Shown in pieces: positions 1 to 64,000 of a DNA stretch of 64,000 bases. Numbering within the stretch: position 1 is the first letter of the stretch; each line of letters starts with the position of its first letter. Source of the DNA: Squalus acanthias (lineage: Eukaryota); NCBI GenBank assembly GCA_030390025.1, contig CM059432.1:52578001-52642000 (forward strand), in the 5' to 3' direction. The position numbers and the translations under genes are program-made. The notes beneath the pieces were generated by a model. That model did no database searches. It was not told the DNA's origin and saw only the letters and a list, made by a program, of their open reading frames with translations.

Positions 1-940
1 GAGCACGGAGAGGTCATGAGGGGAGATCGGAGAGAAACTGGAGAAAGATGTGAGTTCAGGGCTAGGGCAGGGGGGAACCTTAGAGGAAGTTTAGCCCAGT
101 GGGCTAGGGGAAGGAAGGGAAGTGGCAGAGGCAGCTGAATGGATGGTCTCAATCTTAGAGACAAAGTTATCTGAGGTGAGGGTGGAGGAGACAGGGGAGA
201 GGGGTTTAAGAAGACGGTTAGCAGTAGAGAATAGGAGCCGGGGTTTATCTTTGCATTCCAGAATGATTCTGGAATAGTGAGCAATTTTGGTAGACAAGAT
301 CAGGGCCCGATAATGCTTTATGTGGTCCAGCCAGATCTGGCGGTGAATGGCTAAACCAGTTGTCCGCCATATCCGTTCGAGTCTGCATCCCTTGGACTTA
401 AGGGAGCGAAAATGAGAGCTGTACCAGGGGGAACGGCCAGGGTGAGAGAGGGTAATTGTTTTAGTAGGGATTAGGGCATCAAAGGTGGTGGTGAGGGTGT
501 GGTTGAGCAGATCGGTAGCTGCAGAAATGTCATGGTGAATGGAGGGCCAGAGGCTGGACAGTTGGGATTTCATAAGTGCAGTTGTATGTAAGAGAGTTGG
601 GAGAGTGTTTTTTCCAGGGGCGGACACAGAAGGAAGAAGGGTTGGGGGTGGGTGGAAGGGGGATGTGGGTGGAGAGTGATACGAGGAAATGGTCAGAGAT
701 GGCTTTATCTGCAATTGACATGATGGGAGTAGCGAGGCCACAAGAGATGGCAAGGTTGAGGGGGTGGCTGTGAATATGGGTTGGGGAGTTTACATGGAGC
801 GAGAGATTAAGGGAGGATAGGAGGCTCGTGAACTCAGAGGAGAGAGAGCATGATGAATTGAGATGGAGGTTGAAATCACTGAGGATGAGAAGTCGTTCGG
901 TGCAGAGGTTAAGGGAGGAGAACAGTGAAGATATCTCAGT
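1..940 (-). mobile_element. L2-clade LINE fragment (endonuclease/linker region of ORF2), degenerate
   Basis: ORFs 530..1027 and 91..753 carry APE-endonuclease motifs (SDFNLH, PTH, SDHFLV) followed by SPWY and KPRLLFST. Homologous sequence recurs at 14.5 kb. Confidence 0.75.
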
Positions 941-1298
941 AATAACATTTTTATGGTAATTTTCTGAGGCGCCACTAGTGTTGCAGAGCTCCCAGGGGCA
1001 TGGGTTGTGAAATGGGCTGCACAGCATTCATTTAATGGCTGGAAAATTGTAAGTATCGTGCGTGCGCTCAATTTTCTGACATGCTCCCAGCATATGAAGC
1101 TCTGCACAGGTGGCACTAAAGATGAAAATTTGCTCCATTGTTTGCTGTTTGTGGGAAAGATCTCAAAATGAAGGCAACCAAACTGAAAAGACATATTTCA
1201 GAACTATTTATGATGCGGAGATGCCGGTGTTGGACTGGGGTGGACAAATGTGAGAAGTCGCACAACACCAGGTTATAGTCCAACAGCTTTATTTGAAA

Positions 1299-1335
1299 TC
1301 ACAAGCTTTCGGAGCGCTGCTCCTTCGTCAGGTGA
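1299..1335 (-). ncRNA. Minimal type I hammerhead ribozyme in PLE pseudo-LTR
   Basis: Minus strand reads UCAC-CUGACGA-A-GGAGC-AGC-GCUCC-GAAAGCUU-GUGA: core CUGAnGA/GAAA, 5-bp stem II, 4-bp stem I, palindromic AAGCUU stem III. Confidence 0.8.
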
Positions 1336-1667
1336 AGTGAAGAGATGCATATAGGCACAGCATATATAGTCAGAGAACACTGCCAGATGATTACAGTTAA
1401 TCTTTCCAACTGCCCTTTATCACACCTCGGCAGAGAGATAATCACGGCAATCAAAGGTGTGGATGGTGTCCAAACAGGTCAGTCAGGAAAACATTACATC
1501 AAAGACAATGAGGTGGGGTCACAAGGGGTCAAATGTGGCAGATGCTGGGGTCTGTATGGAAAACAAAAAACTTTTTTTGCTGGAAATCATAGCAGGTCCG
1601 GCTGCATCTGTGTAGAGAGAACAAGCCAACGCCGACTCGAGTCTGGATGACTCTACGTCAGGTGAGG

Positions 1668-3237
1668 TTACATGTAGCGTGACATGAACCCAAGATCCCG
1701 GTTGAGGCCGTCCTCATGGGTGCGGAACTTGGCTATCAGTTTCTGCTCGATGATTTTGCGTTGTCGTGTGTCTCGAAGGCCGCCTTGGAGAACGCTTACC
1801 CGCAGATCGGAGGCTGAATGTCCTTGACTGCTGAAGTGTTCCCCGACTGGGAGGGAACACTCCTGCCTGGCGATTGTTGCGCGGTGTCCGTTCATACATT
1901 GTTGCAGTGTCTGCATGGTCTCGCCGATGTACCATGCTCCGGGGCATCCTTTCCTGCAACGTATGAGGTAGACAACATTGGCCGAGTCACATGAGTATGT
2001 ACCAGTACCTGGTGGGTGGTGTCCTCATGTGTGATGATGGTATCTGTGTTGATGATCTGGCATGTCTTGCAGAGGTTGCCGTGGCAGGGTTGTGTGGTGT
2101 CGTGGTCGCTGTTCTCCTGAAAGCTGGATAATCTGCTGCGAACGATGGTCTGTTTGAGGTTAGGCGGCTGTTTGAAGGCGAGTAGTGGGGGCGTGGGGAT
2201 GGCCTTAGCGAGGTGTTCGTCGTCATTGATGACATGTTGAAGGCTGCGAAGACATGGCGTAGTTTCTCCGCTCCGGGGAAGTACTGGACGACGTAGGGTA
2301 CTCTGTTGGTTGTGTCCCGTGTTTGTCTTCTGAGGAGGTCTATGCGATTTTTCGCTGTGGCCCGTCGGAACTGTCGATCGACGAGTCGAGCATCATATCC
2401 CGTTCTTACGAGGGCGTCTTTCAGCGTCTGTAGGTGTTCATCGCGTTCCTCCTCGTCGAAGCAGATCCTGTGTATTCGCAGGGCTTGTCCATAGGGGATG
2501 GCTTCTTTAACGTGGTTAGGGTGGAAGCTGGACAAGTGGAGCATCGTGAGGTTGTCCGTGGGCTTGCGGTAGAGTGAAGTGCTGAGGTGTCCGTCTTTGA
2601 TGGAGATTCGTGTGTCCAAGAATGAAACTGATTCTGAGGAGTAGTCCATGGTGAGTTTGATGGTGGGATGGAACTTGTTGATGTTATTGTGTAGTCTTTT
2701 CAGTGATTCTTCGCCGTGGGTCCATAGGAAGAAAATGTCGTCAATGTATCTGGTGTATAGCGTTGGTTGGAGGTCCTGTGCAGCGAAGAAGTCTTGCTCG
2801 AACTTGTGCATGAAGATATTGGCGTATTGGGGTGCGAATTTGGTCCCCATGGCTGTTCCGTGTGTTTGGGTAAAAAACTGGTTGTCGAAGGTGAAGACAT
2901 TGTGGTCAAGGATGAAGCAAATGAGTTGTAGGATGGCGTCTGGAGTTTGGCTGTTGTTGGTGTTGAGTACTGAGGCTGTCGCAGCGATGCCGTCATCGTG
3001 GGAGATACTGGTGTAGAGTGCCGAGACATCCATCGTGGCGAGGAGTGTTCCTGGTTCAACTGGTCCGTGGGTGCTGAGTTTCTGTAAGAAGTCTGTAGTG
3101 TCGCGACAGAAGCTGGGGGTTCCCTGTACGATGGGTTTCAGGATGCCCTCGACGTATCCAGAGAGGTTCTCACACAGGGTTCCGTTGCCTGATACGATAG
3201 GACGTCCGGGTGTGTTGGCTTTGTGTATCTTTGGGAT
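1668..3237 (-). pseudogene. PLE polyprotein remnant: reverse transcriptase + GIY-YIG endonuclease, frameshifted
   Basis: DVSALYTSI, GTAMGTKFAPQYAN, RYIDD, FLD, LYRKPT motifs (1987..3033). C-terminal HF...H, EQKLI..F.T...GLNRD motifs (1668..1916). Confidence 0.9.
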
Positions 3238-4129
3238 ATACTATTTATAGTAGTGAAATAATGTATGAAAATATTTTCTTTGGAACAAATGTGACACCTC
3301 CTACCACAGAAGGACAAGCACGTGCATGAAGATGTGAAACCTGAGAAAGATAACTTGGACACCGGAGGACTAATGACCTGAAGTCAGTGACTCAAAGGAA
3401 ACTGGAATATAATAAACAAACAACAGTTCCACGGTACCAGAGAAGCCTATTGAAGTGTCTAATCATATCCTTACTTGCTTACAGTACATTATTGCCAAGT
3501 GCTTCAAACGGCTCCACGGGGGAGAAAGTGCATTCCCAAAGTCTCAGGAGTCTAGTAAGCAGACCTATTAACATACAGTCCGTCCATTGCGTTCTGCCCG
3601 AGAGCAGCTCCTAACTCAAGTCTCGCACATGAGATTCTTCAGCCACTTACTGGGGAAGAGTAGCTGTGATGGTTTCCTGTTGCCTTCCTTACGGTTTTTA
3701 TCTTCTAAGCACCTTTTCTTAAGTGGGCGACAACCAAGGCTAAAAAGCCCTAATTACCTTTTATCATGGAGGCAGAGTGGGTAGGAGCTCTCGCACCTAT
3801 TGGATGCCAGTACCTGTACCCCACTGTATGTCAATCCAGTATTCAGAACCGGTGTTGAGCTCTTCTGACTCCAAGACGGGAATACTACTACTGAGCCAGT
3901 AGTCGCTCTGTCTGAATGTGAGAGCCCTGCTGGATGTTAACCCAGTATTTAGAGACCATATTCTAGTTTCCACTTGCTGAGACTGTTTGGAGCGGGGCTT
4001 GAACCCTTCATCTTCTGACTTAATGGCAGGAATGCTTTGACTAAATCAAAGCTTCACTCCCCTAAAATCAATAAAAGCACTATTTGCAACATCAACCTTA
4101 ATCAACTTGCTAATAGATACAAGATTAAA

Positions 4130-4395
4130 TGTAAGAAATTTAGATCACAGGGCAGGAGAAAATTCTTTACAGAGAGTTTTGAGGTTGAGGAATTCACTTC
4201 CAGGGTTAGTAGTTGAGGCAGAAACTATATCAACATCCAAGATTAAATTGGATATATGGATGAAGGAAATGTGGTTGAAAGGATATAGGAACAGGGCGTA
4301 AATACGATTAGATCACTTGGAGGGTAAATGTCGACATGGACTAGTTGGGCTGAACAACCTCTTTCCGTAATATAACTTCTGGGTATTTCTATGTA
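4130..4395 (+). mobile_element. Degenerate CR1 LINE 3' end
   Basis: Resembles the FF.QRV..LWNSLP..VVEA C-terminus and 3' tail of other CR1 copies in the window. Confidence 0.6.
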
Positions 4396-4744
4396 TTTCT
4401 CCCAAGGCCTCTGAAGGCCTTTCTGGAGAGTACTGGAGCCAGCATTCAGTTCTGTAGTGAGCTGGCCGCAATCCAGGGTACCATCAACAACAACAACAAC
4501 AACTTGTATTTATATAGCGCCTTTAACATAGTAAAACGTCCCAAGGTGCTTCACAGGAGCGTTATCAACAAAATTTGAGCATTATCAACCAGTCATTCAT
4601 GTATAGATTCCTGATGTGTCCTCCTGGCACACAGTGCCCCGTGCTGGGATTGTTCATTTGTAATGTCAACCCATTGACATTTTTTTGCTACAGACAGATT
4701 TAATGCTATCCTACACATTCAATCCAAGATTTTCTATTATACGA

Positions 4745-5430
4745 GTACATTGGCTCCCGGTCCGGCAACATCTCGATTTTAAAATTCTCATCCTTGTTTT
4801 CAAATCCCTCCATAGCCTTGCCCCCTCCTTATCTCTGCAACCTGCTCCAGTTCTACAAACCTCCGAGATCTCTGCACTCTTCCAATTCTGGCCTCTTGAG
4901 CTTCCCCTATTTTACTGCTCCACCATTGGCGGCCGTGCCTTCAGCTGCCTAGTCCATAAGCTGTGGAATTTCCTCCCTAAAACTCTGTGCCTCTCTATCT
5001 CTCTCTTCTTCTTTAAGACGGTCCTCAAAACCTACCTTTTTGATCAAGCTTTTGGTCACCTGTCCTAATATCTCCTTGGACACGACTGCTGCCAACGAAC
5101 TGGAAGAGTTCTGTGCATGCGCACTGCCGGTTCATCACGGGACTGGGTTCGTTAAAAAAATTTTTAAAGCCGGGAAGGGAGCGGGCTGGTGAGAAAAAGC
5201 CGGGAAGGGAGCGGGCTCATTTTTGTGACCGTTTTTTAAAAAGCAGAAACATCATGCTTCCGGTTGTTGGAGTGCGCAGTACGTTTCTGCGCAGCTTCCG
5301 GTTCGTTGGCAGCAGTCACTCCGTATCTCCTTATGTTGCTCGGTGTCACATTTGTTTGATAGTACTCCTGTGAAGCACCTTGGGATGTTTAGGCGCTATA
5401 TAAATGCAAGTTGTTGTTGTTGCTGTTGTT
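4745..5430 (+). mobile_element. L2 LINE 3' end, interrupted by a MITE at 5078-5323
   Basis: HWLPV...FKILILVFKSLH...GGRAFS...LWN...FK..LKTYLF, then tail ctatataaatgcaagttgttgttg. Confidence 0.85.
5078..5323. mobile_element. MITE with about 28-bp TIRs and 9-bp TSD (Mutator/MULE-like)
   Basis: TIR GACTGCTGCCAACGAAC(T/C)GGAAG at both ends. TATCTCCTT is duplicated at 5069-5077 and 5324-5332. Confidence 0.8.
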
Positions 5431-5697
5431 GCTATGCAGAGAGTCTAGGTTTGTCCGACAAAGAAAACACACCAGAGAAACGTGAGGGGTTGGAGCTTTT
5501 TTTATGGGAGCCAAGAAGGTTGAGGGGTGATGAGGTAGAGACCTTTAAGATTATGAAGAATAAATAGTGCTGGATTGTTTCCATTGTCAGCAAGACAGTA
5601 ACACGAGATCACAGATATAAGATGATCACAAAAAGAATTGAAGGAGAGGTAAGAAGAAAGTTTCTTTACACAGAGGTTGGTTCGAATGTGAAATACT

Positions 5698-7263
5698 GGG
5701 GGAAATTCTAATGTTCTGACGCACTGGGAGCGGAGGGGTCAGTAGCGCGTGGGAAACCCAGAAGTCTAAGTTTCCCCGTGTGCTGTGGAGATTTAACTAC
5801 GCAGTGTGCATGTGACATTACTGACAGGCTCCCCGCCCGGAAGTCGGCCTGATTGAGAGGTTTGGCCTCCAGTCGGGTGGGGAACACTGGAGAGCAGGCC
5901 GCAGCCCCAGGTAGGTCCGAGCACCGACCCCAGAGGGGTCCGATCCCCGGGGGGGTCCAATCCCTGACCCCAGGGGGTGCGATCCCGGGGGGGTCCAATC
6001 CCGACCCCAGGGGGTCCGATCCCAGGGGGGTCCAATCCCCGACCCCAGAGGGTCCGATCCCAGGGGGGTCCAATCCCCGACCCCAGGGGGTCCGATCCCA
6101 GGGGGGTCCAATCCCCGACCCCAGGGGGTCCGATCCCAGGGGGGGTCCAATCCCTGACCCCAGGGGGTCCAATCCCGGGGGCGGGGGTCCAATCCCCGAC
6201 CCCAGGGGGTCCGATCCCAGGGGGGTCCAATCTCCAACCCCAGGGGGTCCGATCCCAGGGGGTTGGGTCCAATCCCCGACCCCAGGGAGTCCGATCCCAT
6301 GGGGGTCCAATCTCCAGCCCCAGGGGGGCCGATCCCGGGGGGGTGGGTCCAATCCCCGACCCCAGGGGATCTGATCCCGGGGGGTCCAATCCCCGACCCC
6401 AGGGGAGCTGATCCCGGGGGGTTGGGTCCAATCCCCGACCCCAGGGGGTCCGATCCCGGGGGGTCCAATCCCCGACCCCAGGGGGTCCGATCCTGGGAAG
6501 GGTGCAATTCCCGACCCCGGTGTGGGTCCGATCCTGGGGGTGTCCGATCCCCAACCCCAGGGTGGGGGGGGCTTATATGGGGGTGGCTGATGATGGGGTG
6601 CTTGGGGGAAGCACTCCTGCTCCTCCTAGCCCACAAGGAATGCTCCCCAGCCGGCCACAGCGACACCTGGAGATTCAACTCAACAGCGTGTGTCTGACGA
6701 CATTGACAGGTTCCCCACCCGGAAATCAGCCTGATTGACAGGCTTGGCTTCCAGTCGTGCGGAAAGCACTCTAGAGGAGGCCGCAAGATGAGATAGGTCT
6801 GATCCCCTACCCCGGGGGGGATCCAATCCCGGGATGTCCGATCCCCGACCTGGGGGGGGGGGAGTCTGATCCCTGACCCCGGGGGAAGTTTGTATGGGTG
6901 GGGGGGGGGCTGATGGTGGAGACTTGGGGGGCTGGGAGGAAGCATTCCTGCTACTCCCAGCCCACAAGGAGTGCTCCCTGAGGCTGTCCTCGTCTCGCTG
7001 CAGCTGCCAGGATTCCCGAGGCCAGGAAACCCGGCCGGCCACAGGTTAAATCCGATGGTTCCAGCCTCATTATCATATTTAAAGTGCCAACTCGCCTCTT
7101 GGGAGTGGGCTGGCTTCCCGCTCCCCCCCACTCCCCTCCCGTCCCGCCTCCGGTAAAACCGGAAGTGGGCAGGTTGGAGGCGGGTTGGGGTTGGGATTCA
7201 GACTTTTAGCACTTTAACCTCCCTCCCAACCCAAACCCGCCCATTTTTTGGAGTTAAAACTCC
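5698..7263. mobile_element. Non-autonomous DNA element (Harbinger-type termini) with internal minisatellite
   Basis: Shares subterminal sequence with 8965-9804 and 11419-12595 (cgggaaacccag, gagatttaact, ccggaagtgggc, gttaaaa). Confidence 0.65.
5925..6560. repeat. GC-rich minisatellite, about 38-bp unit (ccccgaccccagggggtccgatcccaggggggtccaat)
   Basis: Directly visible tandem array. It explains the Pro/Gly-rich ORFs in all frames. Confidence 0.9.
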
Positions 7264-7959
7264 TGTATCGCAACCTTTGTTGAAACAGAATGGAACTGGG
7301 TCAGAAATTTCAATGGAATGGTCACCACAAATTCGCTAGAAACAGATACCCTCCTTCAATAGTCTGCCCTGCACTTGGACACTTTCACCTCTGTTTATAA
7401 ATGGAAAGTAATAACACAGTTTAAAAGGAATTTATGAAAAATATTTTTGGTAAAAATATTTTTAGTAAATTTCAACCAAATTCAATACTATAGATACATT
7501 AAGGGGCTGATACCCTGGGCCAAGTTCAAATTCAACAATGTCATCAAATTTTGTCCTGGGCTGTTTTTAATATGTTATAAGTATTTATTGCTGCTGTGAT
7601 TTTACAAAAACATTAGTGAATATAAATGTGCAAAACAGGCAATAGCGAATCGGCAGCCTATTTTACATTCCGCCTGATTTTCTTTTCCATTGACTTCAAC
7701 AAGGAGATCCATCACTGGTCTCAGAATTAGGAAGCATATAATAGCAGTCACCACAGTAGCTGGTGTGTTATTGTTCGATGTCTACAACAACAATCGACAC
7801 TTGTAACATGTCCTTTAAAGTAGTGCAACAATCCAAGATGCTTGCAGCACTCTGGGTTGTACCTGTATTGCCGCCAGCAGAATATTGTTAAGTTTATAAT
7901 GCTTCTTACAATGTTAAATGCAGCATTTATGAATCAGCATTAACCAGAAGACATTAAAC

Positions 7960-8215
7960 TAGGGTGGTAGCCTTAACAGTTATTCCCGGTGTCCTGGCCA
8001 GTATTTATCCCTCAATCAACATCACTAAAAATACAGATTATCTGGTCATTATCACATTGCTGTTTGTGGGAGCTTGCTGTGTGCAAATTGGCTGCCGCGT
8101 TTCCTACTTTACAACAATGACTACACTTCAAAAAGTACTTCATTGGCTGTGAAGCGCTTTGAGACGTCTGGTGGTTGTGAAAGGTGCTATATAAATGCAA
8201 GTCTTTCTTTCTTTT
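7960..8215 (+). mobile_element. DeuSINE/SacSINE1-like SINE 3' half with L2-type tail
   Basis: ccggtgtcctggcc...atttatccctcaa...gtgcaaattggctgccgcgtttcc...ctatataaatgcaagtctttc. Confidence 0.7.
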
Positions 8216-8537
8216 AAGTTTGTGGAATCAGTGTGCTATCCTCCTTGTATAGTTTTTTAAAAAATGGCTCAATATAAAGTAATACTATTCTTTTAAATTA
8301 AGGTAAATTTTAAACAATGTTTGCGCATAAATGAACATTTTTATTTAAAATGCATGCAATTTTCGATGTAACCAGTTTTTATATGATTAATGCCAAGATG
8401 GTGACCCAGCGTGTAATTTCAATAACCAACTGGGTGATGAAAAATCATTATTACAGATTTGATTCCTCTTTGGATTTCATTGCCTATATACAGGGCAACA
8501 AGTATTCTTGTAACAAATTAATGATTCTTCTGACTAG

Positions 8538-8676
8538 CTGATGGTTTCCCACTCCTGCGGAGAGCTTTGTGTGGCTATGTACGTTGCTGATACTGCTGGC
8601 AATGTTCAGGAAATTTTGACTAAAGACACAGCAAAAACTACAACTGGAAGAAAAACCGTTGTCAATACAGATGAAG
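8538..8676 (+). CDS. Probable internal coding exon of an unidentified host gene (LMVSHSCGELCVAMYVADTAGNVQEILTKDTAKTTTGRKTVVNTDE)
   Basis: Acceptor ttcttctgactag, strong donor GAAG|gtgagt, 139 nt open in frame 0 and ending in phase 1, non-repetitive sequence. Confidence 0.6.
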
Positions 8677-8964
8677 GTGAGTAATGGCTATTGTTTCTTT
8701 TTAGTGGGAAAAAGTTTGTCAGTTTACTCTGAAATGGCACTTACAGCAGGTCGACTTATACAACAATTAAAATACTCAGTTAAACAGTAATGGACGCGCG
8801 AAGTACATCAAATGGGCAATTTAAAGAAAAAGGTAGCATGATTGAACAATCAGTTCTTTTGTAACCCATTGTACTGCCGCACAATCATCATCACCATTCA
8901 ACCATATATATTTTAGTAAATGTTACCAAGCACCCTTAAAACACACCTCATTTAAAGAGGCAAT

Positions 8965-9804
8965 GGGGGGGGGATATTTTAACATTTTGATGTGCTGGGA
9001 GCAGGGGGACCCAATAGCCCGCGGGAAACCCAGAGGACTGGGTCTCCCCGCACGCTGTGGAGATTTAACTCCATAGCGTGTGTCTTACATCATTGACAGG
9101 TTCCCCGCCCGGACGTCAGCCTGATTGATAGCCTTGGCTTCCAGTCAGGCAGTGAAGGCTGGAGAAGAGGCCACAAGACCGGGTAGGACCGATCCTCGAC
9201 CCCGAGGGGGGCAATCCGATCCCTGACCCGGGGGGGCGGGGGACTGATTCTAAGGGGGATCCGATCCCTGATCCCGGGGACGTCTGATCCCTGGCCCCAG
9301 GGGTGGTCCGATCCCAGGCGGTGGTCTGATCCTCGGAACCAGGGGGGTCCAATCCCCAATCCTGGGGGTTGGGGGGGGGGGTCAGATCCCTGACCCTGGG
9401 ATTGGTCTGATCCAGGGGAGGGGTTTTGTATGGGTGAGGGTCTGATGGTGGGGAGCTTGGGGGGCCAGGAGGAACCACTCCTTCTACTCCTGACTCACAA
9501 GGAGTGCTCTACGAGGCTGTGCTCACCTCGCTGCAGCTGCCAGGTTTCCCAAGGCCCGGGAAACCTGGCCAGCCACAGTTAAACCTGCTAAGCTGGTTAA
9601 ATCCGAGGCTTCCAGCCTCATTTACATCTTTAAAATGCCAACCCACCTCCTGGGAGCGGGTTGGCTGCCCGCCTCTTGTCCTGCCTGAGTAAAAGCCGGA
9701 AGTTGGCAGGTTGGAGCTGGCTTTCCGACACGCTTCCAATTTTTGCCTAATTAACCCCCACCCGCACCCAATCCCATCCATTCCCCCATGTTAAAATTCC
9801 CCCC
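8965..9804. mobile_element. Non-autonomous Harbinger-type element with internal gatccc-rich repeats
   Basis: TIR GGGGGGA(T)ATTTTAACAT / ATGTTAAAATTCCCCCC, flanks aat/agt. Homologous to 5698-7263. Confidence 0.7.
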
Positions 9805-11418
9805 AGTGGTTCGACAAACATATATATTTGCAAATCTGCTTTAGTTTGGAGAGAAAGAGCAATGTGTATTTTTTTTACAACAATTACATCATATGCAATT
9901 GGCATGATCGTGGGTTTCACAAGTTTTTTGTTAGTTGAGTGTTGCAAACAAATATAAGTTTTGTTTCAATCAGATGGTGACTGTTACAAATTTGGGGTCA
10001 GCTGTAGATACCTTCTTGGGTTTAGTGACATCAGTTGCTTCCTAAGCAGATCCCACATTCCTTACATTCCAGTCTTGAGTGATACTGCCCAATATTTACT
10101 TATACAATAACATAACCCAGGAGGTGTAGCAATGTGTTCCCTTAACCTACAAACTGGATATTGTAAACTTGTACATGCCTCAGAGTGTTCTTCTCCAGCC
10201 TTTCGATAGGTGGAACTGATGAACATTATGATAAGACATGGTTCATGGCAAATCAAGAAACTGGGCTATTGTGACTGGAAAGAGTAGCAGTTCCAGACTT
10301 TTAAAAATTTCTCTTGCAATGCTTCTTTTAAAAGCACAAAACAGCAAAAGCACTATCCCAAACAGCAGATGGAATATTCACTTTTTACTTCTTTTTAGGT
10401 CCGAGATCTTAATTCCCAGCTCAGTCTAAGATCGTGAGGATGTGCAGTCAGTCTAAGATCTGCCTTCTTGCAGCCTTTGTTAGACCTGACTGATCCTCAA
10501 TAAGCTTTTTTGTCTCTTTTTTGCTAATTCTGACTCCAGCAAGCAAAATTTTACCAAGCTACCCTGGCAACTACCTATGCTGAGCTCAAATAAATTGTCA
10601 GCTCAACCAAAGTAGATGAGAATGATCACTGAAATATCCAAATTGACTTTCATTGTCTACACCACGTTGGTTCAGACTTCCTGTCTGAATCTTAATCTAC
10701 ATCTCCAGTACTGTTGTCCTGTGAATTTAACCCCTTTAAAGCTAACTCAATCACAGCATTTTAGCATATATTACACAACGTCCCCTGTGGCAGCATAGTC
10801 GGAAATTCCAAAATGTGACAGGGGTTCTGTCGGCTTTGATGAGTGGTGTATGAAACATCAGCTCATTGATAGCTTTATTAATACTGCCTCATGATTCTGC
10901 TGTTCAACTGTTTAATGCAACAAGTTAGAAACTCCAATAGCAGAGAGAGCAAAAGCATTATTCTATTTACCATTTAACATTTAATTGAACCCTTCTTTTC
11001 TGATCACTTTAAATGGACTTATAAATGAAGTGAAAGTTGCTTAAATTACACTTCATGGTTGAGTAGATTTCCTGATTTTTGATTTAAGGACTCTTCAGTA
11101 GGACTAGCTGTTAGGGAGTGATATCTAAAATGGATAAGTGGGGTAAAACCACCAATCTCTTGATGTTCTTATTACATTGCAACATCCTATTATAAGTGAT
11201 TATTGCATTACTAGTATCCTCTACTTTCCCTTTATGGTTATTGTATACCAAACCAAACATAAAATACACATAAGCCTTTATTTTATTATTGGATTTGGTG
11301 AGAAGCCGACTTTTGAACTTATTTCGCCAGTTTAAATTCTCTATCCACCCTCTCGCATTACTTGTTTTCAAACAATTAATCCTGAGATGCTGTATCAGAA
11401 AACATCTGTAAACATTTA

Positions 11419-12595
11419 GGCCCCGATATTTAGCCAGATTGAGAGGCTGGCTGGCTGTTGGGCAGAGAGGCCTGCAGCTCCAGGCTGCAACCGGGGAACG
11501 TAGAGGAGGGAGGGATTGATCGGGGGTCGGGGGGGGGGGACATTGATTGGAGGGCTGGGAGAGATCGGGGGAGATGGGAAGAAGATCACGGAGGGCTGGA
11601 TTGATCAGGGGAGGGGAGAAAATCGTGGAAGGCTGGAGAGATCAGGGAGATGGGAAGAAGATCGCGGAAGGGCCAGAGAGATCTGTTGGGAAGGGAAGAA
11701 GATTGCAGAGGGCCGGAGAGATCAGAGAAGGAGGGGAGGAGATCGTGGCAGGCCAGGGAGATTGGGGGAGGAGGGGAGAAGATCGCGAAGGGCTGGAGAG
11801 ATTGGAGGAGCATGGGAGAAGATCACGGAAGGGGCCAGAGAGATTTTTAAAAATTCATTTATGGGATGTGGGCGTCGCTGGTATACCAGCATTTATTGCT
11901 CATCTCTAATTGCCCTCGAGAAGGTGGTGGTGAGCCGCCTTCTTGAATCGCTGCAGTCTGTGTGGTGAAGATACTCCCACAGTGCTGTTAGATAGGGAGT
12001 TCCAGGATTTTGACCCAGCAACGACGAAGGAACGGTGATATATTTCCAAGTCAGGATAGTGTGTGACTTGGAGGTGGTGGTGTTCCCACAGAGAATTGGA
12101 GAGGAGGGGAGGACATGAGGGAGGGTGGTGGTGGGCCGAGATCCCAGGCTGTGGAGGATATTGGAAGGGCATCGGAACACGGTGGGGGTGGGGGTGTGGG
12201 TGTGATCGCTGGCGAGGTTAAGAGGAAAGCTTGGTGGTCTGGGAGGAAGCATTCCTGCTCTCCTAGCCCACAAGCAGTGCTGTAAAGGCACTTACCTCTT
12301 TCATGCACCAGTCCTTGCCTCCTTTTAGCTGCCAGGTTTCCCAAGGCCCAGGAAATCCGGTTGGCCAGCGTTAAAGCTGGAACGGGAAAAAAATCTGAGG
12401 AACGCAGTCTCGTTAAAATATTTAAATGAGGGACCCATCTCCTGAGAGTGGGGTTGGTCGCCTGCCTCCCCATCACGCCTCTGTCAAAACCGGAAGTGGG
12501 CGGGTTCGAAGCAGGTTGGGGCCGGGTTTGAAATTTTTTATATTTTTACTTCCCACTCAACCCAAACCCACCCGTTTTTGCGGGTTAAAATTCCC
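11419..12595. mobile_element. Non-autonomous Harbinger-type element with purine-rich gagatc repeats and an inserted LINE tail (about 11850-12090, minus)
   Basis: Right end matches 7130-7263 and 9650-9804. The insert matches the 3' tail of the 33.7-36.7 kb LINE. Confidence 0.6.
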
Positions 12596-12637
12596 ATCTT
12601 AGTCACTGACTGTATTGTTGATCTATAATGCATACAG

Positions 12638-12855
12638 ATTTGAGAAAACCATGTGTGGAAGAGTTTATTGCAACTGAAGAAACTCCCGATCCAATAACAA
12701 TTCCTGAATCATATGAGGAGACAGTTCCAAATTCAACTACAAGCAAAGAACCAGTTGGTGAAATCAACATCTTGGAGAAAAATGAGCTGCTGATACAGTC
12801 TTGTACAGTACAAGAAGCATCAGATTCAGCTATGTTCCAAAGTCCAAATGACTGA
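12638..12855 (+). CDS. Probable terminal coding exon of the same unidentified gene (acidic tail ...DLRKPCVEEFIATEETPD...MFQSPND*)
   Basis: Acceptor catacag|AT is phase 1, compatible with exon 8538-8676. Open to TGA 12853-12855, followed by AATAAA. Confidence 0.6.
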
Positions 12856-12858
12856 AAG

Positions 12859-12864
12859 AATAAA
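12859..12864 (+). terminator. Candidate polyadenylation signal AATAAA
   Basis: Lies 3 nt after the stop codon of the putative terminal exon. Use is unverified. Confidence 0.35.
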
Positions 12865-14474
12865 GAGATACTGTTATAAAATATACACAGTACATATAGA
12901 AGATATATTTAAAAATGATGATGAAAGCTAAGTCACTCAAGAATTAGCTTGTCAAGACTTCATGGATGGACAGATACTCAATATCATGCATCAGTTTGAA
13001 ATACTAGTTACAGTAATAGTATATATAGAGTAACACAAGATTGGATTGTGCTACAAAAAAGTAACATATTAAAGGGCTCAGATGAGTCATAAACCATTAG
13101 GACAAATTTCAAGCAGTTTATCATGTCAGCTGAATCCTAAGATGTGCTACATCCTTGAAATAGACTGCAATCTGTGTGTTAACCCTTATAATGTATATGT
13201 AAAGTTTGAAGTGATGATTTTAGGTCAAATCCAGTAAGACTGAACAGAGAATCAGGGCTGTAGTGTTATAGCCCTATCTTCAATCTGCACTTTCTCCAGC
13301 AAAGCTCTAACTCCAGAAGCACAGCATCACTAAATTTTCTCTTTTTATTCCTTCCTTTATGACTGACCATTCAAAGTCACTGATTCCCATAATTGAATCA
13401 TGATTTAAATTAAAGTGTCATTGCACCATGCGATCTGAACTGTAGTACCATTGGGTGTTATTTCACTGCATGTTAAAGAATACCGTATAAAGGTAATTTT
13501 ACAAATTCACATTTCTGGTGGTGAGCCTAATCCACTAAGAGCATGTCAAGGTTTTGATCAAATGTCTGGATTTCAGACATATTCTCAGCCAGCTAGGTTC
13601 CCCAGTAGCAGTGCAATATTGTCAAATTACCCCCTTTATTATTTATTGCATAATATATCGTTCTGTTTATTCAACTGTTATATGCCAACAAGATATCCAC
13701 TAGACAGAAAAACTGGGCATATATATTCACAACTTACCTGCAACATTAAAAAAAAAATCCAATTCTAATACATATACAACTGGAATTTCCGCAGGGATTC
13801 TTTGTAACTTTGATAGAAGATCAGTAGAACCCCCGGAGAAGTGGTGTAAATACGATGTATCTACAGGATTTCCCCTGATCTTCCACTGAAGTTTCAGCGA
13901 GTGATCAGGACAACCCCACAGAAACTCTCCACCATAAAATAGTATAGAAGCCACTTGAGATCTGCTCCACGAATATTGGGACCTAAAGTCCTAATATGGC
14001 AGGCATGAAACATGCACAAATTTCCAGCCAGAAGTGCACCACCCGCCATATTGAGTAAGGACAAATGCGGGTCTTAACACATGTTTGAGGTACCTTCTCC
14101 AAGATTGGTTTGCCCGGAGGCAGCCAGTGCCATTGCGGGCTGCACTCAGGGAAATCAAACCTCGGGATTGCCTGCAACAAAGAAACTAAGTAACTTACCT
14201 GAATGTGGAGCTGGAAGGAGCACGAGTGCTCCTCCAGACTCCACGTTAAAGAACCCAATCACCGTCGACCCCTCTCCCTTATCATCTCCACTCCTGACCC
14301 GACCCCTGATTCCAATCTCCCCTCTGCTCCCTACCCAACCCCCGTTATCCCTGACCACAACCCAGACCCCCGACCTCGTGTTCCCTCACCCCCCGATTCT
14401 TGAACCCCCGACCCCCAACCCAACCCTTGGACCCACCCACTTGAGGGATGCAGATTTGAATTGTTATCACGCAC

Positions 14475-15175
14475 AACTGGTTTAGCCAGTCTTCGCCAGA
14501 TCTGGCTGGACCACATCAAGCACTATCAGGCCCACGCTCTGCCAAAAATTGCTCAGTACTCCAGGATCATCCTGGAATGCAAAGATAACCCCTGGCATCT
14601 TTTCTCCACTACCAACCGTCTCCTTAAACACTTCTCCCCTGCCCTCCAATAACAAGTGTGAGGAGCTCATGGACTTCTTTATCACCAAGATTGAGACCAC
14701 CTGTTCAGCTGCATCTGTCGCATCCATTCCTTCCCCTTGCCCACAAAGCCAAGCTTCTCCCAAGGTCCCCCTCTGCTCTAACCCTATCAAATTTCTCTCC
14801 TATCTCCCCTCATGCCGGCTCTGAGCTCATCTTGTCCATGAGATCCACCTCATGTTCTCTTAACCCTATTCCCACTAAACCGCTGACCAAATTCCCTTCC
14901 TGGCCCTCATGCTAGCTGATATTGTAAATGGTTCCCACTCCCTTTCAAATCTGCCGTTATCACCCCCTCCTCAAGAAAATCTCCCTTGACCACTCTGTCT
15001 TTGCAAACTACTGCCCCATCTTCAACCTCCCTTTCCTCTCCAAAGTTCGTGAATGTGCTGTCATCTGCCAAATCCGTGTCCATCTTTCCTGCAACTCGAT
15101 GTTTGAAACTCAAGAATCCGCCCCACCACACCACTAAAACGGCCCTAATTGACATCACAAATGATATCCTGTGAC
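14475..15175 (+). mobile_element. L2 LINE ORF2 fragment (continues at about 16260-16550 and 17950-18115)
   Basis: QIWLDHIKHY, NY.PIFNLPFLSKV.E, T.TALI.ITNDIL, later LIQNSVA.ILTR...L.WLPV and an L2 tail. Split by CR1 and MITE insertions. Confidence 0.8.
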
Positions 15176-15187
15176 CCAAGCTGAGCT

Positions 15188-16245
15188 TAAGAACATAAGA
15201 AATAAGAGCAGGAGTAGGCCATACGGCCCATCAAGCCTGCTCCGCCATTCAATAAGATCATGGCTGATCATCGACCTCAACTCCACTTTCCCGCCCAATC
15301 TCCATATCCCTGGATGTCCCTAGAGTCCAAAAATCAATCTATCTCAGCCTTGAATATATTCAAAGACTCAGCATTCACAGCCCTCTGGGGCAGAGAATTC
15401 CAAAGATTCACAACCCTCTGAGTGAAGAAATTTCTCCTCAGCTCAGCCTTAAATGGCCTAGCCCTTATCTTGAGACTATGCCCCCGAGTTCTAGACACTC
15501 CAGCCAGGGGAAACAACCTCTCAGCATCTACCCTGTCAATCCCTTTCAGAATCTTGTATGTTTCAATGAGATCACCTCTCATTCTTCTAAACTCCAGAGA
15601 GTATAGGCCCATTCTACACAATCTCTTATCATAGGACAGTCCTCTCATCCCAGGAATCAATCTAGTGAACCTTCATTGCACCATCTCCAAGGCAAGTATA
15701 TCCTTCCTTAGATAAGGAGACCAAAACTGTGCACAGTACTCCAGGTGTGGTCTCACCAAGGCCCTGTACAATTGTAGCATGACTTCCTTACTCTTATACT
15801 CCAACTCCCTTGCAATAAAGGCCAACATGCCATTTGCCTTCCTTATTGCTTGCTGTACCTACATGCTAGCTTCCTGTGTTTCTTGCACGAGGACACCCAA
15901 ATCTCTCTGAACACCAACATTTGAAAGTTTCTCACCATTTAAAAAATATTCTGTTTTTCTATTCTTCCTACCAAAGTGAATAACCTCACATTTCCCTACA
16001 TTAGACTCCATCTGCCATCGTACTGCCCACTCACTTAGTCTATCTATATCCCTTTGCAGACTCTGTGTTCTCCTCACAGCTTACTGTCCCACCTAGTTTT
16101 GTATCATCAGCAAACTTAGATACGTTACACTCAGTCCCTTCATCTAGGTCATTAATATAGATTGCAAATAGCTGAGGCCCCAACACTGATCCTTGCGGCA
16201 CCCCACTAGTTACAGCCTGCCAACCTGAAAAAGATCCGTTTATCC
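15188..16245 (-). mobile_element. CR1 LINE 3' portion (RT, C-terminus, taagaaca tail)
   Basis: [45 protein letters not shown]. Confidence 0.9.
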
Positions 16246-16551
16246 CTTCCGACCCCATATCCTCTCCATCACAAATATCACCTACTTACACCTCTGTAAT
16301 ATCACCCGTCTCCACCCATGCCTCAGCCCATCTGCTGCTTAAAACGCCTTCCATGGTTTTGTTTCCTCCAGACTCGACTATTTCAATGCTCTCCAATGGC
16401 CTCCCATCTTCCACCCTCCATAAACATGAACTCATCCAAAACTCTGTTGCCCATATCTTAACTCGTACCAAGACCCGTTCACCCATCGCCCCTGTGCTTG
16501 CTGACCTACTTTGGCTTCCAGTCTGGAAATGCCTCAAATTAAAAATTCTCA

Positions 16552-17049
16552 TGTGAAGGCCCTTGAGAGGGTGCGGAGGAGATTTACCAGAATGGTTCCG
16601 GGGATGGGGGATCTTAGCTACAAGGACAGGTTGGAGAAGCTGGATTTGTTTTCATTAGAGCAAAGGAGGTTGAGGGGTGATTTGATTGAGGTGTACAAGA
16701 TTATGACGGGTTTGGATAGGCTAGATGGGAAAAGGCTGTTCCCACTAGTTGATGGTACAAGGACTAGGGGACACAGATTTAAGGTTTTGGGCAAGAGATA
16801 CAGGAGGGATGTGAGGAAAAACTTTTTTGCACAGCGAATGGTGATGACCTGGAATTCGCTGCCGACGGAAGTGGTGGAAGCGGAGACACTCAATGTTTTC
16901 AAGGGGAGACAGGATAGGCACTTGAGGGAAATAAACTTGCAGGGCTATGGGGATAGAGCGGGGGAATGGGACTGACTGGATTGCTTTACAGAGAGCTGGC
17001 ACGGACTCGATGGGCCGAATGGCCTCCTTCTGTGCCGTTATGACTCTAT
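16552..17049 (+). mobile_element. CR1 LINE 3' end
   Basis: LERVRRRFTRM...RRLRGDLIEVYK...WNSLP, with a tatgactc tail split by the 17050 element. Confidence 0.9.
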
Positions 17050-17944
17050 GGGGGAGAAATTCAGTATCGCCCCATTTGGGGCGCAATTATCGACCGGGCG
17101 CAAAGATTAGCGCCTGGCGCTAATTATCGCCACCGACAGCAAACTTGACTTTTATCGCCCCTGGAGGTGATTAGAGCGCTAAATCAGGCGCTTCACACCT
17201 GTCTTAAGGCGCAAAGGCTGAGGAGTGAGGCGCTACCTCAGAGCGCTGGCGAAGCTCATGTGATGTCAGTCAGCAATGGAACACAGACACAATGGCGCGG
17301 GCCAGTTCTTAAAGGGGAGGGTTGATCTTGCTTTCCATCCACATCCTGCTCATTCCAGCCTTGAATCTCGGCCTGGAGAGACCTGCACATCAAATCTGCT
17401 GGAAAGAACAATGGAGAGTACCAGGGAAAGACCTCAGAGTGCAGCCCCCATAGTCTCTTCTAAATCGATACAAGGAAGGGCAAATCAAAATGAACCTGCA
17501 AAGTGCTGCTCATTACCCAAAACTCCTTCACACAGCATTGAATCTCTCCAGAAGTCTCTCTCTCTCTCTCTCTCAGAATGCGTGGTTCTAAAATGTCACC
17601 AACAATAAAAGGCAGGAAGCGGTCGCCTTTAAATAGCGCTCCCCCAGTCCCTTCCTGACTGCAAAACGCTCCCCTCAACCTGTCGTTGCTAGCGGCAGGC
17701 GGTAAGGCAGGGGGCGCCACTCAATATCCACTCTGGGGCGATACCGGGGCGTTGCGCACTCGACTGACGTCACGATCTGCCGGCGCAGGAGATCGTGGTG
17801 GTAGTGTTTAGCGCCGCCGCAAAATGCCTAGTTAATTTCGCGAGCGGCGCAAACATCGCCGCGCCCGGGCGCTAAATGCTTTGCGCCCCATTAGCACCCT
17901 CTTAAGGCGCTAACGGGAGGCGGAACCAACTGAATTTTTCCCCC
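17050..17944. mobile_element. PIF/Harbinger-type non-autonomous element
   Basis: 16-bp TIR GGGGGA(G/A)AAATTCAGT and 3-bp TSD TAT (17047-17049 / 17945-17947). CpG-rich subtermini with repeated (t)agcgcc motifs. Confidence 0.8.
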
Positions 17945-18180
17945 TATGACTCATCCTCGTGTTCAAATCCCTCCATACCTCTTTGACCCAGCTTTCGATC
18001 ACCTATCCTGATATCTCTTTATGTGGCTCAGTGTCAAATTTTGTCTGATAATGCTCCTGTTAAGCGCCTTGGGATGTTTTACTACATTAAAGGCGTTCTA
18101 TAAATGCAAGTTGTTTCTTTCTTTGGATGTATCAGTATCACAGACAATCTATCTTACACATATATTAAAACAGACTTGTT

Positions 18181-18803
18181 GGGGTGGAGTTTCCGCTTTG
18201 AGCACAAATTGCGCCCAAAATTGCGCTAGTTTTCAGGTTTTTTTCTCGGCTTTCCGCTCAAATTCATTTGCATAATTCCAAAGGTAAAAGCTCCCATGGG
18301 CCAGCGCAATCGGGCAGCATTTTAGAATGTATTTTTTTTTAATTTGCTTTAAAAAATATTCCGTGATATATTTAAGAGCGGTAACTTGGTGCAGTTTGAT
18401 TAATACAGCTGAAAATAAGCATTTTTAATGAGAGTGTCTAGTCCACCAACTGTGAGTATCCCATTTTTAAATAACTGAAAATGACTTTCAAAAACTATAC
18501 AGAACCATTTGCTAGTTATATTGGTGTACAAAAGTCAGTTTCTTCGTAAATTACAATTTTTTTTCAAAAGCTTTCAAAATGTGCGTATTAGTGTCCTTGC
18601 ACCTAAAAAAAAGCTTAATTGTTAGAGCCTCCTCGAAGACCAAAAACGGGCTACTAGTGTGATGTTTTAAACTAGCGTAAAAGATCGCGGAAACTTGATT
18701 GCGCTGAATGTAATTTTCGCTTAAAATTCTGCGATCTTTTACGCACCGATTTCAGGCGAAATGCACCAAAAGGCTAGCACAACTGAGTGGAAACTCCAGG
18801 CCC
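18181..18803. mobile_element. MITE-like element
   Basis: Imperfect TIR GGGGTGGAGTTTCCGCT / AGTGGAAACTCCAGGCCC. No clean TSD. Confidence 0.55.
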
Positions 18804-19534
18804 TTCTATCTGATGCACTTTATAAGATCTTATGCAATACTTGACTGTAAACTTATATTGTGTGATACTTTATTAAAAGTTTGCAGTGACATATTTGTAG
18901 ATTCCAGTTGTTTGACTTCCATATATTTTACCCACAGAGCAACTTATTAAAAAGAACAATTTTTAAAAGGAAAAGTATTACCTTGACACATAAGTTACAA
19001 TACTCCAAAAAAGTTAATGAATTAAAGATCATTTTCAACTTTGATTTAATAAAAAGACATTCTGAAACAATATAATAGAAGTGGAATGGGTATTTCAGAA
19101 TGTTGTACATTTCTACTCCTATGAAGTTATTAATTCCTTCTGGCATTTCAGTTACTGGTAAATTGCTATATCTATTCAAAGATGATTATTCAGCCTAATT
19201 TATATCTATACACAGTCAATCAGCAGTTATATCACATGTTGTCTCACAAATTCATTCTCACTGTGTTGCCATAAATAACATGGTTATCATCTACGTATTT
19301 CCAGTCCAACACTGTGATTTTTCCTTTGGTTGCAGGTAATTGCCGATCTACAGCCAAGCCATCCATGTATTGGATATCATAAAGGGCTCACAAACTGCAC
19401 TTGGTACTCATAAGCCCAAATTGCAATTACACACATACATAGGTGGTCTCTACATATTCACGCCTCATAATTTGAGCCTGTGACAATAATGGGGAAATTA
19501 TACCTTCAGACTTTATAAATCTACCAAGTTTTCG

Positions 19535-20130
19535 AATCATAAAATATTACAGCACAAGGGAGGCCATTTGTTTCATGATGCCTGTGCCAGCTCTCTGAAA
19601 GAGCAATCTATTTATTGTATTTCTCTGCTCTTTACCCATTCCCTTTTCTTTTTCAGATACCTATTTGCTTCCCTTTTTAAATCTATTATGGATTCTGCTT
19701 CCACTACTGTTTCTGATAGAAGGTTGCCAGAGCATGGATTGCCCCAAGTAAAAACATTTCTCCCAACCTCTCCCTTCATTCTTTTGGTGATGATCATAAA
19801 TTTATGCCATGTAGTTAAGAACTCACCAACTATCCTAGCCAATTGCTCCACCCCTCCCCTTGTACGCTTCATTCTCACTACCATACGCTTCTATGAAACC
19901 CAAGGCAAAGTACATGTTCAGTATCTATGCCACTCCTTCATCATCCATAAAATTTCCTTTTTATCTTTGATAATCCCTACCCTTTCTTTAACGATTCTTT
20001 TACTTTCATGTTTTATAAAACCCTTTACTCTTTCCCATTAAGTTACTTGTCAGTCTTTCTTCATACCCCCTCTCAGCCTTTCTAATCTCCTTATTTGCTT
20101 CCCTTCTATATTCTCTATATGTGTCTGGTA
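19535..20130 (-). mobile_element. Old degenerate CR1 fragments
   Basis: CR1-type tail (gaatcata...ggccatt) and a VVEAESI..KRE...YL remnant. Confidence 0.55.
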
Positions 20131-20142
20131 AAAATGAAGAGC

Positions 20143-20450
20143 TGGGTGCTCCATATGGCTCCGTGAATAAAAGCACTATGTGGTGTGGTACTGAGAAACA
20201 CAGGTGCGAGACATCACAGTTTTAATCCTTTCCCTGTGCTGAATTAGCTGATCTCAGCCAGAGGAGTAGTAGGACTTTATGATTCGCCTCAATGTTCCTG
20301 GAACAAAGATAGGAAATGTCAAGCAGGATTCCCAGTCCTGACTGCTATCAAATGACCTCTGTTGGAAAGTAGATGTATGGATGTTGGGTAAAAACTGAAT
20401 AAGTCTCAGCGATGCCATCCATAGTCAAATAATATGCTGAATGGATCTGT
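20143..20450 (+). mobile_element. LF-SINE-like ancient SINE (weaker copies about 50660-50920 + and 53480-53650 -)
   Basis: tRNA-like head gggtgctccatatggctc...ggtactgag and core tgtgctgaattagctgatctcagcc, matching my recollection of the LF-SINE consensus. Confidence 0.55.
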
Positions 20451-20584
20451 TGAAATAGGGGCTGGAAGGGGAGGAGAAAATGAAGAACCTTACAGTTTTT
20501 GAGGTACACTTAGTATTCTAAAATATACCATGATTTTACATTTATTTGGAGAATTTTAAATGGATGCTAGGAAACACGGATGAA

Positions 20585-20895
20585 TAAGAACATAAGAACA
20601 TAAGAAATAGGAGCAGGAATAGGCCACTTGGCTGATCTTGGGCTCAAAGCCACTTCCCCGCCCGCTCCCCATAACCCTTCACTCCCTTAACTTGCAAAAA
20701 TCTGTCTATCTCCACCTTAAATGTATTTAATGACCCAGCTTCCACAGCTCTCTGGGGCAGAGAATTCCACAGATTTACAACCCTCTGAGAGAAGAAATCC
20801 CTCCACATCTCAGCTCTAAAAGGGCGACCCTTTATTCTAAAACTGTGCCCCCGTGTTCTAGATTTCCCCATGAGGGGAAACATCCTCTCTGCATC
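20585..20895 (-). mobile_element. CR1 3' end, joined head-to-head to the 20897-22336 copy
   Basis: ORF 20644..20883 is nearly identical to the C-terminus of 21869..22240. taagaaca tail. Confidence 0.9.
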
Positions 20896-20896
20896 G

Positions 20897-22336
20897 ATTT
20901 AAGAAAGGAGGGAGACAGAAAGCAGGAAACTATAGACCAGTTAGCCTAACATCTGTCATTGGGAAAATGCTGGAGTCTTTCATTAAGAAGCAGTAGCAGG
21001 GCATTTGGAAAATCATAATGCAGTCAAGAAGAGTCAGCATGGTTTTATGAAAAGGAAATCATGTTTAACAAACTTGCTAGAGTTCTTTGAGGAGGTAACG
21101 AGCAGGGTGGACAAAGGTGAACCAGTGGGTGTGGTGTATTTGGATTTCCAGAAGGCATTCGATAAGGTGCCACATAAAAGGTTACTGCATAAGATAAGAG
21201 CTCACGGAATTGGGGGTAATATATTAGCATGGATAGAGAATTGACTAACTAACAGAAAGCAGAGAGTTGGGATAAATGGGTCATTTTCCGGTTGGCAAAT
21301 GGTAACTAGTGGGGTGCCACAGGGATCGGTGCTGGGGCCTCAACTATTTACAATCTACATTAATGACTTGGATGAAGGGACCGAGTGTAATGTAGCCAAG
21401 TTTGCGGATGATACAAAGATGGGTGGGAAAGCAAGTTGTGCAGAGGACTCAAAGAACCTGCAAAGGGATATAGACAGGCTAAGTGAATGGGCAAACATTT
21501 GGCAGATGGAGTATAATGTGGGAAAGTGTGAGGTTATACACTTTGGCAGGAAAAATAAAAAAGCAAATTATTATTTAAATGGAGAGAGATTACAAAATGC
21601 TACAGTTCAGAGGGACCTGGGGGTCCTTGTGCATGAAACACAAAAAGTTAGCATGCAGGTACAGCAAGTAATTAAAAAGGCAAATGGAATGTTGGCCTTT
21701 ATTTCAAAGGGATTGGAGTATAAAAGCAGGGAAGTCCTGCTACAACTGTACAGGGTATTGGTGAGACCACACCTTGAGTACTGCGTACAGTTTTGGTCTC
21801 CTTATTTAAGGAAGGATATACTTGCATTGGAGGCAGTTCAGAGATGATTCACTAGGTTAATTCCAGAGATGAGAGGGTTGACTTATGAGGAAAGGTTGAG
21901 CAGGCTAGGCCTATACTCATTAGAATTTAGAAGAATGAGAGGTGATCTTATTGAAACATATAAGAAACTGAGGGGGCACGACAAGGTAGATGCAGAGAGG
22001 ATGTTTCCTCTCGTGGGGAAATCTAGAACGTGGGGGCACAGTTTTAGAATAAAGGGTCGCCCTTTTAGAACTGAGATGAGGAGGAATTTCTTCTCTCAGA
22101 GGGTTGTAAATCTGTGGAATTCTCTGCCCCAGAGAGCTGTGGAGGCTGGGTCATTAAATACATTTAAGGTGGAGATAGACAAATTTTTGCAAGATAAGGG
22201 AATGAAGGGTTATGGGGAGCGGACAGGGAAGTGGCTTTGAGCCCAAGATCAGCCATGATCTTATTGAATGGCGGAGCAGGCTCGAGGGGCCAAGTGACCT
22301 ATTCCTGCTCCTATTTCTTATGTTCTTATGTTCTTA
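20897..22336 (+). mobile_element. CR1 LINE RT region to 3' tail
   Basis: [39 protein letters not shown], tail ttcttatg repeats. Confidence 0.92.
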
Positions 22337-23261
22337 AATGGAATCCCATAAGCATAATGGGAATCCCCCTTTCTGATTGGTTGGGCCGACCCGCGTGATC
22401 CCAGGGGCGCTTGCGAACCGCATGCACTCCTGGGATATGTGGGCCTTTAGGCATGTCTACTCATAGAGGCCCAGGAGCGCAAGTCTCCGTGGATCCAGGG
22501 CCATCAGGAAGGTACGTAGATTAATTGTGGTTCTGAGGCATCCGCCCGTGGGAAGCCTCTGAAAGCAAATTCAGGCCCATTATTCACAGGGTACAATGAA
22601 AAACTTTACTTACCAGAACTAACCAGTTGTTTGAACTGGCTGGAGCTCAGCACGTAGCGAAGTGATGACAAACCGGCAGCCTGTTTTACACCCCACCCCA
22701 TTTTCTTCTGCATTGATTTCAATGGAACAGTAAATTGGGGCTGGGTGTAAATGGGGTGGCCGATTCACTGTCGCCCATTTTTCGCCCGGTGGTAAAAGTT
22801 AAAATTACCTGCTCCCCACCGTATGTCTAATTATTTTATTATATTGTGTATCAGTCTCCTTGCTGAATCAATATAACTTAACTTAGTACAGCATTAAAAT
22901 TAACATGCAATTAGTTATATGAATTGTTTCCATATCCAAACAGGAAATTTCCCAAACTGTTTGGTTAAGTGAGTAACGTTAAGAAATTAGTCTACAAAGT
23001 AATGCATGTTGTCTTAGCATGAACTAACTATTATCTAAAAGAAAGAACTTGGATTTTTATAGACCTTTCATATTCTCAGGACATCTCAAGTATTTCACAG
23101 AACTACAAGCAGGTTAAAAATAGCTAAAACTATACACGTCCGTAGTTGACACAAAGCAGCTATCTTTACAGTTAACTCCAACTAATTAGTTCTATAGTGT
23201 CATTACTGTTGTTTTTTGAAAGTAAACACAGCAGCAAATTTACACACAAGGCCCCACAAAC

Positions 23262-25210
23262 ATCGCTGCAGGAGTTCCTCAGGCCAGTGTCCTAGGTCCA
23301 ACCATCTTCAGCTGCTTCATCAATGACCTTCCCTCGATCATAAGGTCAGAAGTGGGGATGTTCACTGATGATTGCACAGTGTTCAGTTCCATTCGCAACT
23401 CCTCAGCTAATGAAGCAGTCCATGCCACATGCAGCAAAACCTGGATAACATCCAGGCTTGGGCTGATAAGTGGCAAGTAACACTCGCACCACACAAGTGC
23501 CAGGCACTGACCATCTCCAACAAAAGAGTCTAACCACCTCCCCTTGACATTCAATAGCATTACCATCAACATCCTGGGGGGTCACCATTGACCAGAAACT
23601 TAACTGGACCAGCAACATAAATACTGTGGCTACAAGTGCAGGTCAGAGGCTGGGTATTCTGCGGTGAGTAACTCACATCGTGACTCCCCAAAGCCTTTCC
23701 ACCAACTACAAGGTACAAGTCAGGAGTGTGATGGAATACTCTCCACTTGCCTGGATGAGTGCAGCTCCAACAACACTCAAGAAGCTCGACACCATCCAGG
23801 ACAAAGCAGCCCGCTTGATCGGCACCCCAACTGAAGGGATATTTACTAGTCCTAGCCCCTTTGGGGTTATCCAGATCAGGCGTATTTCTCAGGCGTTCAC
23901 TTTCAACTAAAGTTTGAGGTAGCCGAATCCTAAAGATACTTAATTGAGTCTAAAGGTCCGGGCTATCGCTCCCTAAAGGAAAGGAACAACCCGAGAATGT
24001 TACCGTCCTCCAGATAGCGCTTTTAATAAGTTTAGCTAGACTGCAACGTGCCGGATATTATGAGGGTCCAGAGAACTCCTTCAGAATTCTGTAACTCTTC
24101 ACCAAAGAGTGTACAGAGATTGAGTTTGCGAGTTGTTGATACAGAAGACTTATGTGAGACAATTCTAAAAATATACAGAGATTTATTAAAGAACCGACAT
24201 GCAATTTACAGTTGGTGAATCAATCAATCGCAACGTTAACAGTTCTAAAAAGAGAAAAAATACGATCTTTTTAACAGAGAATCTTACTTTTAAATCTTAA
24301 CTTCGCTACAGTATTACAGTTCTTAAAGTTTTCTGTGCAGGATATCCATCAATATCAAATACCTTTGATCCCCGAGGTACAAAGAGTTGGAGAGCACAGA
24401 GCCGCCTCTATGGTCAAGAATTGCTTTGCCTGATTAAAGCAACTCTGATATCCCATTTGAGAGTTCAATATTTATACCCTTTTCAGTGGTATTTCCTTTA
24501 AAGTTTCTGCTGATGCAAGTCAATTATCCCTATTCATCTTTCTGCCGACCTCTGCAATTCTTACTGCTACATCAGCTTGTAATATTCCAGAATCTTGTCT
24601 TTCTCCAGGTGTTCTGGGTTAACCATATAAAACGGTGTGAAGGGCAGGTGTTCCTTATTTTATGTGCCATCTTTACAAAGTTTAAATTAAAACACCTCAA
24701 TCCAGTATGTACCATTGTTTTGTTCCCAAAAGGTCAGCTTATCGGAGCCATGCACCTTCTGTTTCAATAAGGTTATTTATTCAGGGTCAACAACTGTCTT
24801 ATCTCAATAGCCAGAATTCTTTCATAGCTATTTCATAGTTAGGTTTCTAAATTTCCAAACCCAGTTTGTCATGTTTTAATAAGGCCAGAATTCTTTCATA
24901 AGATAATGTATTTTTCTGAATAGGTTATATGGCTTATTCCTTCACACATCCACCACCTTAAACATTCAATCCCTCCACCACCAGCGCAACATGGCTGCAG
25001 TGTGTACCATCTACAAGATGCGCTGCAGCAACTCGCCAAGGCTTCTTCGACAGCACCTTCCAAACCCGCGATTTTGACCCAACGATGATGAAGGAATGGT
25101 GATATATTTTCAAGTCAGGATGGTGTGTGACTTGGAGGGGAACTTGAAGGCGGTGGTTTTCCCATGTGCCTGCTGCCCTTGTCCTTCTAGGTGGTAGAGG
25201 TCGTGGGATA
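23262..25210 (+). mobile_element. CR1-group LINE (same family as 33.7-36.7 kb), 3' RT portion split by a solo LTR, last about 140 bp inverted
   Basis: GVPQ.SVLGPTIFSCFINDLP and QVRSVMEYSPLAW. The sequence resumes collinearly after 24944. Confidence 0.85.
23832..24944 (-). mobile_element. Solo LTR (retrovirus/LTR-retrotransposon), 1113 bp
   Basis: TG...CA termini with inverted repeat TGAAGG(G/A)ATA. On minus: TATAAATA 24469-24476, then AATAAA 24182-24187. Duplicated 17-mer gccagaattctttcata in U3. Interrupts a LINE. Confidence 0.75.
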
Positions 25211-25219
25211 ACATATGAA

Positions 25220-25785
25220 TTACTTGTATCCTTTCTGCCCCACCACTGGGCAAGGGCTCAGCCATGCCCCTGCCAAGAATGGCCAGCACCGTCTCCTCCA
25301 GCGGGGTGAGGTGTAGCTAGGAATGGGAGGTGTGCCTAGTGTTTGGTCCAGATTATTGGTAGGTGAGTGATGGGAGTGGGGGCGGGGGGGGGTTGGGGGG
25401 GGCTTCATGCATTGAGCAGCATGCAAAGCTAGTGGTGCAATTGGTAGGAGATGGCTTTTGAAGATACATTCACTGACCTTGACCACTGGTCTGAGGTCAT
25501 GAAGCTTCTTTGGGCACTGGAGCCAGGTCGTGGGGGCAACACTGCTGGCAATGACGGCCTCGGTGATCTGGTCCCACATCATTCTTTCTGGAGGGCCTCC
25601 TGGCCCCCTGTGTGTCGAGGACCTCCCTTGCAATGTTGACCCTCTGCACAAAGCTGGAGTGCTGCGTGTTAATAAGCAAAAAGCACCAAGATACCAGTGC
25701 TGCCAATGCTAGTAATTTCGGCGGCCGTTAACTGCGGCCCACGATGCCACTGGTAGGTTTCCAGCACTCTGGAATTTCTAAGCCA
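25220..25785 (-). pseudogene. Myb/SANT-like DNA-binding gene remnant of a PIF/Harbinger transposon
   Basis: W.QITEAVIASSVAPTTWLQCPKKLHDL...VK resembles the MSANTD/trihelix motif. HLTPLEETVLAILG follows in another frame. Confidence 0.65.
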
Positions 25786-26796
25786 AGGAAATCGAAGACT
25801 CAGGGTATAGCAGTCTTCAGCTTTTACTATTTGAAGCCACCACTTTGAAGCTGTATCCCACTGTGTATATCCAAATAATTAGATTATAGGCTAATTTTAT
25901 GAATTTGCATTCCCAAAGCAGAGCTTCGATCATGGTGAGTGCATATTGGGATGGTTTTCTATCCAAATTCCTAAAATGTTTTCCTGGCAGCACAAATTCA
26001 TAACATTATCGCTTATAATTTATGTTTTACACTCCTAACTAGTTGGATGTTGCATTTGGTGGGTCTAGAAGGCAGAATCGGAGTGGTGTTTCTCTTCTAA
26101 TGAAAAATTTAATTGAAAACCCACTAACAAAATCATGGGAAAATACGATTTGGAAAAGTATGATTTCTGAGAATGAAATTCCATTAGTGGACTGGTTGCA
26201 AGGGACGTCTGTGCTCCAGTATTACTAAGGGTATCACAGGATGCTACTTTGTTGAAGGCTAAATTTTCTCCACTCTAATTGGTCACAGAGCATTTGATTA
26301 CAGTGGAGTAATTGACCGATTTAAAAATAGCTGGGAAATCTTTCTGGGCCATTTTTTTCTGAGCTGTTCACCAACACCAGCCGGCTCCTGGTAGGGGCCA
26401 GAGGTGTGAACTCTCTATGTTAGGAGATTTTGAGTCCCTGACTCCTCAAAAGCCCGGCAGAGAGGTTGCGTACCAGTGTGCTGAGTGGCAGACATAGGAT
26501 CCACTTTGAGAGTCCAAGCCAGGTATGCAACCTGGAACTCGGAAGAGAAAGATCTGTTTTATGGCACAGGAATTTTAGGTGGCTCTTAGAGGTGGTTACA
26601 TGAGCAACTACAAGTTTTCCGGGGAGAGTAACACCAGGAACCCCTCTTAGCCACCAGTTTTTTTGTTTCAGGCCTCTCCAGCATGATAAGCGGCCTAGAT
26701 GTGCTCAAAGAGGCACAAGCACCTTCCAGGGGATTGCTAATGAGGGGCCCTCTTCCTGACCCCAGCAAGTCCACCAGTGTCAGTTCCCAACAGGTA

Positions 26797-29535
26797 CATA
26801 CATAGGATTACATACATAGGATATACGGCACAGAAACAGGCCATTCGGCCCAACCAGTCCATGCCAGCGTTTATGCTCCACTTGAGCCTCCTTCCGTCTT
26901 TCCTTATCTAACTCTATCAGCATAACCCTCTATTCCCTTCTCCCTCATATGCTTATCTAGCCTCCCCTTAAATGCATCTATATTATTCGCGTCAGCCACT
27001 CCCTGTGGTAGCGAGTTCCACATTCTCACCACCCTCTGGGTAAAGACGTTTCTTCTGAATTTCCTATTTGATTTGTTGGTGACTATCTTATATTGATGGC
27101 CTCTAGTTATGCTCTTCCCCACAAGTGGAAACATTGTCTTTGTATCTACTCTATCAAAACCTTTCATAATTTTAAAGACCGCCATTAGGTCACCCCTCAG
27201 CCTTCTTTTTGTAAGCGAAAAGACACCCAGCATGTTCATCCTTTCCTGATAAGTATACCCTCGCATTTCTGGTATCATCCTTGTAAATCTTCTCTGCATC
27301 CTCTCCAGTGCCTCTATATCTTTTCTATAATATGGCGACCAGAATTGTACGCAGTACTCCAAGTGTGGTCTAACCAAGGTTCGATACAAGTTTAGTATAA
27401 CTTCACTATGGCCCAGAAATTGATCTCGCTCTGTTCCCGCGGGGGTAAGCCTTCCCCGCGATGTCTCACCTCGCTTATGCTTTTTCTGATCCAGCTCGCA
27501 CGAAATTGATGTTCCAGACATCAGCTGTGCTGGGCTTGCGTATCCCAGCGGCGTAGTTAATTCGTGCGAGCTGTGGGATCACGTGACTCAGTTAGAGCCA
27601 ATGGCAGCACACCATCTTCCATTCATAAGTCTCACAGCATGGCTGTGAGACTTATGAATCTTACACCCCCCCAAAATAACAGCTAAACCTCAATTAAATT
27701 TAAAAAAAAAACCATCACATTAATAAAATAAGTATAGTTAATTAAATTAACCATTTTAAATAAAAAATTAAATTTTTGAAAAAATTTAAAATCTTTTAAA
27801 AAGTTATAAAAATAAACTTACCTGTCTTTAAAGTCTATAAAAAAGATATACCTGTAAAAAAAAATTCAAAAAAATACTTAATTCACTACTTACCTTCTTA
27901 AAAGCGGGTCTTACTCCTCCTTTTTACATTTCCAAAATCTTCCCTACTTACCTGCGCGTCCAAAGCATGAAGTGCACAGCGTGCGCGCAGCCTGTAGCGC
28001 GCACGCGATGCAGCCAGGCCCCGCCCCCTTTTCGGAAGAGCAATTGCCGGTTTTCAGCGCATGCACAGGGCATGCAGAAAACCGGCAATTGGAGTGGGAA
28101 TACGCGAGAGTATGCAGTGCGTACTCTCGCGTCCCGGGATCAATTTTCGGCCCTATGTTTCAATTCTATCCCTCTAGAAATAAACCCTAGTGCATGGTTT
28201 GCTTTTATTTTATGGCCTTGTTAACCTGTGTCAGTACTTTTAACGATTTGTGTATTTGTACTCTGAGATCCCTTTGCACCTAAACCCCACCCAGACTCAC
28301 ACCCTCCAAGTAATAAGTGGCCTCCCTATTCTTCCTATCAAAATGTAAGACCTCACATTTATCTGTGTTGAAATTCATTTGCCAATTATATGCCCATTCT
28401 GCAAGTTTATTAATGTCCTCCTGTAATTTGTTGCATTCCTCCTCAGTATTGACTATCCCCCCCGCTACCCCACCCCAATTTGGTGTCATCCGCAAATTTA
28501 GAAATTGTGTTTTTTATTCCAAAGTCTAAATCGTTAATATAAATTGTGAACAACAGTGGTCCCAGCACTGATCCTTGTGGAACACCACTACCCATCTTCT
28601 GCCACATAGCTACCCTTTACCCCTACTCTCTGCTTTTTGTCTTGAAGCCAGCTAGCTATCCAGTCTTCTACTTGTCCCCTGACTCTGCATTCTCTGACCT
28701 TATTCATTAGGCTATAATGTGGTACCTTATCGAAGACCTTTTCAAAATCTAGGTAAATTACATCTACTACATTACCCTTGTCTACTCTCTCTGTTACCTC
28801 TTCAAAAAATTCAATGAGTTTGGTCAAGCAAGACTTTCCCTTTTTAAATCCATGCTGACTATTCATTATTATATTTTTGGCTTCTAGATGTTCTTCTATT
28901 TTCTCCTTTAGTAGGGATTCCATTATTTTTCCTACCATCGATGTTAAGCTGACTAGTCTATAGTTTCCTGGACATATTCTATCTCCCTTCTTAAATATAG
29001 GTATTATGTTAGCTATCCGCCAGTCCTCTGGCACTACACCTTTTTTTAACTAATTGTTAAATATGTGTAGTAATGCCTATGCTATCTGTTCCCTAGATTC
29101 TTTTAAAATGCATGGATGTAATCCATCTGGACCAGGGTTTTTTCCTCTTTGATTTGATTAGTTTATTTAATGTATCTCCTCTTTTTATTTTAAATGCATT
29201 TATTTCATTACTAATCTCATGATCCAACATCATGTCCACCTGTTCTACTTCCCTGGTAAATACTGAAGCAAAGTAATTATTTAATATTGCTGCCATCTAT
29301 CGTTGCCTGTGATATTATCCTGTCCAACCCATAGTGGCCCTATTCCCATCCCGACCTTCCTTTTTTTATTTATGTGCCTATAAAGTATTTAACTATTTTG
29401 TTTTATGTTCCTTGATAATTTAATTTCATAGTTCCTCTTTGCCTTCCCAATTGTTTTTTTGACTTCTCTCCTAATCTCTTCGTATTGTCCCTTATCATGC
29501 TCTCCCCTGCTGTCTATGTACTTAATGTATGATCC
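26797..29535 (-). mobile_element. CR1 LINE (RT and 3' end), split by MITE 27410-28153
   Basis: PEDWRIAN...NYR.VSLTS, QHGF, YLDF, RPHLEYCVQFW. Tail tacataca/cggcacagaaacaggcc. Confidence 0.9.
27410..28153. mobile_element. 744-bp young Harbinger-type MITE, copy 1
   Basis: TIR GGCCCAGAAATTGATCTCG / CGGGATCAATTTTCGGCCC and TSD TAT. Near-identical to 42870-43613. Confidence 0.9.
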
Positions 29536-31128
29536 TGACATAACAACAAAAATAACAACTGGCATTTATATAGTGAATCATAGAATCATAGAATGGTTAC
29601 AGCATGGAAGAAGGCCATTCGGCCCATCGAGCCCATGCCAGCTCTCTGCAAGAGCACTTCAGCTAGTCCCATTCCCCTGCCCTTTCCCCGTAGCCCTGCA
29701 AATTTCTTTCCTGCAGATACTTATCCAACTCCCTTTTGAAAGCTGTGATTGAATTTGCCTCCACTACCCTTTCAGGCAGTGCTTTCCAGATCTTAACCAC
29801 TCGCTGCGTAAAAAAGTTTTTTCTTACATTGCCTTTAGTTCTTTTGCCAATCACCTTAAATCTGTGTCCTCTGGTTCTTGACCCTTCTGCCAATGGGAAC
29901 AGTTTCCCTCCATCTACTCTGCCCAGACCCCTCATGATGTTGAACACCTCTATCAAATCTTCTCTCAATCTTCTCTGCTCCAAGGAGAACAACCCCAGCT
30001 TCTCCAGTCTAACAATGTAACTGAAGTCCCTCATTCCTGGAATCATTCTCGTAAATCTTTTCTGCACCCTCTCTAAGGCCTTCACATCCTTCCTAAAGTG
30101 TGGTGCCCAGAATTGAACACAATACTCCAGTTGGGGCCGAATCAGTGTTTTATACAGGTTCATCATAATTTCCACACTTTTATACTCTATACCTCTGTTC
30201 ATGAAGCCCAGGTTCCCGTAAACCTTTTTAACAGCTTTCTCAACCTGTCCTGCCACCTTCAACGATTTGTGCACACATACCCCCAGGTCTCTCTGTTCGT
30301 GCACCCCTTCAGGATTGTACCATTTAGTTTATATGTCCTCTCCTCATTCTTTCTATCAAAATGTATCACTTCACACTTTTCTGCGTTAAATTTCATCTGC
30401 CACGTGTCCGCCCATTTCACCAGCCTATCTATGTCTTCCTGAAATCTATCACTCTCCTCCTCACTGTTCACCAAAGTTTTGTGTCTTCTGCAAATTTTGA
30501 AATTGTGCCCTGTACACCCATGTCCAAGTCATTAATGTATATCAAAAAAAGCAGTGGTCCTAGAACTGACCCCTGGGGAACACCACTGTATACCTTCCTC
30601 CAGTCCGAAAAACAACCATTCACCACTACTCTCTGTTTCCTATCACATAGCCAATTCCATATCCATGTTGCCACTGTCCCTTTTATTCCATGGGCTTCAA
30701 CTTTGCTGGCAAGCCTATTATGTGGCACTTTGTCGAACGCCTTTTGGAAATCCATGTACACTACGTCAACTGCATTACCCTCATTAACCTTCTCTGTTAC
30801 CTCATCAAAGATCTGAATCAAATTACAGGAAACTCTTTGGTATCCGGCACCGACGGGACCCGGGTGGTGCCGGTTGAATAAAAATTCCGGATGATGGAGA
30901 GGGTTATCTACCGAGGCTATTTTTAACAAACAAAAATAAAAAAATCAAGAAATGTGCAGTATACAGTAATTGGGTACTCACCTACAGAATGTTGTGTTAA
31001 ATGGATGGTGGAAGATGCTTGATTAAGTACAGTACTGCCAGTTGAGGGTAATCCATAACTCTTTAATTACTTAACAGTAAAACAAAACTTATAAACGACT
31101 GTATACAGTACTGTAGTTGACTGTACAC

Positions 31129-33167
31129 TTATTCCAAGTCAGCTGGTTCATCAGGAATATCCATGCCAGCTGAGTCATCAGGATCATGCACTTCCACAGA
31201 TTCCACAGATTCTTCAGGCACTTAGAGAAACATAGAATCTAGGTGCAGGAGTAGGCCATTCGGCCCGTCGAGCCTGCTCCACCATTCAATACGATCATGG
31301 CTGATCATCCAAATCCAGTACCCTGTCCCTGCTTTAATCCCCACAGTACACATATCCCACCCTACCCCCGTAACCCCACATATTTAATTCCCCCTAACAT
31401 ATCCCATCCTATCCCCATAACCCCACATATTTAATCCCCCCCTAACACTAAGGGTCAATTTATCATAGCCAAATCAACCTACCCCGCACATTACTTCCGC
31501 TGCTTCGACTCTTTTGGAAGCTTTCTTAAACATGTTGCGGATGTCGGCTTGCTTAGTGGACTCTTGCCTTTTCTGTAGAAACGTGGAATGCAGAATATGG
31601 AGTTGCATAACTTCTTGGGCAGAGTAGCAAGGTTGTCTTTCAGCAAATTGGAGGATTGAAGAAAATCCTTCTGCAGCTTTAGCCCAAGAAATCTTGTTCT
31701 CTTCAGAAATCTCATCCTCTTCACTTTCCATCTCACTTTCCTTTTCTTTCTTTGGATTCAAAACACTCTCAATTATTTCATCATCACTTAGCATATGCAC
31801 AACAGCAACTTCTCTATCTGCATCAACCCACTGCTCGATATCACTTTCACTGAGGTGACGTAGAGGGTTTGCTAGGCCTACATTTTTCACCATGCCAGCC
31901 ATTTCCATTATTGTACTCTTCTTGGGATGAACATTGAACCCATGAAATTCCTCCTCTGAAGAAGAACCTTCAGCAAACATTACAGAAGGCCACAATTTGC
32001 GCCAGGCTTGCCTCAGAGTGTGACCTTTCACCAAGTTCCAGGAACATGCAACATTATAGATGGCATCTTTAATACCGTATTCCTTCTGAAATGCGTGAAT
32101 ATTGTCATCTTGGTTTATCAGTTTACGTAGGAAGTCTTTCTTGTAATGACACTTCAGATTTTGGATAACGCCCTGATCCATGGGTTGTATGAGAGAAGTT
32201 ACATTTGGTGGCAAATAAATGATGAAAATATTTCCCGAAACCAACTCGGATTCATGCGGATGGGCTCTACAATTATCAAGCAATAAAATGCATTTGCTAT
32301 CTTCAGGTTTCCCTATTTTACGGAAATGTTCCCTCACAGATGGAACAAAAATATGATGGAACCAATAGGAGAAGATTTCCTTATCCATCCAAGCATTTTT
32401 TTGATCTTTGTACTCAACAGGTAAGTGCCTCACATTTTTAAATGCACGGGGATTTTTATACTTCCCAATAACAAGAAGTTTAACCCGGTGTGATCCAGCA
32501 GCGTTCGCACATGTTAGCACGGTTACATGATCTTTATTTTTCTTGTAACCTGAAGCATTAGCCTCACTAGCCCCAGCAAGCGTTGATTCTGGCAAAAACC
32601 TCCAAAACAAGCCAGTTTCATCGGCATTATATATCTGTGCTGGCGACAAATCATGTTGCTGCACAATCCGATTGAAATAATCGCAGTATTCTTCTGCGGC
32701 ATCGTGATCAGCTGATTTCTTCTCCCCGGAAATATCGAGTCGTCGTATCCCGTGCCGTAACTTGAAGCACGTTAGCCATCCCTCAGAGGAAGCACACTTG
32801 TCAGTGAGCTCCATCCTTTCGTAGAAATCCTTCGCTTTCTCGATTAGCATGGTCCGGAAAGTGGAACACCCTCTGAACGCTTAAGAGAAAACCACTCATA
32901 AAGCACGGTATCCAGCTCTTCAAGCTTAGGCTTACAAAGCGTACACCGTTTCTCTACACTCTTAGATGTCTCCGAGCTTGAATAAAACTTGAGCAGCTTA
33001 TCCTTCTGCGATTTGATGTCGTAGATTGTTGATGAACCGATTTTGAATTCATTCCTAATGTTGATACGCTTCTCTCCCCTTTCTAGTCGTTGGCATATCT
33101 CGATTTTCTGTTTAAAAGTTAACACCACTCTCTTCCTTTTGCTTGGACCAGCTTTTGGGAATTCCAT
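31129..33167 (-). pseudogene. Tigger/jerky-like transposase (psq-type HTH, CENP-B HTH, DD32D), one frameshift and a SINE insertion
   Basis: [17 protein letters not shown]...[39 protein letters not shown] (32 residues between the 2nd and 3rd Asp). Frameshift at about 32850. Confidence 0.9.
31224..31492 (-). mobile_element. 5'-truncated HE1/V-SINE-like SINE inside the transposase gene
   Basis: Matches the 3' half of 54270-54651. ACTT is duplicated at 31220-31223 / 31493-31496. Confidence 0.85.
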
Positions 33168-33722
33168 AATGCAAGATGGGGGAGATAATTCCCGATAAAG
33201 ATGGAGAGACACACAGAAAAATGGTGGCTCGGAAGAGACTACCAGCAGCGCGGGAGACACACAGTAAAATGGCCGATCAGAAGAGACTACCAGCAGCGTG
33301 GGAGAATCAGACTCCTGTTATTGCGGTGTTCGGACTTCCCACAGCGCTGGGAAGCCGAGTAGTGGCACTTTGGAGAACTACCCCCACTGACTAACTCGGC
33401 GTTCGCGGGAGACTCGGACTTGGCAACATTGCCGGTTATTGGGGAGGAGTTTTTGGAGTATGAATTTTGCCGGTTAATAGAGAATTCCGGATATTTAGGT
33501 GCCGTTTAAACGAGAGTTTCCTGTAGTTAAACATGATTTGCCTTTAACAAATCCCTGCTGGCTTTCCTTAATTAATTCACACTTGTCCAAGTGACTGTTA
33601 ATTTTGTCCCGGATTACTGCTTCTAAAAGCTTCCCCACTACCGAGGTTAAACTGACTGGCCTGTAGTTGTTGGGTTTATCTTTATACCCTTTTTTGATCA
33701 ATGGTGTAACATGTAACATATA

Positions 33723-36700
33723 GGGAACGGTAGCATAGTGGTTAAGTTACTGGACTAGTAATCCAGAGGCCTGGACTAATGATCCAGAGACGTGAGTTCA
33801 AATCCCTCCACAACAGCTGGGGAATTTAAATTCAATTAATTAATTAAATAAATCTGGAATTAAAAAAAAAAAGTTAGTATCAGGATCGGATTGTCGTAAA
33901 AACCCATCTGATTCACTAATGCCCTTTAGGGAAGGAAATCTGCCATCCTTACCTGGTCTGGCCTATATGTGACTCCAGACCCACAGCAATGTGGTTGACT
34001 CTTAACTGCCCTCTGAAATGTCCTAGCAAGCCACTCAGTTGTAACAAACCGCTATGAAACACAACAATAAGAATAAAACCGGACGGACCACCCGGCATCG
34101 ACCTCGGCATTGGCTACGGACACGACAGTCGTCCCTGCAAAGTCCTCGTCACTAACATCTGGGGACTTGTGCCAAAATTGGGAGAGCTGTCACACAGAAT
34201 TGTTAAGCAACAGCCTGACAGAATCATTCCTTTCAGCCAATGTCCCAAACTCCTCCATCACCATCCCTGGGTGGCGGCACAGTGATATACAGTCGGGAAG
34301 GTAGTGGCCCTGGGAGTTCTCAACATCGATTCTGGACCCCATGTCTTCAGGTAAAGCATGGGCAAGGAAACCTCCTGCTGATTACCACCTACCGCCCTCC
34401 CTCAGCTGATGAATCAGTACTCCTCCATGTTGAACACCACTTGGAAGAAGCACTGAGAGCAGCAAGGGCACAGAATGTACTCTGGGTGGGGGACTTCAAT
34501 GTCCATTACCAAGAGTGGCTCGGTAGCACCACAGCTGGCCGAGTCCTGAAGGACATAGCTGCCAGTCTGAGCCTGTGACAGGTGGTGAGAGAACCAACAT
34601 GAGGGAAAAACCTACTTGACCTCGTCCTCACCAATCTATCTGTCGCAGATGCATTGGTAGCAATGACCACCGCGCAGTCATTGTGGAGATGAAGTCCCAT
34701 CTTTACACTGAGGACACCCTCCATCGTGTTGTGTGGCACTACCACTGTGCTAAATGGGATAGATTCAGAACAGATCTAGCAGCTCAAAACTGGGCATCCA
34801 TGAGGCGCTGTGGGGCAGCAGCAGAATTGTATTCCACCACAATCTGTAACCTCATGGCCTGGCATATCCTTCACTCTAGCATTACCATCAAGCCAGGGGA
34901 CCAACCCTGGTTCAATAAGGAGCGTAGAAGAGCATGCCAGGAGCAGCACCAGGCGTACCTAAAAATGCGGTGCCAACCTGGGGAAGCTGCAACACAGGAC
35001 TACATGCAATCTATAAAGCGGAAGCAGCATGCTATAGACAGGGCTAAGCAATCCCAGAATCAACGGATCAGATCAAAGCTCGGCAGTCCTGCCACATCCA
35101 GTTGTGAATGGTGGTGGACTATTAAACAACTAACAGGAGGAGGAGGCACCATGAAAATCCCCATCCTGAATGATGGTGGAACCCAGCACGTGATATCAAG
35201 AAATGGCTGAACGCACTGGATACAGCAAAGGCTATGGGCCCGACAACAGTCCTGCTGAAGACTTGTGCTCCAGAACTAGCCGCGCCTCTAGCCAAGCTAT
35301 TCCAGTACAGTTACAACACTATCCGACAATGTGGAAAACTACCCAGGTATGTCCTGTCCACCAAAAGCTGGAGAAATCCAATCCGGCCAATTACCGCCCC
35401 ATCAGTCTACTCTCAATCACCAGCAAAGTGATGGAAGGTGTCGTCGACAGTGCTTTCAAGCGGCACTTGCTCACGGATGCCCAGTTTGGGTTCCGCCAAG
35501 ACCACTCGGCTCCAGACCTCATTGCAGCCTTGGTCCAAACATGGACAAAAGAGCTGAATTCCAGAGGTGAGGTGAGAGTGACTGCCCTTGACATCAAGGC
35601 AGCATTTGACCGAGTGTGGCATCAAGGAGCCCTAGTAAAACTGAAGTCAATGGGAATCAGGGGGAAAACTCTCCATTGGCTGGAGTCATACCTAGCACAA
35701 AGGAAGATGCTTGTGGTTGTTGGAGGTCAATCATCACAGCCCCAGGACATCGCTGCAGGAGTTCCTCAGGGCAGTGTCCTAGGCCCAACCATTTTCAGCT
35801 GCTTCATCAATGACCTTCCCTCCAACATAAGGTCAGAAATGGGGATGTTCGCTGATGACTGCACAGTGTTCAGTGCCATTCGCAACTCCTCAGATAATAA
35901 AGCACTCCATGCCCGCATGCAACAAGACCTGGACAATGTTCAGGCTTGGGCTGATAAGTGGCAGGTAACATTCATGCCACAGAAGTACCAGGCAATGACT
36001 ATCTGCAACAAGCGAGAGTCTAACCACTGCCCCTTGACAACAAGAGCAGGTCAGAGGCTAGGTATTCTGCGGCGAGTGTCTCACCTCCTGACTCCCCAAA
36101 GCCTTTCCACCATCTACAAGGCACAAGTAAGGAGTGTGATGGAATTCTCTCCACTTGCCTGGATGAGTGCAGCTCCAACAACACTCAAGAAGCTCGACAT
36201 CATCCAGGACAAAGCAGCCCGCTTGATTGGCACCCCATCCACCACCTTAAACATTCACTCCCTCCACCATCGGCGTACTGTGGCTGCAGTGTGTACCATC
36301 TACAAGATGTACTGCAGCAACTCGCCAATGCTTCTTCGGCAGCACCTCCCAAACCCTCGACCTCTACCACCTAGAAGGACAAGGGCAGCAGGCGCATGGG
36401 AACACCACCACCTCCAAGTTCCCCTCCTAGTCACACACCATCCTGACTTGGAAGTATTTTTTTTAATCGTTTATGGGATGTGGGTGTCGCTGGCAAGGCC
36501 AGCATTTATTGCCCATCCCATTCCTTCATCGTCGCTGGGTCAAAATCCTGGAACTCCCTCCCTAAACGCACTGTGGGAGTACCTTCACTGTACGGACTGC
36601 AGCGGTTCAAGAAGGCGGCTCACCGCCACCTTCTCAAGGGCAATTAGGGATGGGCAATAAATGCTGGCCTTGCCAGCGACGCCCAGATCCCATGAAGAAT
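33723..36700 (+). mobile_element. CR1-group LINE with tRNA-like 5' head, single EN+RT ORF (frameshifted), stem-loop 3' tail
   Basis: A box 33731-33741, B box 33794-33805. EN begins about 34142 (VLVTNIWGLVPKLGEL; YRPP, GDFNVH). RT in 35203..36660 ([33 protein letters not shown]). Confidence 0.85.
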
Positions 36701-37322
36701 TTTTTTTTTTTAATTTGCAATTCTCCAGTCCTCTGGCACCACCCCCGTGTCTAAGGTGGATTGGAATATTATGGCCAGTACCCCCGCGATTTCCTCCCTC
36801 AATTCCCTCAGCATCCTAGGATGCATCCCATCCGCTCCTGGTGATTTATCTACTTTAAGTACAGCCAGCCTTTTTATTACCTCCTCTTTATCAATGTTTA
36901 TCCTATCATGTATCTGCACTACCTCCTCCTTTACTATGGCTATGGCAGCATCCTCTTTCTTGGTGAAGACAGATGCAAAGTACTCATTTAGTACCTCAGC
37001 CATACCCTCTGCCTCCATGCATAGGTCTCCTTTTTGGTCCCAAATTAGCCCCACCCCTCCTCTTACTACCGTTTTACTATTTATATGCCTATAGAAGACT
37101 TTTGGATTACCTTTTATGTTGGCTGCCATTCTATTCTCATACCTTCTCTTTGCCCCACTTATTTTCTTTTTCATTTCTCCTCTGACCTTTCTATATATAG
37201 CCTGATTCTCAGATGTATTTGCAACCTGACATCTGCCATAAGCACCCTTTTACATCTTCACCATATTCTCTATCTCTTTCGTCATCCAGGGAGCCCTGAC
37301 TTTAGTTGCCCTGCCTTTCCCC

Positions 37323-38255
37323 CTAGTGGGAATGTACCTCAACTACCTGAACTATTTCCTCATTAAAGGCAGCCCATTGTTCCATTACAGTTTTTCCTGC
37401 CAATCTTTGATTCCAGTTTACCCGGGCCAGATCCGTTCTCATCCCACTGAAATTGGCCTTCCCCCAGTAAAACATTTTTACTCTAGATTGCTCCCTGTCC
37501 TTTTCCATAGCTAATCTAAACCGTATGATACCATGATCACTGTTCCCTAAATGTTCACCGACTGACACTTGCTCCACTTGACCTACCTCATTCCCCAGAA
37601 CCAGATCCAGCAATGCCTCCTCTCTCGTCGGGCCGGAAACATACTGATCAAGAAAGTTCTCCTGAACACACTTCAGAAATTCTTCCCCTTCTCTGCCCTT
37701 AACACTATTACAATCCCAGTCTATATTAGGATAGTTGAAGTCCCCCATTATTACTACTCTATAGTTCTTGCACCTCTCTGTAATTTCTCTGCAAATTTGC
37801 TCCTCCATATCTTTCCCACTATTTGGTGGTCCATAGAATACACCTAGTAGTGTAATGGCACCTCTATTATTTCTTAACTCTAGCCATATAGATTCTGTCC
37901 TTAACCCCTCCAGCACATCCTCCCTATCCAGCACTGTAACATTCTCCTTGACCAATACTGACACGCCACCGCCTATCTTTCCTTCCCAATCTTTCCTGAA
38001 CACTTTATAACCAGGAATATTTAATACCCAATCCTGCCCTTTTTTGAGCCAGATCTCAGTTATTGCCACATCATATTCCCATGTGGCTATTTGTGCCTGC
38101 AGCTCACTTACCTTGTTTACTACGCTTCGTGCATTCACATACATATACTGTAAACCTATCTTAGACCATCCTGTATTCTCCCTTAGTTTGACCCCACCTA
38201 ATACCTTACTATTTCTTACTTTAATGCTCCCTGCCTCTCCCAATCCTTTGAGCAC
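37323..38255 (-). pseudogene. CR1 ORF2 APE endonuclease domain
   Basis: NARS..NK..EL, ITE.WL, GGGV, Y.PP, MGDFNYP, PTR..ALLDL, SDH. Confidence 0.9.
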
Positions 38256-38305
38256 TTTATTTCCCCATTCTAATGTTACATCCTTGTGCCCATCCCCCTG
38301 CCAAA

Positions 38306-39258
38306 TTAGTTTAAACCCTCCCCAACAGCACTAGCAAACCTCCCCGCGAGGATATTGGTTCCGGCCCTGTTGAGGTGCAACCCATCCGGCCTGTACAGGT
38401 CCCACCTCCCCCAGAACCGGTCCCAATGCCCCAGGAATCTAAAGCCCTCCCTCCTGCACCATCTCTCCAGCCACGCATTCATCTTTGCTGTCCTCCTATT
38501 TCTATACTCACTAGCGCGTGACACCAGCAGTAATCCGGAGATTACTACCTTTGAGGTCCTGCTTTTTAATCTCTTTCCTAGCTCCCTGAAATCTGCCTGC
38601 AGGACCTCATCCCTCTTTCAACCTATGTTGTTGGTGCCGATATGGACCACAACCTCTGGCTGTTCACCCTCCCGCCTCAGAATGTTCTGCAGCCGCTCAG
38701 TGACATCCTTGACCCTGGCACCAGGGAGGCAACATACCATCCTGGAGTCACGTCTGCGGCTGCAGAAACGCCTGTCTGCTCCCCTAACTATCAAATCCCC
38801 TACCACTATTGCTTTCCCACTCTTCTTCCTCCCCCCATGTACAGCTGAGCCACCCGTGGTGCCGCAGACTTGGCTCTGGCTATACTCCCCAGAGGAACCA
38901 TCACCCTCACCAGTACTCAGAACCGAATACTGGTTGGAGAGCGAGATGCACTCAGGGGACCCCTGCACTACCTGCCTGGTCCTCCTCTTCTGTCTGGAGG
39001 TCACCCATTCCCTTTCTGCCTGCAGACTCTTTTTATCTGCAGGGTGACCACCTCCTGAAACGTGCTATCCACAAAGCTCTCAGCCTCACAGATACACCAC
39101 AGTGGCGCCAGCTGCTGCTCAAGCTCCAAAACCCGGAGCTCGAGCTCCTCCAGCTGATGACACTCTCCTGCACGTGGGGTTGTCCAGGACAGGGGAAACG
39201 TCCTGGAGTCCCCACATGGCACAGGATGTGCATTCCACAGGACTGAGCTGCCCTGCCA
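38306..39258 (-). pseudogene. CR1 ORF1 (zinc finger/coiled coil + SGNH esterase), disrupted
   Basis: LEELELRVLELEQQL coiled coil, then VVGD.IVRG, CCLPGARV.D, VVHIGTN and DGLHLN esterase motifs. Confidence 0.85.
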
Positions 39259-39741
39259 TGCCTTTACGTAATAGACTATTAACTAGAAACACTTACCAGC
39301 TACTTACCAATCAGCTCCTTCCCTGGTTGTGACGTCACTTTAGCTGTTTTGCAGTTGTTGCTTTTGTTGTTGTTGTTTTCGCTGGCGGTATTCCGCCTCC
39401 TCGCTGCCGCCGCTGCTCCAATCTGCACTCTCTCTGGGCCTCCCACCCGATTTATACTCCACCTCCTTCAAACGATTAGTTTTACTTTTCATTTTTAGTT
39501 TTAATTAGTTAATTTAGTTGAAGTTATTAATTCAATGAAGTTATAGTAGTTAATACTCTCCCAGTTCTGAATTTAACCCACTAACCTAACCTAGAGAGCA
39601 AAAGAGCTGTAATACTCCCCAACCAATCACCTACCTGCTGTCCTGTGATGTCACTCCTTGATTTTTGGGGGTTTTTTCAGCTCCCTTTAAGCTGCCACCT
39701 CCGATGCCGCCCTTCCCGCTCAGGTCCGCGCTGTGTCCTGG

Positions 39742-41020
39742 GCCTTTAACGTACTAAAATGTCCCAATGTGCTTCACAGGCGCATAATCAAACAATATTT
39801 GACACTGAGCCGCTTAAGGAGATATTGGGACAGATGAGGTAGGTTTTAAGGAGCGTCTTAAGGGAGGAGAGGCAGAGAGGTTTAGGGAGGGAATTCCAGA
39901 GCTGAGGGCCTTGGCAGTTGAAGGCACGGCTGCCAATGGTGGAGTGATTAAAATCAGGGATGCGCAAGAGGCCAGAATGTGGGGTGCGCAGAGATCTCGG
40001 AGGGATGTAGGAGGTTACAGAGTTAGGGAGGGATGAAGTCATAGAGGGATTTGAAAACAAGGATGAGAATTTTAAAATTGAGGCTTTGGTGGACCGGGAG
40101 CCAATGTAGGTCAGCGAGCACAGGGGTGATGGATGAACAGGGCTTGGTGGGAGTTAGGATACAGACAGCAGAGTTTTGGATGACCTCAAGTTTATGGAGG
40201 ATAGAAGATGGAAGGCCAGCCATGAGAACATTGGAATAGTCAAGTCTATAGGTAACAAAAGGATGGATGAGGGATCCAGCAGCAGCTGAGTTGAGGCAGA
40301 GGCGGAGTTGGGCAATGTTACAGAAGTGGAAATAGGCGGTCTTGGTGATGTGGTCGGAAGCTCATCTCAGGGTCAAATACAACACCAAGGTTGCGAACGA
40401 TCTGGCTCAGCCTCAAACAGTTGCCAGGGAGAGGGATGGAGTCGGTGGCTCGGGAACAGAGTTTGTGGCAATGGCTTCAGTCTTCACAATATTTAGTTGG
40501 AGCAAATTTCTGCACATCAGAGAAGCAGTGTGACAAATTAGGTACAGTGGAGTGGTCAAGAGAGGTGGTGGTGAGGTTGAGCTGGGTGTCATCAGCATAC
40601 ATGTGGAACCTAATGTTGTCGGATGATGTCACCGAGGGGCAACATGTAGATGAGAAATAGGAGGTGGCCAAGGATAGATCTTTGGGAGACTCCAGAGGTA
40701 ACGGTGCGGGAGCGAGAAGAGAAGCCACTGCAGGTGATTCTCTGGCTATGACTGGATAGATAAAAATGGAACCTAACGAGTGCAGTATCGCCCAGCTGGA
40801 TGACAGAGGAGAGGCATTGGAGCAGGATGGTGTGGTCAGCCGTGTCAAAGGCTGCAGACAGGTCGAGAAGGATGAGGAGGGGTAGTTTACTATGGTCACA
40901 GTCACATAGGGCATTATTTCTGATTTTGATAAGGGCTGTTTCAGTACTGTGGTGGGGTGGAAACCTGATTGGAGGGATTCAAACATGGAGTTGTGGTAAA
41001 GATGTGCACGGATCTTAAAT
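39742..41020 (-). mobile_element. L2 LINE RT/3' region. Its extreme tail lies at about 29540-29576, across the CR1 insertion
   Basis: QSGF.P, YADDTQL, VIQNSA..IL...LHWLPV. ctggcatttatatagtg (29559-29576) joins gcctttaacgt (39742+), as in the intact tail at 4500-4550. Confidence 0.8.
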
Positions 41021-41129
41021 GCCGTGATCACTGCCCTGCAGATATTTGACCCCTAACTGTTTACCTGAATTTACAGGACTCATAAAGAAACATTTTACAA
41101 CAGAACATCTATTAATACCTTGTAATTGT

Positions 41130-42773
41130 AGGATTGTGGGGAACCAAGGGGTTAATAAGAGTGAGGAACTTAAAGTAATTAATATCAGTAGAGAAAAAGT
41201 ACTTGAGAAATGAATGGGACTAAAAGCCAACAAATCCCCTGGACCTGATGGCCTACATCCTAGGGTTCTAAAAAAGGTGGCTACAGAGATAGTGGATGCA
41301 CTGGTTGTGATCTTCCAAAATTCCTTAGATTCTAGAATGGTCCCAGTGGTTTGGAGGGTAGCAAATGTAACCCCACTATTCAAGAAAGGAGGGAGAGAGA
41401 AAACAGGGAACTACAGGCCAGTTAGCCTGACATCAGTTGGGAAAATGCTGGAATCCATTATTAAGGAAGTGGTAACAGGGCACTCAGAAAATCATAATAT
41501 GATTAGGCAGAGTCAACATGGTTTTATGAAAGGGAAATCATATTTAACAAATTTATGAGAGCTTTTTGAGGATGTAACTAACAGGGTAGATAAAGGAGAA
41601 CCAGTGGATGTAGTATATTTGGATTTCCATAAGGTATTCGATAAGGTGCCACATAAAAGGTTGCTACACAAGATAAGGGCTCATGGGTTGGGGGTAATAT
41701 ATTAGCATGGATAGAGGATTGGTTAACGAAAAGAAAACAGAGTAGGGATAAACGGGTCATTTTCCGGTTGGCAGGCTGTAACTAGTGGGGTGCCACAAGG
41801 ATCAGTGCTTGGGCCTCAGCTATTTGCAATCTACATTAATGACTTAGATGAAGGGACCGAGTGCAATGTATCCAAGTTTGCTGATGATACAAAGCTAGGC
41901 TGTGAGGAGGACACAAAGAGCCTGCAAAGGGATATAGACGGGTTAAGTGAATAGGCAATAAGGTGGCAGATGGAGTATAATGTGAGGAAATGTGAGGCTA
42001 TTCACTTTGATAGGAAGAATAGAAAAACAGAATACTTTTTAAATGGTGAGAAACTATTAAATGTTGGTGTTCAGTGAGATTTAGGTGGCCTTGTACAGGA
42101 AACACAGAAAGTTGGCATGCAGGTACAGCAAGCAATTAGGAAGGCAAATGGCATGTTGGCCTTTATTGCAAGGGGTTGGAGTAAAAGAGTAAAGAAGTCT
42201 TACTACAATTGTACAGGGCTTTGGTGAGACCACACCTGGAGTACTGAGCACAGTTTTGGTCTCCTTATCTGAGAAAGGACATACATGCCTTAGAGGTGGT
42301 GCAACGAAGGTTCACTAGATTGATCCCTGGGTTGAGAGAGTTGTCCTATGAGGAGAGATTGAGTAGATTGGGCCTATACTCTCTGGAGTTTAGAAGAATG
42401 AGAGGTGATCTCATTGAAACATATAAGATTCTGAGGGGGATCGACAGGGTAGATGCTTAGAGGTTGTTTCCCCTGGCTGGAGAGTCTAGAACTAGGGGGC
42501 ATAGTCTCAGGATAAGGGGTAGGCCATTTAAGACTGAGATAAGGGAGAATTTCTTCACTCAGAGGGTTGTGAATCTTTCGAATTCTCTACCCCAAAGGGT
42601 TGTGGATGCTGAGGCGTTGAGTACATTCAAGACCGAGCTAGATAGATTTTGAGACTCATGGGGAATCAAGGGACATGGGGACCGGGCGGGAAAGTGGAGT
42701 TGAGGTCGTAGATCAGTCATGGTCTTATTGAATGGCCGTATGGCCTACTCCTGCTCCTAATTCTTATGCTCTT
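41130..42773 (+). mobile_element. CR1 LINE RT to 3' tail, many stops
   Basis: KSPGPDGLHPRVLK, NYRPVSLT, QHGF, FFTQRVVNL, tail tcttatg. Confidence 0.9.
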
Positions 42774-42869
42774 AAACCTTCCCTAACAGTAGCAATTACA
42801 TTGCCATAACTTAGTTTGTTATAGTATATAAAATAATTAATCTTAGAGATAACAGAAAAACTAAACAAT

Positions 42870-43613
42870 GGCCCAGAAATTGATCTCGCTCTGTTCCCGC
42901 GGGGGTAAGCCTTTCCCGCGATGTCTCACCTCGCTTATGCTTTTTCTGATCCAGCTCGCACGAAATTGATGTTCCAGACATCAGCTGTGCTGGGCTTGCG
43001 TATCCCAGCGGCGTAGTTAATTCGTGCGAGCTGTGGGATCACGTGACTCAGTTAGAGCCAATGGCAGCACACCATCTTCCATTCATAAGTCTCACAGCAT
43101 GGCTGAGAGACTTATGAATCTTACACCCCCCCAAAATAACAGCTAAACCTCAATTAAATTTTAAAAAAAACCCATCACATTAATAAAATAAGTATAGTTA
43201 ATTAAATTAACCATTTTAAATAAAAAATTAAATTTTTGAAAAAATTTAAAATCTTTTAAAAAGTTATAAAAATAAACTTACCTGTCTTTAAAGTCTCTAA
43301 AAAAGATATACCTGTGAAAAAAAATTCAAAAAAATACTTAATTCACTACTTACCTTCTTAAAAGCGGGTCTTACTCCTCCTTTTTACATTTCCAAAATCT
43401 TCAGTACTTACCTGCGCGTCCAAAGCATGAAGTGCACAGCGTGCGCGCAGCCTGTAGCGCGCACGCGATGCACTCCGGCCCCGCCCCCTTTTCGGAAGAG
43501 CAATTGCCGGTTTTCAGCGCATGCGCAGGGCATGCAGAAAACCGGCAATTGGAGTGGGAATACGCGAGAGTATGCAGTGCGTACTCTCGCGTCCCGGGAT
43601 CAATTTTCGGCCC
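42870..43613. mobile_element. 744-bp young Harbinger-type MITE, copy 2
   Basis: Same TIRs as 27410-28153, with TSD AAT (42867-42869 / 43614-43616). Confidence 0.9.
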
Positions 43614-44403
43614 AATGTTAAAAAATGGAAGGCTTTATATTATGAAACTTTAACAATGGTTAGAGAGTTCTACAGATTGCAATAAAACGGAAAGCTTTTC
43701 AATTAATATATAGAAGCCTAGAACTTAATAACCCAAATGATCTCAATTACATTAACATCCTTGTAATGTACCCCACCTACTTTTTATTTTCTATGTAATT
43801 ATTCAGGTATTTTAACTCTTTTCCTGCTAAATATTTCACTCTTTGCACCACCCAAGTTCTAGATTTGGGGTTTCCCATGCAGTCCATGAGTTCAGGTTAT
43901 GTGAATCCCTGTGCATCTGTTCCACTATTTCAGCTGCTACTACTAAAATTGTGATCTTGCTAAGAATTTCGGTTTGTAACCCTTTTCACATCAGATATTC
44001 TGATATTTGTAACAGTCTGGTCTGGCAGATGTGTAGATTTCAGTGCCATTAACTCAGTTGACCCTCTGCTGAGATTGCTTCGGTGTTTGGATATTGCCAA
44101 AGTCTGCCGTCCACTGCAAGCCCACAGACAGTGCAGTGCTGAAAATGTATCAGGGTGGGTTCTATCCTTCTTCCTCGAACAGTACTGACAGTGATGAATT
44201 TGTACTTGCCCCGTACAGCTATTTATGCCAGAGCCTCAGAAGCCTTTCTACTTCTGTTTGGGAAATGTGCTGTAGTTAGGTTGAAGAGATTAAGACCTAC
44301 AAATTGGTCCCTGTGCCAGAACGGGTAGGTCACTTTATTCAAAGGGAGAAATAAAGTCAAGCAGTGGCTGGCAACCACTTCAGTCCGAAAATAACCTTAT
44401 AAT

Positions 44404-45179
44404 GGCCCGGATTTTGTGGTCAGCAGCGAAGTGGTGGCGCTCGCCACTGACCTCAAAGAGAGTTGCCCACAAAGTTTTAGTGGGCTCTGCAGCGTCATTT
44501 TCTCCTTTCCCAACGTGACTTTCCATCTGGCACCATCTATAGGCAGGCATCTGGCACCATCAAGCAGGCTGAGCAGGCAACCACATTGAAGAATTCTCAC
44601 AGACAGCAAACCAGGAAGTAAAAAGCAGGCTTTATCATTCACTTTTTAATAATTTTATAGAAAGCAAAATAAAGATTGGGACATGCACATGGGATTAAGG
44701 TAGAAACTGAAATATCATAAACAAACTTAAAAAAAATATATATTTTTAATTATTTGAAAGATCTATGGAATTTTTTAAATCATGGAATGGAAGGAATGAC
44801 ACTCCACAAATATAAAATTCGTTTTTCAGGGCAGAGGAGGTTGTTCAGCAGTAATTATTACTTAGTACAGCATTAAAAACACCTCATTCAACAAGGCTTA
44901 CACCTCATTCAACCAGGCTTAACCTTTTCAATGGTTTTTACAGCGAGAATAGTGCGTAAAAAGTTGACGTTATGTCAAATCAATGATTTCTAATTGATTC
45001 CATCTACGAACACTGCAACAACGCACCCTGTGGAGGAGCAGGGTATCATTGACAGCAACTTCTAGATTTCCGGGTTTAACTGTACATGTGCGGACGCCAA
45101 AAGTTGCTGTCAGTATTACACAGTAATGACGGCGAGCGCTGACAGTTTTGCCATCATTGCAACCGCAAATTCAGGGCCC
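44404..45179. mobile_element. MITE-like element with GGCCC termini
   Basis: GGCCCGGATTTTGTGGT / ACCGCAAATTCAGGGCC imperfect TIR. TSD not clean. Confidence 0.55.
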
Positions 45180-45324
45180 GTCACAGGCAGACTACAGACT
45201 TAGGAAAAAATGTAGTGATAGTTGGGTAGAAGACAAATGGAAAAAGGAACTGAATGGAATAACAAAGTTACCACAAATAAATACCAAAAATTATTACTAC
45301 CGTAGCCAAAATGCAAACAGCTAT

Positions 45325-45622
45325 TTTTTTATTTGTTTATGGGATGTGGGCGTCGCTGGCAAGGCCAACATTTATTGCCCATCCTTAATTGCCCTTGAGA
45401 AGGTGGTGGTGAACCGCCTTCTTGCATCGCTGCAGTCCGTGTGGTGAAGGTACTCCCACAGTGCTGTTAGGGAGGGAGTTCCAGGATTTTGACCCAGCGA
45501 CGATGAAGGATCGGCAATATACTTCTAAGTCAGGATGGTGTGTGACTTGGAGGGGAACTTGGAGGTGGCGGTGTTCCCGTGTGCCTGCTGCCCTTGTCCT
45601 TCTAGGCGGAAGAGGTCGTGGG
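45325..45622 (-). mobile_element. 3' tail fragment of the tRNA-headed LINE family
   Basis: Reverse complement of 36360-36700. Confidence 0.85.
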
Positions 45623-46793
45623 TTAATGCCTACAGTGCTGAAACAGGCCCCAGCACAGCCTAACCTGCTAACTGAAACGTGCCCCACCCAATGCATATTG
45701 GCTTCTATTTTTGCCCATCAAAGCTGTCTCCTCCATTGGTGCACTGACGCTGACCATCAATTCTATTTCCTATTTTATTCTGGAATGCTCACAAGAGTTA
45801 GATATTTCCTCAATTCTAGCAGACTCCTGGACAATCCAGAGTTATTGCAACCCTAACAGGAAGAGAAGCCATTGCTGGAAATCATCTGGCTACAATACAT
45901 TGGAGGACTGTATCAAAGGCTGATGTTCTCCACATGTTCAGTGCCTGTTCACAATTGATGCTGAAGGGGAGATGAAATGTAAAAATTTAAACTATTTTCC
46001 CGGGTTACCCTCCCCTTGCAATAGGGCCATTCAGTATTTATGTCCCTTCATTTGCTTGCCCATAGCCAATTCTTTAAAGGAGTTTTTGTACCTAAAAAGG
46101 AGTTTTTTTAAAGGGGCTACTTTAAGAACAGCCAGTAGCTCTTCCATAACTTGTTGCACGTCATGTGCTAGGCAGTCAGAGTGCCACAAAAAGATTTAAA
46201 CGAGTTAATCTCACATAATCAGAAAAGATGACCTCAGTGAGGTGTATGGAAACACCATGGCAGCCCTAAATAAACTGATCAGTACAACTGTATATGAGAT
46301 TAAAAACAGAAAATGCTGGAAATACTCAGCAGATCAGGCAGCATCTGTGGAGAGAGAAACAGAGTTAATGTTTCACTTAATTAGATTGGGATCCCCGGCG
46401 GGACGGTCATTAGCGGTAACAGATCTGACTCATACAATAGCAAACTCGCACAGATCGCGCCAGGAAGCAGAGCTGACAGGGGACTATTGTTATGGGGATA
46501 GTCAATATCATATGAATATTGTTCGTCACTGAGAGGGGTTAATTTCTTTGGCGATAGGGATGTCTTTGAGTTCAAAAGTGCCAAGTAACATACCTCACCC
46601 GTCGTGATTTAAAGAAAAATGTAGGACCAACACAAACGTGCCGATGAGATTTGTGCCGTTTTATATTAGATAGTTTATGAGAGGGAAAAGAAAGACTTCT
46701 CCAGCAGACATTAAAATAATCCCCATTCTGGAAGTGTGCTACAGCCTCGAGACTAATAAGAAGATTACTAATTTGCTTCACCTTGGCTGTGAG

Positions 46794-47368
46794 CCCCCGC
46801 CCGGAGCCACAGACTGGATGCGCGCGCCCCCGCTCCTGACTGGGTGTGCGCGCCCCCCGCCCGGAGCCACTGATAGAGTGTGCGCGCCCCCGCCCGGAGC
46901 CACTGATAGAGTGTGCGCGCCCCGCCCGGAGCCACTTACAGCGTGCGCGCCCCCGCCCGGAGCCACTGATAGGGTGCGCGCGCTCCCGCCCGGAGCCACT
47001 GACTGGATGCGCGCGCCCCCGCTCCTGACTGGGTGTGCGCGCCCCCGCCCGGAGCCACTGATAGGATGTGCGCGCTCCCGCCCGGAGCCACTGACTGGAT
47101 GCGCGCGCCCCCGCTCCTGACTGGGTGTGCGCGCCCCCGCCCGGAGCCACTGATAGAGTGTGCGCGCCCCCGCCCGGAGCCACTGATAGAGTGTGCGCGC
47201 CCCCGCCCGGAGCCACTGATAGAGTGTGCGCGCCCCCGCCCGGAGCCACTGATAGAGTGTGCGCGCCCCCGCCCGGAGCCACTTATAGTGTGCGCGCCCC
47301 CGCCCGGAGCCACTGATAGGATGTGCGCGCTCCCGCCCGGAGCCACTGACTGGATGCGCGCGCCCGCT
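46794..47368. repeat. 33-bp CpG-rich minisatellite (cccccgcccggagccactgatagagtgtgcgcg) with variant and higher-order units
   Basis: Period 33 (e.g. ccggagc at 47141 and 47174). Gives 11-aa repeat ORFs. Confidence 0.95.
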
Positions 47369-47369
47369 T

Positions 47370-47460
47370 GGAGGCACAGCCAGAGCGCCGGGCTGCGGGT
47401 CACGTGGGCCGGCCTTTCGCAGACAGAATTGGACCTGGAACCAGAACAGGAAGCGCAACG
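47370..47460 (+). promoter_or_regulatory. CpG-island-type promoter
   Basis: Unique CpG-rich sequence with E-box GTCACGTGG (47399-47407) and ETS CAGGAAG (47447-47453), GC boxes in the adjacent VNTR, and a strong donor downstream. Confidence 0.6.
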
Positions 47461-47586
47461 TTCCACAGCTACTGTATCATTTTCGCTTCTCTGTTGCATT
47501 TACTGGGTGGCGGCTCCGTGCCGTGAATTAAATGAGCAGCGGCTGCAGCAACACAGAGAAGTTTCAGCTGTGCCACTCCAGCAAAG
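47430..47586 (+). other. Candidate first exon of a second unidentified gene (start approximate, ATG 47532 gives MSSGCSNTEKFQLCHSSK)
   Basis: Donor AAAG|gtaaga at 47587 within the CpG island, followed by T-rich intron-like sequence. Confidence 0.55.
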
Positions 47587-48032
47587 GTAAGAGACCCGAG
47601 TCCCTCTCACCCTTTTTGGGAGCCGGCTGGCCAAGCTCCTGTTATTCCTACTGCCCGGCTAACGGTTCCCCTTCTCTCCCGTTTTCCGAACCATGTTGGC
47701 AGCGCTGCTCGCTACATTTATTTTTGTGGTTCTGTTTGATGTAGCTTTTAAATTATTGTTTTTTGTGTTTTCACGATGGTTTTGAGGGTTGTATTAGTTG
47801 GTTGTGTCCCCCCCCCCCTGCGCTTTTGCTGGGTGCCACCTCACCCATCGAGTCACCCTCAGCAGGATGCCTGCACGCACCAATCGTTCTGTAATAGGGG
47901 CATTCAGTAAATGTATGTTATTAAGTGATGCTGGTTATTACTTTCTTCTGCCGGTCAGTATATGTGCTGCTAAGATGGCACCTAGAAAAAGAAAGACTTA
48001 CATTTATATAGTGCCTTTCATGGCAGTTGATC

Positions 48033-49790
48033 AATCATAGAATCGTAAAAATTTACAGCACAGAAGGAGGCCGTTCGGCCCATCTTGTCCGTGCCGGCGG
48101 ACAAAGAGCTATCCAGCCCAATCCCACTTTCCAGCTCTTGGTCTGTATCCTTGTAGGTTACAGCACTTCAAGTGCACATCCAAGTACTTTTTAAATGTGA
48201 TTAGGGTCTCTGCCTCTATCACCCTTTCAAGCAAGAGTTCCAAACCCCCACCACCCTCTGGATGAAAAACATTCTCCTCAAATCCCCTCAACCTCCTACC
48301 AATTACTTTAAATCTCTGCCCCCTGGTTATTCTGCTGAGGGAAATAGATCCTTCCTATCCACTCTATCTAGGCCCCTCATAATTTTATACACCTCAATTA
48401 TGTCCTCCCCTCAGCCTCCTCTGTTCAAAGAAAACAACCCCAGCCTATCCAATCTTTCCTCATTGTTAAAATTCCCCAGCCGACAACATCCTCAAACTTC
48501 CTCTGCACCCTCTCTAGTGCAATCACATCCTTCCTGTAATGTGGTGACCAGAACTGCACGCAGTATTCTAGCTGCGGCCTAACTAGTGTTTTATACAGTT
48601 CAAGCATAACCTCCCTGCTCTTATATTCTATGCCTCGGCTAATAAAGGCAAGTATCCCGTATGCCGCCTTAACCACCTTATCTACCTGTCCTGCTACCTT
48701 CAGGGATCTGTGAATATACACTCCAAGGTCCCTCTGCACTCTGTTTCCTACCATTTATTGTGTATTCCCTTGCCTTGTTAGCCCTCCCCAAATGCATTAC
48801 CTCACACTTCTCCAGATTGAATTCCATTTGCCACTATTCTGTCCACCTGACCAGTCCATTGATATCTTCCTGCAGTCTACAGCTTTCTTCTTCATTATCA
48901 ACTACACGGCCAATTTTTGTATCATCTGCAAACTTCTTAATCATACTTCCTACATTCAAGTTCAAATCATTGATATATACCACAAAAAGCAAAGGAACCA
49001 GTATGGAGCCCTGCGGAACCCCACTGGAAACACCCTTCGACCATTACCCTTTGTTTCCTGCCTCTGAGCCAATTTCGGATCCAACTTTGCCTTGGATCCC
49101 ATGGGCTTTTACTTTCGTGACCAGTCTGCCATGCAGGACCTTATCAAAAGCCTTGCTGAAATCCATATAGACTACATCAAACGCACTACCCTCATCGATC
49201 CTCCTTGTTACCACCACAAAAAATTCAATCAAGTTAGTCAGACACGACCTTCCCTTAACAAATCCATGCTGATTGTTCCTGATTAATCCTTGTCTTTCTA
49301 AATGAAGATTTATCCTGTCCCTCAGAATTTTTTCCAATAATGTTTCCATCACTGAGGTTAGGCTGACTGGCCTGTAATTACTCAGTTTATCCCTTTCTCC
49401 CTTTTTAAACAACGGTATCATATTAGTAGTCCTCCGGCACCACACCTGTAGCCAGAGAGGATTGGAAAATGGTCAGAGCCTCTGCTATTTCCTCTTTACT
49501 TCTCTTAACAGTCTGGGATACATTTCATTCGGGCCTGGTGATTTATCCACTTTCAAAGATGCTAAACATCTTAATACTTCCTCTTTCACTATGCTTATTT
49601 CATCTAATATTTCACACTCCTCTTCCCTGATTGCAATTTCTGCATCGTCCCTTTCTTGTGAAAACAGACACACAGTATTCATTAAGAACCATACCCATAT
49701 CTTCCGCCTCCACACACAGGTTACCTTTATGGTCCCTAATAGACCCTACTCTTACTTTAGTTATCCTCTTAAACTTAACATTTTATAAAT
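48033..49790 (-). mobile_element. CR1 LINE RT to 3' tail
   Basis: KSPGP..MYPR, NYRPVSLTS, YMDFSKAFDKV, RPQLEYCVQFW. Tail aatcatag. Confidence 0.9.
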
Positions 49791-49926
49791 ACATTAAGAG
49801 CATCACATTAAGCTGTGATTTCTGCTGTTTTAAATTAACGTTGATATCTTCACTGGTTTGTTTGGACGAATACCCCGCCTACCTCAGTAGCTATGTAATT
49901 ATATTTTGCATGTTTTATTTAAATAT

Positions 49927-50373
49927 TGAGAGGTCGTACAACACCAGGTTATAGTCCAACAGTTTTATTTGAAATCACAAGCTTTCGGAGCTATCGATTG
50001 CCCCTTCCTCAGGTGAAGTAAATTAGATACAGAATCGCCAAAGCATATATAGATAGAGAACAAAGCATGTGTACCTTACAATTGCAGACCACTAAATTAA
50101 ATCATCCTGACTATCTGCCGAGGTGTGATAAAGTTAATCAGGTCAGCCAGGAAGGTACCACATCAAAGACATAGTAAGATACAACTGAGACAATGAGGTG
50201 TAGTCGCAGGGGTTCTAACGTGTCAAAAGCTGCCGTCTGTATGTAAAACGAAAAGCTTTAAAATTTTTACTTTTTTACTGGGAAAATTTTTACTTTTTTA
50301 CTGGGAATCACATCTGTGAACAAGCCAACGACGACTCGAGTCCGGATCACGTCATGTATCGTGACATAAATTA
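49927..50373 (-). mobile_element. Solo PLE pseudo-LTR (related subfamily of 1212-1690)
   Basis: Collinear homology with 1250-1690. 12-bp TSD TTATTTAAATAT (49915-49926 / 50374-50385). Confidence 0.85.
49975..50016 (-). ncRNA. Minimal type I hammerhead ribozyme, second variant
   Basis: UCAC-CUGAGGA-A-GGGGC-AAUCGAUA-GCUCC-GAAAGCUU-GUGA. Confidence 0.78.
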
Positions 50374-51809
50374 TTATTTAAATATGGCAGTGGTTTTACA
50401 GATGCAACATGTCTCAATCATTTTAAATATACTGCAATCATTAGTTATGTTGATTTTTGACTTGGGCCTGAACTAAACTATTAAATGGCCGTAAATTGAA
50501 TACTTAGGGTTGTGATCCTTGCAAATAGGCAGAGTAACATTTTCTAACTGGATTCCATTACTGTATAAGCAGTGTGCCTAATTACAGCATTCCTTTTTTA
50601 TATAATACTTTGTACAAAAATCTCTGACCTGACCGTTTTCCTATCCTTTATTAATAAATGACTGCTCGCTACTGTGTTAGTGATCTCTGCTGGGGCCACA
50701 GTGGTCATTCCAGTTGATCTTGTGTATGTCTGGGTTGGCTGGGGGTGGAAGCAGCAGGGATTCCTAGTATTGATTGTGATTCAGCAATCCCAGGTGGAAG
50801 TACTTGTGTGCAGATGTCAGGTGTAGCAGGCTGGTCAATGAAAGCTCACAATTAGAAAGACTTGAAGTAGAGTACTTGCTGTCCACCTAAAGAATTACCA
50901 TCTGGTTGAGGTAGTGGAAGCTTGCTGTTAGTCATGGAATTATACTTCAATATGCCTTGCTGTCTTCAGAAGAGGGGTAAACAAAGATAACTGGAGGGGG
51001 GAAAAAAGCATAGACTAGAAACTACTTTTTATATTGTATGGGGCAAAATCTCCCTTTTTAGAGGGATTAGTGAACAAATATAATTATCCTAAGGATTGAT
51101 GCATGCTGGGCTTTTGCTTGCTGTTTTATGTGTGAAATTGGTAACAGTTTTTAGTGATTTTTTTTAAAGTTTCAAATGTGAAATGTATGTGTGTTGTGTT
51201 GACCTACAGCTTATTTGCTCTTTTCCACTCTACATATACATTTTGTTTTAATATCACGTGAACTTGCAATGTATGCAGTTACGACTGGCTCTTCAAATCT
51301 ATTTGCTTTTTTCCTAAGCCACAGCAATGTGTGCTGTAAACCAGATGAGCGACTTGTGAGTGGCTTACACAAAAATGAATCCAGTTCTGACATCAGGCTG
51401 ATATACTACAAGTATTGGTACCTGATGAGATTGTTGTGGTGTTTATTCTTTATTGCCAGTTTTGCATCTCTTAATAATTAGGGATAGCGGACCTCTGCAC
51501 ATGTATTGATGCATCATTTTAGCTTTGCGTCATTACAAAATGTGTAGTATAACTGGGAAATGTTATACTGCAGGCTCGAGGGGCTCAATGGCCTACTCCT
51601 GTTCCTATGTTGGTATAAATGAACTTTTTTTAAAGTAACCTCTCTTGATTCAAATATCACCGGTGTTTTTGTGGTTAAGGTTGTAATCTGTCTGAATAGG
51701 AATTCAAACTAGTGGGTAGACTTCTTAAGCAGGTATTAAATGAAGAGGACAAAGAAATGACCCATAGGTAAAGCTCTTGGATTGTGTGTACATATGTGAG
51801 CATGTATAC

Positions 51810-52490
51810 AGAGACCTTGTGTGGCCGATACGCTGCGAGTTACGAATCTCTAGAACTTGCTGGTTGATTTACGTCACTCTGGCGTTTGCCTCATACAAAC
51901 GGAAGCTCACTTTTAGTTTCCACGTTATTTTTAAGAACTTGCTGGATTTGCACATTAATTGATCATTAAACTCGCTGTCGAAAGGTAGGGCTCATAATTA
52001 ACAGCGTAAGTACCCTTTTAACGACATAATTCTTAATGCAATGCCAATCAATCTCTCCGTCCCAGAAAGGGAACAATTTAAACTGTTGGGTCTCATTCCT
52101 GCATGATAATTCTTCTTGGAGATTTTAAAAATTGCAAATTTTAAAATTATTTTCTTCCTTTTCCTCACTCTCAGTCTCTCAATCCAAACTCTCTTTCCCC
52201 CTCTTTAATTCTCTTCCTGTACCTGATTTAACATTTAATTCACCCACTCTAATTCAACCGCCTTCTCTGTCGTTTCTCTTTCTCTCTCAATCTTTGAATC
52301 TTATTGGTTAAGGAGAAAGACTGTTGGTCTCGTCGTTCACTGAGGCCCAGATGCTGCGTTGCCCTTGCTGTGCCTTTATTAGCTTGCACTTTCAGTAAGT
52401 TACGTTGCAAATTATATTCAAGCTGAAAAGTGCAGGAAAAAGTCTTAACAGCAGACACTGCGAGATGCCCCACTCCAGCAAGATTGGGCC
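51810..52490. mobile_element. Degenerate MITE-like element
   Basis: CpG-enriched ends, pyrimidine-rich core, right end attgggccc like other elements here. Left end unclear. Confidence 0.4.
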
Positions 52491-53185
52491 CAATAACATC
52501 ATTGTTTTACAAGTCTAAAAAAGCTGTTGGAGCTCTGATTAACTTTAACACACCATCTGCTTTTCTTTTTATATCTATATCAGTTGTGAGTATTTGTGCT
52601 TCACTTGAGTACTGCTGGCCTCAAAAGGAAAAAACAATTTGGATGAGTTACTTAAAAGGAAAGTGTAAGGGAGCTGAGTTTGCATCAGCAGTTTGACTTT
52701 TACTGTTTGTATTTCTTTCCCATTCCATTTCCATTATAATGGTGTGCATTTAGTAACTCTTCCACCTCAGTAGTGTCACTAATACTCAGTTTAAAATAGC
52801 AAAAATCCCAAAATAGGCACAAAATGATGAAGCATTTTTTTTTACTAATGATGAAAGGGGATTCCTGGCATTGCATTTCCCTCGAGTCTGTAATTTATTT
52901 CACATTCAGTATAATTTTAGCAAGTTGCTGAAGTGAATACCGATTATAAACCTGTTTATTTGTAATGTGTATATCAGAATGTTAATACCTTAGTGTTGTA
53001 GATCAGGGGCTTTAAATCCCTGAAGTAGGACCATGCAAGTATATGTCTAGGCTAAAATCAAAGTTTGAGTGTAAGCCCGATGTTCTGACTACCACTGGTC
53101 CACTTATTGTAAGGGGGAACATGCAACTAAGGCCTCTGGATTGTGGCTAAGCATTTTGGAATGAGAACAATATCAGAAAACCTGA

Positions 53186-53291
53186 ATACAAAAGCATATT
53201 TCTGACAGTCATCGACCTGAAGCGTTTACTCGGTTTCTCTCTCCACAGATGCTGCCTGACCTGCTGAGTATTTACAGCATTTTCTGTTTTT
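53186..53291 (+). mobile_element. Short PLE-type repeat with decayed hammerhead
   Basis: 16-bp duplication ATATCAGAAAACCTGA (53170-53185 / 53292-53307). Related copies at about 46300-46375 (-), 61939-62065 (+) and 62636-62730. Confidence 0.7.
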
Positions 53292-54044
53292 ATATCAGAA
53301 AACCTGACACTGGCAAGACTGCATGATTAGACAGTCAAGTTTTCCCAACTTAGATGTTCATTGTGCTAAGCACTTGATGACTAGTTTCCTCATTGGATTA
53401 GGGGAAGAAAATAATATTGTCAATATTTCCAGCTTAATGAGACTACCGACCTTGTTTGTATTATTGGGCATTTAATCCTCAGCACACAAGCATCCTTTTC
53501 AGCAGGGATCACTGGGTAGCAATCAAGAGCAGAAATCCTGACTGAGTTTCTCCTTCATTGCCCAAGACTCTGCTTGAGATTAGCTAGCAAAACACAGATC
53601 AGTAATCAAACCTGCAATTTTCTGTTGTGTACTGCTGGGCTACATGAACTAATTTTTTTAGGAGTCGGAAGTACAGTTATCTAAAATTTACTACATTTGT
53701 GAGTAAAAAAAATCATCAATTAGTGCTGCTCCAAACTATTATGTTGGGTGAAGACAGGATCAGATTTGTCTTTGATGCTGAGCCTGCCAAAGTTCGCAAA
53801 CTGTCACATGGCGAATGGACACTAGGCAAGTTACCAGAATTTGACAAGAACCCATTAAGATATTTTATTGGGTTCTTTTCAAACACAGGAAAATGCAATT
53901 AATATTTAATAATCATGCATCATCTGTAAATCTTCTCACCTTGACATTACTGTGTCCCCTCAGTAGCCTTATGTTAAATGCACTGATTGGTGTGGTACAG
54001 CTGATCTTGTCAGTGGTGCTACAGTTGGTCTCGAAAGGGGAAGA

Positions 54045-55350
54045 AGTTTTTTTTGTTCGTTCCTGGGATGTGGGCATCGCTGGCAAGGCCAGCATTTATT
54101 GCCCATTCCTAATTGCCCTTGAGAAGGTGGTGGTGAGCCGCCTTCTTGAACCGCTGGAGTCTGTGTGGTGAAGGTATCCCACAGTGCTGTTAGGGAGGGA
54201 GTTCCAGGATTTTGACCCAGCGACGATGAAGGATCGGCGATATACTTCCAAGTCAGGATGGTGTGTGACAACACGGTGGCATAGTGGTTAGCACTGGTGC
54301 CTCACAGCGCCAGGGACCCGGGTTCGAATCTGACCTAGGGTGACTGTCTGTGTGGAGTTTGCACATTCTCCCCGTGTCTGCGTGGGTTTCCTCCGGGTGC
54401 TCCGGTTTCCTCCCACAGTCCAAAAATGTGCGGGTTAGGTTGATTTGGCTATGATAAATTGACCCTTAGTGTTAGGGGGGGATTAAATATGTGGGGTTAT
54501 GGGGATAGGATGGGATATGTGTACTGTGGGGATTAAAGCAGGGACAGGGTACTGGATTTGGATGATCAGCCATGATCGTATTGAATAGTGGAGCAGGCTC
54601 GACGGGCCGAATGGCCTACTCCTGCTCCTAGATTCTATGTTTCTATGTTTCTGTGTGACTTGGAGGTGGTGGTGTTCTCATGCGCCTGCTGCCCTTGTCC
54701 TTCTAGGTGGAAGAGGTCGCGGGTTTGGGAGGTGCTGCCGAAGAAGCCTTGGCGAGTTGCTGCAGTGCATCTTGTAGATGGTACACACTGCAGCCACGGT
54801 ACGCTGGTGGTGGAGGGAGTGAATGTTTAAGGTGGTGGATGGGGTACCAATCAAGTGGGCTGCTTTGTCCTGGATGGTATCGAGCTTCTTGAGTGTTGTT
54901 GGAGCTGCACTCATCCAGGCAAGTGGAGAGTATTGCATCACACTCCTTACTTGTGCCTTGTAGATCATCGTCGTCGCTGGGTCAAAATCCTGGAACTCCC
55001 TACCTAACAGCACTGTGGGAGTACCTTCACCACACGGACTGCTGCGGTTCAAGAATGCGGCTCACCACCACCTTCTCGAGGGCAATTAGGGATGGACAAT
55101 AAAGGCTGGTCTTGCCAGCGACGCCCACATCCCATTTAAAAAAGAACGAATAAAAAAAATGGTGGAAAGGCTTTGGGGAGTCAGGAGATGAGACACTCGC
55201 TGTAGAATACCCAGCCTCTGATCTGCTCTTGTTGCCACAGTATGTGGCTGATCCAGTTAAGTTTCTGGTCAGTGGTGACCCCCAGGATGTTAATGGTGGG
55301 GTGTTCGGTGATGGTAATGCTGTTGAATGTCAAGCGGCGGTGGTTAGACT
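54045..55350 (-). mobile_element. tRNA-headed LINE family 3' portion, with a SINE (54270-54651) and an opposite-orientation tail of the same family (about 54965-55160) inside
   Basis: IYKAQVRSVM.YSPLAW...LDTIQDKAA, tail stem-loop on both strands. Confidence 0.85.
54270..54651 (+). mobile_element. Full-length HE1/V-SINE-like tRNA-derived SINE
   Basis: A box TGGCATAGTGG, B box GGTTCGAATC, V-domain GGAGTTTGCACATTCTCCCCGTGTCTGCGTGGGTTTCCTCCGGGTGCTCCGG, CR1-like tail. TSD TGTGTGAC (54262-54269 / 54652-54659). Confidence 0.9.
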
Positions 55351-57712
55351 TTTGCTTGTTGAAGTTGCTAATATTCCTGTTCCTGATTGCTGTCTAGTGA
55401 CTCTTGCTGGAAAATCCTTGTGTATGGAGGCTTGAAGATAGAATTGAGTTTAGCTTGACTGAGATTCTTGCCACTCTTAGCTAAAAGCTTTGTTGAATCT
55501 TGCTGTTGAGGCTCAACACATGGAGGATGGCCATTTGGGATTCTTTTGATACTAGACAAGCTGAAAATGCCACCCAATATACCCAAGCACTGACTTATTC
55601 CCTAATTAAATTAAGAGTTTTAATTGGATTTTAATTGAAATCTGTGTTTCCTTCTCTCATTGCTCACTTGGTTAGTTTTAAAAAAAAAACACCTTCCAGT
55701 TTGACATTAGAATTTGTGCCCGTGTCATGAATCCTGCTGCAAAATGATTGCTTTAAGAAGGGCAAGCAATCTGCATTTTGAAGAGAAATTATTCGAGCAT
55801 TTGGAAACTGGACCCAATTTGACCCTTTTTGACTGCTTTAATTTTGTGGGAATTCATCAACTTGCTTAAAGGATTACAGTTCTACTGTTTTTTCACATCT
55901 AATTTTAGTTCTGAAATGGAGAAATATCTTTACTTTATTTTCATGTAATAACTGACTACACTTCAGAAGTACTCTGGCTGTGAAGCACTTTGGGACATCC
56001 TGAGTTTGTTAAAGGCACTATATAAAAACAAGTTTTCTTTCTTTAATAATAAATTTAATGTTCTATAAAAGTAGAATTTAAGAACTATAAACCAAGGGAC
56101 ATTCAAATTAGAGTATTTTTGAAATGAGCTGTGTAGATATTGCAATGAAAACTGTATTTAGTGCAGATATTTCATTGGAGATTTTGGCTTTTTAAAACGG
56201 AGCACAAGCACACACATTTGTCTAGCAATTGGTATTATGGGGATAGTAAGGTTCTTGCCTTTGTTTTTGATCCTTGAGTGTAACTGACATCCAATAGCTC
56301 TCCCAGTAGAAAACTGAAAATATTTGTTTTCTTAAGGCTTGATGTACAGTGTCTCTGTTTACATTTTGAAATGCATCTTTTTTCATCATCCTTGAATACC
56401 ATGGAAAATATGCAGCCAAGTCCCCAAACAAAACCAGCACTGAATAATATCCTTTGCTGTTTACAAAGGTCTACTCCAGGTTGCATGACTGCATAGAAGG
56501 TCAGCTTATTGTTCTAATTAGCGATGAGTTGTGAGCAGGAATGCTTTTTACTGCAGTGCAAGTTACTGACCTCAAGTGACTTTAAATCAGGCCCTGGACT
56601 TTTCAAGGCTTTCCAGTGTAAAGTGCTGCTCTTCAACATACCATAAACTAGGTGTAACCTTCCTTTTCGAGGGAAGTGCCATGAACAATAATAACCTTTT
56701 AGATTTTCAGTCATTTATGTACTGAATAAACTGTTAATTACTGATTCAGTTCAATTTAGACTGAGCAATGGTCAATTGCATGGCTTGATTGCCAAATTAG
56801 TACAATGAAGTGCAGTTAAAGGAATCAAAATGAAAAACCAAATCCACTATAATAGGCTGGATTGTTCTGTTTCTAAGTGAGATTTGTTCATTTTCACTCA
56901 TCTCCCAAACAAATTGTTTCTGGAATTAAAGTGAAGTTATCGGGTGTGTTTAGATTTGTTGGGATAGCAGCCACAACTGAACTCTGTATGGCATCATCCA
57001 ATTTTCAGTACTTCATCTATGAAAGACCAGCATTGGTAAAAGACAGCAGCAGAATTCAGGAGGTCTGCATTGGAGATTGTTCGTTGTAAGGGAATTAAAT
57101 TATTCCCACCCAAAGCAATGCCTCTCCAGGACTGAACTGTACGAACAAAAGACCCCAGCTGCTTTGGTCTCTGTGCATGCATGATTTCTACTGGCTGATT
57201 TGCAGATGGAAAATTATTGATGCTGAAAGTCGTGAAGGAGGTTGCAGCCTGCTTGCCAGGAGCCACAGAGTAGCCACTGTGTGGTTGCTTTGCATGAAAA
57301 TAAATGGAATGGTTAATTTAAATGTGGGGTGGAGGAGGTGGGGAAGGAGGGAGGGGCAGAAGGACGGGAGCATTTTTCTTTTTTCATCACTCCCATTCTG
57401 CCTGAACTTGTGATTTCAGACCATTGTATAGGTGTCCAGGACCCCAGGGTTCCAATTTTCTCCAGTACTTTGGAAGTAACTTCCAAAAAGCTTTTTTTTT
57501 AAAGTAAACCTCTTAGGATAAAAATGAAATGTGCCATTTTATGAGGAAATTAGTTAAAATACTGCAACAGTCTTGTTCTTTTTTCTTGATCTAGCTTCAA
57601 AAGAAAAGAAGTTTTGATCAGAACTACTGTAAGTTTAACTGTAGAGTTCCTGAGTAAGATGGGGTTGCATATGTTTGCAGGATTTAAAAAAAACCCCTAT
57701 TTATCAAGAATT

Positions 57713-60700
57713 AAACACTTAGAAGAAGCACTGAGAGTAGCAAGGGCACAGAATGTACTCTGGGTCGGGGACGTCAATGTCCATCACCAAGAGTGGCTCG
57801 GTAGCGCCACTATTGACCGAGCTGGCCGAGACCTGAAGGACATAACTGCCAGACTGTGCCTGCGACAGATGGTGAGAGAACCAACACAAGCAAAACATAC
57901 TTGACCTCGTCCTCACCAATCTACCCGTCGCAGATGCATCTGTCCATGACGGCATTGGTAGCAGTGACCACCACACAGTCATTGTGGAGACAAAGTCCTG
58001 TCTTCACACTGAGGACACCCTCCATCGTGTTGTGTGGCACTACCACCATGGTAAATGGGATAGATTCAGAATAGAGCGAGTAGCTCAAAACTGGGCATCC
58101 ATGAGGCGCTGTGGGCCATCACAGCAATAGAATTGTATTCCACCACAATCTGTAACCTCATGGCCCGGCATATCCCTCACTCTACCATTACCATCAAGCC
58201 AGGGGAGCAACCCTGGTTCAATAAGGAGTGCAGAAGAGCGTGCCAGGAGCAGCACCAGGCGTACCTGAAAATGAGATGCCAACCTGGGGAAGCTGCAACT
58301 CAGGACTACATGAACGCTAAACAGCGGAAGCAGCATGCTATGGACAGAGCTAAGCAAACCCACAATCAATGAATCAGATCAAAGCTCTGCAGTCGTGCCA
58401 CATCCAGTCATGAATATGGTGGGCAATTAACCAACTAACTGGAGGAGGAGGCTCCAGGAATATCCCCATTCTCCGTGATGGCGGAGCCCAGCACGCAAGT
58501 GCGAAAGACAAGGCTGATGTGTTTGCAGCCATCTTCAGCCAGAAGTGCCAAGTGGATGATCCATATCGACCTCCTCCCACCATCACAGAAGCCAGTCTCC
58601 AGCCAATTCTATTCACTCCACGTGATATCAAGAAATGGCTGAGCGTACTGGGTACAGCAAAAGCTGTGGGCCCCAACAACATCCCAGCTACCGTGCTGCA
58701 GACTTGTGCTCCAAAACTAGTTGCGCCTCTAGCCAAGCTGTTCCAGTACAGCTATAACACTGGCATCTACCCGACAATGTGGAAAAGCTTTTGTAGTGGG
58801 GAAGATTTAGAAACTATAATCTGGGACAAAATTAAGTCACTTGGACAGGTATGGATAAATGAAGGAAAGCCAGCATAGATTTGTTAAAGGCAAATCGTGC
58901 TTAACTAACTTGATTGAGTTTTTTGATGAGGTGACCGAGGGTTGATGGGCAATGCAGTTGAGGTGGTGTATATGGACTTCCAAAAGGCGTTTGATAAGTG
59001 CCACATAATAGGCTTGCCATCAAAGTTGAAGCCCATGCAATAAAAGGGACAGTGGCAACATGAATACGAAATTGGCTAAGTGACAGGAAACAGAAAATAA
59101 TGGTGAACGGTGTCTTTCGGACTGGAGGAAGGTATACAGTGATGTTCCCCAGGGGTCGGTACGAGGACCACTGCTTTTCTTGTTATATATTAATGACTTG
59201 GACTTGGGTGTACAGGGCACAATTTCAAAATTTGCAGATGAGACAAAGCTTGGAAGTACAGTGAACATTGAAGAGGATAGTGATAGACTTCAAGAGGACA
59301 TAAACAGGCTGGTGGATTGGGCGGACACGTGGCAGATGAATTTTAATGCAGAAAAGTATGAAGTGTTACATTTTGATAGAACGAGGAGAGGCATTATAAA
59401 CTAAAGGGTATAATTCTAAAGGGGGTGCATGAACAGAGACCTGGGGGTATATGGGCACAAATTGTTGAAGGGGGCAGGTTGAGAAAGCAGTTAAAAAAGC
59501 ATATGGGATCCTGGGCTTCATAAATGGAGTCATAGAGTACAAAAGCAAGGAAGTTGTAATGAACTTTTATAAAACACTGGTTTGGCCTCAACTTGAGTAT
59601 TGTGTCCAATTCTGGGCCCCACACTTTAGGAAGGATGTGAAGGCCTTAGAGAGGGTGCAGAAAAGATTTACAAGAATGATTCCAGGGGTGAGGGACTTCA
59701 GTTACGTGGATAGACTGGAGAAGCTGGGTTTGTTCTCCTTGGAGCGGAGAAGGTTGAGAGGAGATTTGATACAGGTGTTCAAAATCATGAGGGGTCCAGA
59801 TAGAGAGAAACTGTTCCCATTGGTGGAAGGGTCGAGAACCAGAGGACACAGATTTAAGGTGATTGGCAGAAGAACCAAAGGCAACATGGAAAAACTATTT
59901 TACGCAGTGAGTAGTTAGGATCTGGAATTCACTGCCTGAAAAGGTGGTGGAGGCGGGCTCAATCGTGGCTTTCCAAAGGGAGTTGGATAAGTACCTGCAG
60001 GAAAAAAAAATTGCAGGGCTATGGGGAAAGGGTTGGGAAGTGGGACGAGCTGAAGTGCTCTTGCAGGGAGTCGGCACAGGCTCGACAGGTCAAATGGTCT
60101 CCTTCTGTACTGTAACCATTCTATGATTCTATGAAAACTGCCCAGGTATGTCCTGTTCACAAAAAGCAGGACAAATCCAATCTGGCCAATTACCACCCCA
60201 TCAGTCTACTCTCAATCATCAGCAAAGTGATGGAAGGTGTCATCAACACTGCTATCAAGCAGCACTTAATCATCAACAACCTTCTCACCGATGCTCAGTT
60301 TGAGTTCCACCAGGACCACTCTGCTCCAGATGTCTTTACAACTTTGGTCCAAACATGGACAAAAGAGCTGAATTCCAGACGTGAGGTGAGAGTGACTGCC
60401 CTTAACATCGAAGCAGCATTTGACCAAGTGTGGTATCAAGGAACCTTAGTAAAAATTGAAGTGAGTGGGAATTGGGGGAAAACTCTCCACTGGCTCGAGT
60501 CATACCTAGCACAAAGGAAAATGGTTGTGGTTGTTGGTCAATCATCTCAGCCCTAGGACATCACTGCAGGAGTTCCTCAGGGCAGTGTCCTAGGCCCAAC
60601 CATCTTCAGCTGCTTCATCAATGACCTTCCCTCATCATAAGGTCAGAAATGGGGATGTTCGCTGATGATTGCACCGTGTTCAGATCCATTCGCAACTCCT

Positions 60701-61510
60701 CAGATAATGAAACAGTCCATGCCTGCATGCAGCAAGACCTGGACGACATTCAGGCTTGGGCTGATAAGTGGCAGGTAACATTCGCGCCACACAAGTACCA
60801 GGCAATGATTTTCTCCAACAAGCGAGAGTCTAACCACTGCCCCTTGACATTCAATGGCATTACCATCGCCGAATCCCCCACCATCAACCTTCTGGGGCTA
60901 ACCATTGACCAGAAACTTAACTGGACCAGCCGCATAAATAATGTGGCAACAAGAGCAGGTCAGAGGCTGGGTATTCTGCGGTGAGTGTCTCATCTCCTTA
61001 CTCCCCAAAGCCTTTCCACCATCTAGGTACAAGTAAGGAGTGTGATGGAATACTCTCCACTTGCCTGGATGAGTGCAGCTCCAACAACGCTCAAGAAGCT
61101 CGACACCATCAGGACAAAGCAGCCTGCTTGATTGGCACCTCATCCACCATCTTAAACATTCACTCCCTCCACCACTGGCGCACTATAGCTGCAGTGTGTA
61201 CCATCTACAAGATGCACTGCAGCAACTCTTCAAGGCTCCTAAACCCGCAACTTCCACCTAGAAGGACAAGGGCAGCAGGCACATGGGAGTACCATCACTT
61301 GCAAGTTACATACCATCCTGACTTGGAAATATATTGCCATTCCTTCATCGTCGCTGGGTTAAAATCTGGAACTCCCTACCTAACAGTACTGTGGGAGTAC
61401 CTTCACCACACAGACTGCAGCGGTTCAAGAAGGTGGCTCACCACCTCGAGGGCAACTAGGAATGGGCAATAAATGCTGGCCTTGCCAGCGACGCCCACAT
61501 CCCATGAACA
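57713..61510 (+). mobile_element. 5'-truncated copy of the tRNA-headed LINE family, split by a CR1
   Basis: HLEEALRVARAQNVLWVGD through RT to the tail. The frame ...YPTMWK|TAQVCPVHKK rejoins across 58787-60132. Confidence 0.88.
58787..60132 (+). mobile_element. CR1 LINE 3' portion nested in the above
   Basis: PQGSV.GP, KFADETKL, LERVQKRFTRM, tail attctatg. Short gaaaa duplication at the junctions. Confidence 0.88.
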
Positions 61511-61938
61511 AATATTTAAAACATTTTGGCTGCTTTAATTTTGAACTCTTGACAAGTCAAAAAACTGATAGTGAATGCAGCAACATTGAATAAATGCATT
61601 CTGAGACAGAAACCTCCATGTCCCTCATAGATTGACCTCTAGCTCTGCATCATGTGATTACATGCCCTGTCTGCAACTGATCTGTCAACTTGAGTCACTA
61701 CATAGTTCTACTGTACAGTACTAAATGCATGTATTTGGACACCGAAATGAATGTGTTTTAAGCTGACTGTTCTCGTGATCATTTTAAAACACAATATTTA
61801 GCAGAATTTGTGTTCTGTAAAGCTTTATGAAAGATAGTGAGTTGAGACACAATAAACTTGATATTTTAAGTGCCTTGTCTGGTTATACTTCTGTATTTAT
61901 ACCAGAATTTCAGTTTTTTTGTGTGCATGGCATTTAAA

Positions 61939-62065
61939 AAATTCTAACAAAGGGTCACAGACCTGAAACATTAACTCTGTTTCTCTCCACGGAAGCTGCC
62001 TGACCTGCTGAGTGTTTCCTGCATTTTCTGTTTCAGATTTCCAGCATCCGCAGTATTTTGCTATT
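61939..62065 (+). mobile_element. Short PLE-type repeat with decayed hammerhead
   Basis: aatt-CTAACAA-agggtc-aca-gacct-GAAACATT-aact, followed by the same body as 53186-53291. Confidence 0.65.
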
Positions 62066-62739
62066 TTTAAAATTCTGTTGGGCAGTGTGATTTACACCTC
62101 CTGGATAGTGCAGTGGTTTAAAATACCATTGTTTCACTTCTGGATAAGATATTCATCTCTGCCTGCTAGCTGGCACAAAAGTGGTTTTGCGTCAACATAA
62201 ATGACAAAATTGTGTATCACTCTCCCATGTTTTATGAGCTGGATATGACATTCTCTATCATTCTGCATGCCAAAAGAAATGAAATATAACGAGCCTAGAA
62301 ATCGTTTTGTTCTCTGGCTCCAGAGGCAGCGTTTGGTGTTTTGCCAATGATCAGTAGGCTTTGTGATAACTTTCCACCATATATTATGCACGTCGTGTTA
62401 AATTGGGCTGCATATAGGTTGGAAAAAATCCAGTGTTCTGGATGATCCCCATATTTATCCATGATGCATTTTGCCTCTTTGTTTTGTTGGATTACATGTA
62501 TGAATTATGTTTATCACTAATGGGACTGCAAAATGCACATACAGACGGAAATCCTGTCTGAGAGAAGAGCAGAACTTCTTCAAGGTGGACATTCCTAGAA
62601 GAGAAGTGGCAGTGAATTAAATACTAATGCAATAGTGAAATACTGCGGATGCTGGAAATCTGAAATAACAGAAAATGCTAGAAATACTCAGGTCAGGCAG
62701 TTGCTGAGTATTTCCAGCATTTTCTGTTTTAATTAAGAG

Positions 62740-63050
62740 TGGTCACTGTTTTCTAGGAAAACGTGGCACCTCACTTTTTGCACAGCAAGACCCCAGAGAC
62801 GACATGAGAGAAATGCGTTGAGGGATGACTGTTCCCCAATATACTGGAAGAACTCCTTTTTCTTCTTATAGTGCCATGGATCTTTTACATTCACTTGAAC
62901 AGGCAACTGGATCCTCTGTTTTAATATCTCATCCAAAAACAGCAACTCCAATAATGTAGCCTCAGTGAAGTATCAGCCTAGAATATGTGCCCAAACCCTG
63001 CAGTGGGGCTTGAACTCTCTCTCCTGACTGAGCACTGAGCCAAGTTGCCA
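62740..63050 (-). mobile_element. Degenerate DeuSINE-like SINE
   Basis: Minus strand gttcaagccccac (B box) and Deu-domain-like gtgaatgtaaaagatccatggcact. Confidence 0.55.
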
Positions 63051-63276
63051 CTAATACATTTAGTTAAGCCTGTCCAATCCAAACCATTTGGTCTTAATCT
63101 GTTTTAGCAGATATTTTCCAACTCTGTCACAAGTAGTTATGCTGTGTGGCCCACAGAGAACTGTGAAGCGTTCACTTTATTTTAAGAATGTGTGCACCAA
63201 TGCTTCTCGGACAATTTTTCTCTGACACTTCTGCTTTTTCCTTTTTGATTTTTTTTGGTCTTTTTTTAATTCTCAG

Positions 63277-63452
63277 ATTTTGGTTGTTGCAATCAGTGCA
63301 AAAGCTGTTTTGAAAGGTTTATTAAGTTCTTCAACGAAAACTCTATGCCCATGGATAGTTTCAAAAGTCTGTTTAACTGAGGAAGAAAACAAATACGTCA
63401 ACAGTAAACATGATTTCAAAACTAGTCAAAAATGTCAACAGTTGCTCCTCAG
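63277..63452 (+). other. Candidate exon (coding status unknown)
   Basis: Long polypyrimidine tract with tctcag acceptor, donor CAG|gtgacg. Alternative donor TG|gtaaga at 63621. Confidence 0.45.
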
Positions 63453-63833
63453 GTGACGTTTGTTTTGTTGCTTTGTGAAAGACATGTGACTTGTTCTAAT
63501 AATTAACGAGTTCTTGTCGACTTCATAGCATTCCCTCTGTCAGACACGTGTTTTTGCTAATCAAGATGCGCCTGTTACTATCAATTCAAATTCAGAGTAG
63601 CCTTTGACCATATCTTTCTGGTAAGAGGTTGGAGCAGATTTGCTGTTTCTATTGGCTAGTGACTTTTTTTGTTTTACTTTTCAAGCTGGCGTTAATCAGT
63701 CGATGTACTTTGTAATAGCGCACATGGTAAACTTGGATTCCTTGATGTTAGCTGTCTTCCTGTGAGCGCAAACTATTGGAAAACATTTACAATGAACTAG
63801 CGTTTGTGAAGAGGGGAAATACTCCTTTTTAAA

Positions 63834-63920
63834 ATGTATTTCTCCAATGAGGATTGTGATTCTTCAGGAGAAAGTAGCAGTCTAAGTCAAGATAGCAGCT
63901 TTGGAAGATCCTGGCTCTGG
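63834..63920 (+). CDS. Candidate coding exon segment MYFSNEDCDSSGESSSLSQDSSFGRSWLW (exon may start at 63686 or 63868)
   Basis: aaaATG context, open 29 codons to donor TGG|gtgagt. Strong acceptor ttttcaag ending at 63685. No homology recognised. Confidence 0.4.
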
Positions 63921-64000
63921 GTGAGTTTGTGAAGCTGGTATAACTAGGACAATGACACTTCATGGAAAAAAGGATCTGTGACCTTTTTTCATAACTTATG

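Follow-up and report, generated by a model that had tools for sequence, protein, structure and literature searches.

A family-wide tRNA-like head in elasmobranch Zenon LINEs: a candidate Pol III promoter and a predicted AUG-free translation start

In the textbook division LINEs are protein-coding and transcribed by Pol II, while SINEs are non-coding and transcribed by Pol III. The protein of a CR1-group LINE binds a hairpin at the 3' end of its RNA and inserts that RNA by target-primed reverse transcription. Kojima reportedly found in 2018 that SINE bodies contained 5' parts of RTE and Vingi only. Within the CR1 group, the Zenon sections of Stuart et al. 2026 (PMC13343379) give the lack of ORF1 as a trait of the Zenon clade; they do not discuss a 5' head or the start of translation, and neither 'tRNA' nor 'Pol III' occurs in the main text. 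Zenon in bivalves mobilises separate SINEs, according to the relevant part of PMC11481361, and the available portion of a whale shark preprint (10.1101/443036) names CR1-Zenon only. Searches of open-access literature listings turned up neither a description of the head reported here nor a coding LINE driven by Pol III.

A second point of reference is viral. In the intergenic IRESs of dicistroviruses, PKI mimics an anticodon paired to a codon and sets the reading frame (excerpts of PMC10275262). The passages available from a 2013 review (PMC3894237) mention intergenic region (IGR) IRESs in non-LTR elements as no more than a possibility, which if real would call for a new look at the concept of ORF2, and those from a virome-mining paper on intergenic IRESs (PMC12221177) make no mention of retrotransposons.

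We analysed a 64-kb stretch of shark-like DNA rich in repeats (the window), which holds a dead copy of an elasmobranch Zenon LINE sitting in a CR1. An abundant Zenon family and its missing ORF1 are known; the family-wide tRNA-type head is, on the sequences compared, real and not in the literature searched. We lean slightly towards the reading that this head likely drives Pol III and that the uncapped RNA has a predicted AUG-free start at an anticodon-mimic fold.

A decayed Zenon copy inside a CR1

The copy and its surroundings are listed in Table 1. Zenon membership was judged from the 5' 400 nt against consensuses that had been classed by RT phylogeny; the proteins nearest to the RT of the copy are unnamed and 40-45% identical. 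The copy has the single APE-RT ORF without ORF1 that marks Zenon, and the poly(A) tail of the clade is seen as A-rich tails on other copies (c4, c5, c7), on a nested fragment and in the read consensus, its own tail being short. It shares with SINE2 elements a tRNA-derived head with A and B boxes, below the Rfam gathering threshold, and it is neither short nor non-coding. Against the second copy in the window the identity is 89.9% over 2148 columns, with 12 deletions (302 nt in total) and frameshifts. No plus-strand frame longer than 45 codons lies within 33723-34150, so the copy has no ORF1. The earlier note had observed this and taken it as an anomaly for the CR1 group; the absence is real, other Zenon elements lack ORF1 too, and it is already a published Zenon trait (Zenon sections of PMC13343379).

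Table 1. Features of the Zenon copy, its host CR1 and the second Zenon copy
Feature	Position	Strand	Basis or remark
Full-length but decayed Zenon LINE	33723..36699	+	First 400 nt colinear with SquAca_Zenon-1, by eye
tRNA-like head with extra hairpin at variable-arm position	33723..33815	+	Rfam tRNA match with 22-nt insertion
Pol III A box, TAGCATAGTGG	33731..33741	+	8 nt from 5' end
Pol III B box, GAGTTCAAATCC	33794..33805	+	Motif search
Conserved non-coding 5' UTR body	33886..34040	+	Nearly invariant, sharks and ray (by eye)
Hairpin with 7-nt anticodon-like loop CTAGCAA (34023-34029)	34013..34038	+	Hairpin scan
GCT triplet, may pair with loop AGC; predicted codon mimic in leader frame	34051..34053	+	
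Lys/Arg-rich leader before endonuclease, frameshifted in this copy	34054..34141	+	Translation
APE endonuclease domain, broken	34142..34700	+	Pfam PF14529, E 7.8e-7; tblastn with P0001
Reverse transcriptase domain	35374..36012	+	Pfam PF00078, E 8.6e-35
Nested antisense piece of Zenon's own last ~60 nt	36457..36519	-	Self-match; private to this copy
3' hairpin immediately 3' of stop TAG (36645-36647)	36647..36691	+	Fold z -2.4
Host CR1, part 3' of insertion in CR1's sense	33524..33712	-	Cut off by Tigger/pogo-type DNA transposon
Host CR1, 5' part: ORF1 remnant, endonuclease, linker	36714..39240	-	
Second Zenon copy, 5'-truncated within endonuclease, headless	57716..61517	+	CR1 interrupts at ~58787-60132

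As had been claimed, the host CR1 resumes on the far side of the complete unit: once its flanks are joined, three other CR1-like stretches match them through the junction, and its frame is open up to the break from either side. No target-site duplication flanks the insert; a 7-nt repeat occurs on the 5' side only. The stem-loop tail that the earlier note described was also recovered, and an AATAAA at 36656 lies in an internal loop of this hairpin. Many contigs from the read runs skip the nested antisense fragment.

Several other features of the neighbourhood were recorded. Directly 3' of the copy stands a run of 12 T (36700-36711), where other copies have the A-rich tail; it occurs in this copy only, and Pol III would terminate at it. 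Twice in the 64 kb, short Zenon tail pieces lie antisense within another Zenon copy (36457-36519 and 54968-55159), and at 24947-25211 two Zenon pieces lie face to face; self-targeting or inversion upon insertion is a possible cause of such arrangements. The Tigger/pogo-type transposon (31474-33525, minus strand) sits in the same host CR1, adjoins the Zenon copy and is apparently well preserved, with a 468-aa open transposase frame that contains DDE_1 (E 1.4e-54) and HTH. Self-comparison of the window shows two tandem repeat arrays as well, at 5906-6562 and 46793-47385.

The tRNA-like head and transcription

The tRNA-type A and B boxes which the earlier note saw opening the insert were located, and they belong to a head that is family-wide. 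In the window copy the likeness to a tRNA is partial. Rfam tRNA scores 19.6 bits against 33730-33809, under the gathering score of 29, ARAGORN finds no tRNA at the head, and the head folds no better than shuffles (z +0.6). The extra hairpin is approximately a duplicate of the anticodon-arm hairpin, with CTGGACTA at 33750 and again at 33771, and the whole may resemble a long-arm tRNA such as tRNA-Ser. On both strands of the window the A-box/B-box pattern occurs at two places, in the head at 33731 and at 54277. The latter belongs to a distinct short tRNA-headed repeat (54270-54650, plus strand) with a CR1-type tail, which lies within a Zenon fragment and is a putative HE1 / V-SINE.

Consensus comparisons were made by eye over the first 400 nt that are visible per consensus in the supplement of Stuart et al. 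2026 (PMC13343379). The same head, body and coding leader open all seven elasmobranch Zenon consensuses (SquAca_Zenon-1 to -3, CarCar_Zenon-1, ScyCan_Zenon-1, RhiTyp_Zenon-1 and HypSab_Zenon-1), which represent five species: white shark, whale shark, catshark, dogfish (three consensuses) and stingray. By eye over the same 400 nt, none of the three hagfish and coelacanth Zenon consensuses has the tRNA-like head, the body or the leader. In read run X9, unrelated flanks precede exactly base 33723 in 870 contigs, which marks it as a common 5' boundary; with the seven consensuses these contigs establish the head-to-ORF junction as a family trait and not a peculiarity of the locus, in line with the earlier note. 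The contigs of runs X1 and X9 are short, and none among those listed spans that junction.

A one-off chimera, whether through a SINE landing ahead of a truncated LINE, through one template switch or as an artefact of consensus building, would fit the headless second copy, the failure of self-comparison to find a second instance of the head in the 64-kb window, and a head depth in run X9 of about twice that of the endonuclease region, although contig depth, when summed, does not measure copy number, so that depth figures serve as a hint only. We rejected it as very improbable because the identical junction recurs in all seven consensuses and five species with species-specific changes. The families of Stuart et al. 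2026, where legible, were moreover scored on 59-2313 copies each with top insertions of 2.9-4.3 kb (PMC13343379), the window copy is colinear with the consensuses, and the host CR1 is continuous on both sides of it.

Among relatives, ARAGORN found no tRNA head in 17 of 17 loci, nor did Rfam in the 11 loci scanned, and blastn gave no match to the head. Exact-pattern scans for shark Zenon copies returned none from viral, metagenome or bacterial genome contigs, and in a protein scan of viral contigs 0 of 24 stretches were confirmed. A SINE-like short derivative made of head plus tail, another suggestion of the earlier note, is hinted at by four X21 reads (run total 149) that pass from the 3' end of the body into the final ~60 nt of the tail, and by contig depth, which in X1 as well as X9 is highest in the bin covering the body; self-comparison of the 64-kb window yields no such derivative.

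Transcription of elasmobranch Zenon by Pol III is, on these sequences, probable. The SINE-derived head might instead serve or accompany a Pol II internal promoter, the RNA being capped and the shortage of T runs a side effect of a coding strand rich in C and poor in T, a reading that we hold to be a minority possibility. The architecture of the head speaks against a Pol II origin: the 5' end is fixed 5-10 nt ahead of the A box in all seven consensuses, and both boxes are preserved while the sequence between them has diverged. The B box is canonical (GGTTCGAATCC) in three of the seven and one step off (AGTTCAAATCC) in another three; that of stingray is degenerate, which suits Pol II better. The extra hairpin, compared by eye between dogfish and the three other sharks, shows two paired changes that preserve the stem.

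The second line of evidence is the scarcity of TTTT on the sense strand. A template built as the majority of the window's Zenon copies (3208 nt; 923 of its 3222 columns rest on one copy) has no sense TTTT, where base shuffles give 4.8 (P = 0.006) and dinucleotide shuffles 2.6 (P = 0.055), and has nine TTT against 23.3 (base, 0/2000 shuffles) and 15.8 (dinucleotide, P 0.012); as a sign of Pol III the absence is suggestive only. In 6.9 kb of Zenon copies in the window there are two sense TTTT, each missing at the same place in other copies. The single one in the copy of Table 1, at 35792, runs through a position (35793) where C makes up 98% of the contig depth in each of the two runs, and the T run at 36457 belongs to the nested antisense tail fragment. 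None of the seven elasmobranch 400-nt heads contains TTTT, whereas two of the three hagfish and coelacanth rows contain several (by eye). Sense TTTT number 3.2-5.3 per kb in five other LINE stretches of the window; related ORFs on metagenome contigs, seven in all, carry 9-21 each (2.9-7.0 per kb). The five LINE stretches, and an AT-rich linker that is still without TTTT although its A runs reach 11, argue against a mere by-product of coding composition. To the credit of Pol II stand the weak significance against dinucleotide and codon nulls and the host CR1, which is likewise TTTT-poor (2 in 2.5 kb, P 0.01). With codon-preserving nulls the T-run scarcity is not significant in two decayed Zenon copies (P 0.57 and 0.20), nor is a Phe codon bias of TTT versus TTC (P 0.10 and 0.20). 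The scarcity that the earlier note had pointed out is thus real in comparison with other LINEs and borderline against composition-aware nulls, and the copy itself is not free of TTTT.

The 3' end is ambiguous. In T+ SINEs, Pol III transcripts can be polyadenylated via AAUAAA (parts of PMC11240701), and the AATAAA of the Zenon tail is equally compatible with Pol II, for which, together with the A-rich tail, it can be counted. The same holds for the 5' ends of lepidopteran Zenon, which according to the available part of PMC6740152 are without tRNA homology or a Pol III promoter.

The anticodon-like hairpin and the start of translation

The earlier note had described a head of 420 nt that enters the endonuclease directly, followed by RT. 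Its tRNA-type non-coding start and both domains are confirmed, the domains by Pfam; a basic leader precedes the endonuclease, and since this leader is in the endonuclease frame, the last ~90 nt of the supposed head are most likely coding and the 5' UTR is ~330 nt. Comparable basic leaders are found in P0003, P0005 and P0010. The body of the 5' UTR belongs to no Rfam family and has no meaningful match. The hairpin at its 3' end is intact in six of the seven elasmobranch consensuses; the window copy carries a mutation at one base of the stem, and folding that copy by itself does not yield the hairpin. Twelve nt 3' of the hairpin stands GCTA, whose bases could pair with the loop.

The window copy has this GCT in the leader frame, as do four of the seven consensuses (four of five species). 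It is off-frame in all three dogfish consensuses, two of which are deletion-ridden, and the whale shark consensus has a length change of 1 nt before GCT and of 3 nt after it (by eye). There is no conserved in-frame AUG after GCT. Stingray is the only non-dogfish row visible over the whole stretch up to the endonuclease; it has no in-frame AUG from GCT to the endonuclease and an Arg-rich leader.

A hairpin scan covered 11 of 17 metagenome loci. The closest relatives, L001 and L002, which have no tRNA head, possess an AGC-loop hairpin and an in-frame GCT, with stems of 12 and 11 bp that differ in sequence. In both, AGC stands at the anticodon position and GCT-ACA lies 34 codons upstream of the endonuclease motif. 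Per shuffled 250 nt the chance of such a motif is <=0.001 for an AGC loop and 0.01-0.016 for a loop of any sequence with four pairs. The two loci belong to a single family, L001 lacks the fourth loop-triplet pair, and its RT is 48% identical to that of the window Zenon. The other nine of the 11 scanned loci lack the hairpin-GCT motif, three of them having little upstream DNA. Among 10 N-termini that are long enough, P0005 and P0010 have Ala-Thr at this same distance, 35-36 residues from the endonuclease motif. The shark stem is short. Across the window, L001 and L002 the stems differ yet hold and the loop-GCT pairs are invariant; as these pairs never vary, they give no covariation support. Rfam matches no IRES family and no HDV-like ribozyme in the 5' UTR, and the fold of a single-copy 5' UTR is no better than shuffles; ribosome-binding domains of the PKII/PKIII kind were not found in it.

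A dicistrovirus-like start of the Zenon ORF, by an anticodon-codon mimic, is accordingly proposed tentatively, at somewhat less than even confidence. A Pol III RNA might start otherwise, from the out-of-frame ATG with frameshifting or reinitiation, or by scanning to a near-cognate codon, the hairpin having a different job. An ATG does follow the A-rich linker in the leader of six of the seven consensuses, out of frame; over its visible part SquAca_Zenon-2 has ATG in the endonuclease frame, and the leaders of L002 and P0003 contain an in-frame Met. In stingray, however, this ATG is out of frame and the other frame reads Asn-Glu within an Arg-rich leader like that of the relatives, and in L001, which has the hairpin and GCT, the first Met comes only immediately ahead of the endonuclease. 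We judge a start of this other kind unlikely.

Three observations on the relatives are added. L001:541-3700 is an intact single-ORF element (933 codons without a stop) whose AGC-loop hairpin lies at 610-640 and whose A-rich tail is short. Upstream of the hairpin in L002 (390-430), TGATCT, in what may be a stem, is similar to the L1.1a loop motif described for type 6 IRESs (excerpts of PMC10275262), perhaps by chance. The more distant P0019 has a 2A-like GDIHPNPGP before the endonuclease in place of the basic leader.

A proposed mechanism and comparison with known systems

In sharks and a ray, the Zenon family has this head as its fixed 5' end. We propose that TFIIIC would bind the internal A and B boxes and that Pol III would transcribe the 3.3 kb, which a sense strand without TTTT makes possible, stopping at the first T run of the flank, as for SINE transcripts. 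In the RNA, the loop (U)AGC and the downstream GCU(A) may form a pseudoknot like domain 3 (PKI) of the dicistrovirus intergenic IRES, and the ribosome would decode from the codon after GCU into the basic leader, the endonuclease and the RT. The protein would bind the 3' hairpin, and target-primed reverse transcription would leave many 5'-truncated copies. That Pol III transcription and the anticodon-mimic start hold together is, from sequence, a doubtful conjunction.

The relatives suggest an order of events. L001, without a tRNA head, has nine TTTT in its ORF. An AUG-free start in relatives that lack the head would be older than the head: a cap- and AUG-independent start would have come first, and an elasmobranch Zenon ancestor so equipped would have been able to swap in a SINE-type promoter, its lineage then losing T runs. 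This history draws on one outgroup family (L001/L002). A start mimic that is an older trait of the Zenon lineage, and as such would be the first IGR-IRES-like start known from a cellular mobile element, combined with Pol III transcription from a captured head, is a speculative reading. If true, a coding element with a SINE-type promoter has been kept in sharks and rays, which breaks the LINE/SINE split, and a vertebrate has a natural Pol III-made mRNA. If working, it would be a compact module for cap-free expression and insertion.

Among described elements the elasmobranch Zenon consensuses are the same as the window copy in their colinear 5' 400 nt, single EN-RT ORF, lack of ORF1, A-rich tail and length of ~3.3 kb; in sequence only decay differs. 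With tRNA-derived SINEs (SINE2; SacSINE1, PMC5499810; T+ SINEs, PMC11240701; both sources in part) the family shares the A/B-box 5' head and a conserved body, as well as a LINE-type 3' hairpin and AATAAA near the tail. Unlike them it has its own EN-RT over 2.6 kb, and the T terminator that T+ SINEs have before the tail (available part of PMC11240701) is missing. SacSINE1 has a Deu body and an L2 tail (Luchetti 2017, PMC5499810, in part), whereas the tail here is Zenon's; identity with SacSINE1 is doubtful, and the head is therefore not filed under that name. Reading the body as SacSINE1's Deu domain was considered and not retained; the body motifs were not found in two of three files of the MetaSINE supplement.

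Lepidopteran Zenon and Persaeus are alike in being a single-ORF CR1-group LINE with a poly(A) tail and a short derivative of head plus tail (parts of PMC6740152). Persaeus is internally deleted and carries Zenon's 5' end, and, in the same parts, that end has neither tRNA homology nor a Pol III promoter.

The type 6 IRES of dicistroviruses (domain 3/PKI; PMC10275262 and PMC3894237, in excerpts) is similar in that the loop of a hairpin can pair with a triplet further 3', and in a non-AUG frame, and the 5' body is of similar length (~165-170 nt). Zenon differs in being a retrotransposon, known here from sequence, in which neither IRES domains 1-2 nor their motifs were found; it is a concrete candidate for an IGR-type IRES in non-LTR elements.
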